Source of the DNA: Gammaproteobacteria bacterium
GTDB taxonomy: Bacteria; Pseudomonadota; Gammaproteobacteria; JBCCGL01
Direction of reading: 5' to 3'
DNA length: 64,000 bases
Assembly (NCBI GenBank): GCA_965277715.1
Contig: OZ255836.1
Coordinates: 1,184,001 to 1,248,000, forward strand
Part shown: piece after piece, positions 1-64,000 of the stretch
How the letters are laid out: each line of letters begins with the position of its first letter
Numbering within the stretch: the stretch's first letter is position 1
Translations under genes and position numbers: made by a program
The notes under the pieces: generated by a model
The model's database searches: none
The model's input: only the letters and a program-made list of their open reading frames with translations
Told to the model about the DNA's origin: nothing

Positions 1-308
1 CATGTGCCTGTACAGTATGGTGTACTTTACCGCTGATAAGCAATCAGGAAACCATGTACCCCCACAAATTACCCTGTCAAAACAGCCTTTAATATCGAAT
101 GTTTCTCGCCTGGAAAAAATTCCGATATGCTGCTTCAAAACTGCTCTGCCAATGCCTGGAACAGCTCGGCGAAAGACGAACAGGTTGAGCCTAAAACTCA
201 GCCTAAAGATGCCATTATTTCCTTAACAATAGTGAGATAAAACGAGAGCCAACAAAAAGAGATCCTTCTCTAAAATTCGCTGATGATATTTCATCAATAT
301 CAAAATAT

Positions 309-399
309 TGGCGGAGAGCAAGGGATTCGAACCCTTGATACGCTATTAACGTATACATACTTTCCAGGCATGCTCCTTCAACCACTCGGACAGCTCTCC
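309..399 (-). tRNA. tRNA-Ser (anticodon GGA)
   Basis: Reverse complement reads GGAGAGCTGTCCGAGTGGTTGAAGGAGCATGCCTGGAAAGTATGT...GGTTCGAATCCCTTGCTCTCCGCCA, with acceptor stem, GGA anticodon loop, long variable arm, TTCGA loop and CCA end. Confidence 0.96.
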
Positions 400-424
400 A
401 AAAATTTTTACTACTAAAACTTAA

Positions 425-760
425 TTAGTTATCCCCTCCTCTGGGAGTGTAAACAGGTGACGGAAACTGAGTAACATTACCGCTGATTTCAGTCACTTTA
501 CCAACGCCTTCTTTTTCCACTTCATCGATACGGATAACAGCATGCATCGGCACCAGAGTTTGCGTAACGCCTTCAAACTCATCTTTTAGCTTTTCTTCTG
601 CAGGGTCGACAACCACCGTAGTGTGTTCACCGAAGATTAATCCCTCAACGACCACGAAACCGTACAGTTCGCCCTGATAAACATCTTCCGCGTAAAGCTC
701 ATAGAGCTTGTTTTGCCCCATAAACTTCACTTTGTACAATGTCCGTTTACCGTCTTTCAT
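425..760 (-). CDS. DUF1820 family protein
   Basis: Recognisable pattern LYKVKF..QNKLYELYA...VVVDPAEEKLKDEF...PMHAVIRIDEVEKEG. Confidence 0.8.
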   Translation of the reverse strand: MKDGKRTLYKVKFMGQNKLYELYAEDVYQGELYGFVVVEGLIFGEHTTVVVDPAEEKLKDEFEGVTQTLVPMHAVIRIDEVEKEGVGKVTEISGNVTQFPSPVYTPRGGDN

Positions 761-896
761 ACAGTGTTCTCTGGTCTCATCCTATTAGGTGCTGTTAGCA
801 CTAGCTTTATTGCATTACTCAAAAGGCCCGCGATTCTATCACGACTTTGTTTTGAAAGAAGGTTTTTTACCAGACTAATACCGGTGCTAACAAACC

Positions 897-1685
897 CTAA
901 CGTTTTTTCTGCCCCCGGCCAGGCTTAGAGGCTTTCAGTATCAATTGATTATTTGACTTCAATCCCAGGTCGGCTTTGATTTTGCGCAGGTGATCGGGAT
1001 TTAAATCGCTCCATTTGCCCGGTTTTAGCCAGCGCGGCAGGACAATTGCCCCATAGCGTACACGCGACAGACGGCTAACCGTCAGTTCTTGCGACGCCCA
1101 CAACCGCCTCACTTCACGGTTGCGCCCCTCCCGCACAATGACATGATACCAATGGTTGCGCCCCTGACCACCAATATCCACTATGTTGTCGAAATGCGCC
1201 ATGCCATCACCCAGCTCGACACCCGTGCGCAAGGTCTGTAACTGTTCATCACTGGCCTGGCCAAAAATGCGCACAGCGTATTCGCGCTCCACCTCACTGG
1301 ATGGGTGCATCAGCGCGTTGGCCAATTCACCGTCTGTCGTCAGTATTAACAGACCACTGGTATTGATATCAAGCCTGCCTACCGCCACCCAACGGCTGTT
1401 CTTCAAGCGTGGCAGGTGGTCAAATACGCTCGGCCGCCCTTCCGGGTCTTTGCGACTGGTAACTTCACCTTCTGGTTTGTGGTAAATCAACACCCTTTGT
1501 CGGTTGTCACCGGCCATAACGCGGTAGCGATAACCACGCACGGTAACGGCATCACCTGCTTTAACCTGCGCACCGAGTGTCGCCTTATCATTATTGACGC
1601 GAATTGCACCGTCGCTAATCCAGCCCTCGACTTCGCGACGCGAGCCAAGGCCCGTTCGCGCCAGCAATTTTTGAATTCTTTCCAC
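897..1685 (-). CDS. rluB: 23S rRNA pseudouridine synthase RluB (S4 domain + RsuA family)
   Basis: ERIQKLLARTGLGSRRE S4 motif, VGRLDINTSGLL catalytic motif, EGRNREVRR. The start is trimmed to a GTG because the longer ORF is antisense to moaB. Confidence 0.88.
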   Translation of the reverse strand: MERIQKLLARTGLGSRREVEGWISDGAIRVNNDKATLGAQVKAGDAVTVRGYRYRVMAGDNRQRVLIYHKPEGEVTSRKDPEGRPSVFDHLPRLKNSRWVAVGRLDINTSGLLILTTDGELANALMHPSSEVEREYAVRIFGQASDEQLQTLRTGVELGDGMAHFDNIVDIGGQGRNHWYHVIVREGRNREVRRLWASQELTVSRLSRVRYGAIVLPRWLKPGKWSDLNPDHLRKIKADLGLKSNNQLILKASKPGRGQKKR

Positions 1686-1776
1686 GTATTTTCCAGGCAC
1701 CTGCAAGTAACAGACTATTCTATCAAATCGTATGGATTTGATATGATCTATATCCCCTCTTGAAGCGATATACACC

Positions 1777-2298
1777 ATGAAACAAACCAGCGCATTTATT
1801 CCCCTCAATATCGCCGTACTGACCGTCTCAGATTCACGCACTCTGGCCGAGGATACCTCCGGGCAACTGTTAGTGGATAAACTGGAAGCCACTGGACACC
1901 ACTGCGCAGACCGCCAGTTAGTGCGCGATGACAAATACGCTATCCGCGCCACAATCAGCCAGTGGGTCCTGGATGAAAACATCAACGTGGTATTGACCAC
2001 AGGTGGCACCGGCATAACCGGCAGGGACGGCACACCCGAAGCCATCAAACCACTGCTTGACAAAGAGATAGAAGGATTTGGAGAAATGTTTCGCGTATTG
2101 TCTTACCAGGACATAAAAACATCGACATTGCAATCACGCGCTTTATCGGGCGTTGCCAACGCCACCTACATCTTTGTATTACCGGGGTCTTCCGGCGCCT
2201 GCGCTACCGCCTGGGACAGCCTCATCACAGCGCAACTGGACAACCGCACAATGCCGTGCAACCTGGTAATGCTAATGCCCCGACTCAATGAAAAATAG
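1777..2298 (+). CDS. moaB: Molybdenum cofactor biosynthesis protein B
   Basis: IAVLTVSDSR, TTGGTGITGRDGTPEA, LPGSSGAC. Confidence 0.93.
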   Translation: MKQTSAFIPLNIAVLTVSDSRTLAEDTSGQLLVDKLEATGHHCADRQLVRDDKYAIRATISQWVLDENINVVLTTGGTGITGRDGTPEAIKPLLDKEIEGFGEMFRVLSYQDIKTSTLQSRALSGVANATYIFVLPGSSGACATAWDSLITAQLDNRTMPCNLVMLMPRLNEK

Positions 2299-2446
2299 GT
2301 GTTTGCGACTAACACTACAAACTCATCCCAGCAGCAATTAGCGCCAGCCTATTTTCCACAGGAACAGTTGGCGCACTATCGTATTGACTAGCAAGGTATT
2401 CACACGCCCTGATGCAATATCAGCTAAACATTACACCGACACCACA

Positions 2447-3001
2447 TCACCCAGGTTCATTGATATCAATCAAATCACCCAACGCAACCCGCATTTCAAG
2501 CAACGTAGGATAATCAGAACGAAAACCATTATCACCACGTTTCTCACAACTGAGAGACAACACATCCGGTTGCTCGGCAGAAACCAAGTGCATATCAACC
2601 CGATACAACACAAAACTCGGCAACTCCAAAAAGATTGAATTCGACGCCACATAAGTCTTTGATGCAGTCGTGTAATCGTTACTCTCACGCACTTTGAGGA
2701 TATCAAAATGCCCAGGCTGCACCGTTTGTTGCGGCTGATCGCTGTATTGAACATCCCGCACCAACACACTGCAGTAGGCATCCCAACGATTAATAGCCTT
2801 TTCAGCGAGGACAGTGCCGTTTTGCATAAAAACACGCGCCCGTTGATCGGGAATATCTAAATTTGCCTTAATTTGCACAGTAGACGCAGGGTTTACAGCG
2901 GGGCGAGTAGTATAGGTTGTTGGTTTTCCAGCACAGGCGCCCAATAGCGAGGCAGTAACAATTAACCAACTGATGGTTGTAATCGATTTTACCTTGTACA
3001 T
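2447..3001 (-). CDS. Hypothetical lipoprotein
   Basis: Signal peptide with lipobox LGAC; 184-aa ORF in an otherwise empty gap. Confidence 0.7.
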   Translation of the reverse strand: MYKVKSITTISWLIVTASLLGACAGKPTTYTTRPAVNPASTVQIKANLDIPDQRARVFMQNGTVLAEKAINRWDAYCSVLVRDVQYSDQPQQTVQPGHFDILKVRESNDYTTASKTYVASNSIFLELPSFVLYRVDMHLVSAEQPDVLSLSCEKRGDNGFRSDYPTLLEMRVALGDLIDINEPG

Positions 3002-3095
3002 TGAAATTACCCTTTCGTGAGTCTCGAGTGTCTAGGACAGGCAATCGACAATCAAGTTTCTCTCTATTTGGTAAATATCAATACCCTAATTCGAA

Positions 3096-3923
3096 TCAAA
3101 CAGCCTTACGCGATTTAATCAAATCGTAGGCCTCACGAATCTTTTGTGTTTTCTCCGTGGCTAACTTAATCATTTCCTGTGGCAAGCCTTTTGCCACCAA
3201 CTTATCCGGGTGATGTTGGCTCATCAATCGGCGGTAGGCCTTTTTAATATCGGCATCGGGCGCCTGCTCAGATACTCCCAACAGCTTATAGGCATCACCA
3301 AGGCTGATCCCCGAATCCATTGGCCGACGGTACTCACCGCTACCCTGGTTATCATCCTGGCGATCACCTGTGCCGCCTGTCACACTGGCGCGTACCAGCG
3401 CTTCAATCTGTCGGTAAGCCTGCTCATGAAAACCCAGCAACTGGCACACATGCAGCAGTAGCGCATCTTCAGCCGCGTGTAACTGACCATCGGAGTAGGC
3501 CGCCTGTACCTGTATTTCGATAAACACACGCATCAGGTTTTGCCTGCGTGCGCACTCACGGCGAAACTGTTCAATAACCTCTTCCAGGGGGAAATCTGCC
3601 TGTTTTCCCTGATCGAAGAGGTTGATCGCGGCACGGCGCATATCAGCCGACAGATTCATTTGTGCCATTACCGATTGGGCCAATTGAATTTCACCCCGGG
3701 TAACCTCACCGTCTGCCTTGGCGATATGCCCCATAGTGGCGAAAGTCGCGGTAAAAAAAGCCATCTGCACCCGCTGTTGATCACCGGGGGCCACGACATC
3801 CTCGTCCAGGCTGCCTAAGCCCTTATCAAAGCTGTGCCCAAGCGCCGCGCCAATCAAGATACCCAAAGGCCCGCCAAGTAAAAAACCGCACGCACCGCCT
3901 AATACTTTTCCCCACCAACTCAT
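3096..3923 (-). CDS. djlA: Co-chaperone DjlA
   Basis: MSWWGKVLGG membrane anchor, TerB-like AKADG motif, C-terminal J domain with HPDKL. Confidence 0.95.
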   Translation of the reverse strand: MSWWGKVLGGACGFLLGGPLGILIGAALGHSFDKGLGSLDEDVVAPGDQQRVQMAFFTATFATMGHIAKADGEVTRGEIQLAQSVMAQMNLSADMRRAAINLFDQGKQADFPLEEVIEQFRRECARRQNLMRVFIEIQVQAAYSDGQLHAAEDALLLHVCQLLGFHEQAYRQIEALVRASVTGGTGDRQDDNQGSGEYRRPMDSGISLGDAYKLLGVSEQAPDADIKKAYRRLMSQHHPDKLVAKGLPQEMIKLATEKTQKIREAYDLIKSRKAV

Positions 3924-3975
3924 CGTCTACTGCCTCTCATGTATTACCCTCTCAATTGGACGTATTTATACTGAC

Positions 3976-5037
3976 TCATGCTGATCTCAATTGGGTAGCT
4001 TCACGCAAAAAGCTGGTTGCGTAGCTCCCGTTATCCAGGTGGAAGTGGATTTTCAGGATATCCTCACCCAGCCACTGCCACTGCAGATTTTTTGCAAAAG
4101 TGCGCAGTGCCCGCCGTTCGTGTTTCATTTTGTATGCCACTAGGCCATCAGCCAGGCCATCGGCCAAATCGTGGCACGGGCCATCGTCAAGCGCCGCACT
4201 GCGGGCAAAACAAGCCTGCTCCCATGCGTGTTGTTGCATCGATGTCATTGTCTTGCCAGCGCCCCACATCGGCCCGGTAAGGTGTACATCTCCCTTATCC
4301 AGCCGGGGCTGTAGCGTAGCGTCCTGTTGGTCGACGCTGAAAACACTGTGAGACCCCGCCAACATTAACACATCGCCCACGCCAACAAGCCCATAGCGAC
4401 CCTCGACAATACGCTGCGACAGCACCCGGTTAAACAGGTAACTGCGTGCCGCCGAGAGGTAGATGCCGCGTTTATTATCACGTTTGTGGCGCCTGCCTAC
4501 AGCGGAGAAAAGCTGGCGCGCCCGCTCAATATTCTGACCTTGGTGACCAAAGCGCTGCCCGCCAAAATAATTGGGAAATCCCTTCATCTGAATCGCCTGT
4601 AAACGACTATCCAGTTGCTGTCTGTCACCGTCAATATCGCGCAGGATAATCATAAAATCATTCCCCGCGTGCGCACCGCGTCGCAATTTACGCCGATGTC
4701 GTCGGTAACTGATAACACGTAAACCCTGCATTTCCAGCGCAGCGGGGTCTGGATCAGGCTTTCCCGGCAAATGCACACTAAACCATTGCGTTGTGACAGC
4801 GCGCCGGTCTTTTAAGCCGCAATAGTTTACATCCCGCTCGCGCACACCACACACAGAGGCGAGGTGTGCGGCGGCAAATGCTGTGTTCATATTGGTTTTT
4901 TCGAGCCGGACAAAAAAGTGCTCTCCATCGCCATCCAGTTCAAAATTTAACACTTCATCCACACGAAAATCATCCGGCATATAGCGGAATGTAGCGGTAG
5001 TCTGTGGCTTACCCAGTAGATAAGCGACATCCGCCAT
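3976..5037 (-). CDS. truD: tRNA pseudouridine(13) synthase TruD
   Basis: DFRVDE, GEH, GLKDRRAVTTQW, GFPNYFGGQRFG, GSYAT. Confidence 0.93.
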   Translation of the reverse strand: MADVAYLLGKPQTTATFRYMPDDFRVDEVLNFELDGDGEHFFVRLEKTNMNTAFAAAHLASVCGVRERDVNYCGLKDRRAVTTQWFSVHLPGKPDPDPAALEMQGLRVISYRRHRRKLRRGAHAGNDFMIILRDIDGDRQQLDSRLQAIQMKGFPNYFGGQRFGHQGQNIERARQLFSAVGRRHKRDNKRGIYLSAARSYLFNRVLSQRIVEGRYGLVGVGDVLMLAGSHSVFSVDQQDATLQPRLDKGDVHLTGPMWGAGKTMTSMQQHAWEQACFARSAALDDGPCHDLADGLADGLVAYKMKHERRALRTFAKNLQWQWLGEDILKIHFHLDNGSYATSFLREATQLRSA

Positions 5038-5244
5038 CGGGTTTGCCCCTATATGATGCATCAACAGTTCCCGGTGAAGTGTGTATCGCAAAGCATTACA
5101 GTCGCGGTGCCGGTTCAAATAGTGTATTTTAGCGACATCGCCCCATTGATGTCCTATGCAAAGCAAAACATGGATAGAAAATTTACCTGTCGGCAGCTAC
5201 AATTTATCCATGCGCGCATCACAGGCTATCAGGTTTAAATCATT

Positions 5245-5457
5245 ATGTTAATCGATGGTATCGATGAAACCAGCCTGCGCACCCGGCTTAACGAGATGAG
5301 GCTGGAACACCGCGATCTGGATATTGTGATTGATACATTTGCAGCCGAGCCCATGTTTAATCAAATTCAACTGCGCCGGTTGAAAAAACGCAAATTATTG
5401 CTCAAGGATCAAATTGCGCGCATTGAGAGCCGTTTGATTCCAGACCTTAACGCCTGA
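5245..5457 (+). CDS. DUF465/YdcH family small protein
   Basis: EHRDLD...RRLKKRKLLLKDQI..IES.LIPD. Confidence 0.85.
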   Translation: MLIDGIDETSLRTRLNEMRLEHRDLDIVIDTFAAEPMFNQIQLRRLKKRKLLLKDQIARIESRLIPDLNA

Positions 5458-5488
5458 TTGTTGAATTTAACCAGCAGTTAAGCCACGC

Positions 5489-5866
5489 TCACCGTTCAAA
5501 AATTACAAACGCCGTTACCGTATCCCCTTCATCTGAAAAGGAGACGTGGTAGTGGTTAATACCTTGCCGTTCACAGCGTTTTGCAGCGATGCCAAGCACC
5601 TGTAATTCAGGTTTCCCCATCGCATCATTGTGCGTAACAAAGTCATGCAGGCTGACCCCCTCGCGAATGCCAGTGCCCAGCGCTTTTGACGCGGCCTCTT
5701 TAATCGCAAACCGTTTAGCTAAAAAGCGTCCCGGCTGGCTACTGTGAATAAATTCACCGCGCTCCTGTTCGTGTAATACCCGGTGGGCAAATCGCTCGCC
5801 AAAACGCTGTAGAGACAATTCAATACGGGTAATAGAAGCTATGTCGACACCTATACCAAAAATCAT
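5489..5866 (-). CDS. acpS: Holo-ACP synthase
   Basis: MIFGIGVDI, LAKRFAIKEAASKALGTG, GKP, HVSFSDE. Confidence 0.95.
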   Translation of the reverse strand: MIFGIGVDIASITRIELSLQRFGERFAHRVLHEQERGEFIHSSQPGRFLAKRFAIKEAASKALGTGIREGVSLHDFVTHNDAMGKPELQVLGIAAKRCERQGINHYHVSFSDEGDTVTAFVIFER

Positions 5867-6030
5867 TACCGGGTTTGCCCTCGTTCAGCTAAATCTATTT
5901 ACAACGCTTTGCAATGCATTGAGCGGGCGTTCAGATAAGTGAGAACGCCCCTAGCACTTTATAATAATATCGCTATCAATACCGGCTTAAAGCTCAGTAA
6001 AACCCCTACTACCCCGTCAAATAGCACCAC

Positions 6031-6489
6031 TCACTTTATCGACATTAGCGCGTGACGGGTATTCTCTTTACGCGCATCGATTAACAAGCGCACCCGCAAG
6101 CGACGAAAGACATGGGCGGGCAATGCATCGCGTGCGAGCACCAGGGCAATAAACCGGTTTCGCTCACTGCGTAAGTGCAACCAGATAAAATAGCGGTTTA
6201 CGATGCTACTCCCCAGCAGACGGGCCACTTCACCGGGTTTGTTATCCACCGAAACCCGCCAGTCACCCGGCGTCTCCCAGACCAGTGAGACACTTCGTCG
6301 ATACCGCTTTAGCGAGCAGGCGAAACTCAACAACAATGCCACAGTGATCGAGAGGTTGAACACCCACGGTAATGGCGACCAGGCGACGCTGCACAGCGAT
6401 AGGCAATACACACAAGCAATAATCACCATAAGATATTTCGAGGTGACCGGCGCAATGCGCAATGGGTAAGTGTGCTGTTTAAAGGCCAT
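6031..6489 (-). CDS. YgfX/CptA-like membrane protein
   Basis: Two N-terminal TM segments, C-terminal D.....FRRLRV motif, lies directly downstream of sdhE as in the sdhE-ygfX operon. Confidence 0.7.
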   Translation of the reverse strand: MAFKQHTYPLRIAPVTSKYLMVIIACVYCLSLCSVAWSPLPWVFNLSITVALLLSFACSLKRYRRSVSLVWETPGDWRVSVDNKPGEVARLLGSSIVNRYFIWLHLRSERNRFIALVLARDALPAHVFRRLRVRLLIDARKENTRHALMSIK

Positions 6490-6512
6490 CCCTATCCTCT
6501 TGGAAGGTGTGA

Positions 6513-6746
6513 TTAATGCGCAGTAATTATACTGATCACTGCATTGATTACCGGGTCATCACTGCTGTCCCGGCCTAATAGCAGAGCATACAAATCGGGA
6601 TCCTGCTTTTCAAGCAAGGCTCGAAATGCACGCTGCTGAGGTTCACTGGCGGCTGCATAGTGGTTTTCCAGATAGCGGGCCAACACGACATCGAGCTCTT
6701 TCATACCCCGCCGACACAACCAGCGCAGCCGCGATAATTCGCTCAT
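6513..6746 (-). CDS. sdhE: Succinate dehydrogenase flavinylation factor SdhE
   Basis: RLRWLCRRGMKELD motif. Confidence 0.93.
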   Translation of the reverse strand: MSELSRLRWLCRRGMKELDVVLARYLENHYAAASEPQQRAFRALLEKQDPDLYALLLGRDSSDDPVINAVISIITAH

Positions 6747-6753
6747 CGCGGGG

Positions 6754-7536
6754 TTATATACGCCGCTGTAACAGCAGTTTTTTTGTTTCTGCGATGGCTT
6801 TGGCCGGGTTCAGTCCTTTTGGGCACACTTTGGCACAGTTCATAATAGTGTGGCAGCGGTACAACTTAAAGGGGTCTTCAAGTTCATCCAGGCGTTCACC
6901 TGCCGCCTCATCGCGGGAGTCGACAATCCAGCGGTAGGCATTCAATAGGGCCGCCGGGCCAAGGTAGCGATCACTGTTCCACCAGTAGCTTGGGCAGCTT
7001 GTGGAACAACAGGCACATAAGATGCACTCGTACAGGCCATCGAGTTTTTCCCGGTCCTCCTTGGACTGCAAACGCTCCCTGTCTGGCGGTGTGGCAGAGG
7101 CGGTTTTCATCCACGGCTCAACCGATGCGTACTGTGCGTAGAAATTCGATAGATCAGACACCAGGTCTTTGACAATGGGCTGGTGTGGCAGTGGGTAGAC
7201 CTTAATATCCCCCTTAATATCCGCTATCGCCATCGTACAGGCCAGCGTATTGGCACCATCGATATTCATGGCGCAGGAGCCACAGATACCCTCGCGGCAG
7301 GAGCGACGCAGCGACAGCGTGGTGTCCATTTCATTTTTTATTTTTAACAGACCATCAAGCACCATCGGCCCACAATTATCCATATCGACTTCGTAGGTGT
7401 CGGTGCGCGGGTTTTCACCCGAATCCGGGTCGTAGCGATAGACGATAAATCGCCGGATATTGTCTGAACCACTCGCATCACGAAAGGTTTTACCGGGCTT
7501 TACAATCGAATTGGCGGGCAGTGAAAATTCAGCCAT
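6754..7536 (-). CDS. sdhB: Succinate dehydrogenase Fe-S subunit
   Basis: [49 protein letters not shown]; start taken at MAEFSLP. Confidence 0.96.
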
Positions 7537-7606
7537 TGTTTTTCTCCAGCATACCTTGCTTACACTAATAATAAATGGGATTAATAAACGGGATTGATAA
7601 GCAATA

Positions 7607-9409
7607 TCAATAAACGCGGGTCTTTGGCGGTATAACGTCACATTCATCCGTCAGGGTATACATATGCACGGGCCGGTAATCGAAGGTCACATCCGCATTT
7701 TGGTCAACCCAGGTCAATGTATGCTTCATCCAGTTGTTATCGTCGCGTTCGCTGAAATCTTCACGGGCATGGCCACCACGGCTCTCCTTGCGATTATCGG
7801 CACCGCGAATAATCGTCTGTGCCTGTATCAATAGATTTTCCAGTTCAAGCGTTTCGACCAGATCGGTATTCCAAACCAGGCCACGGTCAGAGACGCTGAC
7901 ATCGGCAAACGAGGAGACCACCTCGTCCATCTTGCCAATGCCCTCCTGCATCGATTCACCCGTGCGAAAAACAGCGGCGTGCTGCTGCATAGTGCGCTGC
8001 ATTTTGTCGCGAATACTGGCTGTCGATGTAGCGCCACTGGCGTTGCGCAGCTTGTCAAAATTGGCCAGTGACCGCTCGACACCCTCGGTGGTAATTGTTT
8101 TGTGCGGCGCGCCTTTTTCGACCACCTGTGCGGCGCGCATCGCGGCGGCACGGCCAAACACGACAATATCGAGCAGTGAATTTGAACCCAGGCGGTTGGC
8201 ACCGTGAACCGACACACACGCCGCCTCGCCAATCGCCATCAGGCCCGGCACAACCGTATCGGGGTCGCCATCCTGTAGTGTCACCACTTCCCCCTGGTAG
8301 TTGGTGGGAATGCCCCCCATGTTGTAATGCACGGTGGGAATCACCGGAATCGGTTGTTTGCTGACATCGACACCGGCAAAAATTTTCGCCGACTCGGAAA
8401 TACCGGGCAAACGCTCGTTAATCACTTCGCTGCCCAGGTGTTCAAGGTGTAAATGAATATGGTCTTTTTGTGGCCCCACACCGCGACCGGCGTTGATTTC
8501 CATGGTCATTGAACGGCTGACAACATCGCGTGAAGCCAGGTCTTTGGCGTTGGGTGCGTAGCGCTCCATAAAGCGCTCGCCCTCAGCGTTGGTCAGGTAT
8601 CCCCCCTCACCCCGCACCCCTTCGGTGATCAATACACCGGCACCGTAAATGCCGGTTGGGTGGAACTGTACAAACTCCATATCCTGCAATGGCAGGCCCG
8701 CACGCAATACCATGGCATTGCCATCGCCCGTACAGGTGTGCGCTGATGTGGCAGAAAAATAGGCGCGACCACACCCCCCCGTTGCCAGTACCACTGTATG
8801 GGCGCGGAACCGATGCAACGCCCCTGTGGCGAGATCCCATGCCAACACCCCCCGGCACACCCCTTCATCCATGATCAGATCGATAGCAAAGTATTCAATA
8901 AAGAACTCGGCATTATGTTTAAGCGACTGCTGGTATAGAGTGTGCAAAATCGCGTGGCCGGTACGATCCGCCGCCGCGCAGGTTCGCTGCGCAGTGCCCT
9001 CACCAAAATTGGTGGTCATACCGCCAAAGGGTCGCTGGTAGATTTTGCCGTCTTCGGTGCGCGAGAATGGCACCCCATAGTGCTCCAGCTCAATCACCGC
9101 AGGCCCCGCTTCGCGGCACATGTATTCGATAGCATCCTGGTCACCCAGCCAGTCTGAACCTTTAATCGTGTCATACATATGCCACTGCCAACTGTCCGGC
9201 CCCATATTGCCAAGCGAGGCACTCATCCCTCCCTGCGCCGCCACTGTGTGGCTGCGGGTTGGGAATACCTTGGTAATGCACGCCGTCGAAAGACCTTCCG
9301 CCGCCATCCCCAGTGCGGCGCGCAAACCCGCGCCCCCTGCCCCAACGATAACCACATCATAACTGTGGTCGACCAGCTTATATTTATCGAGCATGTTTTC
9401 CACCGACAT
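7607..9409 (-). CDS. sdhA: Succinate dehydrogenase flavoprotein subunit
   Basis: [19 protein letters not shown]-attachment motif, [19 protein letters not shown]. Confidence 0.97.
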
Positions 9410-9412
9410 AAA

Positions 9413-9802
9413 TCAGACTCCAATGGCAATTTTTAGTACTGAAATCACACCGACCACAGCAAAAAACAAACATAAAAAACTCACCACGACAATGCCCGTA
9501 GTGCGCAACCAATGGGTCGAAACATAATCTTCGATAACCACCTGTAAACCGAGCTGTGCGTGATAAAACATGGCGCCGATCAACAAAATCAAACAGACCG
9601 ATACCAATGGCGACCCCACCCAGGTGATAAAAGCCGCGTGATTGGCTTGCGGTAACGCGGCGGCACACAGGGCCAGCGATACAACCAATGGCAACATCAG
9701 CAGGGCTGTCAGGCGCTGGCGCCACCAGTGGCTAACCCCCTCTTTGGCAGACCCAAGCCCTTTGGCCTTCGACAGCGGTGTTCTTAAATCGGATTCAGAC
9801 AT
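9413..9802 (-). CDS. sdhD: Succinate dehydrogenase membrane anchor
   Basis: GLGSAKEGVSHWWRQRLTA, HAQLGLQVVIEDY. Confidence 0.93.
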   Translation of the reverse strand: MSESDLRTPLSKAKGLGSAKEGVSHWWRQRLTALLMLPLVVSLALCAAALPQANHAAFITWVGSPLVSVCLILLIGAMFYHAQLGLQVVIEDYVSTHWLRTTGIVVVSFLCLFFAVVGVISVLKIAIGV

Positions 9803-9806
9803 GGTA

Positions 9807-10196
9807 TTACCCCGCGTTCAACGCAATCAACCAGGTGATCGCTGTTAACAATATCGCACCGACAATCACCAGTTTGGCCGTGAGATCGGCGGTATCCAGC
9901 TCAAACCCCCAGCCAATATCCCAAAAGAAATGGCGCACACCGTTGCACAAATGGAAATACAGGGCAAAGGAAAAGCCCATCAAAAATAATTTGCCATACC
10001 AGGTGAGCAGATGGGCGTGCACCGCCTGGTAACACTCGGCACTATTTGCCGCAGCGGCCAACAACAGCACCAGCAGAACCGCACCGATACTCAATACGGT
10101 GCCACTGGCGCGGTGGCTTATCGAAATCAGCGCAGTGAGCGGTAGACGGTAGACTTGCAGATGGGGGGAGAGCGGGTGTTTGGGGTTATTTGTCAT
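9807..10196 (-). CDS. sdhC: Succinate dehydrogenase cytochrome b556 subunit
   Basis: PLSPHLQVYRL, SISHRASG, HLCNGVRHFFWD. Confidence 0.94.
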   Translation of the reverse strand: MTNNPKHPLSPHLQVYRLPLTALISISHRASGTVLSIGAVLLVLLLAAAANSAECYQAVHAHLLTWYGKLFLMGFSFALYFHLCNGVRHFFWDIGWGFELDTADLTAKLVIVGAILLTAITWLIALNAG

Positions 10197-10240
10197 CGGG
10201 TGTTTCACCAGTTATTGATCAAATTCAGTCAACGTTTTTA

Positions 10241-10423
10241 TTAAAAATCAATGCAGCGGCCATTTTTTTCCCAATCGCCATAGCGGGTGGGTTCTCTGCC
10301 TTTCGGGCCGCCGTATTCAGTGGCGGTTAACTTATCAGTGAGGTTGTAATCAGATGGGGTGTCGGCATCGGTCATTGACGACGGTTCGGGGCTGGCGGTG
10401 GGGTTTTTATTTTGTTCAGTCAT
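10241..10423 (-). CDS. DUF1674 / SDH assembly factor 4 (Sdh8-like)
   Basis: C-terminal EYGGPKGREPTRYGDWEKNGRCIDF; lies upstream of sdhC. Confidence 0.88.
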   Translation of the reverse strand: MTEQNKNPTASPEPSSMTDADTPSDYNLTDKLTATEYGGPKGREPTRYGDWEKNGRCIDF

Positions 10424-10658
10424 ACGCTTTCTTCTGAAGAATGCCCACAAGTACTCGTTAGCTATCTATTATCGCCTAAAAAAGGCGTTGTTTGATAATT
10501 TTTTCAGAACGCCCAAGTATTGCGTGGAAAATTACCGGCCAATGTACTGACACCGATTCACGCTTCAACTAAAATCCCCGTCTGGTTTTATTGGTTTCAC
10601 CGCCAATACCTGCCCTGCCTACTCAGCCATACGGCTGTCGCGTACTTAGAGATTATCG

Positions 10659-11612
10659 ATGACACAAAACGTTTCGCCAAAAGCCCAGATCACCCGCCTC
10701 GATCACTACGGCATCATCCGTGGATCAGGTGAACAGGTGAGTACTTTTTTGCAGGGACAGTTCGGCAACGACCTCACACAAGTCGATGCGCAGCACCACC
10801 AGCTCAACTGCTACTCCAATCCAAAAGGGCGTCTGCTCGCTGTGTTTCGGGTATTCGCCGACCGGGATCAATACTACCTGCGGATGCCAAAGGGTATTGT
10901 CGGGGCAACGCTGAACCGTCTGCGGCTATTCGTGTTAATGGCAAAGGTAACACTTGACGATGTCAGCAATAACTATACCGGGCTTGGCGTTTGTGGTGAT
11001 GAGGCGGAAAACGTGATTACCCGTGTGCTGGGCAGTGCCCCCACCGCTATCAACACCTTGCGCACGGTTGATGGTGTCAGTATTTTGCGCGTCCCCGGTA
11101 TTCAAGATCGTTTTGAAATATATGCCGGGCGCCAACAGATCCAATCACTCCAGGACGAGCTGGCGAATCACTGTGAAAGCATTGGCGAAGACGCGTGGAT
11201 GTTAGGGGAAATCACGGCGGGAATCCCCGCTATCTTCACCGAAACACGTGAAGAGTTCGTCGCCCAGATGCTTAACCTCCAGCTTATCGACGCGCTGAGT
11301 TTTAAAAAGGGCTGTTACCCTGGTCAGGAAATTGTTGCGCGTATGCACTACCTGGGTAAGCTCAAGCGCAGGATGTACCTCGCCACACTGGATACCGATA
11401 CCGCACCACCGCCCGGTGCAGAGGTAATCAGCGGTGATAACAGCGCCACAGCGGGCAAAGTGGTGGATGCACGTGCAGTGGCAGGTCAGGCGACACAGGC
11501 ACTCGTGGTACTGACGATTGCCAGCGCCGAGGCAGACAATTTACACCTGGGCACAGTCGATGGCCCAAAAGTGACACTGCAACCCCTACCGTACGCCTTT
11601 ACTTGCGATTAA
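10659..11612 (+). CDS. ygfZ: Folate-binding Fe-S repair protein YgfZ
   Basis: KGCYPGQE signature, FLQGQ, KGR. Confidence 0.93.
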   Translation: MTQNVSPKAQITRLDHYGIIRGSGEQVSTFLQGQFGNDLTQVDAQHHQLNCYSNPKGRLLAVFRVFADRDQYYLRMPKGIVGATLNRLRLFVLMAKVTLDDVSNNYTGLGVCGDEAENVITRVLGSAPTAINTLRTVDGVSILRVPGIQDRFEIYAGRQQIQSLQDELANHCESIGEDAWMLGEITAGIPAIFTETREEFVAQMLNLQLIDALSFKKGCYPGQEIVARMHYLGKLKRRMYLATLDTDTAPPPGAEVISGDNSATAGKVVDARAVAGQATQALVVLTIASAEADNLHLGTVDGPKVTLQPLPYAFTCD

Positions 11613-11635
11613 GAGAACGCTTCGAGTAACCCAAC

Positions 11636-12124
11636 ATGACATTAAAAACAGCCGATCTATGCGACCAATACGACAGTGAAATACAGGTTGTCGAGCCTCT
11701 ACTCTCCGATTTTGGTGGCGAAATCGAATTTTCAGGCGAAATCCACACGGTTAAGGTTTTCGAGGACAATTCACTAATACGCACAGCCCTCGAATCACCG
11801 GGCCACGGAAAAGTGTTGGTCGTCGATGGCGCCGGTTCACTTCGCTGCGCGCTGGTGGGAGGCAATATGGGGGCTATTGGCGAGCAAAATGGCTGGTCTG
11901 GTATCGTTGTGTATGGCTGTATCCGAGATTGCGGGGAAATTGCCGATCAAGGTATCGGCGTTAAGGCACTCGCCACCCACCCACGTCGAAGCGTGAAAAA
12001 AGGCATCGGCGAGGACAGCGTGACCGTGCAGTTTGGCGGCGTTACCTTTCGCCCCGGCGATTACCTGTACGCAGACGAGGACGGCATCATTGTCAGCCCG
12101 CGAAAGTTGACCGGCAACGCGTGA
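11636..12124 (+). CDS. rraA: Ribonuclease E activity regulator RraA / HMG aldolase family
   Basis: TADLCD, EDNSL, VVDGAGSLRCALVG, YADEDG. Confidence 0.92.
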   Translation: MTLKTADLCDQYDSEIQVVEPLLSDFGGEIEFSGEIHTVKVFEDNSLIRTALESPGHGKVLVVDGAGSLRCALVGGNMGAIGEQNGWSGIVVYGCIRDCGEIADQGIGVKALATHPRRSVKKGIGEDSVTVQFGGVTFRPGDYLYADEDGIIVSPRKLTGNA

Positions 12125-12441
12125 TAAAGGTCTACGAAGTCGAAAATATCGTCGATGCACAACTGATTTGCGATTACCTGCGCAGCGATGACATCGACGC
12201 GCAGGTGCACGGTAGCTACCTCAGCGGCGCCGCTGGCGAACTGCCAGTGGGGACAACGCTGAGCATCTGGATACGCGAACCGCTGTATAAACTGCGCGCC
12301 CTTGAACTCATTGGTGGGTTTGAGGCCGAGCGCAAAAAAGCCCCCCGCGATACACAGTGCCAACACTGCGGCGAACAGGTAGAGGGCAACTACGCGCTGT
12401 GCTGGCAATGCGGCAAACCGTTGCCAGAACCGCCGTCATAG
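12121..12441 (+). CDS. DUF2007-like protein with C-terminal zinc ribbon
   Basis: YLSGAAGELP and CQHCGE...CWQCG. Confidence 0.75.
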   Translation: MIKVYEVENIVDAQLICDYLRSDDIDAQVHGSYLSGAAGELPVGTTLSIWIREPLYKLRALELIGGFEAERKKAPRDTQCQHCGEQVEGNYALCWQCGKPLPEPPS

Positions 12442-12546
12442 CGCTTACCTCGTCCTACTCCGACAACAAATATGCTTCAAGGAACTGGCGATGACGCCGC
12501 TAGTTCAAATGAACCTCACGAACAGATGACTGACTCAAAGCCATTG

Positions 12547-12571
12547 AACCTAAGTTCCGCAGTTGAATCGT
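12547..12571. repeat. 25-bp dispersed repeat, copy 1 (AACCTAAGTTCCGCAGTTGAATCGT)
   Basis: Exact match to 25703..25727. Confidence 0.85.
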
Positions 12572-12611
12572 AGCGAGGGCGTCTAAGGTGCTGAATCTGA
12601 TGAGGTATTGT

Positions 12612-12627
12612 AGGCACGCTACGTGCT
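12612..12627 (+). promoter_or_regulatory. Candidate sigma-54 (-24/-12) promoter of the HtrA-like gene
   Basis: AGGCACG-CTAC-GTGCT has the GG-N10-GC spacing of TGGCACG-N4-TTGC and lies ~90 bp upstream of the ATG. Confidence 0.35.
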
Positions 12628-12635
12628 TATAAAAT

Positions 12636-12683
12636 CTAGACTCCATCTATTTACTTTTATGCAAGTTAATACATGGGGTCTAG
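12636..12683. repeat. 48-bp palindromic REP/MITE-like repeat, copy 1
   Basis: CTAGACTCCATCTATTTACTTTTATGCAAGTTAATACATGGGGTCTAG; similar to 57214..57261. Confidence 0.85.
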
Positions 12684-12717
12684 CGTTATTTCCTGAATAA
12701 GCCAGGAGGGAAGCGAG

Positions 12718-14259
12718 ATGATATATGCAAACAGACGATATGCTGGATCATTAATCGGCACAGCACTGCTAACCGGCGGCTTGCTGACCGTGCTCTTTTT
12801 CCACTTCACCCAACCCCGCAGTGTCGATACCGAGGCAATGCGCGATGTATCCGTCTCAATTCGCACCATTTCGCATGTCAGTACCGACTCGTATGGCGAT
12901 ACCGTGTGGGCGCCCAGTACGGGCTCGGGGTTTTTAGTGTCAAATGAAACCTGTGAGGTGTGGACCAATCACCACGTTATCGACGGTGCCGCTGTGGTCG
13001 AGGTTTTTCCCCGTGGTTGGCAACAGTCTCATGGCATACCCGCCAGGGTGATTAATTCGACCCCGCAGATGGATGTCGCCATCCTGGAAATGGATCATTG
13101 CGAAGGCATGCCTGCGGCAAAACTGGGTGATTCCAGGCAGGTCGTCACGGGCGACGAGACATTTGTTGTAGGCAATCCATTTGGCCGTAACCCGGATTCA
13201 GTAAGCCGGGGCATTATCTCGCACACCGAGCGCTACCTGGCGGCGCCCGCCGCCTACTTCCAGACCGATGCGGCAATCAACCCCGGCAACTCCGGGGGTG
13301 CTCTGTTTGATCGCAACGGCGTTGCCATTGGCCTGACAACCGCCATCGCCAACAATAAATCGGGTAGTAACGTCGGTATCGGCTATGCCTTGCCGGTGAA
13401 CGACGTGATCCAGGTTGTGGCTAAATTGCGCGCCGGGCCACCGAGCTGGGGTGACGCCGGGCTGGACGGCGCACTCGCGGCCCTCACCGCAGAGGAAGCG
13501 GCTATTTTCAACGTACCCGGCGGGGGTGCGGCGGTTAGCGTTATGCGCTCACCAGCGGAAGGCCCCAGCGCCAACCTGCTCGTTGCCCGGGATGTGATTT
13601 ACCGGATAGACCAGCAAACGTTCACCAATCCGGCCCATGCGCACAGAATCATTGGCCGCAAAAGCCCTGGGGATAAAATCGATTTCTCACTGATTCGCAA
13701 CGGTGACTTAAAAACGGTAACAGTCACCCTGGCCGATGGCTGGGACAAGCGCAAGCAGACCACGCAAACAGCGGAAACCTACCAAGGGGTATTGGGTATG
13801 GAGCTGGAAATGTGGGAGGATGACAACAGCTTTCGCGGTCAGTACAGCTCGCCGGTGATAACCAGGATTCATAGTCTAGGCCCCGCTCATCGTGGTTACA
13901 TCACCAGCTCGCAGTCATCCATAGCCCGGCGTGGCCCGGTTATCACACCGATTCAGCTCAACGTTAGAACAGTAACCGGCACGGTGTTGAAGGGCCGGTA
14001 TCAGGCTGTATCGGATATTTCCAGTTTGAATGCGATAGCGGAAGAGGCCCATCAACTGGAAAGCCCGCTTTTATTGGAAATTGAAAGCTGGGGGCGCAAC
14101 CCCGCCGATATCAACGAACCGCTGCACCACAGCACCACAGCGTTTTACCGGATCATGCCCACCCTCAGCCCTGACCAGATCGATATAGACGAGCAGGCTG
14201 ATGATCTACCCGACACCTGGCACGCCGGCCATGAACAGAATGCATCGCACCGTTTGTGA
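12718..14259 (+). CDS. HtrA/DegP-like trypsin serine protease with PDZ domain
   Basis: N-terminal TM, GSGF, TNHHV, DVA, QTDAAINPGNSGG triad motifs, PDZ-like region. Confidence 0.85.
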   Translation: MIYANRRYAGSLIGTALLTGGLLTVLFFHFTQPRSVDTEAMRDVSVSIRTISHVSTDSYGDTVWAPSTGSGFLVSNETCEVWTNHHVIDGAAVVEVFPRGWQQSHGIPARVINSTPQMDVAILEMDHCEGMPAAKLGDSRQVVTGDETFVVGNPFGRNPDSVSRGIISHTERYLAAPAAYFQTDAAINPGNSGGALFDRNGVAIGLTTAIANNKSGSNVGIGYALPVNDVIQVVAKLRAGPPSWGDAGLDGALAALTAEEAAIFNVPGGGAAVSVMRSPAEGPSANLLVARDVIYRIDQQTFTNPAHAHRIIGRKSPGDKIDFSLIRNGDLKTVTVTLADGWDKRKQTTQTAETYQGVLGMELEMWEDDNSFRGQYSSPVITRIHSLGPAHRGYITSSQSSIARRGPVITPIQLNVRTVTGTVLKGRYQAVSDISSLNAIAEEAHQLESPLLLEIESWGRNPADINEPLHHSTTAFYRIMPTLSPDQIDIDEQADDLPDTWHAGHEQNASHRL

Positions 14260-14273
14260 TGTATGCAAATGGC

Positions 14274-15770
14274 TTAGGCAGAGTGGTGCTCAGGCCGCAT
14301 ATGGGGAAACAAAATCACATCGCGAATCGACGCTGAATCGGTAAAAAACATCACTAAGCGATCGATACCAATACCGCCACCCGAATTGGGTGGCAAACCA
14401 TATTCCAAGGCGCGGATATAGTCTGCGTCAAAATACATCGCCTCATCATCACCGGCATCCTTTTGCTCCACCTGCTCGCGAAAGCGCATTACCTGATCTT
14501 CTGCATCGTTTAACTCAGAAAACCCATTGGCAATCTCCCGGCCCCCAATAAACAGTTCAAACCGCTCGGTAACATCGGGGTTATCATCACTGCGGCGCGA
14601 CAGCGGTGATACCTCAGTGGGGTATTCGGTAATAAATGTCGGGTGGCGCAGCTTATCCTCAACCAGAACATCGAACAGCTCCATCTGGATTTTACCCAGG
14701 CCGTGCTCGGCTTTAACTTCAATATTGTGTTGCTCCGCCAGGGCTTTCGCCGCTTCGCGGGTAGCGAGATCATCGGCTGATATATTCGGGGCATAATGCA
14801 GAATAGATTCAATCAGCGGCAGACGGTCAAATGGCCTGCCAAAATCCAGCGCCTCGCCCTGGTAACTGATTTCAGTCGTGCCCAATACCGACTGCGCCAT
14901 ACTGCGGATCATGTCTTCGGTCATATCCATATAACCGTGGTAATCGACGTATGCCTCGTTGTATTCGAGCATCGTAAACTCGGGGTTATGCCGGGTAGAT
15001 AACCCCTCGTTGCGAAAGATGCGGTTTAACTCGTAGACCTTATCGAGACCACCGACCAGGCAACGCTTAATCGGCAGCTCCTGGGCAATGCGCAAATACA
15101 AATCCATATCCAGCGCGTTGTGGTGGGTGATAAAGGGCTTTGCCGCCGCACCACCGGGAATCACCTGCATCATCGGTGATTCAATTTCCAGGTAACCCCG
15201 CTGATCCAAAAAGCGGCGAAGGTAGGCAATCATCGCGGCACGAATGCGAAAGGTACGGCGCGTATCGTCATTGATAATAAGATCGACATAACGCTGCCGA
15301 TAGCGCTGCTCCTGATCGGTGAGGCCATGCCACTTCTCCGGCAGCGGGCGCAGCGACTTCGTCAACAGGCGCAAACGGGACACACGCACCGACAGCTCAC
15401 CGGTTTTAGTGATAAACAGCGTACCCTCGGCACCGAGAATATCGCCGACATCCATCTGCTTAAAATCCTGATAGGCATCGACACCCAGCGCATCGCGTTG
15501 CAAAAACAGTTGAATACGGGCGCTGGAATCCTGGATTTTGCAAAAGCTCGCCTTGCCCATCACACGCTTGACCAACATACGCCCGGCGACACTGACCTCG
15601 ACCGTATTGTCGTCAAAATAGGCCGGGTCTTTTTCCGCATAACCGGACAACAGATCGGCCGCCTCCTGCTTGCGCCGAAAGTCATTCGGGAAAGGGTTAC
15701 CGCGTTCGCGCAGGGCACTGAGCTTTTCCCGGCGCTGGGCAATTAATGTATTTTCGTCTTGGTCTGACAT
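14274..15770 (-). CDS. lysS: Lysine--tRNA ligase (class II)
   Basis: [36 protein letters not shown]; downstream of prfB. Confidence 0.97.
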
Positions 15771-15777
15771 GATTAAC

Positions 15778-16876
15778 CTATAAACCTGATTTCAAACTGG
15801 CTTCAATAAAGGGATCGAGCGCGCCATCGAGCACCGCCTGGGTATTGCCGGTCTCCACGCCGGTGCGCAAGTCTTTGATCCGTGCGGCATCGAGCACATA
15901 CGAGCGAATCTGGCTGCCCCAGCCAATATCTGACTTGCTCTCCTCCAGCGCCTGCTGATCGCCCATCTGCTTCATCTTCTCCATTTCATAAAGCCTGGAT
16001 TTGAGTTGCTTCATCGCCGTCGCTTTATTTTTGTGCTGGGACCGATCATTCTGACACTGCACCACAATACCGCTCGGGGCGTGGGTGATGCGCACCGCCG
16101 ATTCGGTGCGGTTGACGTGCTGCCCACCGGCACCACTGGCGCGGTAGACATCAATGCGCAAATCGGCGGGGTTAATGTCTATATCGATATTATCGTCGAC
16201 CTCTGGCGAGGCAAACACCGCCGCAAATGACGTGTGCCGCCGACTGCCCGAGTCAAAAGGGGATTTGCGCACCAGCCGGTGCACCCCCGTTTCAGTCCGC
16301 AGCCAACCAAAGGCATAGTCGCCGACATAGCGCACCGTGGCACTCTTAATACCCGCCACATCACCGGGGGATGCTTCGATAATCTCCGTTTTAAACCCAT
16401 GCTGCTCACCCCAGCGCAGGTACATCCGCAGCAGCATCTCCGCCCAATCCTGCGCCTCGGTGCCACCAGAGCCGGACTGAATATCCAGAAACGCATTACT
16501 GGCATCCTGCTCGCCGGAAAACATACGCTGAAACTCCAGCTCGACAACCCGCGCCTCGCACGCCGCGACATCCTCCGCCACCGAGGCCAGCGTCGCCTCA
16601 TCCTCTTCTTCACGGGCGAGTGCAATCAGCTCAAACCCATCATCCAGCCCTGTTGAAATCTCATCCAGCCCCTCGACCACCGTGGCCAACATCGCCCGTT
16701 CCCTGCCCAGCGCCTGGGCCTGCTCGGGGTTATTCCATATCGTTGGGTTTTCCAGCTCCCTCAATACCTCTTCGAGGCGCTCTTTGCGGCCAGCGTAGTC
16801 AAAGATACCCCCTAAGGGAGCCAACACGCGCCCGCAAGTCATCGATTTGATAGGTTAATGGGTTGGTTTCCAACAT
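15778..16876 (-). CDS. prfB: Peptide chain release factor 2 (programmed +1 frameshift)
   Basis: SPF and GGQ motifs. The upstream frame [25 protein letters not shown] joins through AGGGGGTATCTTTGAC. Confidence 0.96.
16798..16813 (-). promoter_or_regulatory. prfB +1 frameshift signal (internal SD AGGGGG + CTT TGA C)
   Basis: Exact match to the canonical RF2 autoregulatory site. Confidence 0.95.
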
Positions 16877-16961
16877 GCTGTGCTCTGCGCAAAAAGAGCG
16901 GTATGGTACACCATTGTGGGGTGGGTATTACACAACGCTGTTTGATAATATATTGGCATAT

Positions 16962-16997
16962 AGTAACTTTTGGTTGCATTGTTAAACCAAAAGTTAC
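16962..16997. terminator. Inverted repeat between the WD40 gene and prfB (possible terminator)
   Basis: GTAACTTTTGGTT...AACCAAAAGTTAC, 13-bp arms. Confidence 0.4.
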
Positions 16998-17085
16998 ATT
17001 TCAATATTGCCACTGTATTTCCCTTTGGTGACGCGTCTGTATAGTGAAGCTTCAGCGCCTTTGAAACGCTAACGAGCGCCCGTAA

Positions 17086-19350
17086 TTAAGCCAACCTCCT
17101 AAGCCGCAAGTACCGACCAGTCGCTTCCCACTCAACATTTTCGGGATTCGCCCAAAAGCGTCGTGCTACAAACGCTGGTTGTGCACCGCCTTCATGGTGC
17201 ATATGCAATACTTCGGCGATGGCTGGGTCGGCGGGTAAACGCACCCCATCGACCCACTCACTGCGCAGCGCTTGCCCGTCACTGCGCCCCACCGTCATCG
17301 TTTCGCTACACCACCTCTCACCCTCTCCGGCGCGCACCTGCTCTATCACCACATCCGCCTGCGCACGGTGGTAAAACACCTGGCGGCGATTCGGTTCATC
17401 GGGAAAAAATTTTCCGCCGCCCGCCCACCCGCCCCACAACACCGAGCACCCTTGATCGGCGACCACTACATGGAATACCGGGTCATTAGTCGTCTCCCAG
17501 CTTAGCTCGCACTCCCCGGCCAGCGACCACACTTTCACCATCTTATCCAAACTCCCCGATACCACTCGACCATCGCCCAAGACCGCAACACTATTCACAC
17601 TAGACTCATGCCCGCTGAGCGTTAGCTCGCACGCCCCGCTAACCAGCGACCACACTTTCACCGTCTTATCCAAACTCCCCGATACCACTTGACTATCGCC
17701 CAAGACCGCAACACTATTCACACCAGACTCATGCCCGCTGAGCGTTAGCTCGCACGCCCCGCTAACCAGCGACCACACTTTCACCGTTCCATCATCACGC
17801 CCCGATACCACTCGACCATCGTCCAAGACCGCAACACTATTCACACCAGACTCATGCCCGCTGAGCGTTAGCTCGCACGCCCCGCTGGCCAGCGACCACA
17901 CCTTCACCGTTCCATCATCACTCCCCGATACCACTCGACCATCGACCAAGACCGCAACACTATTCACACCAGACTCATGCCCGCTGAGCGTTAGCTCGCA
18001 CGCCCCGCTGGCTAGCGACCACACTTTCACCGTCTTATCAACACTCCCCGATACCACTCGACCATCGCCCAAGACCGCAACACTATTCACACTAGACTCA
18101 TGCCCGCTGAGCGTTAGCTCACACGCCCTGCTGGCCAGCGACCACACTTTCACCGTCTTATCCAAACTCCCCGATACCACTCGACCATCGCCCAAGACCG
18201 CAACACTATTCACACCAGACTCATGCCCGCTGAGCGTTAGCTCGCACGCCCCGCTGGCCAGCGACCACACTTTCACCGTCTTATCATCACTCCCCGATAC
18301 CACTCGACCATCGCCCAAGACCGCAACACTTCTCACATAATCACTGTGCTCGCTGAGCGTTAGCTCGCACGCCCCGCTGGCCAGCGACCACACTTTCACC
18401 GTCTTATCATCACTCCCCGATACCACTCGACCATCGCCCAAGACCGCAACACTCATCACACCTCCACTATGCCCGCTGAGCGTTAGCTCGCACGCCCCAC
18501 TGGCCAGCGACCACACCTTCACCGTTCCATCAAAACTCCCTGATACCACTCGACCATCGCCCAAGACCCCAACACTCATCACACCTCCACTATGCCCGCT
18601 GAGCGTTAGCTCACACACCCCGCTGGCCAGCGACCACACTTTCACCGTCTTATCAACACTCCCCGATACCACTCGACCATCGCCCAAGACCCCAACACTT
18701 CTCACCCAATCAGTATGCCCGCTGAGCGTTAGCTCGCACGCCCCGCTGGCCAGCGACCACACTTTCACCGTCTTATCCAAACTCCCCGATACCACTCGAC
18801 CATCGCCCAAGACCGCGACACTCATCACACCTCCACTATGCCCGCTGAGCGTTAGCTCGCACGCCCCGCTGGCCAGCGACCACACCTTCACCGTTCCATC
18901 AGCACTCCCCGATACCACTCGACCATCGCCCAAGACCGCAACACTATTCACACTAGACTCATGCCCGCTGAGCGTTAGCTCGCACGCCCCGCTGGCCAGC
19001 GACCACACTTTCACCGTTCCATCATCACTCCCCGATACCACTCGACCATCGCCCAAGACCGCAACACTCTTCACATAATCACTGTGCCCATGTTCGTTAG
19101 GGTGCACTACGCCAGTATCCGCCGGGGTTTGGCCGATATTGCTGTGCAGTGTATCGGCGAATCGGGGGGGTAGCGCCGCATTGAGTGTGTCCGGCAGTTG
19201 CAAGCCACGAAGGTAAACATCGTTTAGCGCACCCTTTGGCAAAGTAATGCCCTCGCCACCAATATCCTGCCACTCGATAGGGCGTGGCAGTCGATAGGGC
19301 GGATTGAGTTTGCGGCATAGCAATGCTAGAGCCTGGCCGGTGTTAGTCAT
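17086..19350 (-). CDS. WD40 protein with 13 near-identical 41-aa repeats, flanked by FGE-sulfatase-like segments
   Basis: GH...V.SVAVLGDGRVVSGS.D.TVKVW repeats. ATG at 19350 has an AGGAGG SD and overlaps the KAP stop codon. Confidence 0.92.
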   Translation of the reverse strand: MTNTGQALALLCRKLNPPYRLPRPIEWQDIGGEGITLPKGALNDVYLRGLQLPDTLNAALPPRFADTLHSNIGQTPADTGVVHPNEHGHSDYVKSVAVLGDGRVVSGSDDGTVKVWSLASGACELTLSGHESSVNSVAVLGDGRVVSGSADGTVKVWSLASGACELTLSGHSGGVMSVAVLGDGRVVSGSLDKTVKVWSLASGACELTLSGHTDWVRSVGVLGDGRVVSGSVDKTVKVWSLASGVCELTLSGHSGGVMSVGVLGDGRVVSGSFDGTVKVWSLASGACELTLSGHSGGVMSVAVLGDGRVVSGSDDKTVKVWSLASGACELTLSEHSDYVRSVAVLGDGRVVSGSDDKTVKVWSLASGACELTLSGHESGVNSVAVLGDGRVVSGSLDKTVKVWSLASRACELTLSGHESSVNSVAVLGDGRVVSGSVDKTVKVWSLASGACELTLSGHESGVNSVAVLVDGRVVSGSDDGTVKVWSLASGACELTLSGHESGVNSVAVLDDGRVVSGRDDGTVKVWSLVSGACELTLSGHESGVNSVAVLGDSQVVSGSLDKTVKVWSLVSGACELTLSGHESSVNSVAVLGDGRVVSGSLDKMVKVWSLAGECELSWETTNDPVFHVVVADQGCSVLWGGWAGGGKFFPDEPNRRQVFYHRAQADVVIEQVRAGEGERWCSETMTVGRSDGQALRSEWVDGVRLPADPAIAEVLHMHHEGGAQPAFVARRFWANPENVEWEATGRYLRLRRLA
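17500..19089 (-). repeat. Intragenic tandem array of 13 x 123-bp units
   Basis: Period of 123 bp (e.g. GTTAGCTC at 17621 and 17744); nucleotide-level near identity outside the variable cassettes. Confidence 0.95.
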
Positions 19351-21127
19351 GCGGGACCTCCTGTTTGGCAAGCTCGGCGATAACGTTCAGTTGCTTATAG
19401 AGGGTTTTAAACTGGTCAGCAGAGGTAACCTCTGCCATATGCGCCAGCCAGCTCAGGTCGGTGGCGCGGTCTTTGGCCTTATTAGCTGCCAACAGGGCTT
19501 TAAAACAGTTATCAGGTAGGCGGTTGTTGGCCAGCTTGTGCTCTTTGATAAAAGCACTGCGTGCAGCGGTGGTGGGATTGAGCAGCCCCTCCACGACCAC
19601 CAGCATGGGCACGTTTAACTTGGCGAGAGGTAGGTTACCGTCACTGGCCTCGGGGATATCAGTTTCTTGGTAGTTTGGGCTTTCGCTGATCTCGATTTCT
19701 GGTGAACGCTCTTGCAAATAAAGCTGGCGGAAAATTTCGGGGCTAACGCCGTGGTAAATATCGTAATCACTTTGTTCAGGAAGATCGGGAAAGATATCCT
19801 GCGGGTGCACGCCGTAGCGGTTGTTGATGCCCTGCCGGATCGCCGCTTGATAGCGCGGCAAAAACCGCCCACCGCGCCTGCTGGCCCCGCCGCCCTGGTT
19901 TAGCGCTGCCTTGATATCGCTGATATCCAGGGCGTTATTCTCGTCCAGTTCGGTGGATAACAGCCAGCCATACACCTTGGCTTCATTGCGCAGCAGCCGG
20001 TACAGGGCTGGGTAGAGTTGTTGCAAGATGGTGAGCCTGGCGACCAATAGTGTGCTGATATCCTGGCCGCCAAGCTGGCGCAGGCGGTCGACTTTAAGGC
20101 GCGTGCCTTCGACCGCACGGATCAGTTTGCGCGGCACGGGTGGCAGGGCATCGAGAAACAGATTTAGTAATGCCTCATCGGTTTGTTTCTCGGTTGACTG
20201 TTCGGGTTTCAGGGCCAGGTCTGTACGGTGTTTTTCATCCTGATTGGTCTGTTCGGTTAGTTTAACGTCTGTTAGAGAGAAAAAATCCTCAAACGTGTCG
20301 GTAAGGAATTTCTGTGCCGACTTCTTCGACCATAGCGGTAGATACACCGGCACATGGACGATCTTTTCCAGGTATTCGCTACCGCTGATCGGGGGCGCGA
20401 ACGCGTCCGGTTCCTCTGGCTTGCCATCATCACCCTGTGGGCGCGAGAACAGATAATCACGGTAGCGGTGGTTGATACCGCGCTCGACCACTTCTTCATC
20501 CACCGCCAGGACAAAACTAAAGTTTTTCAGGTTGAGGAACAGCTTGATGGACTCCAGCATTTCCACCGCCTTTTCCGGCAGGCAGCGATCGAGATCGTCG
20601 ATCAGTACGACAAAGCGCAGGGTCTCATCAAGCCCCAAGGTATCGAGTTGTTTGAAGGCACCGTAGTACAGTGAATCACATTGATTCGCTCGGGTATTCC
20701 GGGCTTTATCCAGCATCGACTTGCCGTTAACTTCTAACGCCGCCCCAGGTAGGCCAAACTTGAATTTGATACCGGCGGCTACGGCGATGGCGAAGTCTGC
20801 AAAGATCTTAGTCGACTTATTCAGTCCTTTCTTAATGGCTCTATAGGGAGGTTGGGTTGTTTTAACCACCTGCTCTATGGTTTTAAGCAGTGGAACTATC
20901 AGGTGTTCTTCTCTCTCATACCGCCAGGGGGAGAAAAACACCGGGATATAAAAGTAATCACCAGGCTTGGCGGATAAATCGCGAAAATAACCCTCAATAT
21001 TGCGCAGCGTGCGGGTTTTACCGACACCCCATTCGCCATACACCGACACCACCAACGCCTCACGGCTGGGCTGGTGCGGAAAGCTGGTTTCAATTAACCG
21101 GCAAATGCTGGTGTGGAAGTCTTCCAT
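19343..21127 (-). CDS. KAP-family P-loop NTPase
   Basis: Walker A GEWGVGKT, FSPWRY, Walker B VVLIDDLDRC, FVLAVD, EYLEKIVHVP, PRKLIR. Confidence 0.92.
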   Translation of the reverse strand: MEDFHTSICRLIETSFPHQPSREALVVSVYGEWGVGKTRTLRNIEGYFRDLSAKPGDYFYIPVFFSPWRYEREEHLIVPLLKTIEQVVKTTQPPYRAIKKGLNKSTKIFADFAIAVAAGIKFKFGLPGAALEVNGKSMLDKARNTRANQCDSLYYGAFKQLDTLGLDETLRFVVLIDDLDRCLPEKAVEMLESIKLFLNLKNFSFVLAVDEEVVERGINHRYRDYLFSRPQGDDGKPEEPDAFAPPISGSEYLEKIVHVPVYLPLWSKKSAQKFLTDTFEDFFSLTDVKLTEQTNQDEKHRTDLALKPEQSTEKQTDEALLNLFLDALPPVPRKLIRAVEGTRLKVDRLRQLGGQDISTLLVARLTILQQLYPALYRLLRNEAKVYGWLLSTELDENNALDISDIKAALNQGGGASRRGGRFLPRYQAAIRQGINNRYGVHPQDIFPDLPEQSDYDIYHGVSPEIFRQLYLQERSPEIEISESPNYQETDIPEASDGNLPLAKLNVPMLVVVEGLLNPTTAARSAFIKEHKLANNRLPDNCFKALLAANKAKDRATDLSWLAHMAEVTSADQFKTLYKQLNVIAELAKQEVPHD

Positions 21128-21346
21128 TAGGCTGATAATTTTTTGGGGTTAGGTGGTATCGGTTAATACATTTAACATCACTACCAATAGAGTGTATCTG
21201 AAATCTGGATATTTTCAGTGGTGGCGCTATAGAAAGCGTTTTAGAAAAGCCGTGAAATGCGCGTTTGGTACAGAAAGGGGGCGTCTTTAGCTTTGCAAAA
21301 AATCAGAATTTTGGAAAGCAGGCCTGCCTCAAAAATGCCCCTGTTA

Positions 21347-21646
21347 TTATGTGTTGAGCCACTCATGAGTGATACGTTGACGCATTTCTACAGATATGCG
21401 GTTGTACTCAACAAGCTCAAACAAAAGTTTTTCTGCAACCGTCTTATGAAGCAACTCATTTCGGTAAGCTCTTGCTATGAGCACCCCAATACCAAGAACA
21501 TCAATTCCCAAATCTAATGCTTCTTGTGCACCCTGCATTTCTTCAATAAGAAGGATTACCTTTTTCTTTCTCGCCAGAGAAAGCGCAAATCGCTCGCCTA
21601 TATCAAGGTTTCTTTGAAATTTTCCTATCTCTCGCGCTTTAAAATA
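21347..21646 (-). pseudogene. 3' remnant of a DUF3368-like PIN-domain gene
   Basis: The frame reads NLDIGERFALSLARKKKVILLIEEMQGAQEALDLGIDVLGIGVLIARAYR...RIS. An in-frame TGA lies at 21647-21649 and no N-terminal PIN half is visible. Confidence 0.6.
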
Positions 21647-21801
21647 TCACATTCTCCCTTTTACTTGTCGTTTATACTTCTAAAAACGATAATGAAAAAA
21701 AACATTGGTAAGCGTCAATTCTGTTAAAAGCTTTGAAGCTGGAAAAGGGGACGTGTGAATGCCATTTCAAAAGAAGGAGGATTCAAAGGTGCCAACGACC
21801 A

Positions 21802-22932
21802 TTAAAAAAACAACACCACTTTAAACTCTTCTCCTATCTCCTCAAACTCAACACGCCGATTCAATTTCTCCACCTCCTGACACACCATCGGCAACCCCCG
21901 ACCAAGCTTATCCACATAGCGCATATTTTCCAAAAACTTCAAGATAATGGTATTGGTAGCATAAGACACACCGTATTTAAGTTTCTCTACAGTGACAGTA
22001 TTCGGTAGTCGACCAGGGGAAATAAACTCTATTCGATCATCAAACTGCAAAATCCGAACCCTGGAACCAGAAATACTATAATTCCTATGGGTTACCGCAT
22101 TGACAATAAGTTCTCGCAGCACCTTATCTGGATAAACAGCACCCAGAGCCGTCGTTTTAGCCCCGGAAATACGACTGGGTTGTTTTATATTGTGCTTTAT
22201 CACTGTCAGGGTTTTGTCGATTTGTTCGGGAAGCGCACCGTCAATAACCTGCTTATCTATCAACTCATCACTTACCTGATTACCCTGGTAGTGCGCATAA
22301 GAGATACAGGCATTCGGTAAATACCTTTGCGGATTGATACCAAAAATCAATAGCCCAGCCACCGTCGCTTTACCATCTTGCATTACATCCATATTACTCA
22401 ATAGGTTTTCTTTGTTTTCCTCTTCTGAAAACGTTCTCTGGTAAGGTAAAAAATACTTATCTAATGAATTAAAGTTAAAATCCGAAAGTTTAGTCCTCTC
22501 GACGAGCGTTGCATCGTAATGAAATACACCAGATTGTTGAAATAAGCGCATTAGTTCTTGTATTGAAGCGACGCGATTGGTTGCACCAACCCGGATCAGA
22601 TATTGGTTATTAAGCGTCTGGTAGGGTTTATCCAATCCTTTGGGCACATCGACAATGCCAACCTGTTTGCCCTGATAAGATTCCAGGCTTACTGCGCAAA
22701 TGACGGGGGGGACAATATTATTCCGGCTGATATTGGCTACCCAATCGACAAAATCTTTATCTCTACTTAAACCACTCACCTGACCGTCGTCAGCAACACC
22801 AATTAGAACAACTCCACCGCCAGCATTCGAAAATGCCACTATTTCTTTGGCAAGGCTTTCTGCCCGTACCTCTTCAGCCTTAAACTCGATGGCTTGGTTT
22901 TCGCCTTGCTCCAGCAAATCTTTCAATGACAT
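21802..22932 (-). CDS. AlbA_2 (Schlafen-like) domain + RecG-C/HATPase_c_4-like domain protein
   Basis: GENQAIEFK...AFSNAGGGVVLIGVADDG, RELIVNAVTHRNY, DRIEFISPG. Confidence 0.85.
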   Translation of the reverse strand: MSLKDLLEQGENQAIEFKAEEVRAESLAKEIVAFSNAGGGVVLIGVADDGQVSGLSRDKDFVDWVANISRNNIVPPVICAVSLESYQGKQVGIVDVPKGLDKPYQTLNNQYLIRVGATNRVASIQELMRLFQQSGVFHYDATLVERTKLSDFNFNSLDKYFLPYQRTFSEEENKENLLSNMDVMQDGKATVAGLLIFGINPQRYLPNACISYAHYQGNQVSDELIDKQVIDGALPEQIDKTLTVIKHNIKQPSRISGAKTTALGAVYPDKVLRELIVNAVTHRNYSISGSRVRILQFDDRIEFISPGRLPNTVTVEKLKYGVSYATNTIILKFLENMRYVDKLGRGLPMVCQEVEKLNRRVEFEEIGEEFKVVLFF

Positions 22933-23196
22933 AGGTTTGGTGCTATCGAATGGAATACAAATAGAGAATAAACACCTGCCTCAACATTGTCTAGCAAGTG
23001 CCGTTATCGAAAATACTGTGACAGAGCAGGCCTAATGTCTCTCAACCTGCCCATTTTCGGTGATACACAGTATCTTGGCCCGTTACAGAAAATGTAAAAA
23101 GGGCTTAAAAAGGGATCAGTTTTGTGTCATCGGGCAGCCAGGCTACTCTAATAAACTAAATTGTTGCAATTCTATTCTGTTATAAAAAATACCCAT

Positions 23197-24324
23197 CTAT
23201 GTGTTTACTTGAATATGGGTGGAATCTAACCGGGTATCTTGCCACGGTGTAAAAACCTTCGAGACGAAGGGCGAGGTCATTGCACGAAGCAATGCGCTGT
23301 AGTTAAGTTGAAATGTCACTTCTTCGCCAACAAACAGGTCACCTTCGACAGGCTCGATGACAAGGTGGTCACTACTGGCACCCAGAATTTCAATACCCGC
23401 AGGGGCTTGCAGGCCACCGGGATCGATATCCTGTATGCCAATGGCAAGGATGGCCTGTCTCACGAGACCGCGATCCGTCGTCGATACAGCCTCGCCGAAG
23501 GCAGATTGCGCAATATGCCCTGTGGGTTGTGATGGCTTAAGCTTTGATTCAATCACCTCTGCAACCAGCGTGATAGCATTGCTGTGCAAACCATTAATCG
23601 GCTGGCGCTGTAGTGGCTCGCAGCCCAATAAAACCGCCTCGCCTAAACGTAGGTTATTAATTCGCCCTGTATCGGTTTCCGTGTTATTCAGTGCCCATTG
23701 AATATTGGCCGAATTGCCACCTGACACCGTATCCAAGGTTAAATCGAACGTCGTTTCAATACGATTCGCAAGCCCGGATAATATAGCCATATTGGTGGCA
23801 TCAGGAGACACACCACTGCGGCAAGCGAGGTTGGTGCCGATGCCTTTGAGCAAAATATTTGGCAGGCTTAACACCTCACGTACAGTATCTATCAAATCCT
23901 CAGGCAGTATGCCTTCACGCAAGTCGCCTAGCTCAACCATTAATAGCAATTGGTGAGTACGCCCTTGTTTGCGGGCTTCAACAGAAAGTTTTTTTATCAC
24001 CTCGATTTCAGTATTGCAGCTCATATCCGCATACATAACAACCTGCGCTGCCTGGCTGAGCATCGGTGAACGAATCAGTATTGTCACCGCGTCTTTTATC
24101 AGTACTTCATTGCTGGCAAGGCGCATGGCCTTTATATTTTCAATGCGCGAATCACCCAGTACCATTACCCCTGCCCGCAACAGTGCGTTCGCCATTTCCA
24201 TTGAGCCGAGAGTCGCCTTAGTTACCCCCGTGACTGAAATGCCGCGTTCAGCGAGTCGCGTAACTAATTCATGCGCATTGTGGTAAATTTTGTTGAGGTC
24301 AATTTCCAACCTGGGCGCGACCAT
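23197..24324 (-). CDS. Alanine/ornithine racemase-family PLP enzyme (Orr/YhfX-like)
   Basis: PRLEIDLNKI, GVTK (PLP Lys), MVELGDLREG, GTNLAC, SGGNS, LRLGEA, GASSDH. Confidence 0.85.
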   Translation of the reverse strand: MVAPRLEIDLNKIYHNAHELVTRLAERGISVTGVTKATLGSMEMANALLRAGVMVLGDSRIENIKAMRLASNEVLIKDAVTILIRSPMLSQAAQVVMYADMSCNTEIEVIKKLSVEARKQGRTHQLLLMVELGDLREGILPEDLIDTVREVLSLPNILLKGIGTNLACRSGVSPDATNMAILSGLANRIETTFDLTLDTVSGGNSANIQWALNNTETDTGRINNLRLGEAVLLGCEPLQRQPINGLHSNAITLVAEVIESKLKPSQPTGHIAQSAFGEAVSTTDRGLVRQAILAIGIQDIDPGGLQAPAGIEILGASSDHLVIEPVEGDLFVGEEVTFQLNYSALLRAMTSPFVSKVFTPWQDTRLDSTHIQVNT

Positions 24325-25508
24325 TAGGCCACCGTCAGGAAATTTACCTGAAGTTTTGGGAAGGCCGCAACGACCATTTCGACCAGATACTTGGGTGAAT
24401 GCGTTAAGGCATCAGTAACCGGAATACCCAGTTTTTGCTGGTACTGGATAATGGCGGTATTGACTTCAGCATCTGTCATGTTTTCATGGTTCAGGGTTAA
24501 CCCTATAACCTTGGTATCAGCAAAGGTTTCAATCAAATCAATCTCTGATTCGGGCGTAGGTATCGGCATCTGCTCAAAATCACAGCGCCACTTGCGGCTC
24601 GGTGCATGCTGCAATACCACGCCGTTAGCACAACTGCCACGGAGAATAAAAGATGAAGAGGAAAAAGCGGGATGACTCAATGCGCTCTGCCCTTCAATAA
24701 TAATCACATCCGGGCTTTCATTTTCAAACGCTTCAACAACGGTTGCTTCTAACTCTCCCACACAGAATTGTGATGGAATCGCATCTAGCGCAACACCATA
24801 ACGCGTGCCTTGAATTAACCCGGTTTGGCCCGTTCCAACCATCACTGCTTTTATACCATGCTCATTGAGTGCTCGGGTCAAGACAGTCGCTGTGGTACGT
24901 TTTCCAATCGCGCAGTCGGTACCAAGAACCGCGATACGGGGACAAGACACTTCGGCAATACGGCCACTGAATAATCGCAAATCTTTTTTGGCGCGTGGTC
25001 TGCGCACGTCGAGAATTTCTACATTACTCGATATACAGGCCGCTATAAAAACAGGGTCGTCGTTAAGAAACTCATGTAAGCCATTGACGATGTGCATACC
25101 ATGGCTCATCGCCTCAAGTATCACGCTGCGTTCGTGTATGGACAACATACCGCTGGCAGGTGCCATACCAAAGATAAAATAATCCGGCACATTACCTGCT
25201 CGCTCCAGCGCATCGGCTAGATCTCGACAAATGGGGATAGCATTGATTTTATTATCGAGCACTAAACCTGTGTCGAGACCCGCTTTTTCGCTATCGATAA
25301 CAGAAAGGATGCTGTACTTTTCCGAATGGCGCACGAGTCCATTGGCTGTTTTACCATCAATTGCAGCAAAGTTTGCTTCACAATAGACAATGGCGGTGGC
25401 CGTTGGCTGCTTGACGTGCGCAGGTTTCGATGGGAAATGCGCTATTACGTCATTCTTGACAACAGTAGGACGTTTGAGAATAGGTGAGTTTATTGGTCTT
25501 GTAGACAT
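24324..25508 (-). CDS. DUF1611 family protein (DgcN-like)
   Basis: GKTANGLVR, NGLHEFL, GTDCAIGKRTT, TGQTG, IEGQSAL.HP; TAATG overlap with the racemase gene. Confidence 0.85.
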   Translation of the reverse strand: MSTRPINSPILKRPTVVKNDVIAHFPSKPAHVKQPTATAIVYCEANFAAIDGKTANGLVRHSEKYSILSVIDSEKAGLDTGLVLDNKINAIPICRDLADALERAGNVPDYFIFGMAPASGMLSIHERSVILEAMSHGMHIVNGLHEFLNDDPVFIAACISSNVEILDVRRPRAKKDLRLFSGRIAEVSCPRIAVLGTDCAIGKRTTATVLTRALNEHGIKAVMVGTGQTGLIQGTRYGVALDAIPSQFCVGELEATVVEAFENESPDVIIIEGQSALSHPAFSSSSFILRGSCANGVVLQHAPSRKWRCDFEQMPIPTPESEIDLIETFADTKVIGLTLNHENMTDAEVNTAIIQYQQKLGIPVTDALTHSPKYLVEMVVAAFPKLQVNFLTVA

Positions 25509-25702
25509 AGTTTCCTCTTGAGTGGAAGGCTCAGAGGAGGCAACAGTATCGCGCCGACCCGAATTGGCCGAATGTCAACAAGAAGTACCGCTAAGTCATA
25601 GTGCACCGGGAAGAATATCCCGATGGGTAGACGTGATTAGGCATAGTAACACAAGCCAACGCTAACTATTGACATTCTTTGAGTGATCATCACGCTTCTT
25701 TT

Positions 25703-25727
25703 AACCTAAGTTCCGCAGTTGAATCGT
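25703..25727. repeat. 25-bp dispersed repeat, copy 2
   Basis: Exact match to 12547..12571. Confidence 0.85.
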
Positions 25728-25747
25728 CCTGACACACCACCGTAAAG

Positions 25748-27202
25748 CTATTGCCAGGGCAGCGAAAAGGTTTTGACCGTGGTGTAACTTTTCATCGCTT
25801 CAATAACCCCTTCTTTATACCCCAAACCGGAATCCTTGACGCCACCAAACGGTGACATTTCAATGCGATACCCCGGCACTTCCCAAATATTCACCGTCCC
25901 TGTGCGCAGTTCATTAATAAATCGGATGATATGATCCATACGGTTGGTGCAAACACCAGAAGACAAACCAAATGCGGTGGAGTTGGCAACGCGAATCGCA
26001 TCGTCAATATCCTTGACGCGAATGATCGGGATCGGCGGGCCAAAGGTTTCTTCAACAACCAATTCACAATCAGCCGGTACATGGTCGAGTACTGTCGGTG
26101 AGTAGACGGCACCCTGGCGGTCGTTGCCATACAGTAGCGTCGCACCCTTTGCTATCGCATCATTAACCCGCGATTCAAATAGTATGGCCGCCTGCTCATT
26201 GATCACTGTGCCCACATCGGTGTCCGGGTCCATCGGGTTGCCGTATTTTAATTTAGCCGCTTTTTTGGCGACCAGCGCGGCAAATTCATCGCCCACCGAA
26301 TCGGCACACAATATGCGCTTCACCGCTGTGCAGCGCTGGCCGGAGTTCTTTGTCGCCCCGGCAACGGCCAGTTCTGCCGCTTTGTCGAGGTCGGCATCAT
26401 CCATGACGATCAGCGGGGCGTTCCCCCCCAGCTCCAGCACGGTGCGACGATAACCCGCCGTATTGGCGATATATTTACCCACCGGAACACCCCCGGTGAA
26501 GGTAATCAGTTCAATGTTCGGGTTGGTGATCATTTCGTCGCCAATGTCTTCCGGCAGGCCGGTGACAATCGATAACATTTCCGGCGGCAGGCCCGCCGCG
26601 TAAATAATATCCGCCAGCAATAGCGCCGTGAGCGGGGTCAGCTCGGTTGGCTTGCCTACCATGCAGTTGTTGGTGGCGATCGATGGCGCTATTTTGTGTG
26701 AAATCATATTCAACGGGTGGTTGAACGGGGTAATCGCCGATAGGGCTTTCAGGGGTTCGCGCTGGGTGAAAATTTTGCGCTGTTTACCGTGGGGGGTTAG
26801 GTCACAGGAAAATACCTCACCATCATCGAGAATGCACAATTGCCCCGCCAGGCTGAATACATCGAAGGCGCGCCCCACTTCGTAGATTGAATCTTTTTTT
26901 GATAAGCCACACTCGGCGGTAATCAAATCCGAGATTTCATCCCGGCGGGCAACCAAGGCCTCAGCGGTGCGCTGTAAGATTTGCTGCCGTTCATAGCGGC
27001 TTAAGGTGGGTGTGTAGTTGGCGGCAATGTCAAATGCCCCGGCAACTTGCGCACGGCTGGCGCGGGGCACGGTGCCTACCAGGCTGTTGTCGTAGGGGTT
27101 AAAAACCTCGACGCACTTGCCGGTTTCGCCATCGACCAATTTACCGGCGATGCGCATTTTTTCGTGGCGTACGGGGGTTACAGACTCACTCGCTGCACTC
27201 AT
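25748..27202 (-). CDS. phnY: Phosphonoacetaldehyde dehydrogenase
   Basis: ALDH motifs [25 protein letters not shown]; SCDLTPHGK; follows phnA. Confidence 0.9.
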
Positions 27203-27264
27203 TGTGTTGTCACTCCGATTGTCTCGTTATAGGTGGTGGGTCATTAGCGATCACCACCGTAAAT

Positions 27265-27321
27265 TAATTATTTTTCAGGTAATTATTTTCCAGGTAATTA
27301 TTTTTTAGGCAATTTCTTAGG
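27265..27321. repeat. 15-bp tandem repeat (TAATTATTTTYYAGG x3 + partial)
   Basis: Directly visible between phnA and phnY. Confidence 0.8.
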
Positions 27322-28564
27322 CGACATGATTCAGTGCCAAATCGTATATATCAAAATTGCGCAGGCGGCGTGCGCTATCGACATTAACCAGGGGTTGGCT
27401 ACACACCAGCGGCACCACTTGCTCTGACGCGCCACCGTGCGAGCGCAACGGCACTTCAAGGCCCGATAGGTCGTGCCGGTCTTGCGTGGTGCCCAATACT
27501 TTCTGTTGTGCGCTAACGACAATCAAATCGCCCATGCGATCCTGTGCCAACTCATATTCCGCGCACCCCTCAGCGTTATCAAAAACAGATTCGATGCCAT
27601 CGATTGCCTTCAGGCTGGCTTTCACACTGTCGGCATCGACACTGTCCGGCAGGTATACCGTGGCAAACGAGCCCAGTGCGCCGTGGTGCACCACATAGGG
27701 GTCGGTGATAGGCAGAATCACCCGCGCCACACCCTTGCCGAGCAGCGTATCGAGTTGATCTTGTAGGTACAATACATCCGGCGCACCGTTGGTATCGTGT
27801 TTGGCGTTCATGCCGTGGTCAGCGGTCAGAGCCACCACCGCACCGAGGGCGTCGAGTTGCGCCCAATAGCTGTCCATCATGGCGTAAAAGGCATTGGCAC
27901 CTTCGCTGCCAGGGGCAAATTTATGTTGGATGTAGTCGGTGGTTGAGAGGTACATAATGTCCGGGCGCTGGGTTTCCATCAGTTTGACGCCCGCAGCGAA
28001 AATAAACTCTGACAGCGCCGCGCTGTAAACATCGGGCACTGCCATCCCAACCATCTCAACGACGTTTTCAATACCGTTATCTTGCAGGTTTGCCTGGTCA
28101 GATTTCTCCGAGGAGAAGCAAACCGCACCATCACTGCCATAGCGTAGCTGCTTACCCAGCAGGCGGCGCAGTTTGTCTTTGGCGGTAATAATCGCCACCT
28201 TGGCGCCCGCATCCTGAAAGGCTTTAAACAGTGTCGGCACGCGCAGTAATTCAGGCTCATTCATCATCACTTCCCGATCGTTTTCGCGGTCGTAGTAGAA
28301 GTTGCCACAAATACCGTGCACCACTGGCGGTACACCAGTGACGATGGAAAGGTTGTTAGGGTTGGTGAAGCTGGGCACCACACACTCCACCCGCAGATCG
28401 CTGCCCTGCCCGGCAATCACTTTTTCTGCCCAGGGCATTACCCCCGCTTTAACCGCTTCTTCGATATAACTTGGCTCTGAGCCATCGACACAAATAGCGA
28501 CCACGGGCCTTGACGGCCATTTGTAATCGCGGCCATTGACTGTTACGGATTTGCTTTCGCCCAT
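27317..28564 (-). CDS. phnA: Phosphonoacetate hydrolase
   Basis: VTVNGR, CVDG, PSFTNPNNLSIVTG, YLSTTDYIQHK, TADHG, RSHGG. Confidence 0.93.
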   Translation of the reverse strand: MGESKSVTVNGRDYKWPSRPVVAICVDGSEPSYIEEAVKAGVMPWAEKVIAGQGSDLRVECVVPSFTNPNNLSIVTGVPPVVHGICGNFYYDRENDREVMMNEPELLRVPTLFKAFQDAGAKVAIITAKDKLRRLLGKQLRYGSDGAVCFSSEKSDQANLQDNGIENVVEMVGMAVPDVYSAALSEFIFAAGVKLMETQRPDIMYLSTTDYIQHKFAPGSEGANAFYAMMDSYWAQLDALGAVVALTADHGMNAKHDTNGAPDVLYLQDQLDTLLGKGVARVILPITDPYVVHHGALGSFATVYLPDSVDADSVKASLKAIDGIESVFDNAEGCAEYELAQDRMGDLIVVSAQQKVLGTTQDRHDLSGLEVPLRSHGGASEQVVPLVCSQPLVNVDSARRLRNFDIYDLALNHVA

Positions 28565-28588
28565 TTTTACTCTCCAGAATTTAGACAA

Positions 28589-29722
28589 TTATGCTCGATC
28601 ATTTTTTATTGAGCGCCAGTACATAGATTGCTCAACCACCGCCAACAGACGCTGTACATCTTCGCCATAGACTTCGCCAATATTGCCGATACGGAAGGTA
28701 TCGGCACCCGATATCTTACCGGGATAAATAACAAAGCCCTGTTGTTTTAGGCGTTGGTAAAACGCCGTGAAGTTGTAAGCAGAGTGCTGCGGGCTATAAA
28801 AACTGGTAATGATGGGCGATTGGTTGGCACCGTCGAGCAATGTATCAAAACCCAACGCCCGCATACCGTCAACCAGTGCGCGCTGGTTATTATGATAACG
28901 CTGCGCCCGCGCCGCAATACCTCCTTCGGCCTCAAGTTCTTCCAACGCCTGTGCAAACGCACGCACCACATGCGTGGGCGAGGTGAAGCGCCATTTACCG
29001 CTGCCTTCCTGCATCACCTGCCATTGTTCGTATAGATCCAGGCTCAGGGAGCGCGCCCGGCCCTGTGTGCTGTGCATGGCCGCCTGGCGGGCGATGATAA
29101 ACCCAAAGCCCGGCACGCCTTGAATGCATTTGTTGGCGCTGCTGATAAGAAAGTCGGCCTGTAATTGCGCGGCATCCATCACCATACCGCCAAAACTGCT
29201 CATCGCATCAATGATATAGGTTTTACCGTGGGACTTAACGATCTCCCCGATGTCGCCAACCGGGTTGAGCATACCGGTAGTGGTTTCACAGTGCACGGCG
29301 GCAACGTGGGTTATATCATCATCAAAGTCGAGGGCAGAGCGCAGTTGATGTAAATCGGTGGGTGCCAGCTCACCGCTGTCATTAACCACCACAGGGATGC
29401 GCAAACAACGCGCCATTTGTGCAATGCGCTGACCGTAAGCGCCATTGGCCAATACCAATAATTTGCCGTTTTCAGGTATCGCCGAGCCGATAACTGACTC
29501 GACGCAAAAAGTGCCACTGCCCTGCATTAACACACACGTGTAGTCTTCACTGTCGGTCGCCAGGGTGACCAGTGTGCCGCGAATCGATTCGACAATGCTG
29601 TTGTAGTCGTTATCCCAGGTGCACCAGTCGCGCAGCATTTCTGCCTTGACTGTTTTACTGGTCGACAAGGGGCCGGGGGTGAGTAATAAATAGGGATTGT
29701 CGGGCAGTGTTTCAGGCTTCAC
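28589..29722 (-). CDS. phnW: 2-aminoethylphosphonate--pyruvate transaminase
   Basis: [43 protein letters not shown]. Confidence 0.95.
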
Positions 29723-29843
29723 TGGCTGGCTCCAGGTGTATTCCAGTTATGTTAAAGGGCGTTGAAAAATTACGGCGCTACTATAAAACCTTTATGACTT
29801 CCCTAAAAATCGATATTATCTATTTTTTTCATTGGTAAAATCG

Positions 29844-30698
29844 ATGAATAATTCACAGCTTCGCGCCTTTCATACGGTCGCCCACACGGGCAGTGTGACC
29901 AAGGCAGCGGATTATTTACACGTCACCCAGCCCACGGTATCCGACCATATCAAGGCATTGGAGACGCGCTATACGGTCAAATTGTTTGAACGGCGTGGCC
30001 GGGGCATTGCGCTGACCAGTCTGGGACATGCACTTTTTGCAATTACCCGCCGCAAGTTCAGCCTCGAAGCGGAGGCCGAGCAGTTGCTATCCTCGGCGCA
30101 GGGACTGACCAGCGGCACCCTGCGCGTCATCGCCGATGGGCCTTACTTGGTTTTGCCATTACTGGGAAAATTTCAACGCCACCACCCCAATATTGATTTG
30201 TCACTGCGGTTTGGCAATTCACACAAGGTACTGGAATCGCTGTTTGCACTGGAGGCAGATATCGCGATCCTGCCCGATGTAATCGACGACAAACGCCTGC
30301 ACATTGTGCCGTATAAGCAGGATCGATTGATGTGCATCGTCGAGCGCGGGCACGCTTTTACTAAGCGGCGCAGTATTCGCATCAATGAGTTTGCTGAACA
30401 GCGGCTGATCCTGCGCGAGCCAGGCTCACACACACGCCGATTGATCGACCACACCCTTAAACAGGCAGGGGTTCAATTACACAATACATTGGTTATCGGC
30501 AGCCGCGAGGGGGTGCGCGAGGCGGTTGCTAGTGGCTTGGGCATCGGGGTCGTATCGGAGAGTGAGATAGGCCAGGATCGCCGTATCCATGCACTCAGTA
30601 TTCGCGATGCCAATTTAAAGATCACCGAGTATTTCGTTTGCCTGAAAGAATCGCGCCCAACCCCCGTGGTGAAAGCGCTGTTTGATTTAATCGAATAA
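29844..30698 (+). CDS. LysR-family regulator of the AEP cluster (AepR-like)
   Basis: N-terminal LysR HTH (TQPTVS), RE.GS.TR; divergent from phnW. Confidence 0.88.
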   Translation: MNNSQLRAFHTVAHTGSVTKAADYLHVTQPTVSDHIKALETRYTVKLFERRGRGIALTSLGHALFAITRRKFSLEAEAEQLLSSAQGLTSGTLRVIADGPYLVLPLLGKFQRHHPNIDLSLRFGNSHKVLESLFALEADIAILPDVIDDKRLHIVPYKQDRLMCIVERGHAFTKRRSIRINEFAEQRLILREPGSHTRRLIDHTLKQAGVQLHNTLVIGSREGVREAVASGLGIGVVSESEIGQDRRIHALSIRDANLKITEYFVCLKESRPTPVVKALFDLIE

Positions 30699-30854
30699 AA
30701 ACAGCAGGCACACACCCGCAATAAACACAACCGCCCGCCAGGCGCGCATGGCCCGGTTAATCACGGCGTTTTACGCAAACGATATAGGCGAAGGGCGTCA
30801 GTTTATGAGAAGCTACCCTATCGAAACGTTACTATGATTGGGTAGAGCAAACAC

Positions 30855-31388
30855 ATGACACACGCTGTTAGCCAGGAACTGCTCGATGTAGTTGACATCG
30901 ACGATCACGTTATCGGGGTCAAAACACGCGGCGAGATCCACAGTGAAGGTCTGATGCACCGCGCAGTGCATATTTTGGTTTTCAATCAGCAGGGTGAGTT
31001 GTTTATCCAAAAGCGCTCCATGCTAAAAGATAACAACCCGGGGTTGTGGGACAGCTCCGCCGCCGGGCATGTCGATAGCGGCGAGGACTACGCTGGCTGC
31101 GCGCTACGCGAGCTCAATGAAGAACTGGGCATCACTGTCAACACCCCACTGTCAACGCTATTTCGGCTACCGCCAACAGCCATCACCGGCATGGAACACT
31201 GCATTGTCTACCACTGCTCACACAACGGCCCATTTGCCCTGCAAGCCGGGGAGATCGATGAGGGGCGGTGGGTCAGTGTCGATGAAATGGACCGGCGGGT
31301 CGCCGACAAAGACCCCAGCTTGACCGATGTTATACAGCTAATCTGGCGACAGTTTCGCCAGGAACATGGCCTAGACCCCATGTGTTAA
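30855..31388 (+). CDS. NUDIX hydrolase (IPP-isomerase/YfcD-like)
   Basis: Nudix box GHVDSGEDYAGCALRELNEELGI; HRAVHI..FN; QKRS. Confidence 0.85.
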   Translation: MTHAVSQELLDVVDIDDHVIGVKTRGEIHSEGLMHRAVHILVFNQQGELFIQKRSMLKDNNPGLWDSSAAGHVDSGEDYAGCALRELNEELGITVNTPLSTLFRLPPTAITGMEHCIVYHCSHNGPFALQAGEIDEGRWVSVDEMDRRVADKDPSLTDVIQLIWRQFRQEHGLDPMC

Positions 31389-31418
31389 CTTGCACACCAG
31401 TAAATACATGGGGTTCAG
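31371..31418. repeat. 48-bp palindromic repeat, copy 2 (opposite orientation)
   Basis: CTAGACCCCATGTGTTAACTTGCACACCAGTAAATACATGGGGTTCAG. Confidence 0.85.
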
Positions 31419-31557
31419 CGGCACTCAACTCAGAAACAAATTAGCACAATCAGTATTTTACTGTAGTATTGCTGGAAGAAGATCCCAATTGGTTAAGATA
31501 GAATTTATAGCGCAAAACCATATAGTGAGACTTACACAACCCCGGAGGAAATACCCG

Positions 31558-32595
31558 ATGATAAAAAAACTATTGAAAAAACAGGCCGCTATTGCCTGCA
31601 TCACCGCTGTTTCGGCACTGACCTTTGGTCAGCCCACCCTGGCGGCGACCGAGCTAACTGTTTACACCGCTGTTGAGGCCGAGGATCTGGCCCGTTACGC
31701 CGAATCGTTCAATGAGGATCACCCGGATATCAAAATCAAATGGGTGCGCGACTCAACCGGCATCGTCACCGCAAAGCTCCTGGCAGAAAAAAACAACCCA
31801 CAGGCAGATGTTGTTTGGGGCCTGGCCGCCACGTCACTGTTGTTGTTAAAAAGTGAAGGTATGCTGGAGCCTTATGCACCCAAAGGCGTCGAGGCGCTGG
31901 ACAAAAAATTTGTCGATAAAGGTGATGTACCCTCTTGGGTGGGAATGGACGCCTGGGTGGCCGCCATTTGCTACAACACCGTGGAGGCGGCCAAGCACAA
32001 CCTGACACCACCAAAAACCTGGAAAGACCTGTTAAACCCTATGTACAAGGGTCACTTGATTATGCCTAATCCGAATTCATCCGGCACCGGCTTTCTCGAT
32101 GTATCCAGTTGGTTGCAGATGTTTGGTGAGCAAGGCGGCTGGCGTTTTATGGACGGCCTGCACGACAACATCGCACGCTATACACACTCGGGTTCCAAGC
32201 CCTGTAAATTAGCGGCTGCCGGTGAGATTCCGATTGGTATCTCCTTCGCTTTTCGCGGCGCAAAGTCAAAGGCCAAAGGCGCACCGATTGACATCATCGT
32301 CCCTGAAGAGGGTGTGGGCTGGGATATGGAAGCCACCGCAATTATCGCTGGCACCGACAAACAGGCAGCGGCGCAAACACTGGTCGATTGGTCGATCACC
32401 AAAAAAGCGAACCAGATGTACAACAAGGGTTACGCTGTCGTTGCCTACCCTGGTATTGCCAAGCCGGTTGAGCATTTCCCCAGCAACCTGCTGGAAAAAA
32501 TGATCGACAACGATTTTGAATTTGCCGCCAATAACCGCAAGGCTATTCTGAGCGAATGGCAAAAGCGCTACGATTCAAAATCAGAACCAAAATAG
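31558..32595 (+). CDS. Putative 2-AEP ABC transporter substrate-binding protein (AepX-like)
   Basis: Signal peptide, VYTA.E, WVRDSTG, MPNPNSSGTG, YTHSGSKPC; GGAGG SD. Confidence 0.88.
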   Translation: MIKKLLKKQAAIACITAVSALTFGQPTLAATELTVYTAVEAEDLARYAESFNEDHPDIKIKWVRDSTGIVTAKLLAEKNNPQADVVWGLAATSLLLLKSEGMLEPYAPKGVEALDKKFVDKGDVPSWVGMDAWVAAICYNTVEAAKHNLTPPKTWKDLLNPMYKGHLIMPNPNSSGTGFLDVSSWLQMFGEQGGWRFMDGLHDNIARYTHSGSKPCKLAAAGEIPIGISFAFRGAKSKAKGAPIDIIVPEEGVGWDMEATAIIAGTDKQAAAQTLVDWSITKKANQMYNKGYAVVAYPGIAKPVEHFPSNLLEKMIDNDFEFAANNRKAILSEWQKRYDSKSEPK

Positions 32596-32613
32596 CATTT
32601 ACCGCTAAACCCG

Positions 32614-32637
32614 TTCCCCCTCTCTAAAGAGGGGGAA
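32614..32637 (+). terminator. Intercistronic hairpin after the substrate-binding gene
   Basis: TTCCCCCTCT-CTAA-AGAGGGGGAA. Confidence 0.55.
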
Positions 32638-32670
32638 TGTTCACTGCCACCCTATAGATCACAACCATCC

Positions 32671-33792
32671 ATGCACTCTCCACGGCCCTATTTACAAATC
32701 GATCGCCTGAGTAAAAAATTTGGTGATTTCGTTGCGCTTGACGAGGTATCACTCGACGTTGTTGAAGGCGAATTTATTTGTTTTCTTGGCCCATCGGGTT
32801 GTGGCAAGACCACCTTCCTGCGCGCTATCGCCGGGCTGGATATCCAGACCTCCGGGACGGTTCAACAGGCGGGTAACGATATATCGGCACTGCCGCCATC
32901 AGAGCGGGATTTTGGTATCGTCTTTCAATCCTATGCGCTGTTTCCCAATTTGACCGTAGAAAAAAATATCGCCTTTGGTCTGGAAAACCAAAAGATAGAC
33001 AAGCTTGATATTACCAGGCGCGTCGCTGAACTACTGGCGCTCGTCGGCCTGCCCGAGCAGGGCAAAAAATACCCCGCACAGCTTTCCGGTGGCCAACAAC
33101 AACGCATTGCACTGGCCAGGGCACTGGCCACCTCGCCGGGGTTATTGTTACTCGACGAACCGCTCTCAGCGCTCGATGCCAAGGTGCGCACCCATTTGCG
33201 CCATGAAATGAAAACCCTGCAGCGGCGGCTGGGCGTGACCACTATCATGGTAACCCACGACCAGGAAGAGGCACTGACGATGGCTGACCGTATCGTCGTG
33301 ATGAACCACGGTGTGATAGAGCAGGTCGGCACGCCCACAGAAATCTACCGTGAACCCAAAACCCTGTTTGTCGCCGATTTTATTGGTGAGATGAATCAGT
33401 TTAGCGGGAAAACAGTCAGCGAAAACAGTGTTAGCCTGGGCAACAGGGTATTGACGTCACAGCAAAATGCACTACAACCCGGCCAAACGGCAACGCTGGC
33501 GATTCGACCGGAGGACATCATCCCCCACGGTGAAGGGGCGCGCTCACCCGGCGCACCCGATAATGTCGCAGAGACAGATAATGTGTTTGACGCGACTGTC
33601 GAAGATATGGAGTTCCTGGGGTCATTTTGGCGCGTTTCACTGTGTAATGAGACGCTGGGCGATGTGACCTTAGCGGCGGATATGTCGATTAACGCCGTGC
33701 GACGTATGAACATAGCCGTAGGGGAATCGGTAACGCTGGAGCTACCGGCAGACAGGCTATGGGTGTTTCCCAGCAGTATCGGTAGTGCCTGA
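32671..33792 (+). CDS. Putative 2-AEP ABC transporter ATP-binding protein
   Basis: GPSGCGKTT, LSGGQQQR, LLLDEP, TOBE-like C-terminus. Confidence 0.92.
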   Translation: MHSPRPYLQIDRLSKKFGDFVALDEVSLDVVEGEFICFLGPSGCGKTTFLRAIAGLDIQTSGTVQQAGNDISALPPSERDFGIVFQSYALFPNLTVEKNIAFGLENQKIDKLDITRRVAELLALVGLPEQGKKYPAQLSGGQQQRIALARALATSPGLLLLDEPLSALDAKVRTHLRHEMKTLQRRLGVTTIMVTHDQEEALTMADRIVVMNHGVIEQVGTPTEIYREPKTLFVADFIGEMNQFSGKTVSENSVSLGNRVLTSQQNALQPGQTATLAIRPEDIIPHGEGARSPGAPDNVAETDNVFDATVEDMEFLGSFWRVSLCNETLGDVTLAADMSINAVRRMNIAVGESVTLELPADRLWVFPSSIGSA

Positions 33793-35804
33793 TGAACCCT
33801 GCCACGGCAACCGACCACCGGCCCATAGCGCCACTCATTACCCCTAAAACCAGCAAGGATGACCGCATTATGACCGGCTATATGCTGGTTATCGGTCTGT
33901 ACCTGATCATTGCCCTGGCATTGCCTTTGTACGCGATGTTATCGAAATCATTTTCGACATTCGCCTTTGATCTCGGCAACTTTGAGTTTCAGGTGAACAC
34001 AGGGGATGGTTGGAGTGAACCTGTCAGCGCATTGTCACTCAACCAACAGCTAAACCTTGTCACCGCTGAAGAACTCGCGACCAGCTCCGACGGCAGATTG
34101 TCGGTGACCACTTTTTTTCCCGATTTCAGTTTTCGCAGCTCCACCCGCTACAAGCTGCGCCAGATCAATGCCGACAGTGCGTTTCTCGTCGGTAGCGAGC
34201 GCGTCGCCGATACACAGTGGCACGAATTTGAATCGAACCAATTCAGGCGCGTCGTGCTGCGCCCATCGCGCTCGACCGGGCTGGATAACTACCGTGCCTA
34301 TTTCTCGACCCCCTCGCTGTTTCGCTCGATTGAAAATTCGCTGTTTATCGCCGCGATCAGCACTGTCATTACCGTTGCACTGGCGTTTGGTTTTGCCTAC
34401 GCCCTGACGCGCAGTACCATGCGCTTTAAAGGCGTATTCAGGCTTATCGCCATGGCACCTATTTTAGTCCCCTCGCTGTTGCCGGGCATCGCGCTGGTTT
34501 ACCTGTTTGGCAATCAGGGAATGCTCAAGGCGCTGCTGCTGGGAGAGTCGATATACGGCCCTATCGGTATTGTCATCGGCTCGGTGTTTTTCACCTTTCC
34601 ACACGCCTTGATTATCATTACCACCGCACTGGCTATTTCTGATGCCCGCCTCTACGAAGCGGCTATTTCCCTGCGCGCCAACCGTTGGAAAACCTTTTGG
34701 ACGGTGACGATTCCCGGTGCGCGTTACGGGCTAATTTCAGCGGCATTTGTCGTTTTTAACCTGGTGATCACCGACTTTGGCCTGCCCAAGGTGATCGGTG
34801 GGCAATACAATATGCTCGCGGTGGACATCTACAAACAAGTCATCGGTCAGCAAAATTTTGAGATGGGTGCCGTCGTTTCTGTTGTGCTGTTGATTCCCGC
34901 ACTACTGGCATTCACTATTGACCGGGTTGTACAGAAAAAACAAGTGGCCCTGCTCTCGTCCAGGTCTGTGCCCTATCAACCAAGGCCGCACCGGCAATTT
35001 GATTTCATCTGTTTGTTCTACTGTCTGTTGGTAGCAGTATTTATCGTTGGCCTGGTCGCTGTCTGTCAGTATGCCGCGCTGATAAAATTCTGGCCGTATG
35101 ATTTAAGCTTAAGCCTGGTCAATTACAATTTTGAGGTAATGGATGGCGGTGGTTGGGGTTCGTATTTCAATTCCATACGCCTGGCGTTATTCACGGCGGT
35201 AGCGGGTACTGTGTTGGTTTTTTGTGGTGCTTATATGGTGGAGAAAACCAACGGTTTTTTTGCCACCCGCTCGGCCTTTCAGTTTCTCGCCATGATGCCG
35301 ATGGCGATTCCCGGCATGGTATTGGGCCTGGCGTATATCTTTTTCTTTAACGACCCTGCCAATCCATTGAACAGCCTTTATGCGACGATGGGTATTTTGG
35401 TGATTTGTACTGTCACGCACTTTTATACTGTTTCTCACCTGACAGCCGTCACCGCATTAAAGCAAATGGACAAAGAGTTCGAATCGGTTGCCTCCTCGCT
35501 GAAACAACCGTTTTATAAATTGTTCTCCAAGGTCACTGTGCCCGTGTGTTTACCGGCGATACTGGATATTTCTATTTATTTATTTGTCAATGCAATGACA
35601 ACTGTGTCGGCGGTGATTTTCCTGTATTCGCCAGATACGACGCTGGCATCCGTGGCGGTGTTGAATATGGATGATGCCGGTGATGTGGCGCCCGCTGCGG
35701 CGATGGGGATGATGATTTTTTATACCAATGTAACAGCGCGTGTTATCCACCTTTTTATTACCCGTAAGGTTATGGGCAGGACACAAGCCTGGCGTATGCA
35801 TTAG
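33792..35804 (+). CDS. Putative 2-AEP ABC transporter permease (double domain)
   Basis: Two permease repeats, LYEAA loop, many TM segments. Confidence 0.9.
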   Translation: MNPATATDHRPIAPLITPKTSKDDRIMTGYMLVIGLYLIIALALPLYAMLSKSFSTFAFDLGNFEFQVNTGDGWSEPVSALSLNQQLNLVTAEELATSSDGRLSVTTFFPDFSFRSSTRYKLRQINADSAFLVGSERVADTQWHEFESNQFRRVVLRPSRSTGLDNYRAYFSTPSLFRSIENSLFIAAISTVITVALAFGFAYALTRSTMRFKGVFRLIAMAPILVPSLLPGIALVYLFGNQGMLKALLLGESIYGPIGIVIGSVFFTFPHALIIITTALAISDARLYEAAISLRANRWKTFWTVTIPGARYGLISAAFVVFNLVITDFGLPKVIGGQYNMLAVDIYKQVIGQQNFEMGAVVSVVLLIPALLAFTIDRVVQKKQVALLSSRSVPYQPRPHRQFDFICLFYCLLVAVFIVGLVAVCQYAALIKFWPYDLSLSLVNYNFEVMDGGGWGSYFNSIRLALFTAVAGTVLVFCGAYMVEKTNGFFATRSAFQFLAMMPMAIPGMVLGLAYIFFFNDPANPLNSLYATMGILVICTVTHFYTVSHLTAVTALKQMDKEFESVASSLKQPFYKLFSKVTVPVCLPAILDISIYLFVNAMTTVSAVIFLYSPDTTLASVAVLNMDDAGDVAPAAAMGMMIFYTNVTARVIHLFITRKVMGRTQAWRMH

Positions 35805-35870
35805 TTGTAAGTGGTAGCGTAGGGTTCAGATCAGACAAAACCTAGCTTAAGTGTAAGTGTCAAATATAGA

Positions 35871-37523
35871 CTACTGTCGCAAGCGACTACTACGCAACTG
35901 CCCCGCCTCCTCCAGTATCGGATAAGCCACCGAGACAAGGTGCGAGTTAACCCGTTTTAAATCGCGCAGCACATCCAACTGTAATGCGCTTAATTCCGCG
36001 TTGTAACTCACATCCTCGCGGAGTTTTTTCAGGTGGTTGGTGGTCGCCTGTCGTTCGAGCTTTCGGTATTTGTACTTGCGGGCCACGAGTTGGCGTGCCA
36101 TCTCAACATTGCCACTCATAAAAACCCCCAATGAAAGCCGAAAATTTTCCAACACAGGTTGATACAGACTATTGATATCCTCGCGATCCTGTAGTGACAT
36201 TTTCGCCCGCGTTTCGACTTTCTTGCGCACGATGTTATCGATCATATTCACGGCGATAATATCGCCAATATGTTCGAGATTAGTCGTGAACGTGAGGATA
36301 TCCGAGCAGCGTTTGCTCTCTGCCTCGCCGAGAGATTCACGGCTAAGCTTGGTCAAATACAATTTAATCGCATCGTAAAAGACATCGATCACATCATCGA
36401 GTTGATTGGTATAGCGGGCGAGATCCTTATCATTCTTTTTTAACGCGATAAAGGCATTGCGAAACATTCGCTCGACTATTTCACCCATGCGCAACGCTTC
36501 CCGTTCAGCATTAATCAAGGCAACCGGCGGGGTTTCAAAGGCAGAGCGATCCAGGTACATCGGTTTAAATTCATTGTCCTTGCTTTCTTCGGCGGGTATC
36601 AACCGCTCAGTAACCCGGGTCATCGCGCTCACTAACGGCAGAAAAATAATCGCCAGTGCAATATTGAATGCCGTGTGAAAATTCGCTATCTGGCGGCTGC
36701 TCTCAGTGCCCAGTGTCGGCATTAAATCGACAAACAGGTTAATAAACGGCAGCGCAACAATCACCCCTATCAACCGGAACAACAGATTACCCAATGGCGG
36801 GCGGCGCGCTTCCGGCTCGGCACCCAGGGTAGCCATCAAGGGGGGAATAGCGCCACCCACATTGGCGCCGAGCACCAACGCAAAAGACAGCGGTATGTTG
36901 ATAACACCCGTACCGGCGAGCGCAATAATCAATAATACTGTGGCCAGGCTGGAATGCGCCGCCCAGGCAATCAATGCCGCAACAAGTGTCGCAAACAGAA
37001 GATCCTGACTCAACGAGGCAAGCAATGCCTGCACGACCTCTGAATCACGCATCGGCAATGATGCCGCTACGATCAACTTCAGCGCCAGCAGCATTAAACC
37101 AAGCCCCAACGCTATTCTGCCAATTTCACGCGTGCGTCCCCCGCCTTTGGAATACGAAAAAAGGGCGACACCCAAGGCAATCAGCGCGGGAGATAAAACC
37201 GATAAATCGAAGGTGAGGAGTTGTGCCACCAGTGTCGTACCGACATCGGCACCGAGTAGCACGGCCAGTGCAGGCGCCGTGGCGAGCAAACCCTGACCAC
37301 TAAATGACGCGGTGAGCAGTGCTGTTGCACTACTGCTCTGTAATAAGACAGTGACGCCAAGGCCGGCAAAAAAAGCATTAAATCGACTGGAGAGGCTCCG
37401 ACCAAGTAAGCGGCGTACCTCACTTCCCCAACCGTCAGTCACACCGATACGCACCAGACGCAACCCCCAAAGCAGCAACGCGACGCCGCCCATCAGGTTA
37501 ACCAATACTGCACTGCCGTTAAT
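35871..37523 (-). CDS. Na/Pi cotransporter family protein with PhoU-like domain
   Basis: QSSSAT, GADVGTT, HSSLA, GANVG motifs. Start uncertain (ATT 37523 or TTG 37505). Confidence 0.9.
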   Translation of the reverse strand: MNGSAVLVNLMGGVALLLWGLRLVRIGVTDGWGSEVRRLLGRSLSSRFNAFFAGLGVTVLLQSSSATALLTASFSGQGLLATAPALAVLLGADVGTTLVAQLLTFDLSVLSPALIALGVALFSYSKGGGRTREIGRIALGLGLMLLALKLIVAASLPMRDSEVVQALLASLSQDLLFATLVAALIAWAAHSSLATVLLIIALAGTGVINIPLSFALVLGANVGGAIPPLMATLGAEPEARRPPLGNLLFRLIGVIVALPFINLFVDLMPTLGTESSRQIANFHTAFNIALAIIFLPLVSAMTRVTERLIPAEESKDNEFKPMYLDRSAFETPPVALINAEREALRMGEIVERMFRNAFIALKKNDKDLARYTNQLDDVIDVFYDAIKLYLTKLSRESLGEAESKRCSDILTFTTNLEHIGDIIAVNMIDNIVRKKVETRAKMSLQDREDINSLYQPVLENFRLSLGVFMSGNVEMARQLVARKYKYRKLERQATTNHLKKLREDVSYNAELSALQLDVLRDLKRVNSHLVSVAYPILEEAGQLRSSRLRQ

Positions 37524-37697
37524 CGTTGATGCTCCGTAAGCGTTATTTTAATTAAAGCGAATAGTAATAATAATGCATTAAAACCAGAACGGTTTTAATC
37601 TAAAGTCATCTAAACATTAGCATTATAGCGTTTAAAGCAATTATTTTTCTGTATTTTTCATGCAATATGTCACACTAACAAATATATTGCGCGCTTA

Positions 37698-39053
37698 TCA
37701 GGTTTCATCCTCACTGCCATCCGGTAATTTTTTTTGCACTTTAGCGCCCAGTTGTTCAATTTTTCGTGCACGCCCCACCAGGTTTCCCCTGCCGGTTTCA
37801 AGTTTCTTTTTCGCTTCCTGATACGTTGTGGCAGCCACATCAATCTGCCGACCCAATTTATCCAGGTCATCAACAAAGTTGACAAATTTATCCAGCATAT
37901 TGCCCGCCTGGCGGGATATTTCATGTGCATTTTTACTCTGCGAATCAGACCGCCAGATATTCTGCACAGTACGGCAGGCCATCAATAAAGTGGTGGGGCT
38001 GACAATAAAAATATTCTTTTCGTATGCCTCCTGAAAAATATCGGGTGCCTGTGAAAAAGCGGTATGCAAGGCGGGCTCTATCGGTACAAATAGCAAGACA
38101 AAATCCAGTGTATTAATACCCTCCAGCGTTTGGTAAGACTTTTCACTGAGTGACTTGACATGCAGCCGCAATGACTGCACATGGCGCTTGATCGCCGCAT
38201 CACGCGCCTCACCCGGCGCCAGCGACATGGCCTCTTCATAGGCGGTCAATGAGACCTTGGAATCGACAATCAAGTCGTGCTTATCCGGCATATGGATCAC
38301 GACATCGGGCCTCGAATGCCCGCCCTCTTCCCGGTTTAACTGCACTTCACGGTGAAACTCTTCACCTTCGCGCAGACCGGCGTCTTCGAGAATGCGCTCT
38401 AAAACAATCTCGCCCCAGTTGCCCCGCGTTTTACTTTCACCTTTCAACGCATTGGTCAGGTTAATCGCATCCTGGCTGATGCGTTCGTTAAGCCCTTTGA
38501 GGTGCAGTATTTCATTGGCAAGCTGCGCCCGGTCTTTGGTTTCTTTGTCGTAAACGTCTTCCACGCGCTTTTTAAAATCACCCAATTGCTGGCGCAGTGG
38601 GCTTAATATATTGTCGATGTTTTGCCGGTTTTGGTGGGTGAATTTTTCACTCTTTTCATCGAGAATTTTTTGTGCCAGGTTTTCAAACGTCTCTTTTAGT
38701 TGTTCTTTTTGTTGTTGCTGAACATGCAACTTCTCTGTGGTTTGTCTGCGCTCCGCTGCCAGCTCGGTTGTCAGGGAGGCAACCCTGGCCTGCAAATCGC
38801 CACTTGTCTGGTTAGTCGTTTTCAGTTCAATACGCAGTGTATCAATCGTCTGTTGCGCATTGCCAAGTTGTGATTCGCGCTCTGCCAGGCGCTCACTGGC
38901 ATGTTTGTTAGCCGCTGTCTGCAATGTCAGCAATGCATTGTATTTGCCTTTAAAAAAAACAATTGACACGACAGCCGTGAACAGCAAACCAATTGCCATA
39001 CCTATCAACAAAATATAAAGCGGTGGTAGTACATTTAAGTCGGTCAACACCAT
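37698..39053 (-). CDS. rmuC: DNA recombination protein RmuC
   Basis: [36 protein letters not shown]. Confidence 0.92.
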
Positions 39054-39141
39054 AGGGAGGAGTACCTTAAAAAGTAGTCGGTTTCCATTATCAGACTGGC
39101 TTATAATGGTAAAAGCTAATGATACATTACTGTACAAAACC

Positions 39142-39327
39142 ATGAACAAACAGTTATTAGAAATCCTCGTTTGCCCGGTAACTAAAACGCGGTTAGTTCA
39201 CAAGCGCGACGAATTGTGGAATCACGCCAGTGGCCTGGCCTACCCGATACGCAACAGTATCCCGGTAATGCTGGAAGACGAGGCGAGGCATCTGACATTA
39301 GAAGAAGTCGAATCGATAAAACCCTGA
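39142..39327 (+). CDS. Trm112/YcaR family protein
   Basis: [15 protein letters not shown]...[18 protein letters not shown]. Confidence 0.88.
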
Positions 39328-39338
39328 CACATTCGATA

Positions 39339-40436
39339 ATGTCGCAGCACTCCTCGTCACAACACCCTGCGCTTATAAAAGGCCTTATCAAGGGGCGCGG
39401 CGCAATCAGTAATACCAGCGGTCGCTACCAGGCAACGGGTATAGAGGCGTTTGATGACGGTTGGGATATCCCCGAAGACGAATACAAACCCAAAACACAG
39501 GTGCAGACTGATGCCAGCCGCAGTGTGCTGGTGTACAACCAATCCCCGGACTTACCCTTCGACCGTTCAGTCAACCCTTACCGGGGGTGTGAACACGGTT
39601 GCATCTATTGTTTTGCCCGCCCCACTCACGCGTATCTGGGCTTATCACCTGGGCTGGACTTTGAAACGCAGTTATTCAGTAAACCGCAGGCCGCCCCGCT
39701 GCTCGACAAAACCCTGCGCAAGCCAGGTTACACCTGCAAACCACTTGCCCTGGGGGTTAACACCGATGGTTATCAACCCATTGAGCGCCAGTTAAAAATA
39801 ACCCGTTCTGTACTGGAGGTGCTGCGCAATTTTAACCACCCGGTATCGATCATCACCAAATCGGCACTGATCGAGCGGGACATCGATATTCTCGCCACAA
39901 TGGCGCAATGTAATCTGGTTTCAGTCTGTATCAGTGTAACGACGCTGGATGCGGGTATTGCCCGCACGCTGGAGCCCCGTGCGGCAGCACCGCACCGACG
40001 GTTGCTGACGATTCAACGTTTGAGTGAGGCGGGCATCCCTGTATCGGTATTAGTGGCCCCTGTTATCCCGGTACTCACCGACCCGGAGCTGGATACTATT
40101 TTGCACCGGGTGGCCGGTGCCGGTGCCCGTGCCGCAGAATATATATTACTGCGCCTGCCACTGGAGATCAGTGATCTGTTTCAGCAGTGGCTGCACACGC
40201 ATTACCCGTTAAAGGCAGAACATATTATGGCACGCGTGCGGGATACGCGTGGCGGTAAGGATTACGACAGCCGGTTTGGCAAGCGCATGAGTGGAACAGG
40301 CCCGTTTGCAGATATTATTGCGCAGCGTTTCTCGTTGGCGTGTAAAAAACAGGGCTTGCAGCGGCGGGAATTGTCATTGAATTGTGACGCGTTTAGTGTG
40401 CCTATTCGCTCGGGCGAACAGATCGCACTATTTTAG
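39339..40436 (+). CDS. PA0069-family radical SAM protein
   Basis: NPYRGCEHGCIYCFARPTH, TDGYQPIE. Confidence 0.9.
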   Translation: MSQHSSSQHPALIKGLIKGRGAISNTSGRYQATGIEAFDDGWDIPEDEYKPKTQVQTDASRSVLVYNQSPDLPFDRSVNPYRGCEHGCIYCFARPTHAYLGLSPGLDFETQLFSKPQAAPLLDKTLRKPGYTCKPLALGVNTDGYQPIERQLKITRSVLEVLRNFNHPVSIITKSALIERDIDILATMAQCNLVSVCISVTTLDAGIARTLEPRAAAPHRRLLTIQRLSEAGIPVSVLVAPVIPVLTDPELDTILHRVAGAGARAAEYILLRLPLEISDLFQQWLHTHYPLKAEHIMARVRDTRGGKDYDSRFGKRMSGTGPFADIIAQRFSLACKKQGLQRRELSLNCDAFSVPIRSGEQIALF

Positions 40437-40452
40437 TCTAAACGCTATCCCC

Positions 40453-42873
40453 TCAAGCCCTTAGCCGCTCCCCCTGCGCATCAAACGGTGGTTGCTCCAA
40501 CAACACGCCCCGGTGTGGTTGACCCAAAACAGCAATTTCAAACACATCGCCAGGCCGGTAGTACTCAGCCTTAACAAACCCCATGCCCAACGACTGCTGC
40601 ACTGTGTGTCCATACGCACCAGACGAAATGCGCCCAACCGGCGTACCATCGCGTGCGAAGATCGGCTCACCGCCCACTGCATCGGCATTTTCCACATCGA
40701 TTGAAAACAATCCCAGTTTCTCCCGTGGCGCTTTATCGGCTATTGCCCTATACGCATCACGACCGAGAAAATCACCTTTGGACAGCTTTATCAGGCGGTC
40801 CAGCCCCACTTCCTGTGGCCAGTACTCTGGCGAGTATTCCCGCCCCCAGCTACCGTACCCCTTCTCAACGCGTAGCGACAATAATGCACGCGATCCCACA
40901 GGCACTGCGCCATACGCTTCGCCTGCGGCAAAAATCGCCTGGTATAAGGAGAGCTGATGCTGTTGTGGTACATACACTTCATAGCCTAAATCACCGGTAA
41001 ACGAGACCCGGATAACGGTTGCCGCTATTCCAGCAACATGCATACGGCGTGAGCGCATAAACGGAAACGCACTCCCCGGCAATGCATCCTCCACCAGTGA
41101 CTCAAGCAGAGCGCGGGCATTGGGACCGGCGATATTGAAACCTGTCATAGCGTCAGAAACACAGGTAAACGTGGTGTGTTCCGGCAGGGGCACTGCGTTG
41201 AAATAGCGTTGGTGATAGCGCTCAGCGATACCTGAACCGACCATAAAATAATGCGCTTCATCCAACTTGGTAACAGTAAAATCACCGGCAATGCCACCGC
41301 GCACACTGAGTAATGGCGATAAACACGTGCGCCCCGTTTCGCTGGGAATGGTGTTGGCAAGCACACTGTTTAACCAGGCAAACGCCCCACTGCCTTTTAT
41401 TTCATACTTGGCAAAATTGGAAATATCGATGATGCCCACGCTGTCACGCAGCGCCCGGCACTCCAGGCCGACCGGCGCAAACCAGTTTTGCCGTTCAAAG
41501 CCATAGGTTTCAATGGCTTCACGGGGGCTTGATGCATACCACAAAGGGTGCTCCCAGCCATAGCTGAGGCCAAACACTGCACCGTTTTGTTTTTGATGTT
41601 CATACACCGGGCGGGTTTTAACCGGCCTGCCCGCCGCACGCTCTTCGTAGGGGAAATGAATTTTGAAGCGGTGTGTATAGCAGTCAAACGCACGTGCTTT
41701 GGTAAATGATGGATTAGCCCAGCGGCCAAAACGCGCCATATCCCACGGAAACAAATCGTACTCAGGCTCACCCTCAATGATCCACTGCGCCAGTGCAAGC
41801 CCCAGGCCACCTGACTGGCTAAAGCCAGGAATAATGCCGTTACAGCAGAAATAGTTTTTTAACTCCGGTACAGGGCCAAGCAGTGCAGACGAATCCGGCG
41901 ACCAGATCATCGGCCCATTGATAACCCGCTTTACGCCAGCTTCACTCAATAATGGCAACCGTTCACAGGCACGCATGACATTATCGCCAATCCTGTCCAG
42001 ATCATCCGGCAATAGTTCATGGCCAAAATTAAGTGGCGTGCCGTGTTCAGCCCAGAAACGCCCATCCTGCTCGTAGGCGCCCACCAGCATTCCCTGGCCC
42101 TCCTGGCGCATGTAATACTCGCCATCCCTATCGGCCACCAGTGGCAGTTCGCCTGCCCGCCCGGCAAATTCAGGTATATCCTCTGTGACAAAGTATTGGT
42201 GCTCCATCGTCATTAAAGGCAATTCAAACCCTGCCAGCCCGGCGACCTCTCTGCCCCAAAGACCGGCGGCATTAACCACAACATCGGCTTTGATAGTGCC
42301 CTTGTCAGTGACTACATCCCAACCACCACTAGCCAATTGAGTGGTTTCGATCACGGGGGTAAAGCGGTGGATCTCCGCACCCATCTGGCGGGCGCCAGCC
42401 GCGTAGGCATGCGTTACCCCGGATGGATCGACATGCCCTGCATCGGCTTCATACATTGCCGCATAAACACCATCGAGGTTTAAAAATGGGTGCAATGCCT
42501 GTGCTTCATCAATCGATACCTCGTAAAAATCCACACCAAAAAAACGGGCCTTTGCCGCCTGTATGCGCAATTGATGCATACGCTCTTTGGTCGCTGCCAA
42601 ATACAACGAACCGGGCCTGTGCAGACCACACGACTGGCCGGTCTCTTTTTCCAACGAGGGATAAAGCTGCATGGTGTAATACTGTAGGCGAGAGATATTA
42701 TTGATATCGTGTAGACCGTGTGTACCCGCTGCCGCATGCCAGGTTGACCCCGATGTCAACTCATCGCGCTCTAGCAATACGACATCTGTCCACCCCAGTT
42801 TGCAGAGGTGATAGAGAATACTGCACCCAACCAAACCGCCGCCGATAACCACAACCTGCGCATTGCTTTTCAA
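40453..42873 (-). CDS. Dimethylglycine dehydrogenase-like FAD oxidoreductase (DAO + GcvT domains)
   Basis: VVIGGGLVG, LTSGSTWHAAA, SFTGDLGYE, LRVEKGY; TTG start with GAGGTG SD. Confidence 0.85.
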   Translation of the reverse strand: MKSNAQVVVIGGGLVGCSILYHLCKLGWTDVVLLERDELTSGSTWHAAAGTHGLHDINNISRLQYYTMQLYPSLEKETGQSCGLHRPGSLYLAATKERMHQLRIQAAKARFFGVDFYEVSIDEAQALHPFLNLDGVYAAMYEADAGHVDPSGVTHAYAAGARQMGAEIHRFTPVIETTQLASGGWDVVTDKGTIKADVVVNAAGLWGREVAGLAGFELPLMTMEHQYFVTEDIPEFAGRAGELPLVADRDGEYYMRQEGQGMLVGAYEQDGRFWAEHGTPLNFGHELLPDDLDRIGDNVMRACERLPLLSEAGVKRVINGPMIWSPDSSALLGPVPELKNYFCCNGIIPGFSQSGGLGLALAQWIIEGEPEYDLFPWDMARFGRWANPSFTKARAFDCYTHRFKIHFPYEERAAGRPVKTRPVYEHQKQNGAVFGLSYGWEHPLWYASSPREAIETYGFERQNWFAPVGLECRALRDSVGIIDISNFAKYEIKGSGAFAWLNSVLANTIPSETGRTCLSPLLSVRGGIAGDFTVTKLDEAHYFMVGSGIAERYHQRYFNAVPLPEHTTFTCVSDAMTGFNIAGPNARALLESLVEDALPGSAFPFMRSRRMHVAGIAATVIRVSFTGDLGYEVYVPQQHQLSLYQAIFAAGEAYGAVPVGSRALLSLRVEKGYGSWGREYSPEYWPQEVGLDRLIKLSKGDFLGRDAYRAIADKAPREKLGLFSIDVENADAVGGEPIFARDGTPVGRISSGAYGHTVQQSLGMGFVKAEYYRPGDVFEIAVLGQPHRGVLLEQPPFDAQGERLRA

Positions 42874-43070
42874 TTCGATCACCTCTGCTACAAACACCTG
42901 ACTAAAAAATACGGTTTAGCACACGCTGTTTTTGCCATAAAAACGACTGTTTGTAACGTGATTCCAGAAAACGCATTTGAGCACAGAAAAATCTGCAATC
43001 GGGCACCGACGGGTAAGCACAGTTAAAGACAGTCTGCTATATTTCAGACACGCCCTTAGCGGTTTATCGT

Positions 43071-43766
43071 ATGAATACCAAACGCTACGCTTTTATCCTG
43101 TTAGCACTCTTTTTTATCTCACTAAAAAGTTATGCCTCTAATGACACCTTGCATGTGCTGGCCAGTTACCCCGATTATGATTTAAGCCTGAAGCATACGC
43201 GTACCGACACGCGCTTTGATGACAGTGCAGAACAAATCGAGATTCGCGATTCACGCGTGGGTTTATCGATTGCCGACCACTTGACTGACTGGTTAAAGAT
43301 TCGGCTCAGTGGTGGGGTGATCAGCTTTTCATTGGATGGATCGAGCCGCGTCGAAAATTTCGACCCGAGTGGTGAGTTTCTGTCATTGTCCCTCGAAGCT
43401 TATTTTCCAACCACCAGCAGCTTTGCCGTGGCACTCGCCACAGGCTATGAATACAATGCCGTTGAAGATGATGACAATCGTCAGAACCTGCGCTACCGTA
43501 TCAGCAAGCTTGATATTACACTGACCGGGGTCTACCACATAATGCCTTCATTTAGCCTCAGATTTGGCGTCAGCGGTCTGATACTGGAGGGGCGGGAACG
43601 ATTTCGTACAGCCACAACCAGCGTTACGCGTGATTTTGAGTCGCTCGACTCGCTGAGTGGTGTTTTACAGGCTGTCTTTCATACTAGAGAAAATGGGCAT
43701 ATCGGTATTACTGCCAGTGGTGGCGCACAAAACGCATTATCTGTTTACTTTCGCTATGCCTATTAG
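43071..43766 (+). CDS. Hypothetical outer-membrane beta-barrel protein
   Basis: Signal peptide, alternating beta-strand pattern, C-terminal YFRYAY. Confidence 0.6.
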   Translation: MNTKRYAFILLALFFISLKSYASNDTLHVLASYPDYDLSLKHTRTDTRFDDSAEQIEIRDSRVGLSIADHLTDWLKIRLSGGVISFSLDGSSRVENFDPSGEFLSLSLEAYFPTTSSFAVALATGYEYNAVEDDDNRQNLRYRISKLDITLTGVYHIMPSFSLRFGVSGLILEGRERFRTATTSVTRDFESLDSLSGVLQAVFHTRENGHIGITASGGAQNALSVYFRYAY

Positions 43767-43914
43767 CGCCTGTCAGCGCGAATTTTTTCGGCTTTGGTCT
43801 AACTTCCCTCGTTTTTCGCTATGTTAGAATTGTTCTGGAAAGCGCAATATTGCCCTTAAACGAATTACTTTTCCTCTTCCATAAACTGTTCCTCTTCGAC
43901 AATAGGATTCAAAA

Positions 43915-44892
43915 ATGAAACAACCTGTTCGCGTTACTGTTACCGGCGCAGCCGGTCAAATTTGCTACTCCCTGTTATTTCGCATTGCCTCCGGCGCAAT
44001 GTGCGGGCCAGATCAACCTGTCATTCTGCAAATGCTGGAAATAACCCCGGCCCTGGGTGTGCTCAAAGCGGTTGAGATGGAGCTGAATGATTGTGCATTT
44101 CCGCTGCTTGCCGGTACGGTCTGTACCGATGACCCAAAAGCGGCTTTTGAAGGCGCCGATATCGCCCTGTTTGTTGGCGCCAAACCACGCGGCCCCGGTA
44201 TGGAGCGCAGTGATTTACTCGTCGATAACGGCAGGATTTTTATTTCATTGGGGGGGATTATCAATGAGGTCGCCAGCCGTGATATTAAAGTGTGTGTCGT
44301 CGGTAACCCGGCCAACACCAATGCCTGGATTTTGTCGCAGGCCGCCAGCAACCTAAACCCCCGCAACATCACCGCCCTGACCCGGCTCGACCACAACCGC
44401 GCCCTCTCCCAACTGGCCGAAAAAACGGCCAAGCAAGTGCCAGACATTACCAAAATGATTATCTGGGGCAACCACTCCACCACTCAGGTGCCTGACTTAA
44501 GCCACGCACTGATCGGCGGTGAAGCGGCGACCGGCAAAGTCGAGCAAAGCTGGGCGCAGGATACGTTTATTCCCACCGTAGCAAAGCGCGGGGCGGCAGT
44601 AATCGCGGCACGCGGCTCATCCAGTGCGGCCTCAGCCGGTAGCGGTGTGGTCGATCACGTTCACGATTGGTTGCTGGGCACAGCACCCGATGACTGGGTG
44701 AGCATGGCCGTGCCAAGCGATGGCAGTTACGGTATTGAAAAAGGGTTAATCTACTCTTTTCCAGTGACCTGCAAAAATGGCGAATACGAGATCGTGCAGG
44801 GCCTATCGTGCGATGCGTTTATCCAGCAGAAAATGAAAGCGAGTGAACAGGAGCTTATCGACGAGCGGGATACCGTTAAATCACTGATGTGA
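43915..44892 (+). CDS. mdh: Malate dehydrogenase
   Basis: [35 protein letters not shown]. Confidence 0.96.
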
Positions 44893-44907
44893 TATAGCGC
44901 GCTTAGT

Positions 44908-44944
44908 ACGGTAGAGGCGCGTTATACCGCGCCTCTACCGTTTT
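44908..44944 (+). terminator. Rho-independent terminator between convergent mdh and msrQ
   Basis: ACGGTAGAGGCGCG-TTATAC-CGCGCCTCTACCGT followed by T tract. Confidence 0.75.
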
Positions 44945-45510
44945 GACAGGCGGGTAACCAAACGGTACGCCAGCAACACAATAACCACCAGCAAATAAAC
45001 TGTTGGCGCTAATAAATCCGCCTTTACCAGCCACACATAATGCAATAACACCATGACCGAAATGGGATAAACCAGCGTGTGCAGTGGTTTCCATTTTTGT
45101 CGAAGCCTGCGAATCATTATTTTATTCGACGTGATAGCCAATGGAATCAACAGTACAAAAGCCAAAAAACCGACAGCAATATAGGGTCGTTTACCAATAT
45201 CGACAACAATATCCACCCAATTAAAAAACTGATCGAGCCACAAGTAGGTGGTTAGATGCAGACTGGCATAAAAAAACGCATACAGCCCCAACATTCGCCG
45301 AATACGTAGTGGCCAGGCCCAGCCCGACACCCCTCGCAATGGCGTCGCACACAAAGTCAACAAAAGAAACCGCAACCCCCACTCCCCGGTTTCGTGGGTG
45401 AGCGTTTCGACCGGATTAGCACCCAGATTATTAGTGAACGCCGCATAAACCAATGCAGCCAACGGCAGCAGGCTGAAGATAAAAACCAATGGTTTTAGCG
45501 TTTTAGACAT
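44935..45510 (-). CDS. msrQ: Protein-methionine-sulfoxide reductase heme subunit MsrQ (YedZ)
   Basis: LGANPVE..TH.TG, RRMLGLYAFFYASLH, KRPYI, LAITS, W..LH. Confidence 0.9.
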   Translation of the reverse strand: MSKTLKPLVFIFSLLPLAALVYAAFTNNLGANPVETLTHETGEWGLRFLLLTLCATPLRGVSGWAWPLRIRRMLGLYAFFYASLHLTTYLWLDQFFNWVDIVVDIGKRPYIAVGFLAFVLLIPLAITSNKIMIRRLRQKWKPLHTLVYPISVMVLLHYVWLVKADLLAPTVYLLVVIVLLAYRLVTRLSKR

Positions 45511-45558
45511 CGCTTACAAAATTACATAAGGTGAGGTTGACACACAGGGTATGCGACA

Positions 45559-46596
45559 TCAAATTTCTTCACCACCACTCTCAGCCCGCACCTGATTAGA
45601 GGCCGTTTCACTGACTTTTTCATCAAGCCGAGTACCAATAACACGACTACCGGCCCCCTTTTTCTGCGCCAGCAGACACAGATAATCGTGACCGATAGTG
45701 GCCGCTGCCAGCGCAGTAATCTCAGCATTATCGTAAACCGGCGCGACCTCGACAATATCCATGCCAATCAAATTCAACTCACCGAGCGAACGCAAAATAC
45801 CTAAGGCTTGCGCGGTACTTAACCCGCCGACAACCGGCGTGCCGGTGCCCGGCGCAAATGCCGGGTCCAGACAATCAATATCAAAGGTGATATAGACGGG
45901 ATTTTCTCTACCGACACACTGATAAATTTTATCGATGGTCGCCTCGACACCCTGCGAATGCACCCACGGTGCATGCAAAATGTTAAAACCGTGCGTGCAA
46001 TCGTTCTGTGTGCGAATGCCAATCTGCACCGATTTTTCTGGCACCACAACCCCTTCACGGGCGGCGCGCAAAAACATCGAACCGTGATCGAGCCGTTCAC
46101 CGTCATCTTCCCAGGTATCGGAATGCGCGTCGAAGTGCACCAGTGAAATGGGGCCATGCACTTTGGCATGAGCGCACAGTAACGGGTAGGTGATAAAATG
46201 GTCACCGCCAAAACTCAGCATTGATGTACCCGCAGAGAGGATTTTATCGGCGTGACGTTGAATCTTCTCAACCACGTGTTGTGGGTAACCATAGTCCAGC
46301 CACACATCGCCATAATCGACGACCGCGAGAAAATCAAACGGATTAAAGTTAAACGGGAAACCATCCAGCGCAGCGACTTCGGTCGAAGCCGCACGAATAC
46401 CTCTGGGGCCAAAGCGGGTACCGGGGCGATTGCTGGTGGCACAGTCAAACGGTATCCCCGTTACCGCCACATCCACCCCACTCAGGTCACGGGTGTACTT
46501 TCGGCGTAGGAAACTCAGCGCCCCAGAGTACCCCATATCGTTTGAGCGACCGTATAAGTCGTTTCGGCGGAACGCGCCATCACCTGCTATTGCCAT
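45559..46596 (-). CDS. speB: Agmatinase / ureohydrolase
   Basis: GGDH, HFDAHSDT, DIDCLDPAFAPGTGTP. Confidence 0.85.
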   Translation of the reverse strand: MAIAGDGAFRRNDLYGRSNDMGYSGALSFLRRKYTRDLSGVDVAVTGIPFDCATSNRPGTRFGPRGIRAASTEVAALDGFPFNFNPFDFLAVVDYGDVWLDYGYPQHVVEKIQRHADKILSAGTSMLSFGGDHFITYPLLCAHAKVHGPISLVHFDAHSDTWEDDGERLDHGSMFLRAAREGVVVPEKSVQIGIRTQNDCTHGFNILHAPWVHSQGVEATIDKIYQCVGRENPVYITFDIDCLDPAFAPGTGTPVVGGLSTAQALGILRSLGELNLIGMDIVEVAPVYDNAEITALAAATIGHDYLCLLAQKKGAGSRVIGTRLDEKVSETASNQVRAESGGEEI

Positions 46597-46619
46597 AGAT
46601 TTTACTTTATAAGTTAGTT

Positions 46620-47081
46620 TTAATAGATTGTTTTTAATAAAATTTTATCAATTACTTTAGGCAGCGTGAGAAAAAATCCCATCATGCCAATTAACAACAC
46701 CATATTTCGATTAAGTGCTTTTTGTGTCGTTGTTTCGATTTCTGAGCACAGTAAATCAAACTTGCCTTCCATATCTGTTTTTAAGCGATCAAATTTTCCC
46801 TCCAGACCCAGAAACTTGCCATCAAGGCCCATGAACTTTCCTTCAACGCCGACAAATTTGTCCTCCAGCCCTCGGAAGTCCTCTCGCAACCCCTGCACAC
46901 TTTCGGTGATTTGATCCATGCGCTGATCGAGGTGGTTGATATGATTGTATTGCGATTTTAGCAATAAGGTATTGGTATCATCATTCGATAAGCCTTCGCC
47001 ATTGGTAAAACGGGTTTCAATGTCCGCCAGTTTGGGGGCTATCATTTTAATTAACATATCATCTACTTTAGTGCTATCCAT
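46620..47081 (-). CDS. Hypothetical coiled-coil protein with heptad repeats and C-terminal TM (DUF1640/Bdr-like)
   Basis: GLEDKFV GVEGKFM GLDGKFL GLEGKFD repeats; hydrophobic C-terminus. Confidence 0.7.
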   Translation of the reverse strand: MDSTKVDDMLIKMIAPKLADIETRFTNGEGLSNDDTNTLLLKSQYNHINHLDQRMDQITESVQGLREDFRGLEDKFVGVEGKFMGLDGKFLGLEGKFDRLKTDMEGKFDLLCSEIETTTQKALNRNMVLLIGMMGFFLTLPKVIDKILLKTIY

Positions 47082-47263
47082 AAAACTCTGCTGATTTTAG
47101 TTGAATTCGCAGTGAATAAGGCGCGACGAAGACAAAGACTAACAGAAAAACACGGAACGCTTCTCCATCAATGGCATTGACCTTGCCCAATCACATACCG
47201 CATTGAATTTTTTTGCTCAGCAAAACCGATGTGCCTTGTCACAGAATGTATCCAACACATTTT

Positions 47264-48169
47264 TCAACAGGCGGCTGATATTGTTGTAGCATCACGCAAC
47301 GCTTCTGCCGTTAGTACAAACACCCCATCACCGCCATTGGCAAACTCAGGCCAGAGGAAGGGGTATTCCGGGTATTTGTCCATCAGCGCCGATGCACTGT
47401 TGCCCACCTCGACGACCAATAAACCATCCGGCGCCAGATAACGGCCCGCTTCAGCCAAAATAGTATCAACAAGGGTTAAACCATCATCTCCTGCCGCCAA
47501 ACCCAGCACAGGTTCGTGTCGAAACTCTACGGGTAGCGCCTCCATATCCTGCTTATCCACGTAGGGTGGGTTGCTGACAATAAGATCAAAACAGCCATCC
47601 ATTTGGCTATCAAACCGGGCAAATAAATCGCTTTCCAGTAATGTCACCCGTTTTTCCAACTGATGGCGTTTTACGTTTTCTGCGGCGACATCCAGGGCCG
47701 CACACGATACATCCGAGGCGACCACCTGCGCATCGGCAAACGCATAAGCACAGGCGATACCAATACAGGCACTGCCCGTACACAAATCGAGTACATTGTG
47801 TACCTCACTGGGTATCAACCAATCACTAAACCCATCGACAAGCAATTCAGCAATAGGCGAACGGGGTATTAGTACATGCTGGTTGACAAAAAATGCCAAT
47901 CCGGCAAACCAGGCGCTATGAATTAGATAGGCGAGTGGGCAGCGCTGTTCGATCCGCTGTGCCAGGAGTGTATCGATACGCTCGACCTGTTCGCTATCGA
48001 TAAGCTGCTCATACCCCTCAAACGGCTGATCTACGGGCAGCCCGGCAACGTGCAATACCAGCCAGTGCGCTTCATCCAGCGCATTGTCTGTACCGTGGCC
48101 AAAAAACACCCCGGCTTCGTCGAGCTGCTCAGCAACGCGCCGAATAACAGCTTCATAAGTGATCGACAA
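47264..48169 (-). CDS. prmB: Ribosomal protein L3 glutamine methyltransferase
   Basis: FGHGTDNA.DEA, IPRSPIAE, LDLCTGSAC, SNPPY, VEVGNS. Confidence 0.95.
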   Translation of the reverse strand: MSITYEAVIRRVAEQLDEAGVFFGHGTDNALDEAHWLVLHVAGLPVDQPFEGYEQLIDSEQVERIDTLLAQRIEQRCPLAYLIHSAWFAGLAFFVNQHVLIPRSPIAELLVDGFSDWLIPSEVHNVLDLCTGSACIGIACAYAFADAQVVASDVSCAALDVAAENVKRHQLEKRVTLLESDLFARFDSQMDGCFDLIVSNPPYVDKQDMEALPVEFRHEPVLGLAAGDDGLTLVDTILAEAGRYLAPDGLLVVEVGNSASALMDKYPEYPFLWPEFANGGDGVFVLTAEALRDATTISAAC

Positions 48170-48392
48170 TGATTATCCCCAAAATGCATACAGTGTAACC
48201 TTAAACCGACTCCCCCCCAATTAAGAGCGCTGATCTTTCTAAAACATCACGAGTGAAACCTCACTCCCTTTACACAACCTGCATAGAAACACAAAAACCT
48301 GATCCCCTAGCCAATCAGCACCTCTTCACCGGTTTACAATCACCCCATACGCGGGCATTATCCGCCCGACTTTTACCCAATACACCGAAGCC

Positions 48393-49070
48393 ATGCAAAA
48401 AAGATTTTGTCGCAAATGCTTTTTACTCAGCTTTGTTGCGCTGTTCGCTTTGATTTGTGGCTATTGGGCATCGACACTGGGCGACAAACCCACCCTTGAT
48501 ACGGGTGAGTTACAGGCAACACTGAAACAGGCGACATTATTGCCCGCTGACTTTCGCCAGGTGCCTGAATTTGCAATGTACAACCAACACCAACAGACAG
48601 TGGGCCGTGAATTATTCCTCGACACCTGGTCACTGGTATTTTTTGGCTACACCAGTTGCCCGGATATTTGCCCGGTATCAATGGCCGTACTCAAACAGGC
48701 CCAACAGATAATCGCCGAGGCACAGACCCAATCGTCCACACAAGCACCCGACACACCACACATCGTATTTATCAGTGTCGACCCAATGCGCGATACCGCT
48801 GAACGACTGAAAGCTTATATGGATTATTTTGATAAAGATTTTCTTGGATTAAGTGGCGACCAATCTGAAATACTGGCACTGACACGCACTCTGGGTATTG
48901 CCTACAAAATTGGTAGCGACGCAGAGACCAACCCCAACTATCTGGTCGATCACTCGGCTGTTTTTTTACTGATCAATCCCTCAGCGGGTTTGCAGGCCAT
49001 ATTCTCTGCCCCACACGACCCGGAAACCATCGCCAGCGACTACCTGAAAATACGACAGGCAGTCAATTGA
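48393..49070 (+). CDS. SCO family copper chaperone
   Basis: FGYTSCPDICP, SVDPMRD, VDHS. Confidence 0.92.
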   Translation: MQKRFCRKCFLLSFVALFALICGYWASTLGDKPTLDTGELQATLKQATLLPADFRQVPEFAMYNQHQQTVGRELFLDTWSLVFFGYTSCPDICPVSMAVLKQAQQIIAEAQTQSSTQAPDTPHIVFISVDPMRDTAERLKAYMDYFDKDFLGLSGDQSEILALTRTLGIAYKIGSDAETNPNYLVDHSAVFLLINPSAGLQAIFSAPHDPETIASDYLKIRQAVN

Positions 49071-49501
49071 GTATTTTCCCCCGCCTGTATTTACTGCTGT
49101 TATTCGGTCTATTATCCAGTAGTGGCGCTGTGCTTGCCGCGCCACCACTCGCTGTTAGCCATGCCGTTATTCGCGAGGCACCACCGGGGCTGCGCACTAA
49201 CGCCGCCTACGCTCATTTAGAAAATAACAGCAATAAAACAATTATTGTCCACACCATTAGCAGCGATTCGTTCGCATCCATCGAAATGCATTTAAGCCGC
49301 ATTGTGAACGGCATTGCGACGATGCAAGCCCAGCCTGAACTGCGTATTAGCGCGGGTGAAACAGCTATATTACAACCTGGCGCCTATCATCTTATGTTAC
49401 TCAATGCACAACAGGCATTGCGTGACGGTGACCGTGTAACCCTTACCCTGCATACGACTATCGGTGATATTCACGCCGTATTTGGTGTAAAACGTTTTTA
49501 A
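49067..49501 (+). CDS. PCu(A)C copper chaperone
   Basis: EMH...M, PGAYHLML. Confidence 0.88.
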   Translation: MSIFPRLYLLLLFGLLSSSGAVLAAPPLAVSHAVIREAPPGLRTNAAYAHLENNSNKTIIVHTISSDSFASIEMHLSRIVNGIATMQAQPELRISAGETAILQPGAYHLMLLNAQQALRDGDRVTLTLHTTIGDIHAVFGVKRF

Positions 49502-49509
49502 TTAACAGT

Positions 49510-50373
49510 ATGGACAACGCATTGATTGATAAACTTAAATCCTGGCTTCTTTACCCACTGCCACACCACGCTATTTCGCGCCTGATATTTTGGTTAACAC
49601 GGCGTGAAACGCAACTGGCACAACCGTTTATGCGCTGGTTTGCGAGACGCTATGGCGTCGATATGAATGAAGCAAAGCATATTCACTTCGCGTATTACAC
49701 CAGCTTCAACGCTTTTTTTACCCGCGAATTAAAAGAGACTGCACGCGTGGTGACAATGGATACACAGTGTATTGCCTGCCCGGTGGATGGCACAGTTTCA
49801 CAAGCAGGCCGTATTCATGGCGGCCAGTTATTTCAAGCCAAAGGGCACACGTATTCACTGACAGCACTATTGGGAGGTAACAAAGAGGACGCCGCCCCAT
49901 TTATTGGGGGGAAATTTGCCACGTTGTATTTATCACCCCGTGACTACCACCGCATTCATATGCCGCTGGATGCCCGGCTCAGCAAAATGCTACACATACC
50001 AGGCCGCCTGTTTAGCGTTGCGCCGCACACGGTACGCAATATACCGGGGCTATTTGCACGCAACGAGCGCGTGGTTGCACTGTTTGATTCTGCCGCTGGA
50101 AATATGGCGATGATTCTTGTCGGTGCGATTAATGTAGCGGCGATTGAAACCGTATGGGCGGGACTGGTAACGCCTCCAACACGCAAAACAATCAGCCATT
50201 GGGATTACCAGAGCAGTGCGCCAACACTCACTAAAGGAAGCGAGATGGGTCGCTTCAATATGGGTTCGACGGTGATTTTATTGATGCAGAATAACAGTGA
50301 GTTCAACGATAAAATTATCGCCGGTGGCAAGATTAAAATGGGGGAATCGATCGGGATGTTTACGCCGCGATAA
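49510..50373 (+). CDS. psd: Phosphatidylserine decarboxylase
   Basis: FNAFFTR, YLSPRDYHRIHMP, FNMGSTV cleavage motif. Confidence 0.95.
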   Translation: MDNALIDKLKSWLLYPLPHHAISRLIFWLTRRETQLAQPFMRWFARRYGVDMNEAKHIHFAYYTSFNAFFTRELKETARVVTMDTQCIACPVDGTVSQAGRIHGGQLFQAKGHTYSLTALLGGNKEDAAPFIGGKFATLYLSPRDYHRIHMPLDARLSKMLHIPGRLFSVAPHTVRNIPGLFARNERVVALFDSAAGNMAMILVGAINVAAIETVWAGLVTPPTRKTISHWDYQSSAPTLTKGSEMGRFNMGSTVILLMQNNSEFNDKIIAGGKIKMGESIGMFTPR

Positions 50374-50839
50374 TTTGCCGGTCTAACAACCATTGGTGTG
50401 CATCCTCAGCATCTGACTCGAACCAGGCACGCGCCGAGCCCAGCCTAAAACTGTAACCCCAGGCATCCATATCCATCATTAAACGCTCAGCACCCAATGC
50501 TTCGATACGGCTTCCCAGCACAATTTGCAAATAACAGACAGCGTTTTCCTCGCCGTCATCGCCACCGGCATTGGTATGTAACACCTGCCGACGCGACGTG
50601 GGCATACACACAAAGTGGCAGGCTTCATGGAGTACTGAGTGCACAGGTGTATCATCGCGATAATAAAGTGTGTTGGCAATCAATCCCGCTTCCGGTTCGC
50701 CCCAATAGCTACCGGGTATTGGTTCACCGCTAGCGATACGCACAAAATTCAGGGCGTATTGCTCAAAGTGGGCACTGACCGCCGCAAGTGCCACTGCGTG
50801 CATTAATAATACCTTGTGCTGTGGTTCAGGCGTGTTCAT
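50360..50839 (-). CDS. Conserved hypothetical HExxH protein (possible EpmC analogue)
   Basis: IPGSYWGEPEAGL, HSVLHEACH, EENAVCYLQ; overlaps the 3' end of epmA. Confidence 0.75.
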   Translation of the reverse strand: MNTPEPQHKVLLMHAVALAAVSAHFEQYALNFVRIASGEPIPGSYWGEPEAGLIANTLYYRDDTPVHSVLHEACHFVCMPTSRRQVLHTNAGGDDGEENAVCYLQIVLGSRIEALGAERLMMDMDAWGYSFRLGSARAWFESDAEDAHQWLLDRQIIAA

Positions 50840-51785
50840 AAGAGAATGCCATCACGTCCTTTATATGGGGTTTGCCCAGAGATGCCATCAGCAATCGATC
50901 CAGCCCCAGTGCGACCCCCGCACAACCCGGTAGACCGTGGTGTAGTGCAGCGATCAGTTTTTCATCAATAGGTGGAGCGTGTTTGCCTTGACTGGTGCGG
51001 CGCGCCCGCTCGACCTGAAAACGTGTGTACTGTTCATCGGCGTTGTCCAGTTCGTGAAAGCCATTGGCTAACTCCAACTCACCCCAGTACACCTCAAAAC
51101 GCTCGGCAACCGCCGGGTTATCCGGTTTGATGCGCGCTAATGCCGCCTGCGAGGCGGGATAATCGTAAATAAACGTCAGCTTGTTCTGGGGAAACCGGGG
51201 AGCAACGCACTCCCCCATCAACCAATCAAGCCAGGTATCTTTATCGGTGATACCCGTTGGGGTAGATGTTGATACCCGCTGTGCATACGCACAAATTGAT
51301 TCAGTACTGGTTTCAACATCAAGACCTGCGTACTGCAAAAAAGCCTCGTGGTAACTAAGGCGCTGTGCGGTGTGCCGGTTTAGTTCAGGCGCAAGCTGGC
51401 CGAGCAATGCCTCCATTTCGTTCATTAAGTCATGGTGATCAAAGCCTGTTCGATACCACTCCAGTAGGGTGAACTCAGGGTTGTGATAACGCCCTACCTC
51501 ACCCTGTCGAAACACTTTGCATATCTGATAGATGTCACCCATGCCCGCCGCCAACAAGCGCTTCATTGGAAATTCCGGGCTGGTGTGCAGGTAGTTCACT
51601 TCAGCACTGCCATCCACCTGGGTGTGCAGGCTTTCGACATTGGGGTCGCATACTGAAGCCCTCGATAGCGTGGGGGTATCCACTTCTAACACGCCACGCT
51701 GATTAAAAAATGCGCGTGTGGCGCGCAACATATCGGCGCGGTAGTGCAGTGTGTCACGGTCGGCCACAGGTCGCCAATCGACCAC
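50826..51785 (-). CDS. epmA: EF-P lysine aminoacylase EpmA
   Basis: YLHTSPEFPMKRLLA, HNPEFTLLEWYR, ELANGFHEL, GVALGLDRL. Confidence 0.95.
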   Translation of the reverse strand: MVDWRPVADRDTLHYRADMLRATRAFFNQRGVLEVDTPTLSRASVCDPNVESLHTQVDGSAEVNYLHTSPEFPMKRLLAAGMGDIYQICKVFRQGEVGRYHNPEFTLLEWYRTGFDHHDLMNEMEALLGQLAPELNRHTAQRLSYHEAFLQYAGLDVETSTESICAYAQRVSTSTPTGITDKDTWLDWLMGECVAPRFPQNKLTFIYDYPASQAALARIKPDNPAVAERFEVYWGELELANGFHELDNADEQYTRFQVERARRTSQGKHAPPIDEKLIAALHHGLPGCAGVALGLDRLLMASLGKPHIKDVMAFSYEHA

Positions 51786-51815
51786 GCTTGCGCTCCTTCT
51801 TCAGCGCAATTTCAG

Positions 51816-52385
51816 TCAGTCTTTCACACGGGAAACATACTCACCTGTGCGAGTATCCACCCGGATGATCTCTCCCTCTTCGACAAACAAAGGTACTTTG
51901 ACAACGGCACCCGCTTCAAGCGTTGCCGGTTTATTGCCGCCCTGAGCTGTATCACCGCGCATACCGGGATCAGTTTGCACTATTTTCATTTCCACAAAAT
52001 TGGGGGGGGTAACGATAAGCGGGTCACCATTCCACAGGGTAATTTCACAGGTATCCTGTTCCTTTAGCCACTTGGCCGCGTCTCCCACTGCCGCTTCACC
52101 CGCAGCCAGTTGCTCGTAGGTTTCCGGGTGCATAAAGTGCCAAAATTCACCATCGTTGTAGAGAAATTGCATATCGGTATCGACGACATCAGCGGCTTCG
52201 ACGCTATCACCCGATTTAAAGGTACGCTCAACCACACGGGCGGTTTTCAGGTTACGTATTTTCACACGGTTAAACGCCTGGCCTTTGCCCGGCTTGACGA
52301 ATTCATTCTCAATAATCGAACAAGGATCACCATCGAGCATGATTTTCAAACCGCCCTTAAATTCATTAGTGTTGTAGCTGGCCAT
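51816..52385 (-). CDS. efp: Elongation factor P (PGKG loop)
   Basis: [24 protein letters not shown]. Confidence 0.97.
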
Positions 52386-52553
52386 GATTAGTCCCGGTTA
52401 TTTTGTAACCAGGTAGTATATCGTGAAATCTAAAAGGTTTGGCACCAGCGTCAGTGGAAACACAATGAATCCTGCATAACCCTGATAGCGAGGCGACTAC
52501 TCATATCGAGGTAGCAGAACAGTCTTTCTCCAGACACTGAAATCGGCATATAC

Positions 52554-52601
52554 TTAGCCCCCCTGTATTAACCTGCACACAAGTAAACACATGGGGCTTA
52601 G
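52554..52601. repeat. 48-bp palindromic repeat, copy 3 (degenerate)
   Basis: TTAGCCCCCCTGTATTAACCTGCACACAAGTAAACACATGGGGCTTAG. Confidence 0.8.
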
Positions 52602-52752
52602 TGTTAATAAGTATACTCATTAAAATAAAAACTTACGTACAATACCACCGCCAAAAAAACCAAACATGTGTTAGGCTGATACGTTGCGCATCATACTACA
52701 ACCAATAAAACTGATTACTTTTCAGTAGCTTAGAAAATCCAGGCAGATACTA

Positions 52753-54843
52753 TTGAATAACGATTCGACGATACAGTTACTTATTCTGGATGCATCACTC
52801 AACGATGCTGAACACGCCAGCAGTGCTATCCGCACGCTGGGTTATGCCACTAAAGCGACGCAGGTTGTCGACCTTCAGGCACTGACCGAGAAACTCACGA
52901 CAGACCAATACGATGTTTGCCTGTGCTGCCTGGCTTCCCTGTCGCCGACACCTTTTGAGGATGTAACCGGCACGCTTAAAAAACACCAAAAAAACCTCCC
53001 CATCATTACACTTGTGGATACAAAGTCTCCCTTTAATACAGCAAAACTCATGAAATTGGGTGCTGTCGATGCTGTCATCAAAGGTGACTACGAGCATCTA
53101 AAGCTGGTCGTAAACCGGGAATTTCAACACGTAAAGTTACTCGGCGAAATAGAGACACTCAAAGTAACCTATAACGATAGCGAAAAACGCAGCCAAATGC
53201 TGATGAACAGCTCACGCGATGCGATTGCCTATATTCACGAAGGTATGCATGTGCACGCTAACGAAGCGTATCTGGAATTATTTGGGTTTGGTTCAGTAGA
53301 GGATATTCAGGGGGCGCCCATTATGGATTTGGTGAAATCTGACGATCAAGAGGCATTGAAAGGGTTTCTGCGCAACCAGTCCGATAACCAGGAAGCGGTT
53401 GATAAGGACACCCTCGACACTCATCTGGTACACACCAGTGGTTCCAGCTTTAGCGCAACAATGGAGTTTTCCCGTACCACAGTCGATGGTGAACCGTGCA
53501 TACAAATCATTATCCGCGACAGGTCGAATGCCAAAGAGCTGGAGCAAAAACTTACTCTGCTCAGCCAAACCGATCAGTTAACCGGCTTATACAATCGACA
53601 ACATTTGATGACCTTGTTACAGGAAAACTGTGATCAGGCAGCGGCAGGCAATGCCAAGTACTCGCTATTGCAGATTAAACTGGAGGATTTTGAATCCACA
53701 AAAAACACGCTAGGTGTACTGGGAGCAGACAAGGTGATGGTCGCTGTCGCTCATGTATTGCGTAATACAGCGAAAAAAACTGACATATTATGCCGTTTTG
53801 AAGACGCGACCTATATCATCTTGAGCGCTTTATCCAGTAAAAAGCAAATAGCATTCTATGCAGGCAAAATACTCAAAATTATTGATAAGTTTATTTGCCA
53901 GGTGGGTGGCAGATCTATCAGCCCACGCTGCAGTATTGGCATCGCTTTCATCGATGAGAGCACCCCGACTGCCAACGAGGTGCTGTCACGCGCTGAACGC
54001 GCTTTGGAAAGAGCTTTGGCCAAAGGGCAGTCACTGCGTATTTATACTCCCGAGCCTGGCGAAAAAACCCAGAAACAAGTCGACCAGATGTGGACTCAAC
54101 GTCTGTCCAATGCCTTAAAAAACAACCGGTTTTTACTCTTGTACCAGCCGATTGTCAGTCTTGGTAGCGACGACTATGAGCGCTATGAAGTCAGCTATTC
54201 TGTACTTGATGAAGACACTAATCTTATTCCACACGCTGAGTTTGCGGCCGTTGCGGCACGTACCGGAATGAACAAAGGCATTGATCGATGGGTTATTATG
54301 AATGCCGCCAAACAGTTGGCAGAAAAAATCAAAGAGAAGCCCAGCACGGTCTTTTTTATTCCATTATCCGACAGCTCACTGGAAGATCCAGAGCTTTTCC
54401 GCTGGGTACGCCAACTGCTCGAACAATTTAATCTGCCGCAAAACACCATCGTTTTTCAGATGTCAGAGTCGTCAGTGATTGCACACCTGAACCAGGCACG
54501 CGCTGTTTCGGCAGCCCTGCGCAATATCCATTGCAAAATTTCTTTGGACAATTTTGGTGTCGAACCTAACCCGTTCCAGTTAATTAAACACGTACCTGCC
54601 GACTACATAAAAATAAACCGGGAATTTATCAAAAACCTCACCACCAGTATGGAAAACCAACACTCCATTCAATCGATTACAGAGAAAGCGCGGCGCAATG
54701 GCCAAATTAGCATTGTCCCCGATGTAGAGGACGCCGGTAGCCTGTCCGTATTGTGGGGATTAGGTGTAGACCTGATTCAGGGTGACTTCCTGCAAGGGCA
54801 GACAGAGAAACCGAACTATGACTTTTCAGCGATGAACGGCTGA
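52753..54843 (+). CDS. FimX-like REC-PAS-GGDEF-EAL protein (degenerate GGDEF and EAL motifs)
   Basis: SSRDAIAYIHEGMHVHAN PAS region, DQLTGLYNR, RFEDAT in place of GGDEF, YEV in place of EAL, LDNFG. Confidence 0.85.
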   Translation: MNNDSTIQLLILDASLNDAEHASSAIRTLGYATKATQVVDLQALTEKLTTDQYDVCLCCLASLSPTPFEDVTGTLKKHQKNLPIITLVDTKSPFNTAKLMKLGAVDAVIKGDYEHLKLVVNREFQHVKLLGEIETLKVTYNDSEKRSQMLMNSSRDAIAYIHEGMHVHANEAYLELFGFGSVEDIQGAPIMDLVKSDDQEALKGFLRNQSDNQEAVDKDTLDTHLVHTSGSSFSATMEFSRTTVDGEPCIQIIIRDRSNAKELEQKLTLLSQTDQLTGLYNRQHLMTLLQENCDQAAAGNAKYSLLQIKLEDFESTKNTLGVLGADKVMVAVAHVLRNTAKKTDILCRFEDATYIILSALSSKKQIAFYAGKILKIIDKFICQVGGRSISPRCSIGIAFIDESTPTANEVLSRAERALERALAKGQSLRIYTPEPGEKTQKQVDQMWTQRLSNALKNNRFLLLYQPIVSLGSDDYERYEVSYSVLDEDTNLIPHAEFAAVAARTGMNKGIDRWVIMNAAKQLAEKIKEKPSTVFFIPLSDSSLEDPELFRWVRQLLEQFNLPQNTIVFQMSESSVIAHLNQARAVSAALRNIHCKISLDNFGVEPNPFQLIKHVPADYIKINREFIKNLTTSMENQHSIQSITEKARRNGQISIVPDVEDAGSLSVLWGLGVDLIQGDFLQGQTEKPNYDFSAMNG

Positions 54844-54865
54844 GCCCTCTGCTTATGAGGGCTCA
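54841..54865. terminator. Hairpin spanning the convergent stops of the FimX-like gene and parC
   Basis: TGAGCCCTC...GAGGGCTCA. Confidence 0.5.
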
Positions 54866-57105
54866 ATCTCAATCGATTGTACACTGCGAAACCCACGCGG
54901 CAGTTTTGCCCCCCGTCGGCCACGCTCGCCGCTATAAGCCTCGATATCCCGGTTACGTAAATTGATATAGCGCTTACCACTGTATAAACGCAGCACTTCA
55001 TTCGGTGAAACAACCGTGATACAACACATGAATTCTTCACCTGTTTTAAATTTTGCCAGGGGAATAGCCATAATTTTATTGCCCTTGCCACGGCTTAATT
55101 CAGGCAATTCAGCGACGGGAAACGATAGCATATGACCGGCCGAGTTAATCGCGACAATTAAATCCTTAGCGAGATCAACAATAGGTACAGGCATGCACAC
55201 AGCGGCACCGGTGGGAATGGATAAAACCGTTTTGCCCGCCTTATTGCGGCTGTACATCTCGCCCAGTTGTACGATAAAACCGTAACCCGCCGTGGTCGAT
55301 AACAGATAACGGTCATCGTCTTTACCCATTAGTGCCGCTATAAAGCTGGCACCATCAACAGGTTTCAAACGGCCAGAAAGTGGCTCACCCAAACTGCGCG
55401 CAGACGGCAAAGTATGCGCAGGCAGGTTATAAACACGACCAGCAGAGTCAAGAAACAGCGCGCTTTGGTTGCTTTTACCTACCGCCGAGTCCTGATAGCC
55501 ATCACCCGATTTATAGTTGAGCGAACGTGGATCAACTTCGTGCCCCTTTGCCGAGCGCACCCAACCGCGTTGCGATAAAACCACGGTAACAGGTTCGCTC
55601 GGGGTTAAATCAGTGTCACTGATCACCTGGGCCGCACGGCGCTGTACTATCGGCGAACGCCGTGAATCACCGTATTGTGCAACGTCAGCCTGGAGTTCAT
55701 TTTTCACCAGCGTTTTCATTCTACGCTCGGAGCCCAGTGTTTTTTGCAGTTGCTCACGCTCTTTGGTGAGTGCGTCCTGTTCACCGCGAATTTTCATTTC
55801 CTCAAGCTTCGCCAAGTGTCGCAATTTGAGTTCGAGAATGGCCTCAGCCTGTGTATCGCTGATAGCAAAGCGCGTCATCAGCACTGGCTTGGGTTCATCC
55901 TCGTGGCGGATAATGGCAATGACTTCATCGATATTCAAAAAAGCGGTTAACAACCCCTCAAGGATGTGCAGCCGTTTTTCGACCTTCTCCAACCGCCACT
56001 GCAAACGTCGGCGCACCGTATCCATACGAAACGTCAGCCATTCCTGCAAGATGGTTTTAAGCGGCTTAACCTGCGGTTTGCCATCGACACCAATCATGTT
56101 CATATTGACGCGATAGCTGCGCTCAAGGTCAGTGCTGGCGAACAAATGGCTCATCAGCGCGTCGCAGTCGACACGGTTGCTGCGTGGAGAGATAACCAAT
56201 CGCGTCGGATTTTCGTGATCTGACTCATCGCGCAAATCCTCGACCATCGGTAACTTTTTGGCATTCATTTGCTGCGCGATCTGTTCCAGAATTTTTGCCC
56301 CGGATACCTGGTGCGGCAGTGCGGTGATGATAATGTCACTGTTTTCCCGCTCGTACACCCCGCGCATCCGAATTGAGCCATGCCCAGTCGCATACATACG
56401 ATGGATTTCATCCGGGCTGGAAATAATTTCCCCCGCCGTTGGATAATCGGGTCCTTTGACAATCTCACAGAGTGTTTCAAGCGACGTGCGGCTATTATCC
56501 AACAGGCAAATACACGCCTCACTCACCTCACGCAAATTATGCGGGGGTATATCAGTCGCCATACCAACAGCAATCCCCGTCGTGCCATTGAGCAATACAT
56601 GCGGCAGGCGCGACGGCAGTAGCGTGGGTTCGTCGAGCGTGCCATCGAAGTTGGGCTGCCAGGCGACGGTGCCCTGCCCCAATTCCTGTAACAAGACCCT
56701 GGCAAAAGGCGACAAACGCGCTTCCGTGTAGCGCATTGCCGCAAACGACTTGGGGTCATCGGGTGATCCCCAGTTGCCTTGCCCATCGATCAATGGGTAA
56801 CGGTAAGAGAATGGCTGCGCCATTAACACCATCGCCTCATAACAGGCTGAATCACCGTGCGGGTGAAATTTACCCAGCACATCACCTACCGTACGCGCCG
56901 ATTTTTTGTGCTTGGAACTGGCTGATAAGCCCAGCTCAGACATCGCGTAGATAATCCGCCGTTGCACCGGCTTTAAGCCATCGCCAATATGCGGTAGCGC
57001 ACGGTCAAGAATCACATACATCGAATAATCGAGGTAGGCGCGTTCGGTAAACTGGCTAAGCGGTTGTTGTTCAATTCCCTCTAAAAACGGTGGTGATGCT
57101 GTCAT
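54853..57105 (-). CDS. parC: DNA topoisomerase IV subunit A
   Basis: [43 protein letters not shown]. Confidence 0.97.
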
Positions 57106-57213
57106 AGTGCTGTCACTGAAAAAAGTGACGGCATCATACCAGTGTGATAGCACCGGCCCAAGTAAGACCGTGCGCACGTATTAGTACACCACCTAACTTA
57201 TATTAGCGGTGTA

Positions 57214-57261
57214 CTAGACCCCATGTATTTACTTGTGTGCAAGTTAATACATGGGGTCTAG
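57214..57261. repeat. 48-bp palindromic repeat, copy 4 (most perfect)
   Basis: CTAGACCCCATGTATT-T-ACTTG-TGTG-CAAGT-T-AATACATGGGGTCTAG. Confidence 0.9.
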
Positions 57262-57321
57262 AATGCCTTGCAAAAACAACCGCGCCAAATCAGTATATAT
57301 GCCCATTACCAGGAGACATTG

Positions 57322-57810
57322 ATGGGTGATATACACACACTGCACCGCATACTGCGCGATAACCGGCGCATCGCAATCGTTGGCTTATCCGCTAGCTGGC
57401 ACCGCCCCAGTTTCTTTGCCGCCAAATACCTGATTGAGCAGGGTTATGAGGTAGTGCCGGTCAACCCACGCTACGATGAGATTCTCGGTTGCCGCTGCTA
57501 CCCGGATCTATACGCCATCCCCGGTAAAATCGATGTCGTCGATTGCTTTCGTCGCGCAGAGGACATACCCCCTCTGGCCCAGGCAGCCATCGATATAGGC
57601 GCCAGGGTATTGTGGATGCAGCTAGGTGTTATCAATACTGAAGCCCAGACACTGGCGTGTGCAGCGGGCCTGGATGTGGTGATGGACCGCTGCATGAAGA
57701 TCGAATACGCACGCTTGTTTGGCGGTCTGGGTTTTGCGGGTGTCAATACCGGCATCATCAGCGCAAAACGCTTATCACGCCCCCTGTTTTCACCTTCTAC
57801 CACTGAGTAA
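57322..57810 (+). CDS. CoA-binding protein (YccU-like)
   Basis: IAIVGLSA..RPS, PVNP, VDCFR, WMQLG, MDRCMKIE. Confidence 0.9.
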   Translation: MGDIHTLHRILRDNRRIAIVGLSASWHRPSFFAAKYLIEQGYEVVPVNPRYDEILGCRCYPDLYAIPGKIDVVDCFRRAEDIPPLAQAAIDIGARVLWMQLGVINTEAQTLACAAGLDVVMDRCMKIEYARLFGGLGFAGVNTGIISAKRLSRPLFSPSTTE

Positions 57811-59094
<1,284 letters not shown>

Positions 59095-59110
59095 GCAATT
59101 CACTGTAGCG

Positions 59111-59148
59111 CTAGACGCCATGTATGTAAGTGAATACATGGCGTCTAA
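59111..59148. repeat. Shortened (38-bp) copy 5 of the palindromic repeat
   Basis: CTAGACGCCATGTAT...ATACATGGCGTCTAA; lies between convergent metY and purF. Confidence 0.75.
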
Positions 59149-59335
59149 TTTCTTTAGCTTACTGAAAATTATTTTTTTTACGTGGCACCCGAATCAGTTA
59201 CCTCCGGCTCTCCCCATGGATGTTCCCGACAGACCATTTTAGAGTGAGCACTTCCCAAATATTGAATTAGTTCATATGGATGGATAGTGGGGTATGTCAA
59301 AATTTACCCCCTAAAATCAGGGCGCTATCTCGCCT

Positions 59336-60841
59336 TCATGCCATATTAACATCGACAACCTGGTCGGCCTGTTCGTCGTGCTTTGCCTGATCACTGCGCA
59401 CCACTTCCAGGCGATCCAGGTATTCCTGGCTAATATCGCCCGTAACATACTCACCCGTAAAACAGCAGGTTTCATATTGCTGGATATCCGGATTACCAAA
59501 GCGTACCGATTCCAATAGGTCTTCAAGATCCTGGTAGATTAACCAGTCCGCACCAATTTCCTGGCAGATATCTTCAGTGGAACGTTGATGTGCAATGAGT
59601 TCTTCCACAGCGGGCATATCGATACCGTATACATTAGGGTATTTCACGGGTGGTGCCGCCGAGGCGAAGTAGACTTTTTTTGCCCCCGCGTCACGCGCCA
59701 TTTGCACGATTTGTTTTGAGGTGGTGCCACGCACAATGGAATCATCGATTAGTAGCACGTTTTTATCCTGAAATTCCAAATCGATGGCATTGAGTTTTTG
59801 CCGTACCGATTTTTTGCGCACCTGCTGACCAGGCATGATAAACGTGCGGCCTATGTAGCGGTTTTTAATAAACCCTTCACGGTATTTAACACCGAGATGA
59901 AATGCCGATTCCAGCGCCGCCGTGCGGCTGGTGTCAGGAATTGGGATAACAACGTCGATGTCGTGGTCGGGCCACTCGTTGCGAATTTTGCAGGCCAGCT
60001 TTTCGCCCATCCGCAACCGCGATTTATACACAGAAATGTTGTCGATAATCGAATCGGGGCGGGAAAAATACACAAATTCAAAAATACAGGGAGAGTGCAT
60101 TGGATTGCTCGCACACTGTTCTGTGTGTACCTCGCCGTCCATATCGATATAAATGGCTTCACCTGGCCGTAGATCACGCACTTTGGTAAACCCCTGTGCT
60201 TCAAAAGCAACGCTCTCTGAGGCGATCATATGCTCTTCACCCAGGTCGGTGATGCGCTTGCCAATCACCGCCGGGCGAATCCCCCAGGGATCCCGAAACG
60301 CGAAGATACCGCGCCCGACAATCATGCCTACGGCGACATAGCCACCGCTGCAGCGCTGATGAACCTCTCGCACAGCGGCGAAAATATCGCTGGGTTTAAG
60401 CCGGGTTGAGCATATTTGGTTTTGTAGTTCATGGGCAAAAACGTTGAGCAAGACTTCAGAATCCGATGTGGTGTTGATATGCCGCAAATCCGATTCGAAG
60501 AGCGCCTCCTGCAATTCATCGGCATTGGTGAGGTTACCATTGTGCGCCATCACAATGCCGTAGGGTGAGTTGACATAAAACGGCTGCGCCTCCGCCGATG
60601 AGGAACAGCCCGCCGTGGGGTAACGGACGTGGCCAATGCCAATATTTCCCTGTAAACGCAGCATGTGGTTGGTGCGAAACACATCCCGTACCAGGCCCAG
60701 CGACTTGCGCATGTGCAGCTTGCCCTGCGAGCTGGTGGCGATACCCGCCGCATCCTGGCCACGGTGTTGTAATAAGGTCAGGCCATCATAGAGAAGGCTG
60801 TTAGCTGCACTTTGGGCAAAAACCCCGACGACACCACACAT
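59336..60841 (-). CDS. purF: Amidophosphoribosyltransferase
   Basis: MCG N-terminus, [25 protein letters not shown]. Confidence 0.97.
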
Positions 60842-61056
60842 CGCTTACACCCTCGCCTGTGGGATTGTAGACCCTACCTGGGTTGGTTGAAACAAACCAC
60901 AGACTAACAGGATAACACCGGCCGACACCATTCGATTAAACATATTTTACTCACAATTACCACTCACAACCCTCACTTGGTAGAAGGAATGTGAAGTATA
61001 AAAACTCAGGACAGGTGTCCACTATGATGTACTAAAGCAGTATGTATTCGTACCTT

Positions 61057-61521
61057 CTACAGGGCCAGGTGAGACTGAAGCCAGGTCACCGCAAAAACCA
61101 GGTAATCCACCAATAGGGACGCCTGCCATAAATCTGTTTGAGGTAGCGACATGAGCTGAGCCAGCATAACCAGTACAATTAAAATAATCACGCCACGCGC
61201 TACGCCAAATAAAACACCCAATAAACGATCCGTACCCGATAGACCTACTTTAGCGGCAGCTTTGTAAATAAAATGATTGACGATGGCGCCAGAAAATAGC
61301 ACGAATAAAAAGATCACAACAGCAGTGACGATTAAGCGTATAAGGGAATTTTCCACAAAGCCGGGCATAAACACTGAAAAGCGGTGAGCAAACATAAAGG
61401 TTAGTGTGCTGGCAAGTACCCAGACACCGAGCGAAAATGCCTCTTTCAGAAAACCACGCACCACACTGATCAGGCTGGAAATAGCGATCACGCCGATAAT
61501 AATGTAATCCAACTCATTCAT
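61057..61521 (-). CDS. cvpA: CvpA family membrane protein
   Basis: D...RGFLKEA, GLSGTDRLLG..FG; dedD-cvpA-purF synteny. Confidence 0.9.
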   Translation of the reverse strand: MNELDYIIIGVIAISSLISVVRGFLKEAFSLGVWVLASTLTFMFAHRFSVFMPGFVENSLIRLIVTAVVIFLFVLFSGAIVNHFIYKAAAKVGLSGTDRLLGVLFGVARGVIILIVLVMLAQLMSLPQTDLWQASLLVDYLVFAVTWLQSHLAL

Positions 61522-61553
61522 TGCGTGATCGTTGTGATGAGCAATACACTGCT

Positions 61554-62144
61554 TCAGTTTGATTCACGGCCACGGTAGCGCATAACCCCACCTTCAATGG
61601 CGTATTTTTTGGCGATACGCTTGCGGGTGTTATCGGCCTTGTCGTGTGTCATTTCAGGGCCTACGCGCACCCGGTGTGATATGCCTGCGTCATTGCTGAC
61701 AACTTCAATAAAGACGCTATAGCCGTCTGTCTGTAGTTTTTTTACCAGTTGCTCTGCATTTTTTTTGTGGCTAAAACTACCTAGCTGAACTACCCAGGCA
61801 CTGAGGTCACCGGTATCGGTGCCTGCCAATACTTGTTTAATGGCTTGTTTTTGTTCAGTTTTTTTTGTAGAGGATGGCTGTCCATCACCTGTTGTTTTGG
61901 TGGCCGTTTTTGGCCTGGGGGTTGTGTCGCTCGTATCGGTCGTTTGGGCCGTGCCTTTTAACGTAATCGGGGTTTGGTTAAGCGCCAATGGTTTAGGGAT
62001 GACCGGGCGCTTGGGCATAGCGGGGATCGCGGTGGGCTGTTGATCCTGACCGGCACCGTCCAGCAACACGGGAATAAAGATAACACCGAATGCCATCAGT
62101 ACCGCCGCGCCGACCATACGTTGTTTTAACTGGCTATCCATCAA
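61554..62144 (-). CDS. dedD: SPOR-domain cell division protein DedD
   Basis: LKQRMVGA TM segment, WVVQLGSF, RVRVGP. Confidence 0.88.
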   Translation of the reverse strand: MMDSQLKQRMVGAAVLMAFGVIFIPVLLDGAGQDQQPTAIPAMPKRPVIPKPLALNQTPITLKGTAQTTDTSDTTPRPKTATKTTGDGQPSSTKKTEQKQAIKQVLAGTDTGDLSAWVVQLGSFSHKKNAEQLVKKLQTDGYSVFIEVVSNDAGISHRVRVGPEMTHDKADNTRKRIAKKYAIEGGVMRYRGRESN

Positions 62145-62168
62145 TCAGGTAACCCATAGAAACGCCTA

Positions 62169-63494
62169 TTATAAGTGCACCGGCAACGTCTCTGCCACCG
62201 TTACAAACGAACCAAATATAACCAGCCGATCACCCACGCTGGCCTCGGCCAGTGCACGTTGAAACGCCTGGCGCACTGTCGCTTCGACGGATACATTTGC
62301 CTGGGTGTGATGGGCCAGCAATGCCGCTAACTGCGCACCCGACATGGCACGCGGCAATGGTAGGTCGCCGGTATACCAGTGGTCAAATGTGCCCGCCAGT
62401 AAATCGAGCATTTGCGGTATGGCTTTGTCGGCCATAAAGGCAGCGATAGCAATGGTTTTTCCAGTGAATTGTTCGGGGGAACGGCCTGGATTATGGTGTA
62501 CCGGTTGGCACTGCGATAAATACCCGGCAAAAGCGGCGATGGCCTGGGGATTGTGCGCGACATCAAAAATGCAGTCGATTCCATCGATTTGAATATGCTG
62601 GGCACGCCCCGGTAACCGGGCAGCCCGCAGGCCGTCATGCAATGCTGTTTCACCAACGTGAAACGATTCGCTTAAACATTTAATCGCCTGCACGGCAATT
62701 GAGGCGTTCAGGTAGCGAACACTACCCATAATACCAGGGGCAGGCAGATGTTTCTGGCCACTGTTTTCACTCACAAAATGCCAACTGTGTTCACCCATTG
62801 TTGTCGCCGGGGATTGTACCGGTAGCTGGTAGTCAAAGTGTTGCCCACGCAGGAACAGTGTCGCGCCAATTTCATCGGCCCGTGTATACAAGCGCTCAGG
62901 GGGAGCTGACTCTCCAACAATCAACGGCCTTCCTGTTCGGGCGATGCCCGTCTTCTCGTAGGCGATGGCGTCGAGGGTATCACCCAGCCAGTCGGTATGG
63001 TCAAGTGCCAGCGAGCTGATAATCGATACCTCCGCATCCCATAGGTTCACTGCGTCGAGTCGGCCACCGAGGCCCACTTCAAGAATCGCAATATCGACAG
63101 CCGCTTGCTGAAAGCATTGCATCGCCGCCAGCGTACCAAACTCAAAATAGGTCAGGCTGGTATCGGCACGACTGTTTTCGATCTGTTCAAAGGCACCGCA
63201 CAGTGCCGCATCGTCAATGGCTTGCGCGTCAATACGCACGCGTTCGTTGTAGTGGAAGATATGAGGTGAGGTATAGAGGCCAACACGGTATCCCGCGTGT
63301 TTCAATATACTTTCCAGCAGTGCGCACACTGAACCTTTACCGTTAGTGCCACCGACAGTGATGACGGGAAAGGATGGGGTTAAAAGAGACGCACGCACGG
63401 CAACCTGGTGTACACGCTCAAGCCCCAGGTCTATACCACTAGGGTGTAATTGTTCCAACCAGGTGAGCCACCCGGTCAGTGTGCTGGGGTGCAT
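62169..63494 (-). CDS. folC: Bifunctional dihydrofolate/folylpolyglutamate synthase
   Basis: GTNGKGS, EVGLGGRLDAVN, DVAHNP, FGSF. Confidence 0.95.
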   Translation of the reverse strand: MHPSTLTGWLTWLEQLHPSGIDLGLERVHQVAVRASLLTPSFPVITVGGTNGKGSVCALLESILKHAGYRVGLYTSPHIFHYNERVRIDAQAIDDAALCGAFEQIENSRADTSLTYFEFGTLAAMQCFQQAAVDIAILEVGLGGRLDAVNLWDAEVSIISSLALDHTDWLGDTLDAIAYEKTGIARTGRPLIVGESAPPERLYTRADEIGATLFLRGQHFDYQLPVQSPATTMGEHSWHFVSENSGQKHLPAPGIMGSVRYLNASIAVQAIKCLSESFHVGETALHDGLRAARLPGRAQHIQIDGIDCIFDVAHNPQAIAAFAGYLSQCQPVHHNPGRSPEQFTGKTIAIAAFMADKAIPQMLDLLAGTFDHWYTGDLPLPRAMSGAQLAALLAHHTQANVSVEATVRQAFQRALAEASVGDRLVIFGSFVTVAETLPVHL

Positions 63495-63503
63495 TAAAAC
63501 AAA

Positions 63504-64000
63504 TCAGGGGGTGGTTGCAGTGCTGGAAGGTGCGGCCAATGGCACAACTGCCGGTATTGGTGGCGCGGGCCTCCGGCACAGCATGGCCAGTAAGCTGGCC
63601 ACGCGTTCGCGCATTTCGCGCCGGTCGACGACCATATCGATAGCGCCGTGTTCAAGCAGGAATTCGGCACGTTGAAAGCCTTCTGGCAGGTTTTCGCGCA
63701 CCGTTTGTTCGATAACGCGCCGACCGGCAAAACCAATTTCTGCTCCCGGTTCAGCAATTTGAATATCGCCTAACATAGCAAAGCTGGCCGAGACACCACC
63801 CATAGTCGGGTCAGTCAGCACAGAAATATATGGCATACCATGTTGGGACAGGCGTGATAAGGCTGCGCTGGTTTTTGCCAGTTGCATCAATGAGAACAGG
63901 GCTTCCTGCATGCGTGCTCCACCACTGGCGGAAAAGCACACCAGTGGGAGTGACTCTTCGATGCAGGTTTCCACGGCGCGCACAAAACGCTCGCCAACCA
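63504..64000 (-). CDS. accD: Acetyl-CoA carboxylase beta subunit (5' end beyond the window)
   Basis: [30 protein letters not shown]. Confidence 0.95.

Follow-up and report, generated by a model that had tools for sequence, protein, structure and literature searches.

The locus described here lies in a 64,000-nucleotide stretch of gammaproteobacterial DNA (the window) and consists of a gene for a P-loop NTPase followed by a gene for a WD40-repeat protein that contains a long array of near-identical units. Its features are:

19343..21127, minus strand: KAP-family P-loop NTPase gene, 594 amino acids, first of the pair (PF07693, E = 6.2e-35)
19355..19462, minus strand: NTPase residues 556-591, C-terminal helices on which the WD40 protein docks in a complex prediction
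19343..19362, minus strand: gene junction, with AGGAGG at 19362-19357, the WD40 ATG at 19350-19348 and the NTPase stop at 19345-19343 (8-nt overlap)
17086..19350, minus strand: WD40-repeat protein gene, 754 amino acids from the ATG (the ORF lister starts it at a TTG at 19371)
19228..19350, minus strand: residues 1-41 of the WD40 protein, its predicted docking segment at the N-terminus, with the conserved motif ALELLxRKxNPPHxPPR
17491..19089, minus strand: array of WD40 units, unit k starting at 19089-123(k-1); unit 13 has a single-codon deletion following codon 32
19069..19083, minus strand: cassette A of unit 1 (codons 3-7, of which 3, 4, 5 and 7 are variable), repeated downstream at 123-nt intervals in each of the 13 units
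19018..19026, minus strand: cassette B of unit 1 (codons 22-24, with 22 and 24 variable around an invariant Asp), likewise repeated every 123 nt in all 13 units
17086..17490, minus strand: C-terminal region of the WD40 protein, about 135 amino acids, of no known family, with an ADP...W.EW motif common to relatives in alignments

The gene pair and its predicted contact

The first protein has the P-loop domain of the KAP family, with an intact Walker A (GEWGVGKT, residues 31-38) and Walker B (residues 172-180), both invariant in an alignment of 30 relatives. The family was reportedly first described with transmembrane helices inserted in this domain; the NTPase has one hydrophobic stretch (residues 108-126), whose Kyte-Doolittle mean of 1.56 is slightly below the usual 1.6. 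Its similarity to AAA_16 (E = 0.0087) falls short of the cutoff, and it is not a STAND/NOD domain. It shares the KAP domain with QatA of the Qat system and PifA of the F plasmid (PADLOC models, E = 2.4e-22 and 4.4e-22, respectively) and also matches PDC-S20, the likeness to PifA and QatA being limited to the NTPase domain. No WD40 partner is known for the PifA or QatA families. A Qat anti-phage system was considered and rejected, as the QatA match scores 95.1 bits for a cutoff of 600 and the neighbours (prfB, lysS and an AlbA_2 protein) are not Qat partners; with so low a score, no named defence system is matched. The flanking genes prfB and lysS are housekeeping genes. A single neighbour, the Schlafen/AlbA_2 protein, hints at a defence island.

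The WD40 gene is translationally coupled to the NTPase gene. A start/stop overlap of 4 or 8 nt is present in all six related loci examined. A scan of positions 16700-21900 yielded three promoter-like and two terminator-like sites, no more than the 3.8 and 4.5 expected, and carries no information. The two proteins are also predicted to touch: the complex of the NTPase with the WD40 N-terminus has a median score of 0.67, versus 0.00 for the best of three controls. Of 157 solved complexes 116 attained that mark, as did 2 of 215 pairs that were mismatched; these counts apply roughly, as the prediction used our own alignments. Contact agreement between runs is at least 44% and partner pLDDT at least 54. 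On the WD40 side the predicted interface comprises residues 2-15 and 25-41, and L8, L10, L11, N16 and P17 are invariant in seven relatives; on the other side, W560, L561, Q572 and Y577 of the NTPase are invariant or nearly so among relatives.

Searches with the whole WD40 protein returned generic WD40 proteins of at most 56% identity, mostly fused to NACHT, NB-ARC or AAA_16 among the matches listed. The C-terminal region has no Pfam match, and residues 612-754 had none in a word-indexed search; a single weak match (E = 2.1e-5) was obtained among 1.84 billion representatives, and the Atlas feature search gave only WD40-like leads below threshold (0.88). Its structure model is confident for the last 70 residues or so only. 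No effector domain was found in the NTPase or the WD40 protein with Pfam, the large representative search or the Atlas feature search.

Variation and recombination within the array

A first-pass annotation, made from the sequence alone, had described tandem WD40 repeats in which two hypervariable cassettes are combinatorially shuffled. The array is indeed where it had been placed: 13 tandem units of 123 nt are counted in the GH register at 17491-19089, TRF reports a 123-nt period in 12.8 copies (17502-19075, 91% matches), and a DNA profile of the unit has 13 matches across the whole window, every one within the array. Thirteen stretches of the protein match PF00400 (E = 6.1e-119). Units 1-12 are 0.896 identical in nucleotides, and the 13 units average 0.84 in pairwise amino-acid identity, above the mark of at least 0.7 for Highly-Repetitive WD40 proteins, a class for which Hu 2017 itself uses a rule of eight contiguous repeats. 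In the SPADE paper (PMC6344855), WD40 repeats figure only as a benchmark. The cassette alleles had also been read correctly in all 13 units: cassette A is SDYV(K/R) in two, ESSVN in three, SGGVM in three, TDWVR in one and ESGVN in four, while cassette B is DDG in three, ADG in one, LDK in four, VDK in two, FDG in one and DDK in two. All the mixed combinations quoted there are found (SGGVM with LDK, FDG and DDK; ESSVN with ADG, VDK and LDK; ESGVN with LDK and DDG).

Variation is concentrated in the cassettes, as had been claimed. In units 1-12, taken from the exact 13-unit register, 34 of 123 nucleotides are polymorphic, which breaks down into 17 of 18 in codons 3, 4, 5, 7, 22 and 24 versus 17 of the remaining 105 (Fisher p = 1.2e-10). 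The six codons have a nucleotide diversity of 0.491, the rest of the unit one of 0.037. The further statement that the scaffold is nearly invariant even at synonymous sites holds as an approximation rather than strictly, with a scaffold pS of 0.071 and a third-position diversity of 0.057. At the six codons dN is 0.886, about 12-fold the scaffold dS of 0.075, and Nei-Gojobori dN/dS is 1.76 there and 0.34 in the scaffold, all of these being pairwise, non-phylogenetic counts over 12 short recombining units. Each amino-acid allele at the six codons is encoded by one codon only, so the cassette alleles are copies of each other and not convergent mutations, and since two alleles can be as much as 3 nt apart in a single codon, parallel mutation is implausible.

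Reassortment of the two cassettes is visible at the level of codons and of nucleotides. Tree-incompatible codon pairs are confined to the comparison between cassettes (7 of 8 A-by-B pairs, versus 0 of 6 within A and 0 of 1 within B, i.e. 0 of 7 within cassettes), which supports the description of two shuffled cassettes. The four-gamete test is failed by 103 of 210 informative nucleotide site pairs, the Hudson-Kaplan Rmin is 5, and the PHI permutation test gives p = 0.0006, 0.0022 and 0.030 for three window sizes (PHI p values range over 0.0002-0.03 in all), so the intra-array recombination that had been proposed is supported. The 13 units carry 11 distinct A-by-B combinations, as in random association (shuffles).

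These results bear on two rival readings. In the first, a single blade was recently amplified and its exposed loops changed neutrally under relaxed constraint, with neither selection for diversity nor recombination. Pereira and Lupas 2022 and Hu 2017, in the available text, interpret WD40 propellers of this highly repetitive bacterial type as products of recent amplification, and in one related array (L010) 13 of 14 units are scaffold-identical. However, neutral sites cannot outpace synonymous sites as the six codons do, the four-gamete, PHI and codon-compatibility results require recombination, and identical multi-nucleotide alleles reappear in different backgrounds; we regard this reading as improbable. 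In the second, the protein is a scaffold or regulator with one constant cellular partner, each blade fits another patch of it, the differences between blades are old and stable, and every strain has the same array. WD40 propellers do commonly use differing top-face residues per blade for one partner, according to the excerpted part of Wu 2012; the flanks are housekeeping genes, neither protein has a detected effector domain, and strain variants of the WD40 protein are absent among the matches listed (the best is 56% identical). Fixed blades are nevertheless unlikely: the scaffold was homogenised very recently, yet differences reach 3 nt in the variable codons, and the same alleles occur in several blades in random combinations, which is unexpected under one role per blade. 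Furthermore, unit number and alleles vary among related arrays, and relatives of the NTPase bear other sensor types, one of them diversified by a retroelement (see below).

A repeat array may also be wrong in unit order, number or make-up when assembled from short reads, so that some apparent recombinants would be chimeras. In the part of PMC12222747 available to us, Illumina assemblies of comparable fungal arrays drop or create repeats that long reads recover. The protein collection lacks the exact WD40 protein, with no near-identical variant among the matches listed, although it does contain the neighbour proteins, and a 93%-identical NTPase from another data set lies on a contig of 3208 nt, as if assemblies broke at the array. 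Against this, a source contig as long as 4,294,796 nt points to an assembly that is finished and probably based on long reads, the 754 codons form one unbroken reading frame, the two cassettes of a unit span no more than 66 nt and so fit into a single short read, and the same positions vary in four independently assembled related arrays. An assembly artefact is, in our judgement, a poor explanation and hardly probable.

The first-pass annotation had also assigned the variable residues to the ligand-binding top face of the propeller and likened them to the positively selected sites of het-e, and both assignments are supported. Each unit forms four strands in both structure models, with codons 3-4 in the d-a loop, codons 5 and 7 at the start of strand a and codons 22 and 24 in the b-c turn; codons 5, 7 and 22 correspond to the top-face hotspots R1-2, R1 and D-1 as given in the accessible portion of Wu 2012. 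Codons 5, 7, 22 and 24 surround a conserved V and a conserved D exactly as the selected het-e codons 7, 9, 25 and 27 surround codons 8 and 26, to go by the extract of Paoletti 2007. Six units superpose on 7-bladed propellers (TM 0.85, rmsd 1.2-1.3 Å), and the solved chain closest to the WD40 protein is 2ymu_A (E = 1.3e-113; Foldseek E = 1.1e-32). The model of the full-length protein is modestly confident (pLDDT 64.4). It places four weak strands past unit 13, a candidate 14th blade that was rejected: in the better model, which covers units 8-13 and the tail, residues 246-309 are unstructured. The blades may close as two propellers, 7+6 or, with a cryptic blade, 7+7.

Related loci and known systems

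A WD40-type propeller lies directly downstream of the NTPase, or in the same ORF, in 11 of the best 30 related loci; one fused KAP-WD40 protein (P0108) occurs among the matches listed, and the closest NTPase match is 36% identical among the best 80 loci listed on genome contigs. Entropy peaks fall at shared unit positions in five of six arrays, in approximate profiles based on a regular-expression segmentation that merged some units (11 segments for the 13 units of the window array). In five of five related arrays pN at the variable codons exceeds scaffold pS, and unit number and alleles differ from array to array. The concerted evolution that had been proposed is apparent from the units of the present array, 84% identical to each other versus 36-48% to units of related arrays; over this array and related ones together, identity is 0.60-0.96 within and 0.31-0.57 between arrays.

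In six other relatives of the NTPase an FGE-sulfatase domain takes the place of the WD40 propeller. At one of these loci (L015) a reverse transcriptase and a template repeat of 114 nt, with mismatches at template adenines exclusively, come after the FGE domain, which makes the protein a retroelement target; this confirms the inclusion of KAP NTPases among such targets in the consulted section of Dore 2024. A second locus (L016) also has a reverse transcriptase after its FGE gene; a search for a template repeat gave none there, and the candidate was rejected. The L015 relative makes it conceivable that a dedicated writer, such as a diversity-generating retroelement, also alters the six codons here. 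Unlike L015, however, the window has no RVT domain in the 48 ORFs scanned and no unit copy outside the array that could serve as template, and the alleles of the array are few and discrete, their changes involving all four bases and showing no adenine-specific scatter; targeted mutagenesis is thus very improbable. KAP NTPases whose C-terminal FGE/C-type-lectin domain is diversified by retroelements belong to the same clade, at 28-41% identity over the best matched segment, and in them, as in the present pair, a variable sensor-like module follows the NTPase. They differ in having another sensor fold, fused to the NTPase and diversified by reverse transcription and adenine mutagenesis, whereas here the sensor is a separate gene diversified by repeat recombination.

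The pattern of variable codons and reshuffled units is already known from fungal immune receptors; here it is found in the partner of a KAP-family ATPase. With the HET-E/HET-D/NWD (HNWD) NLRs of Podospora anserina, as presented in the passages available, the array shares tandem WD40 units, high internal conservation, concerted evolution (within/between identity and recombination tests) and strong diversifying selection at two codon pairs, each around a conserved residue, with hypervariable top-face codons beside the conserved V and D and dN above dS. In HNWD proteins repeat reshuffling yields new specificities, and units are reshuffled here too. There are also differences: HNWD units are of 42 amino acids and sit in one protein with a NACHT domain and a HET effector, whereas here there is no NACHT/NB-ARC (STAND) fusion, no N-terminal effector domain was detected, and the WD40 protein is without an NTPase domain, the NTPase being KAP-family and a separate polypeptide. 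HNWD genes also exchange units between paralogues and RIP adds mutations, while here no unit copy exists elsewhere in the window. The closest solved structure is WRAP/Npun_R6612 of Nostoc punctiforme (PDB 2YMU), another bacterial protein whose WD40 blades are near-identical; it is connected with a signalling ATPase that binds nucleotides, and a role in innate immunity has been proposed for it (Pereira and Lupas 2022, available text). WRAP is a STAND ATPase fusion with 14 almost invariant blades, in contrast with the six variable codons per blade, the recombination signal and the KAP NTPase partner found here. In Highly-Repetitive prokaryotic WD40 proteins, the diverse sites are the hotspot sites (Hu 2017, in part).

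The array as a candidate recognition surface

Taken together, we favour a reading, to which we give a probability of about 0.6, in which the array is the ligand-recognition surface of a detachable WD40 sensor of the KAP NTPase, shuffled by recombination and likely directed against foreign elements. The units would form a multi-blade beta-propeller, and the WD40 protein would be a subunit that joins the NTPase encoded in the same translationally coupled two-gene operon. Repeated unequal crossing-over or gene conversion inside the array would keep the 123-nt units near-identical, while diversifying selection, presumably for binding diversity, would hold the six top-face codons of each unit different. 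Crossovers between the two codon groups would reassort cassettes A and B and give the blades different pairs, so that new top-face surfaces would emerge without new mutations. Ligand binding at the top face would then switch the NTPase, and the two proteins would signal together a downstream response, most likely against phage or foreign elements; the switching and the immune response are suggested by the example of NLR/STAND receptors and of anti-phage proteins in the KAP family. On this analogy, the WD40/KAP pair is most likely an NLR-like non-self sensor.

It is possible, as a more tentative proposal, that the pair represents an undescribed family of bacterial NLR-like receptors, in which a sensor docked through its N-terminal helix can be detached and is diversified by cassette recombination, while sister NTPases use a retroelement acting on an FGE/lectin domain. 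There would then be one chassis with two anticipatory mechanisms, and the pair would be a bacterial counterpart of het-e.

If the array were stable and its partner a housekeeping protein, it would be just another young WD40 propeller. Repeat sensors with high internal conservation are thought to be a general route by which NLR-type receptors gain specificities fast, and their genetics have so far been worked out only in Podospora. The present array is bacterial and compact (two genes, 13 units), has a clean recombination signal and would be easy to manipulate. On the reading that we favour, it would carry the pairing of a sensor with an NTPase, known from STAND proteins, over to the KAP family, and would place recombination-based next to retroelement-based diversification within one NTPase clade.

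The NTPase-WD40 operon and its surroundings

The window looks like ordinary gammaproteobacterial chromosome, with genes that include lysS, prfB, parC, efp and purF. The repeat array lies in a WD40 gene that follows a KAP-family NTPase gene with intact Walker A and Walker B motifs, and the features concerned are the following.

17086-19371, minus strand: ORF of the WD40 protein, from the ORF listing
19343-21127, minus strand: KAP-family P-loop NTPase gene (PF07693, E = 6.2e-35), upstream of the WD40 gene
17502-19075: 123-nt tandem repeat, 12.8 copies (TRF)
19089 down to 17491, minus strand: 13 WD40 units in the GH register, unit 13 with a one-codon deletion

A unit profile scanned over the window gave 13 matches, every one inside the array. 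The WD40 gene is likely to start at the ATG at 19350, which is preceded by AGGAGG (19362-19357) and gives an 8-nt overlap with the stop codon of the NTPase gene. The exact WD40 protein (17086-19350) has no entry in a collection of 15 billion proteins and no self-match in the homologue search. That collection does contain the four further window proteins looked up, the NTPase among them, and the source annotation may leave out the WD40 gene or define it otherwise.

Next to the operon, immediately upstream, is a gene for a Schlafen/AlbA_2 and HATPase_c_4 protein (21802-22932, minus), which has weak PADLOC matches to Argonaute-associated proteins. G+C falls from 0.57 to 0.45-0.48 over 20000-26000, so the stretch beside prfB-lysS may have been acquired as a small island. 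As listed, the prfB ORF (15778-16842, minus) begins within the gene, with the PCRF domain from residue 20, which would fit the programmed +1 frameshift that release factor 2 genes usually carry. The CptA membrane-toxin family (PF07254) is represented by an ORF at 6031-6489 (minus), just downstream of genes for succinate dehydrogenase/fumarate reductase-type flavoprotein and iron-sulfur subunits (6754-9409).

Variation and exchange among the 13 units

The first-pass annotation described two hypervariable cassettes per unit, combined freely on a nearly invariant scaffold, and its allele counts and cassette combinations were all right on recount in the 13 units. Cassette A comprises unit codons 3, 4, 5 and 7, cassette B codons 22 and 24, and the scaffold the other 35. 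In units 1-12, 34 of 123 nucleotides are polymorphic, and their concentration in the two cassettes was borne out, as 17 of 18 nucleotides vary in the six codons against 17 of 105 elsewhere (Fisher p = 1.2e-10). Nucleotide diversity is 0.491 in the six codons versus 0.037 in the rest. By the Nei-Gojobori method the six codons have dN 0.886 and dS 0.504, the remaining 35 dN 0.025 and dS 0.075; replacement sites in the cassettes have therefore diverged about 12 times as much as synonymous sites in the scaffold. It is against this excess that neutral divergence after recent amplification has to be weighed. Each amino acid is written with one single codon at each variable position, and alleles lie up to three nucleotides apart (GGA versus AAG, for example). 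Assembly error, a further rival, would mean that the order, number or make-up of the units is wrong; short-read assemblies of comparable arrays are described as unreliable (PMC12222747), and the 4.29-Mb source contig suggests a long-read assembly.

Recombination was assessed on the 13 units (nt 1-96). The four-gamete test fails for 103 of the 210 informative site pairs, and Rmin after Hudson and Kaplan is 5. Set against 5000 site permutations, a statistic of the PHI type lay below the permuted values (neighbourhood of 3 sites, p = 0.0006; 5 sites, p = 0.0022; 8 sites, p = 0.030); for 12 units over nt 1-123, 111 of 231 pairs fail and p = 0.0004, 0.0002 and 0.0126. When the six variable codons were also treated as multistate characters, all pairs inside cassette A (6/6) and the one pair inside cassette B (1/1) were compatible with a tree, whereas 7 of the 8 A-by-B pairs were incompatible. 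The claim of two cassettes predicts this contrast (7/8 between versus 0/7 within), with each cassette a linked block and exchange within the 43 nt between cassettes or between units. Eleven distinct A-by-B combinations occur in 13 units; random re-pairing (10,000 shuffles) gave at least 11 in 84% and at most 11 in 52%, and the cassettes are therefore in effective linkage equilibrium. Fixed specialisation of the individual blades, the rival in which each unit keeps its own role, is to be read beside this re-pairing. Neighbouring units are slightly more similar than non-adjacent ones (10.8 versus 13.1 differences).

Variable residues on the propeller and in related arrays

The variable residues had been placed on the top face of the propeller, at positions selected in het-e repeats. 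Our mapping relies on the strands and loops in two AlphaFold models, one of the whole WD40 protein (pLDDT 64.4, pTM 0.45) and one of the tail together with units 8-13 (pLDDT 75.8, units mostly above 90), and on published positional rules. Both models show four strands per unit, with codons 3-4 before strand a, codons 5 and 7 at its opening, and codons 22 and 24 on either side of the Asp in the tight b-c turn. According to the accessible text of Wu et al. [quoted passage not shown] In het-d/het-e, the portion available of Paoletti et al. 2007 (PMC1805685) gives four strongly selected codons, 7, 9, 25 and 27, paired around purified codons 8 and 26, which correspond to codons 5, 7, 22 and 24 of the window, around V6 and D23. 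The models and both correspondences thus favour the top-face placement. The closest solved chain is a highly repetitive Nostoc propeller (2ymu_A; E = 1.3e-113, Foldseek E = 1.1e-32), and a structural alignment fits six units to 7-bladed designer propellers with TM 0.85 and rmsd 1.2-1.3 A. Behind unit 13, where a cryptic 14th blade may lie, the whole-protein model has four weak strands, and the model of units 8-13 leaves its residues 246-309 unstructured.

The same pattern is seen in arrays at related loci found with the window's NTPase (L numbers). By approximate segmentation, entropy peaks fall at unit positions 3, 4, 5, 7, 22/23 and 24/25 in the window, L001, L003, L004 and L005, and the L010 array is nearly invariant. 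On average, units of one array share 0.60-0.96 identity and units of different arrays 0.31-0.57; every genome therefore homogenises its own array, in agreement with the concerted evolution proposed earlier. In 5/5 related arrays pN is higher at the variable codons than pS in the scaffold, with ratios of 1.8 in L001 (8/13 units used), 1.2 in L003 (13/14), 1.8 in L004 (12/14) and 2.3 in L005 (6/8), and scaffold differences of zero in L010 (13/14). The uncorrected ratio in the window is 7.3; among the arrays that vary, the window's is the one whose scaffold was homogenised last. The L010 array (L010:10031-12499; 14 units of 45 aa) has 13 units without any scaffold difference in DNA, with variation only at the hypervariable codons, and is either extremely young or a collapsed assembly.

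The NTPase clade and the proposed receptor

Among 8000 scored candidates, 1116 are relatives of the NTPase at E <= 0.001, the closest of them with 43% identity; FGE-sulfatase fusions are many among them, DUF1566 fusions some, and WD40 occurs in one (P0108). P0242, a 93%-identical NTPase from another data set, indicates that a close relative of the operon exists; its contig, 3208 nt, is short enough for a break at the repeat array. A contig scan with one genome per species gave 562 confirmed relatives among 592 matched stretches. In the best 80 loci, the window-unit profile found WD40 ORFs in 9. The best 30 were inspected and 18 chosen ORFs scanned with Pfam; L026, L028 and the short-contig loci L014, L017, L020, L023 and L030 were left out of that scan.

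Downstream or fused domains at the inspected loci
WD40-type propeller, directly downstream or in the same stop-to-stop ORF (11/30): L001, L002, L003, L004, L005, L008, L009, L010, L012, L021, L022
FGE-sulfatase, fused: L011, L013, L015, L025, L027; downstream: L016
Downstream ORF without family: L006, L018, L019
Downstream ORF of the SdiA-regulated family (PF06977): L024
KAP domain only: L007, L029

At all six loci with a located start (L001, L003, L004, L005, L010, L012), the WD40 start overlaps the NTPase stop, by either 4 or 8 nt. Two motifs are common to the WD40 partners, one N-terminal (ALELLxRKxNPPHxPPR followed by LxGxYLRGLDL) and one C-terminal (ADP...W.EW). Short pentapeptide-repeat-like runs (LRGxxLRGxDL) lie between their docking helix and blade 1 (window 19069-19350) and reach their greatest length in L003 and L005. 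At L001:11791-12825 (Gynuella bin), the related locus nearest to the window, the C terminus of the WD40 partner carries in addition an N-acetylmuramidase domain (PF11860, E = 3.4e-26), which is absent from the window's protein and may be an effector that degrades the cell wall.

When the NTPase was modelled together with WD40 residues 1-130, the median score of the complex was 0.67, against 0.00 for the best of 3 controls; this mark is reached by 116/157 solved complexes and 2/215 mismatches, counts that hold roughly since custom alignments were used. With contact agreement between runs of at least 44% and partner pLDDT of at least 54, the predicted interface joins NTPase 556-591 to WD40 2-15 and 25-41, and the model supports binding of the two proteins.

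Targeted mutagenesis, a rival that is very unlikely for the window's array, has a parallel in the same clade. In a Sulfurovum bin (L015:7755-12020), a gene for a KAP-FGE-sulfatase fusion precedes a reverse transcriptase (RVT_1, E = 3.7e-22), behind which comes a 114-nt repeat of the fusion gene's 3' end; the mismatches all fall at adenines of the copy behind the reverse transcriptase, the signature of a diversity-generating retroelement, here a complete one on a relative of the window's NTPase. Dore et al. 2024 (PMC10907252) list KAP NTPases among the targets of such elements, and the sensor types that recent surveys give for STAND receptors of bacteria include WD40 propellers and FGE domains (PMC12803255).

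A defence role of the pair is suggested by analogy. In PADLOC the NTPase domain has matches to the QatA, PifA and PDC-S20 models, and a Schlafen/AlbA_2 neighbour lies within the lower-G+C stretch; the QatA match reaches 95 bits against a cutoff of 600, short of membership. Domain, homologue and feature searches found no effector domain in either protein. Diversified repeat arrays are established in fungi (PMC1805685, PMC12222747), Hu 2017 catalogued bacterial WD40 proteins that are highly repetitive and diverse at their hotspot sites (PMC5587647), and Dunin-Horkawicz 2014 proposed their link to signalling ATPases and immunity (cited in PMC9218822). The literature searched contains no KAP-NTPase/WD40 pair and no recombination test on a bacterial array, which is weak evidence because most subscription journals lay outside it; the single paper in it with both 'KAP NTPase' and 'WD40' treats them separately. 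The window pair is best read as a receptor of NLR-like type, with a KAP NTPase as its base and a docking WD40 sensor from a gene of its own, whose top face would be diversified by intra-array recombination under diversifying selection.
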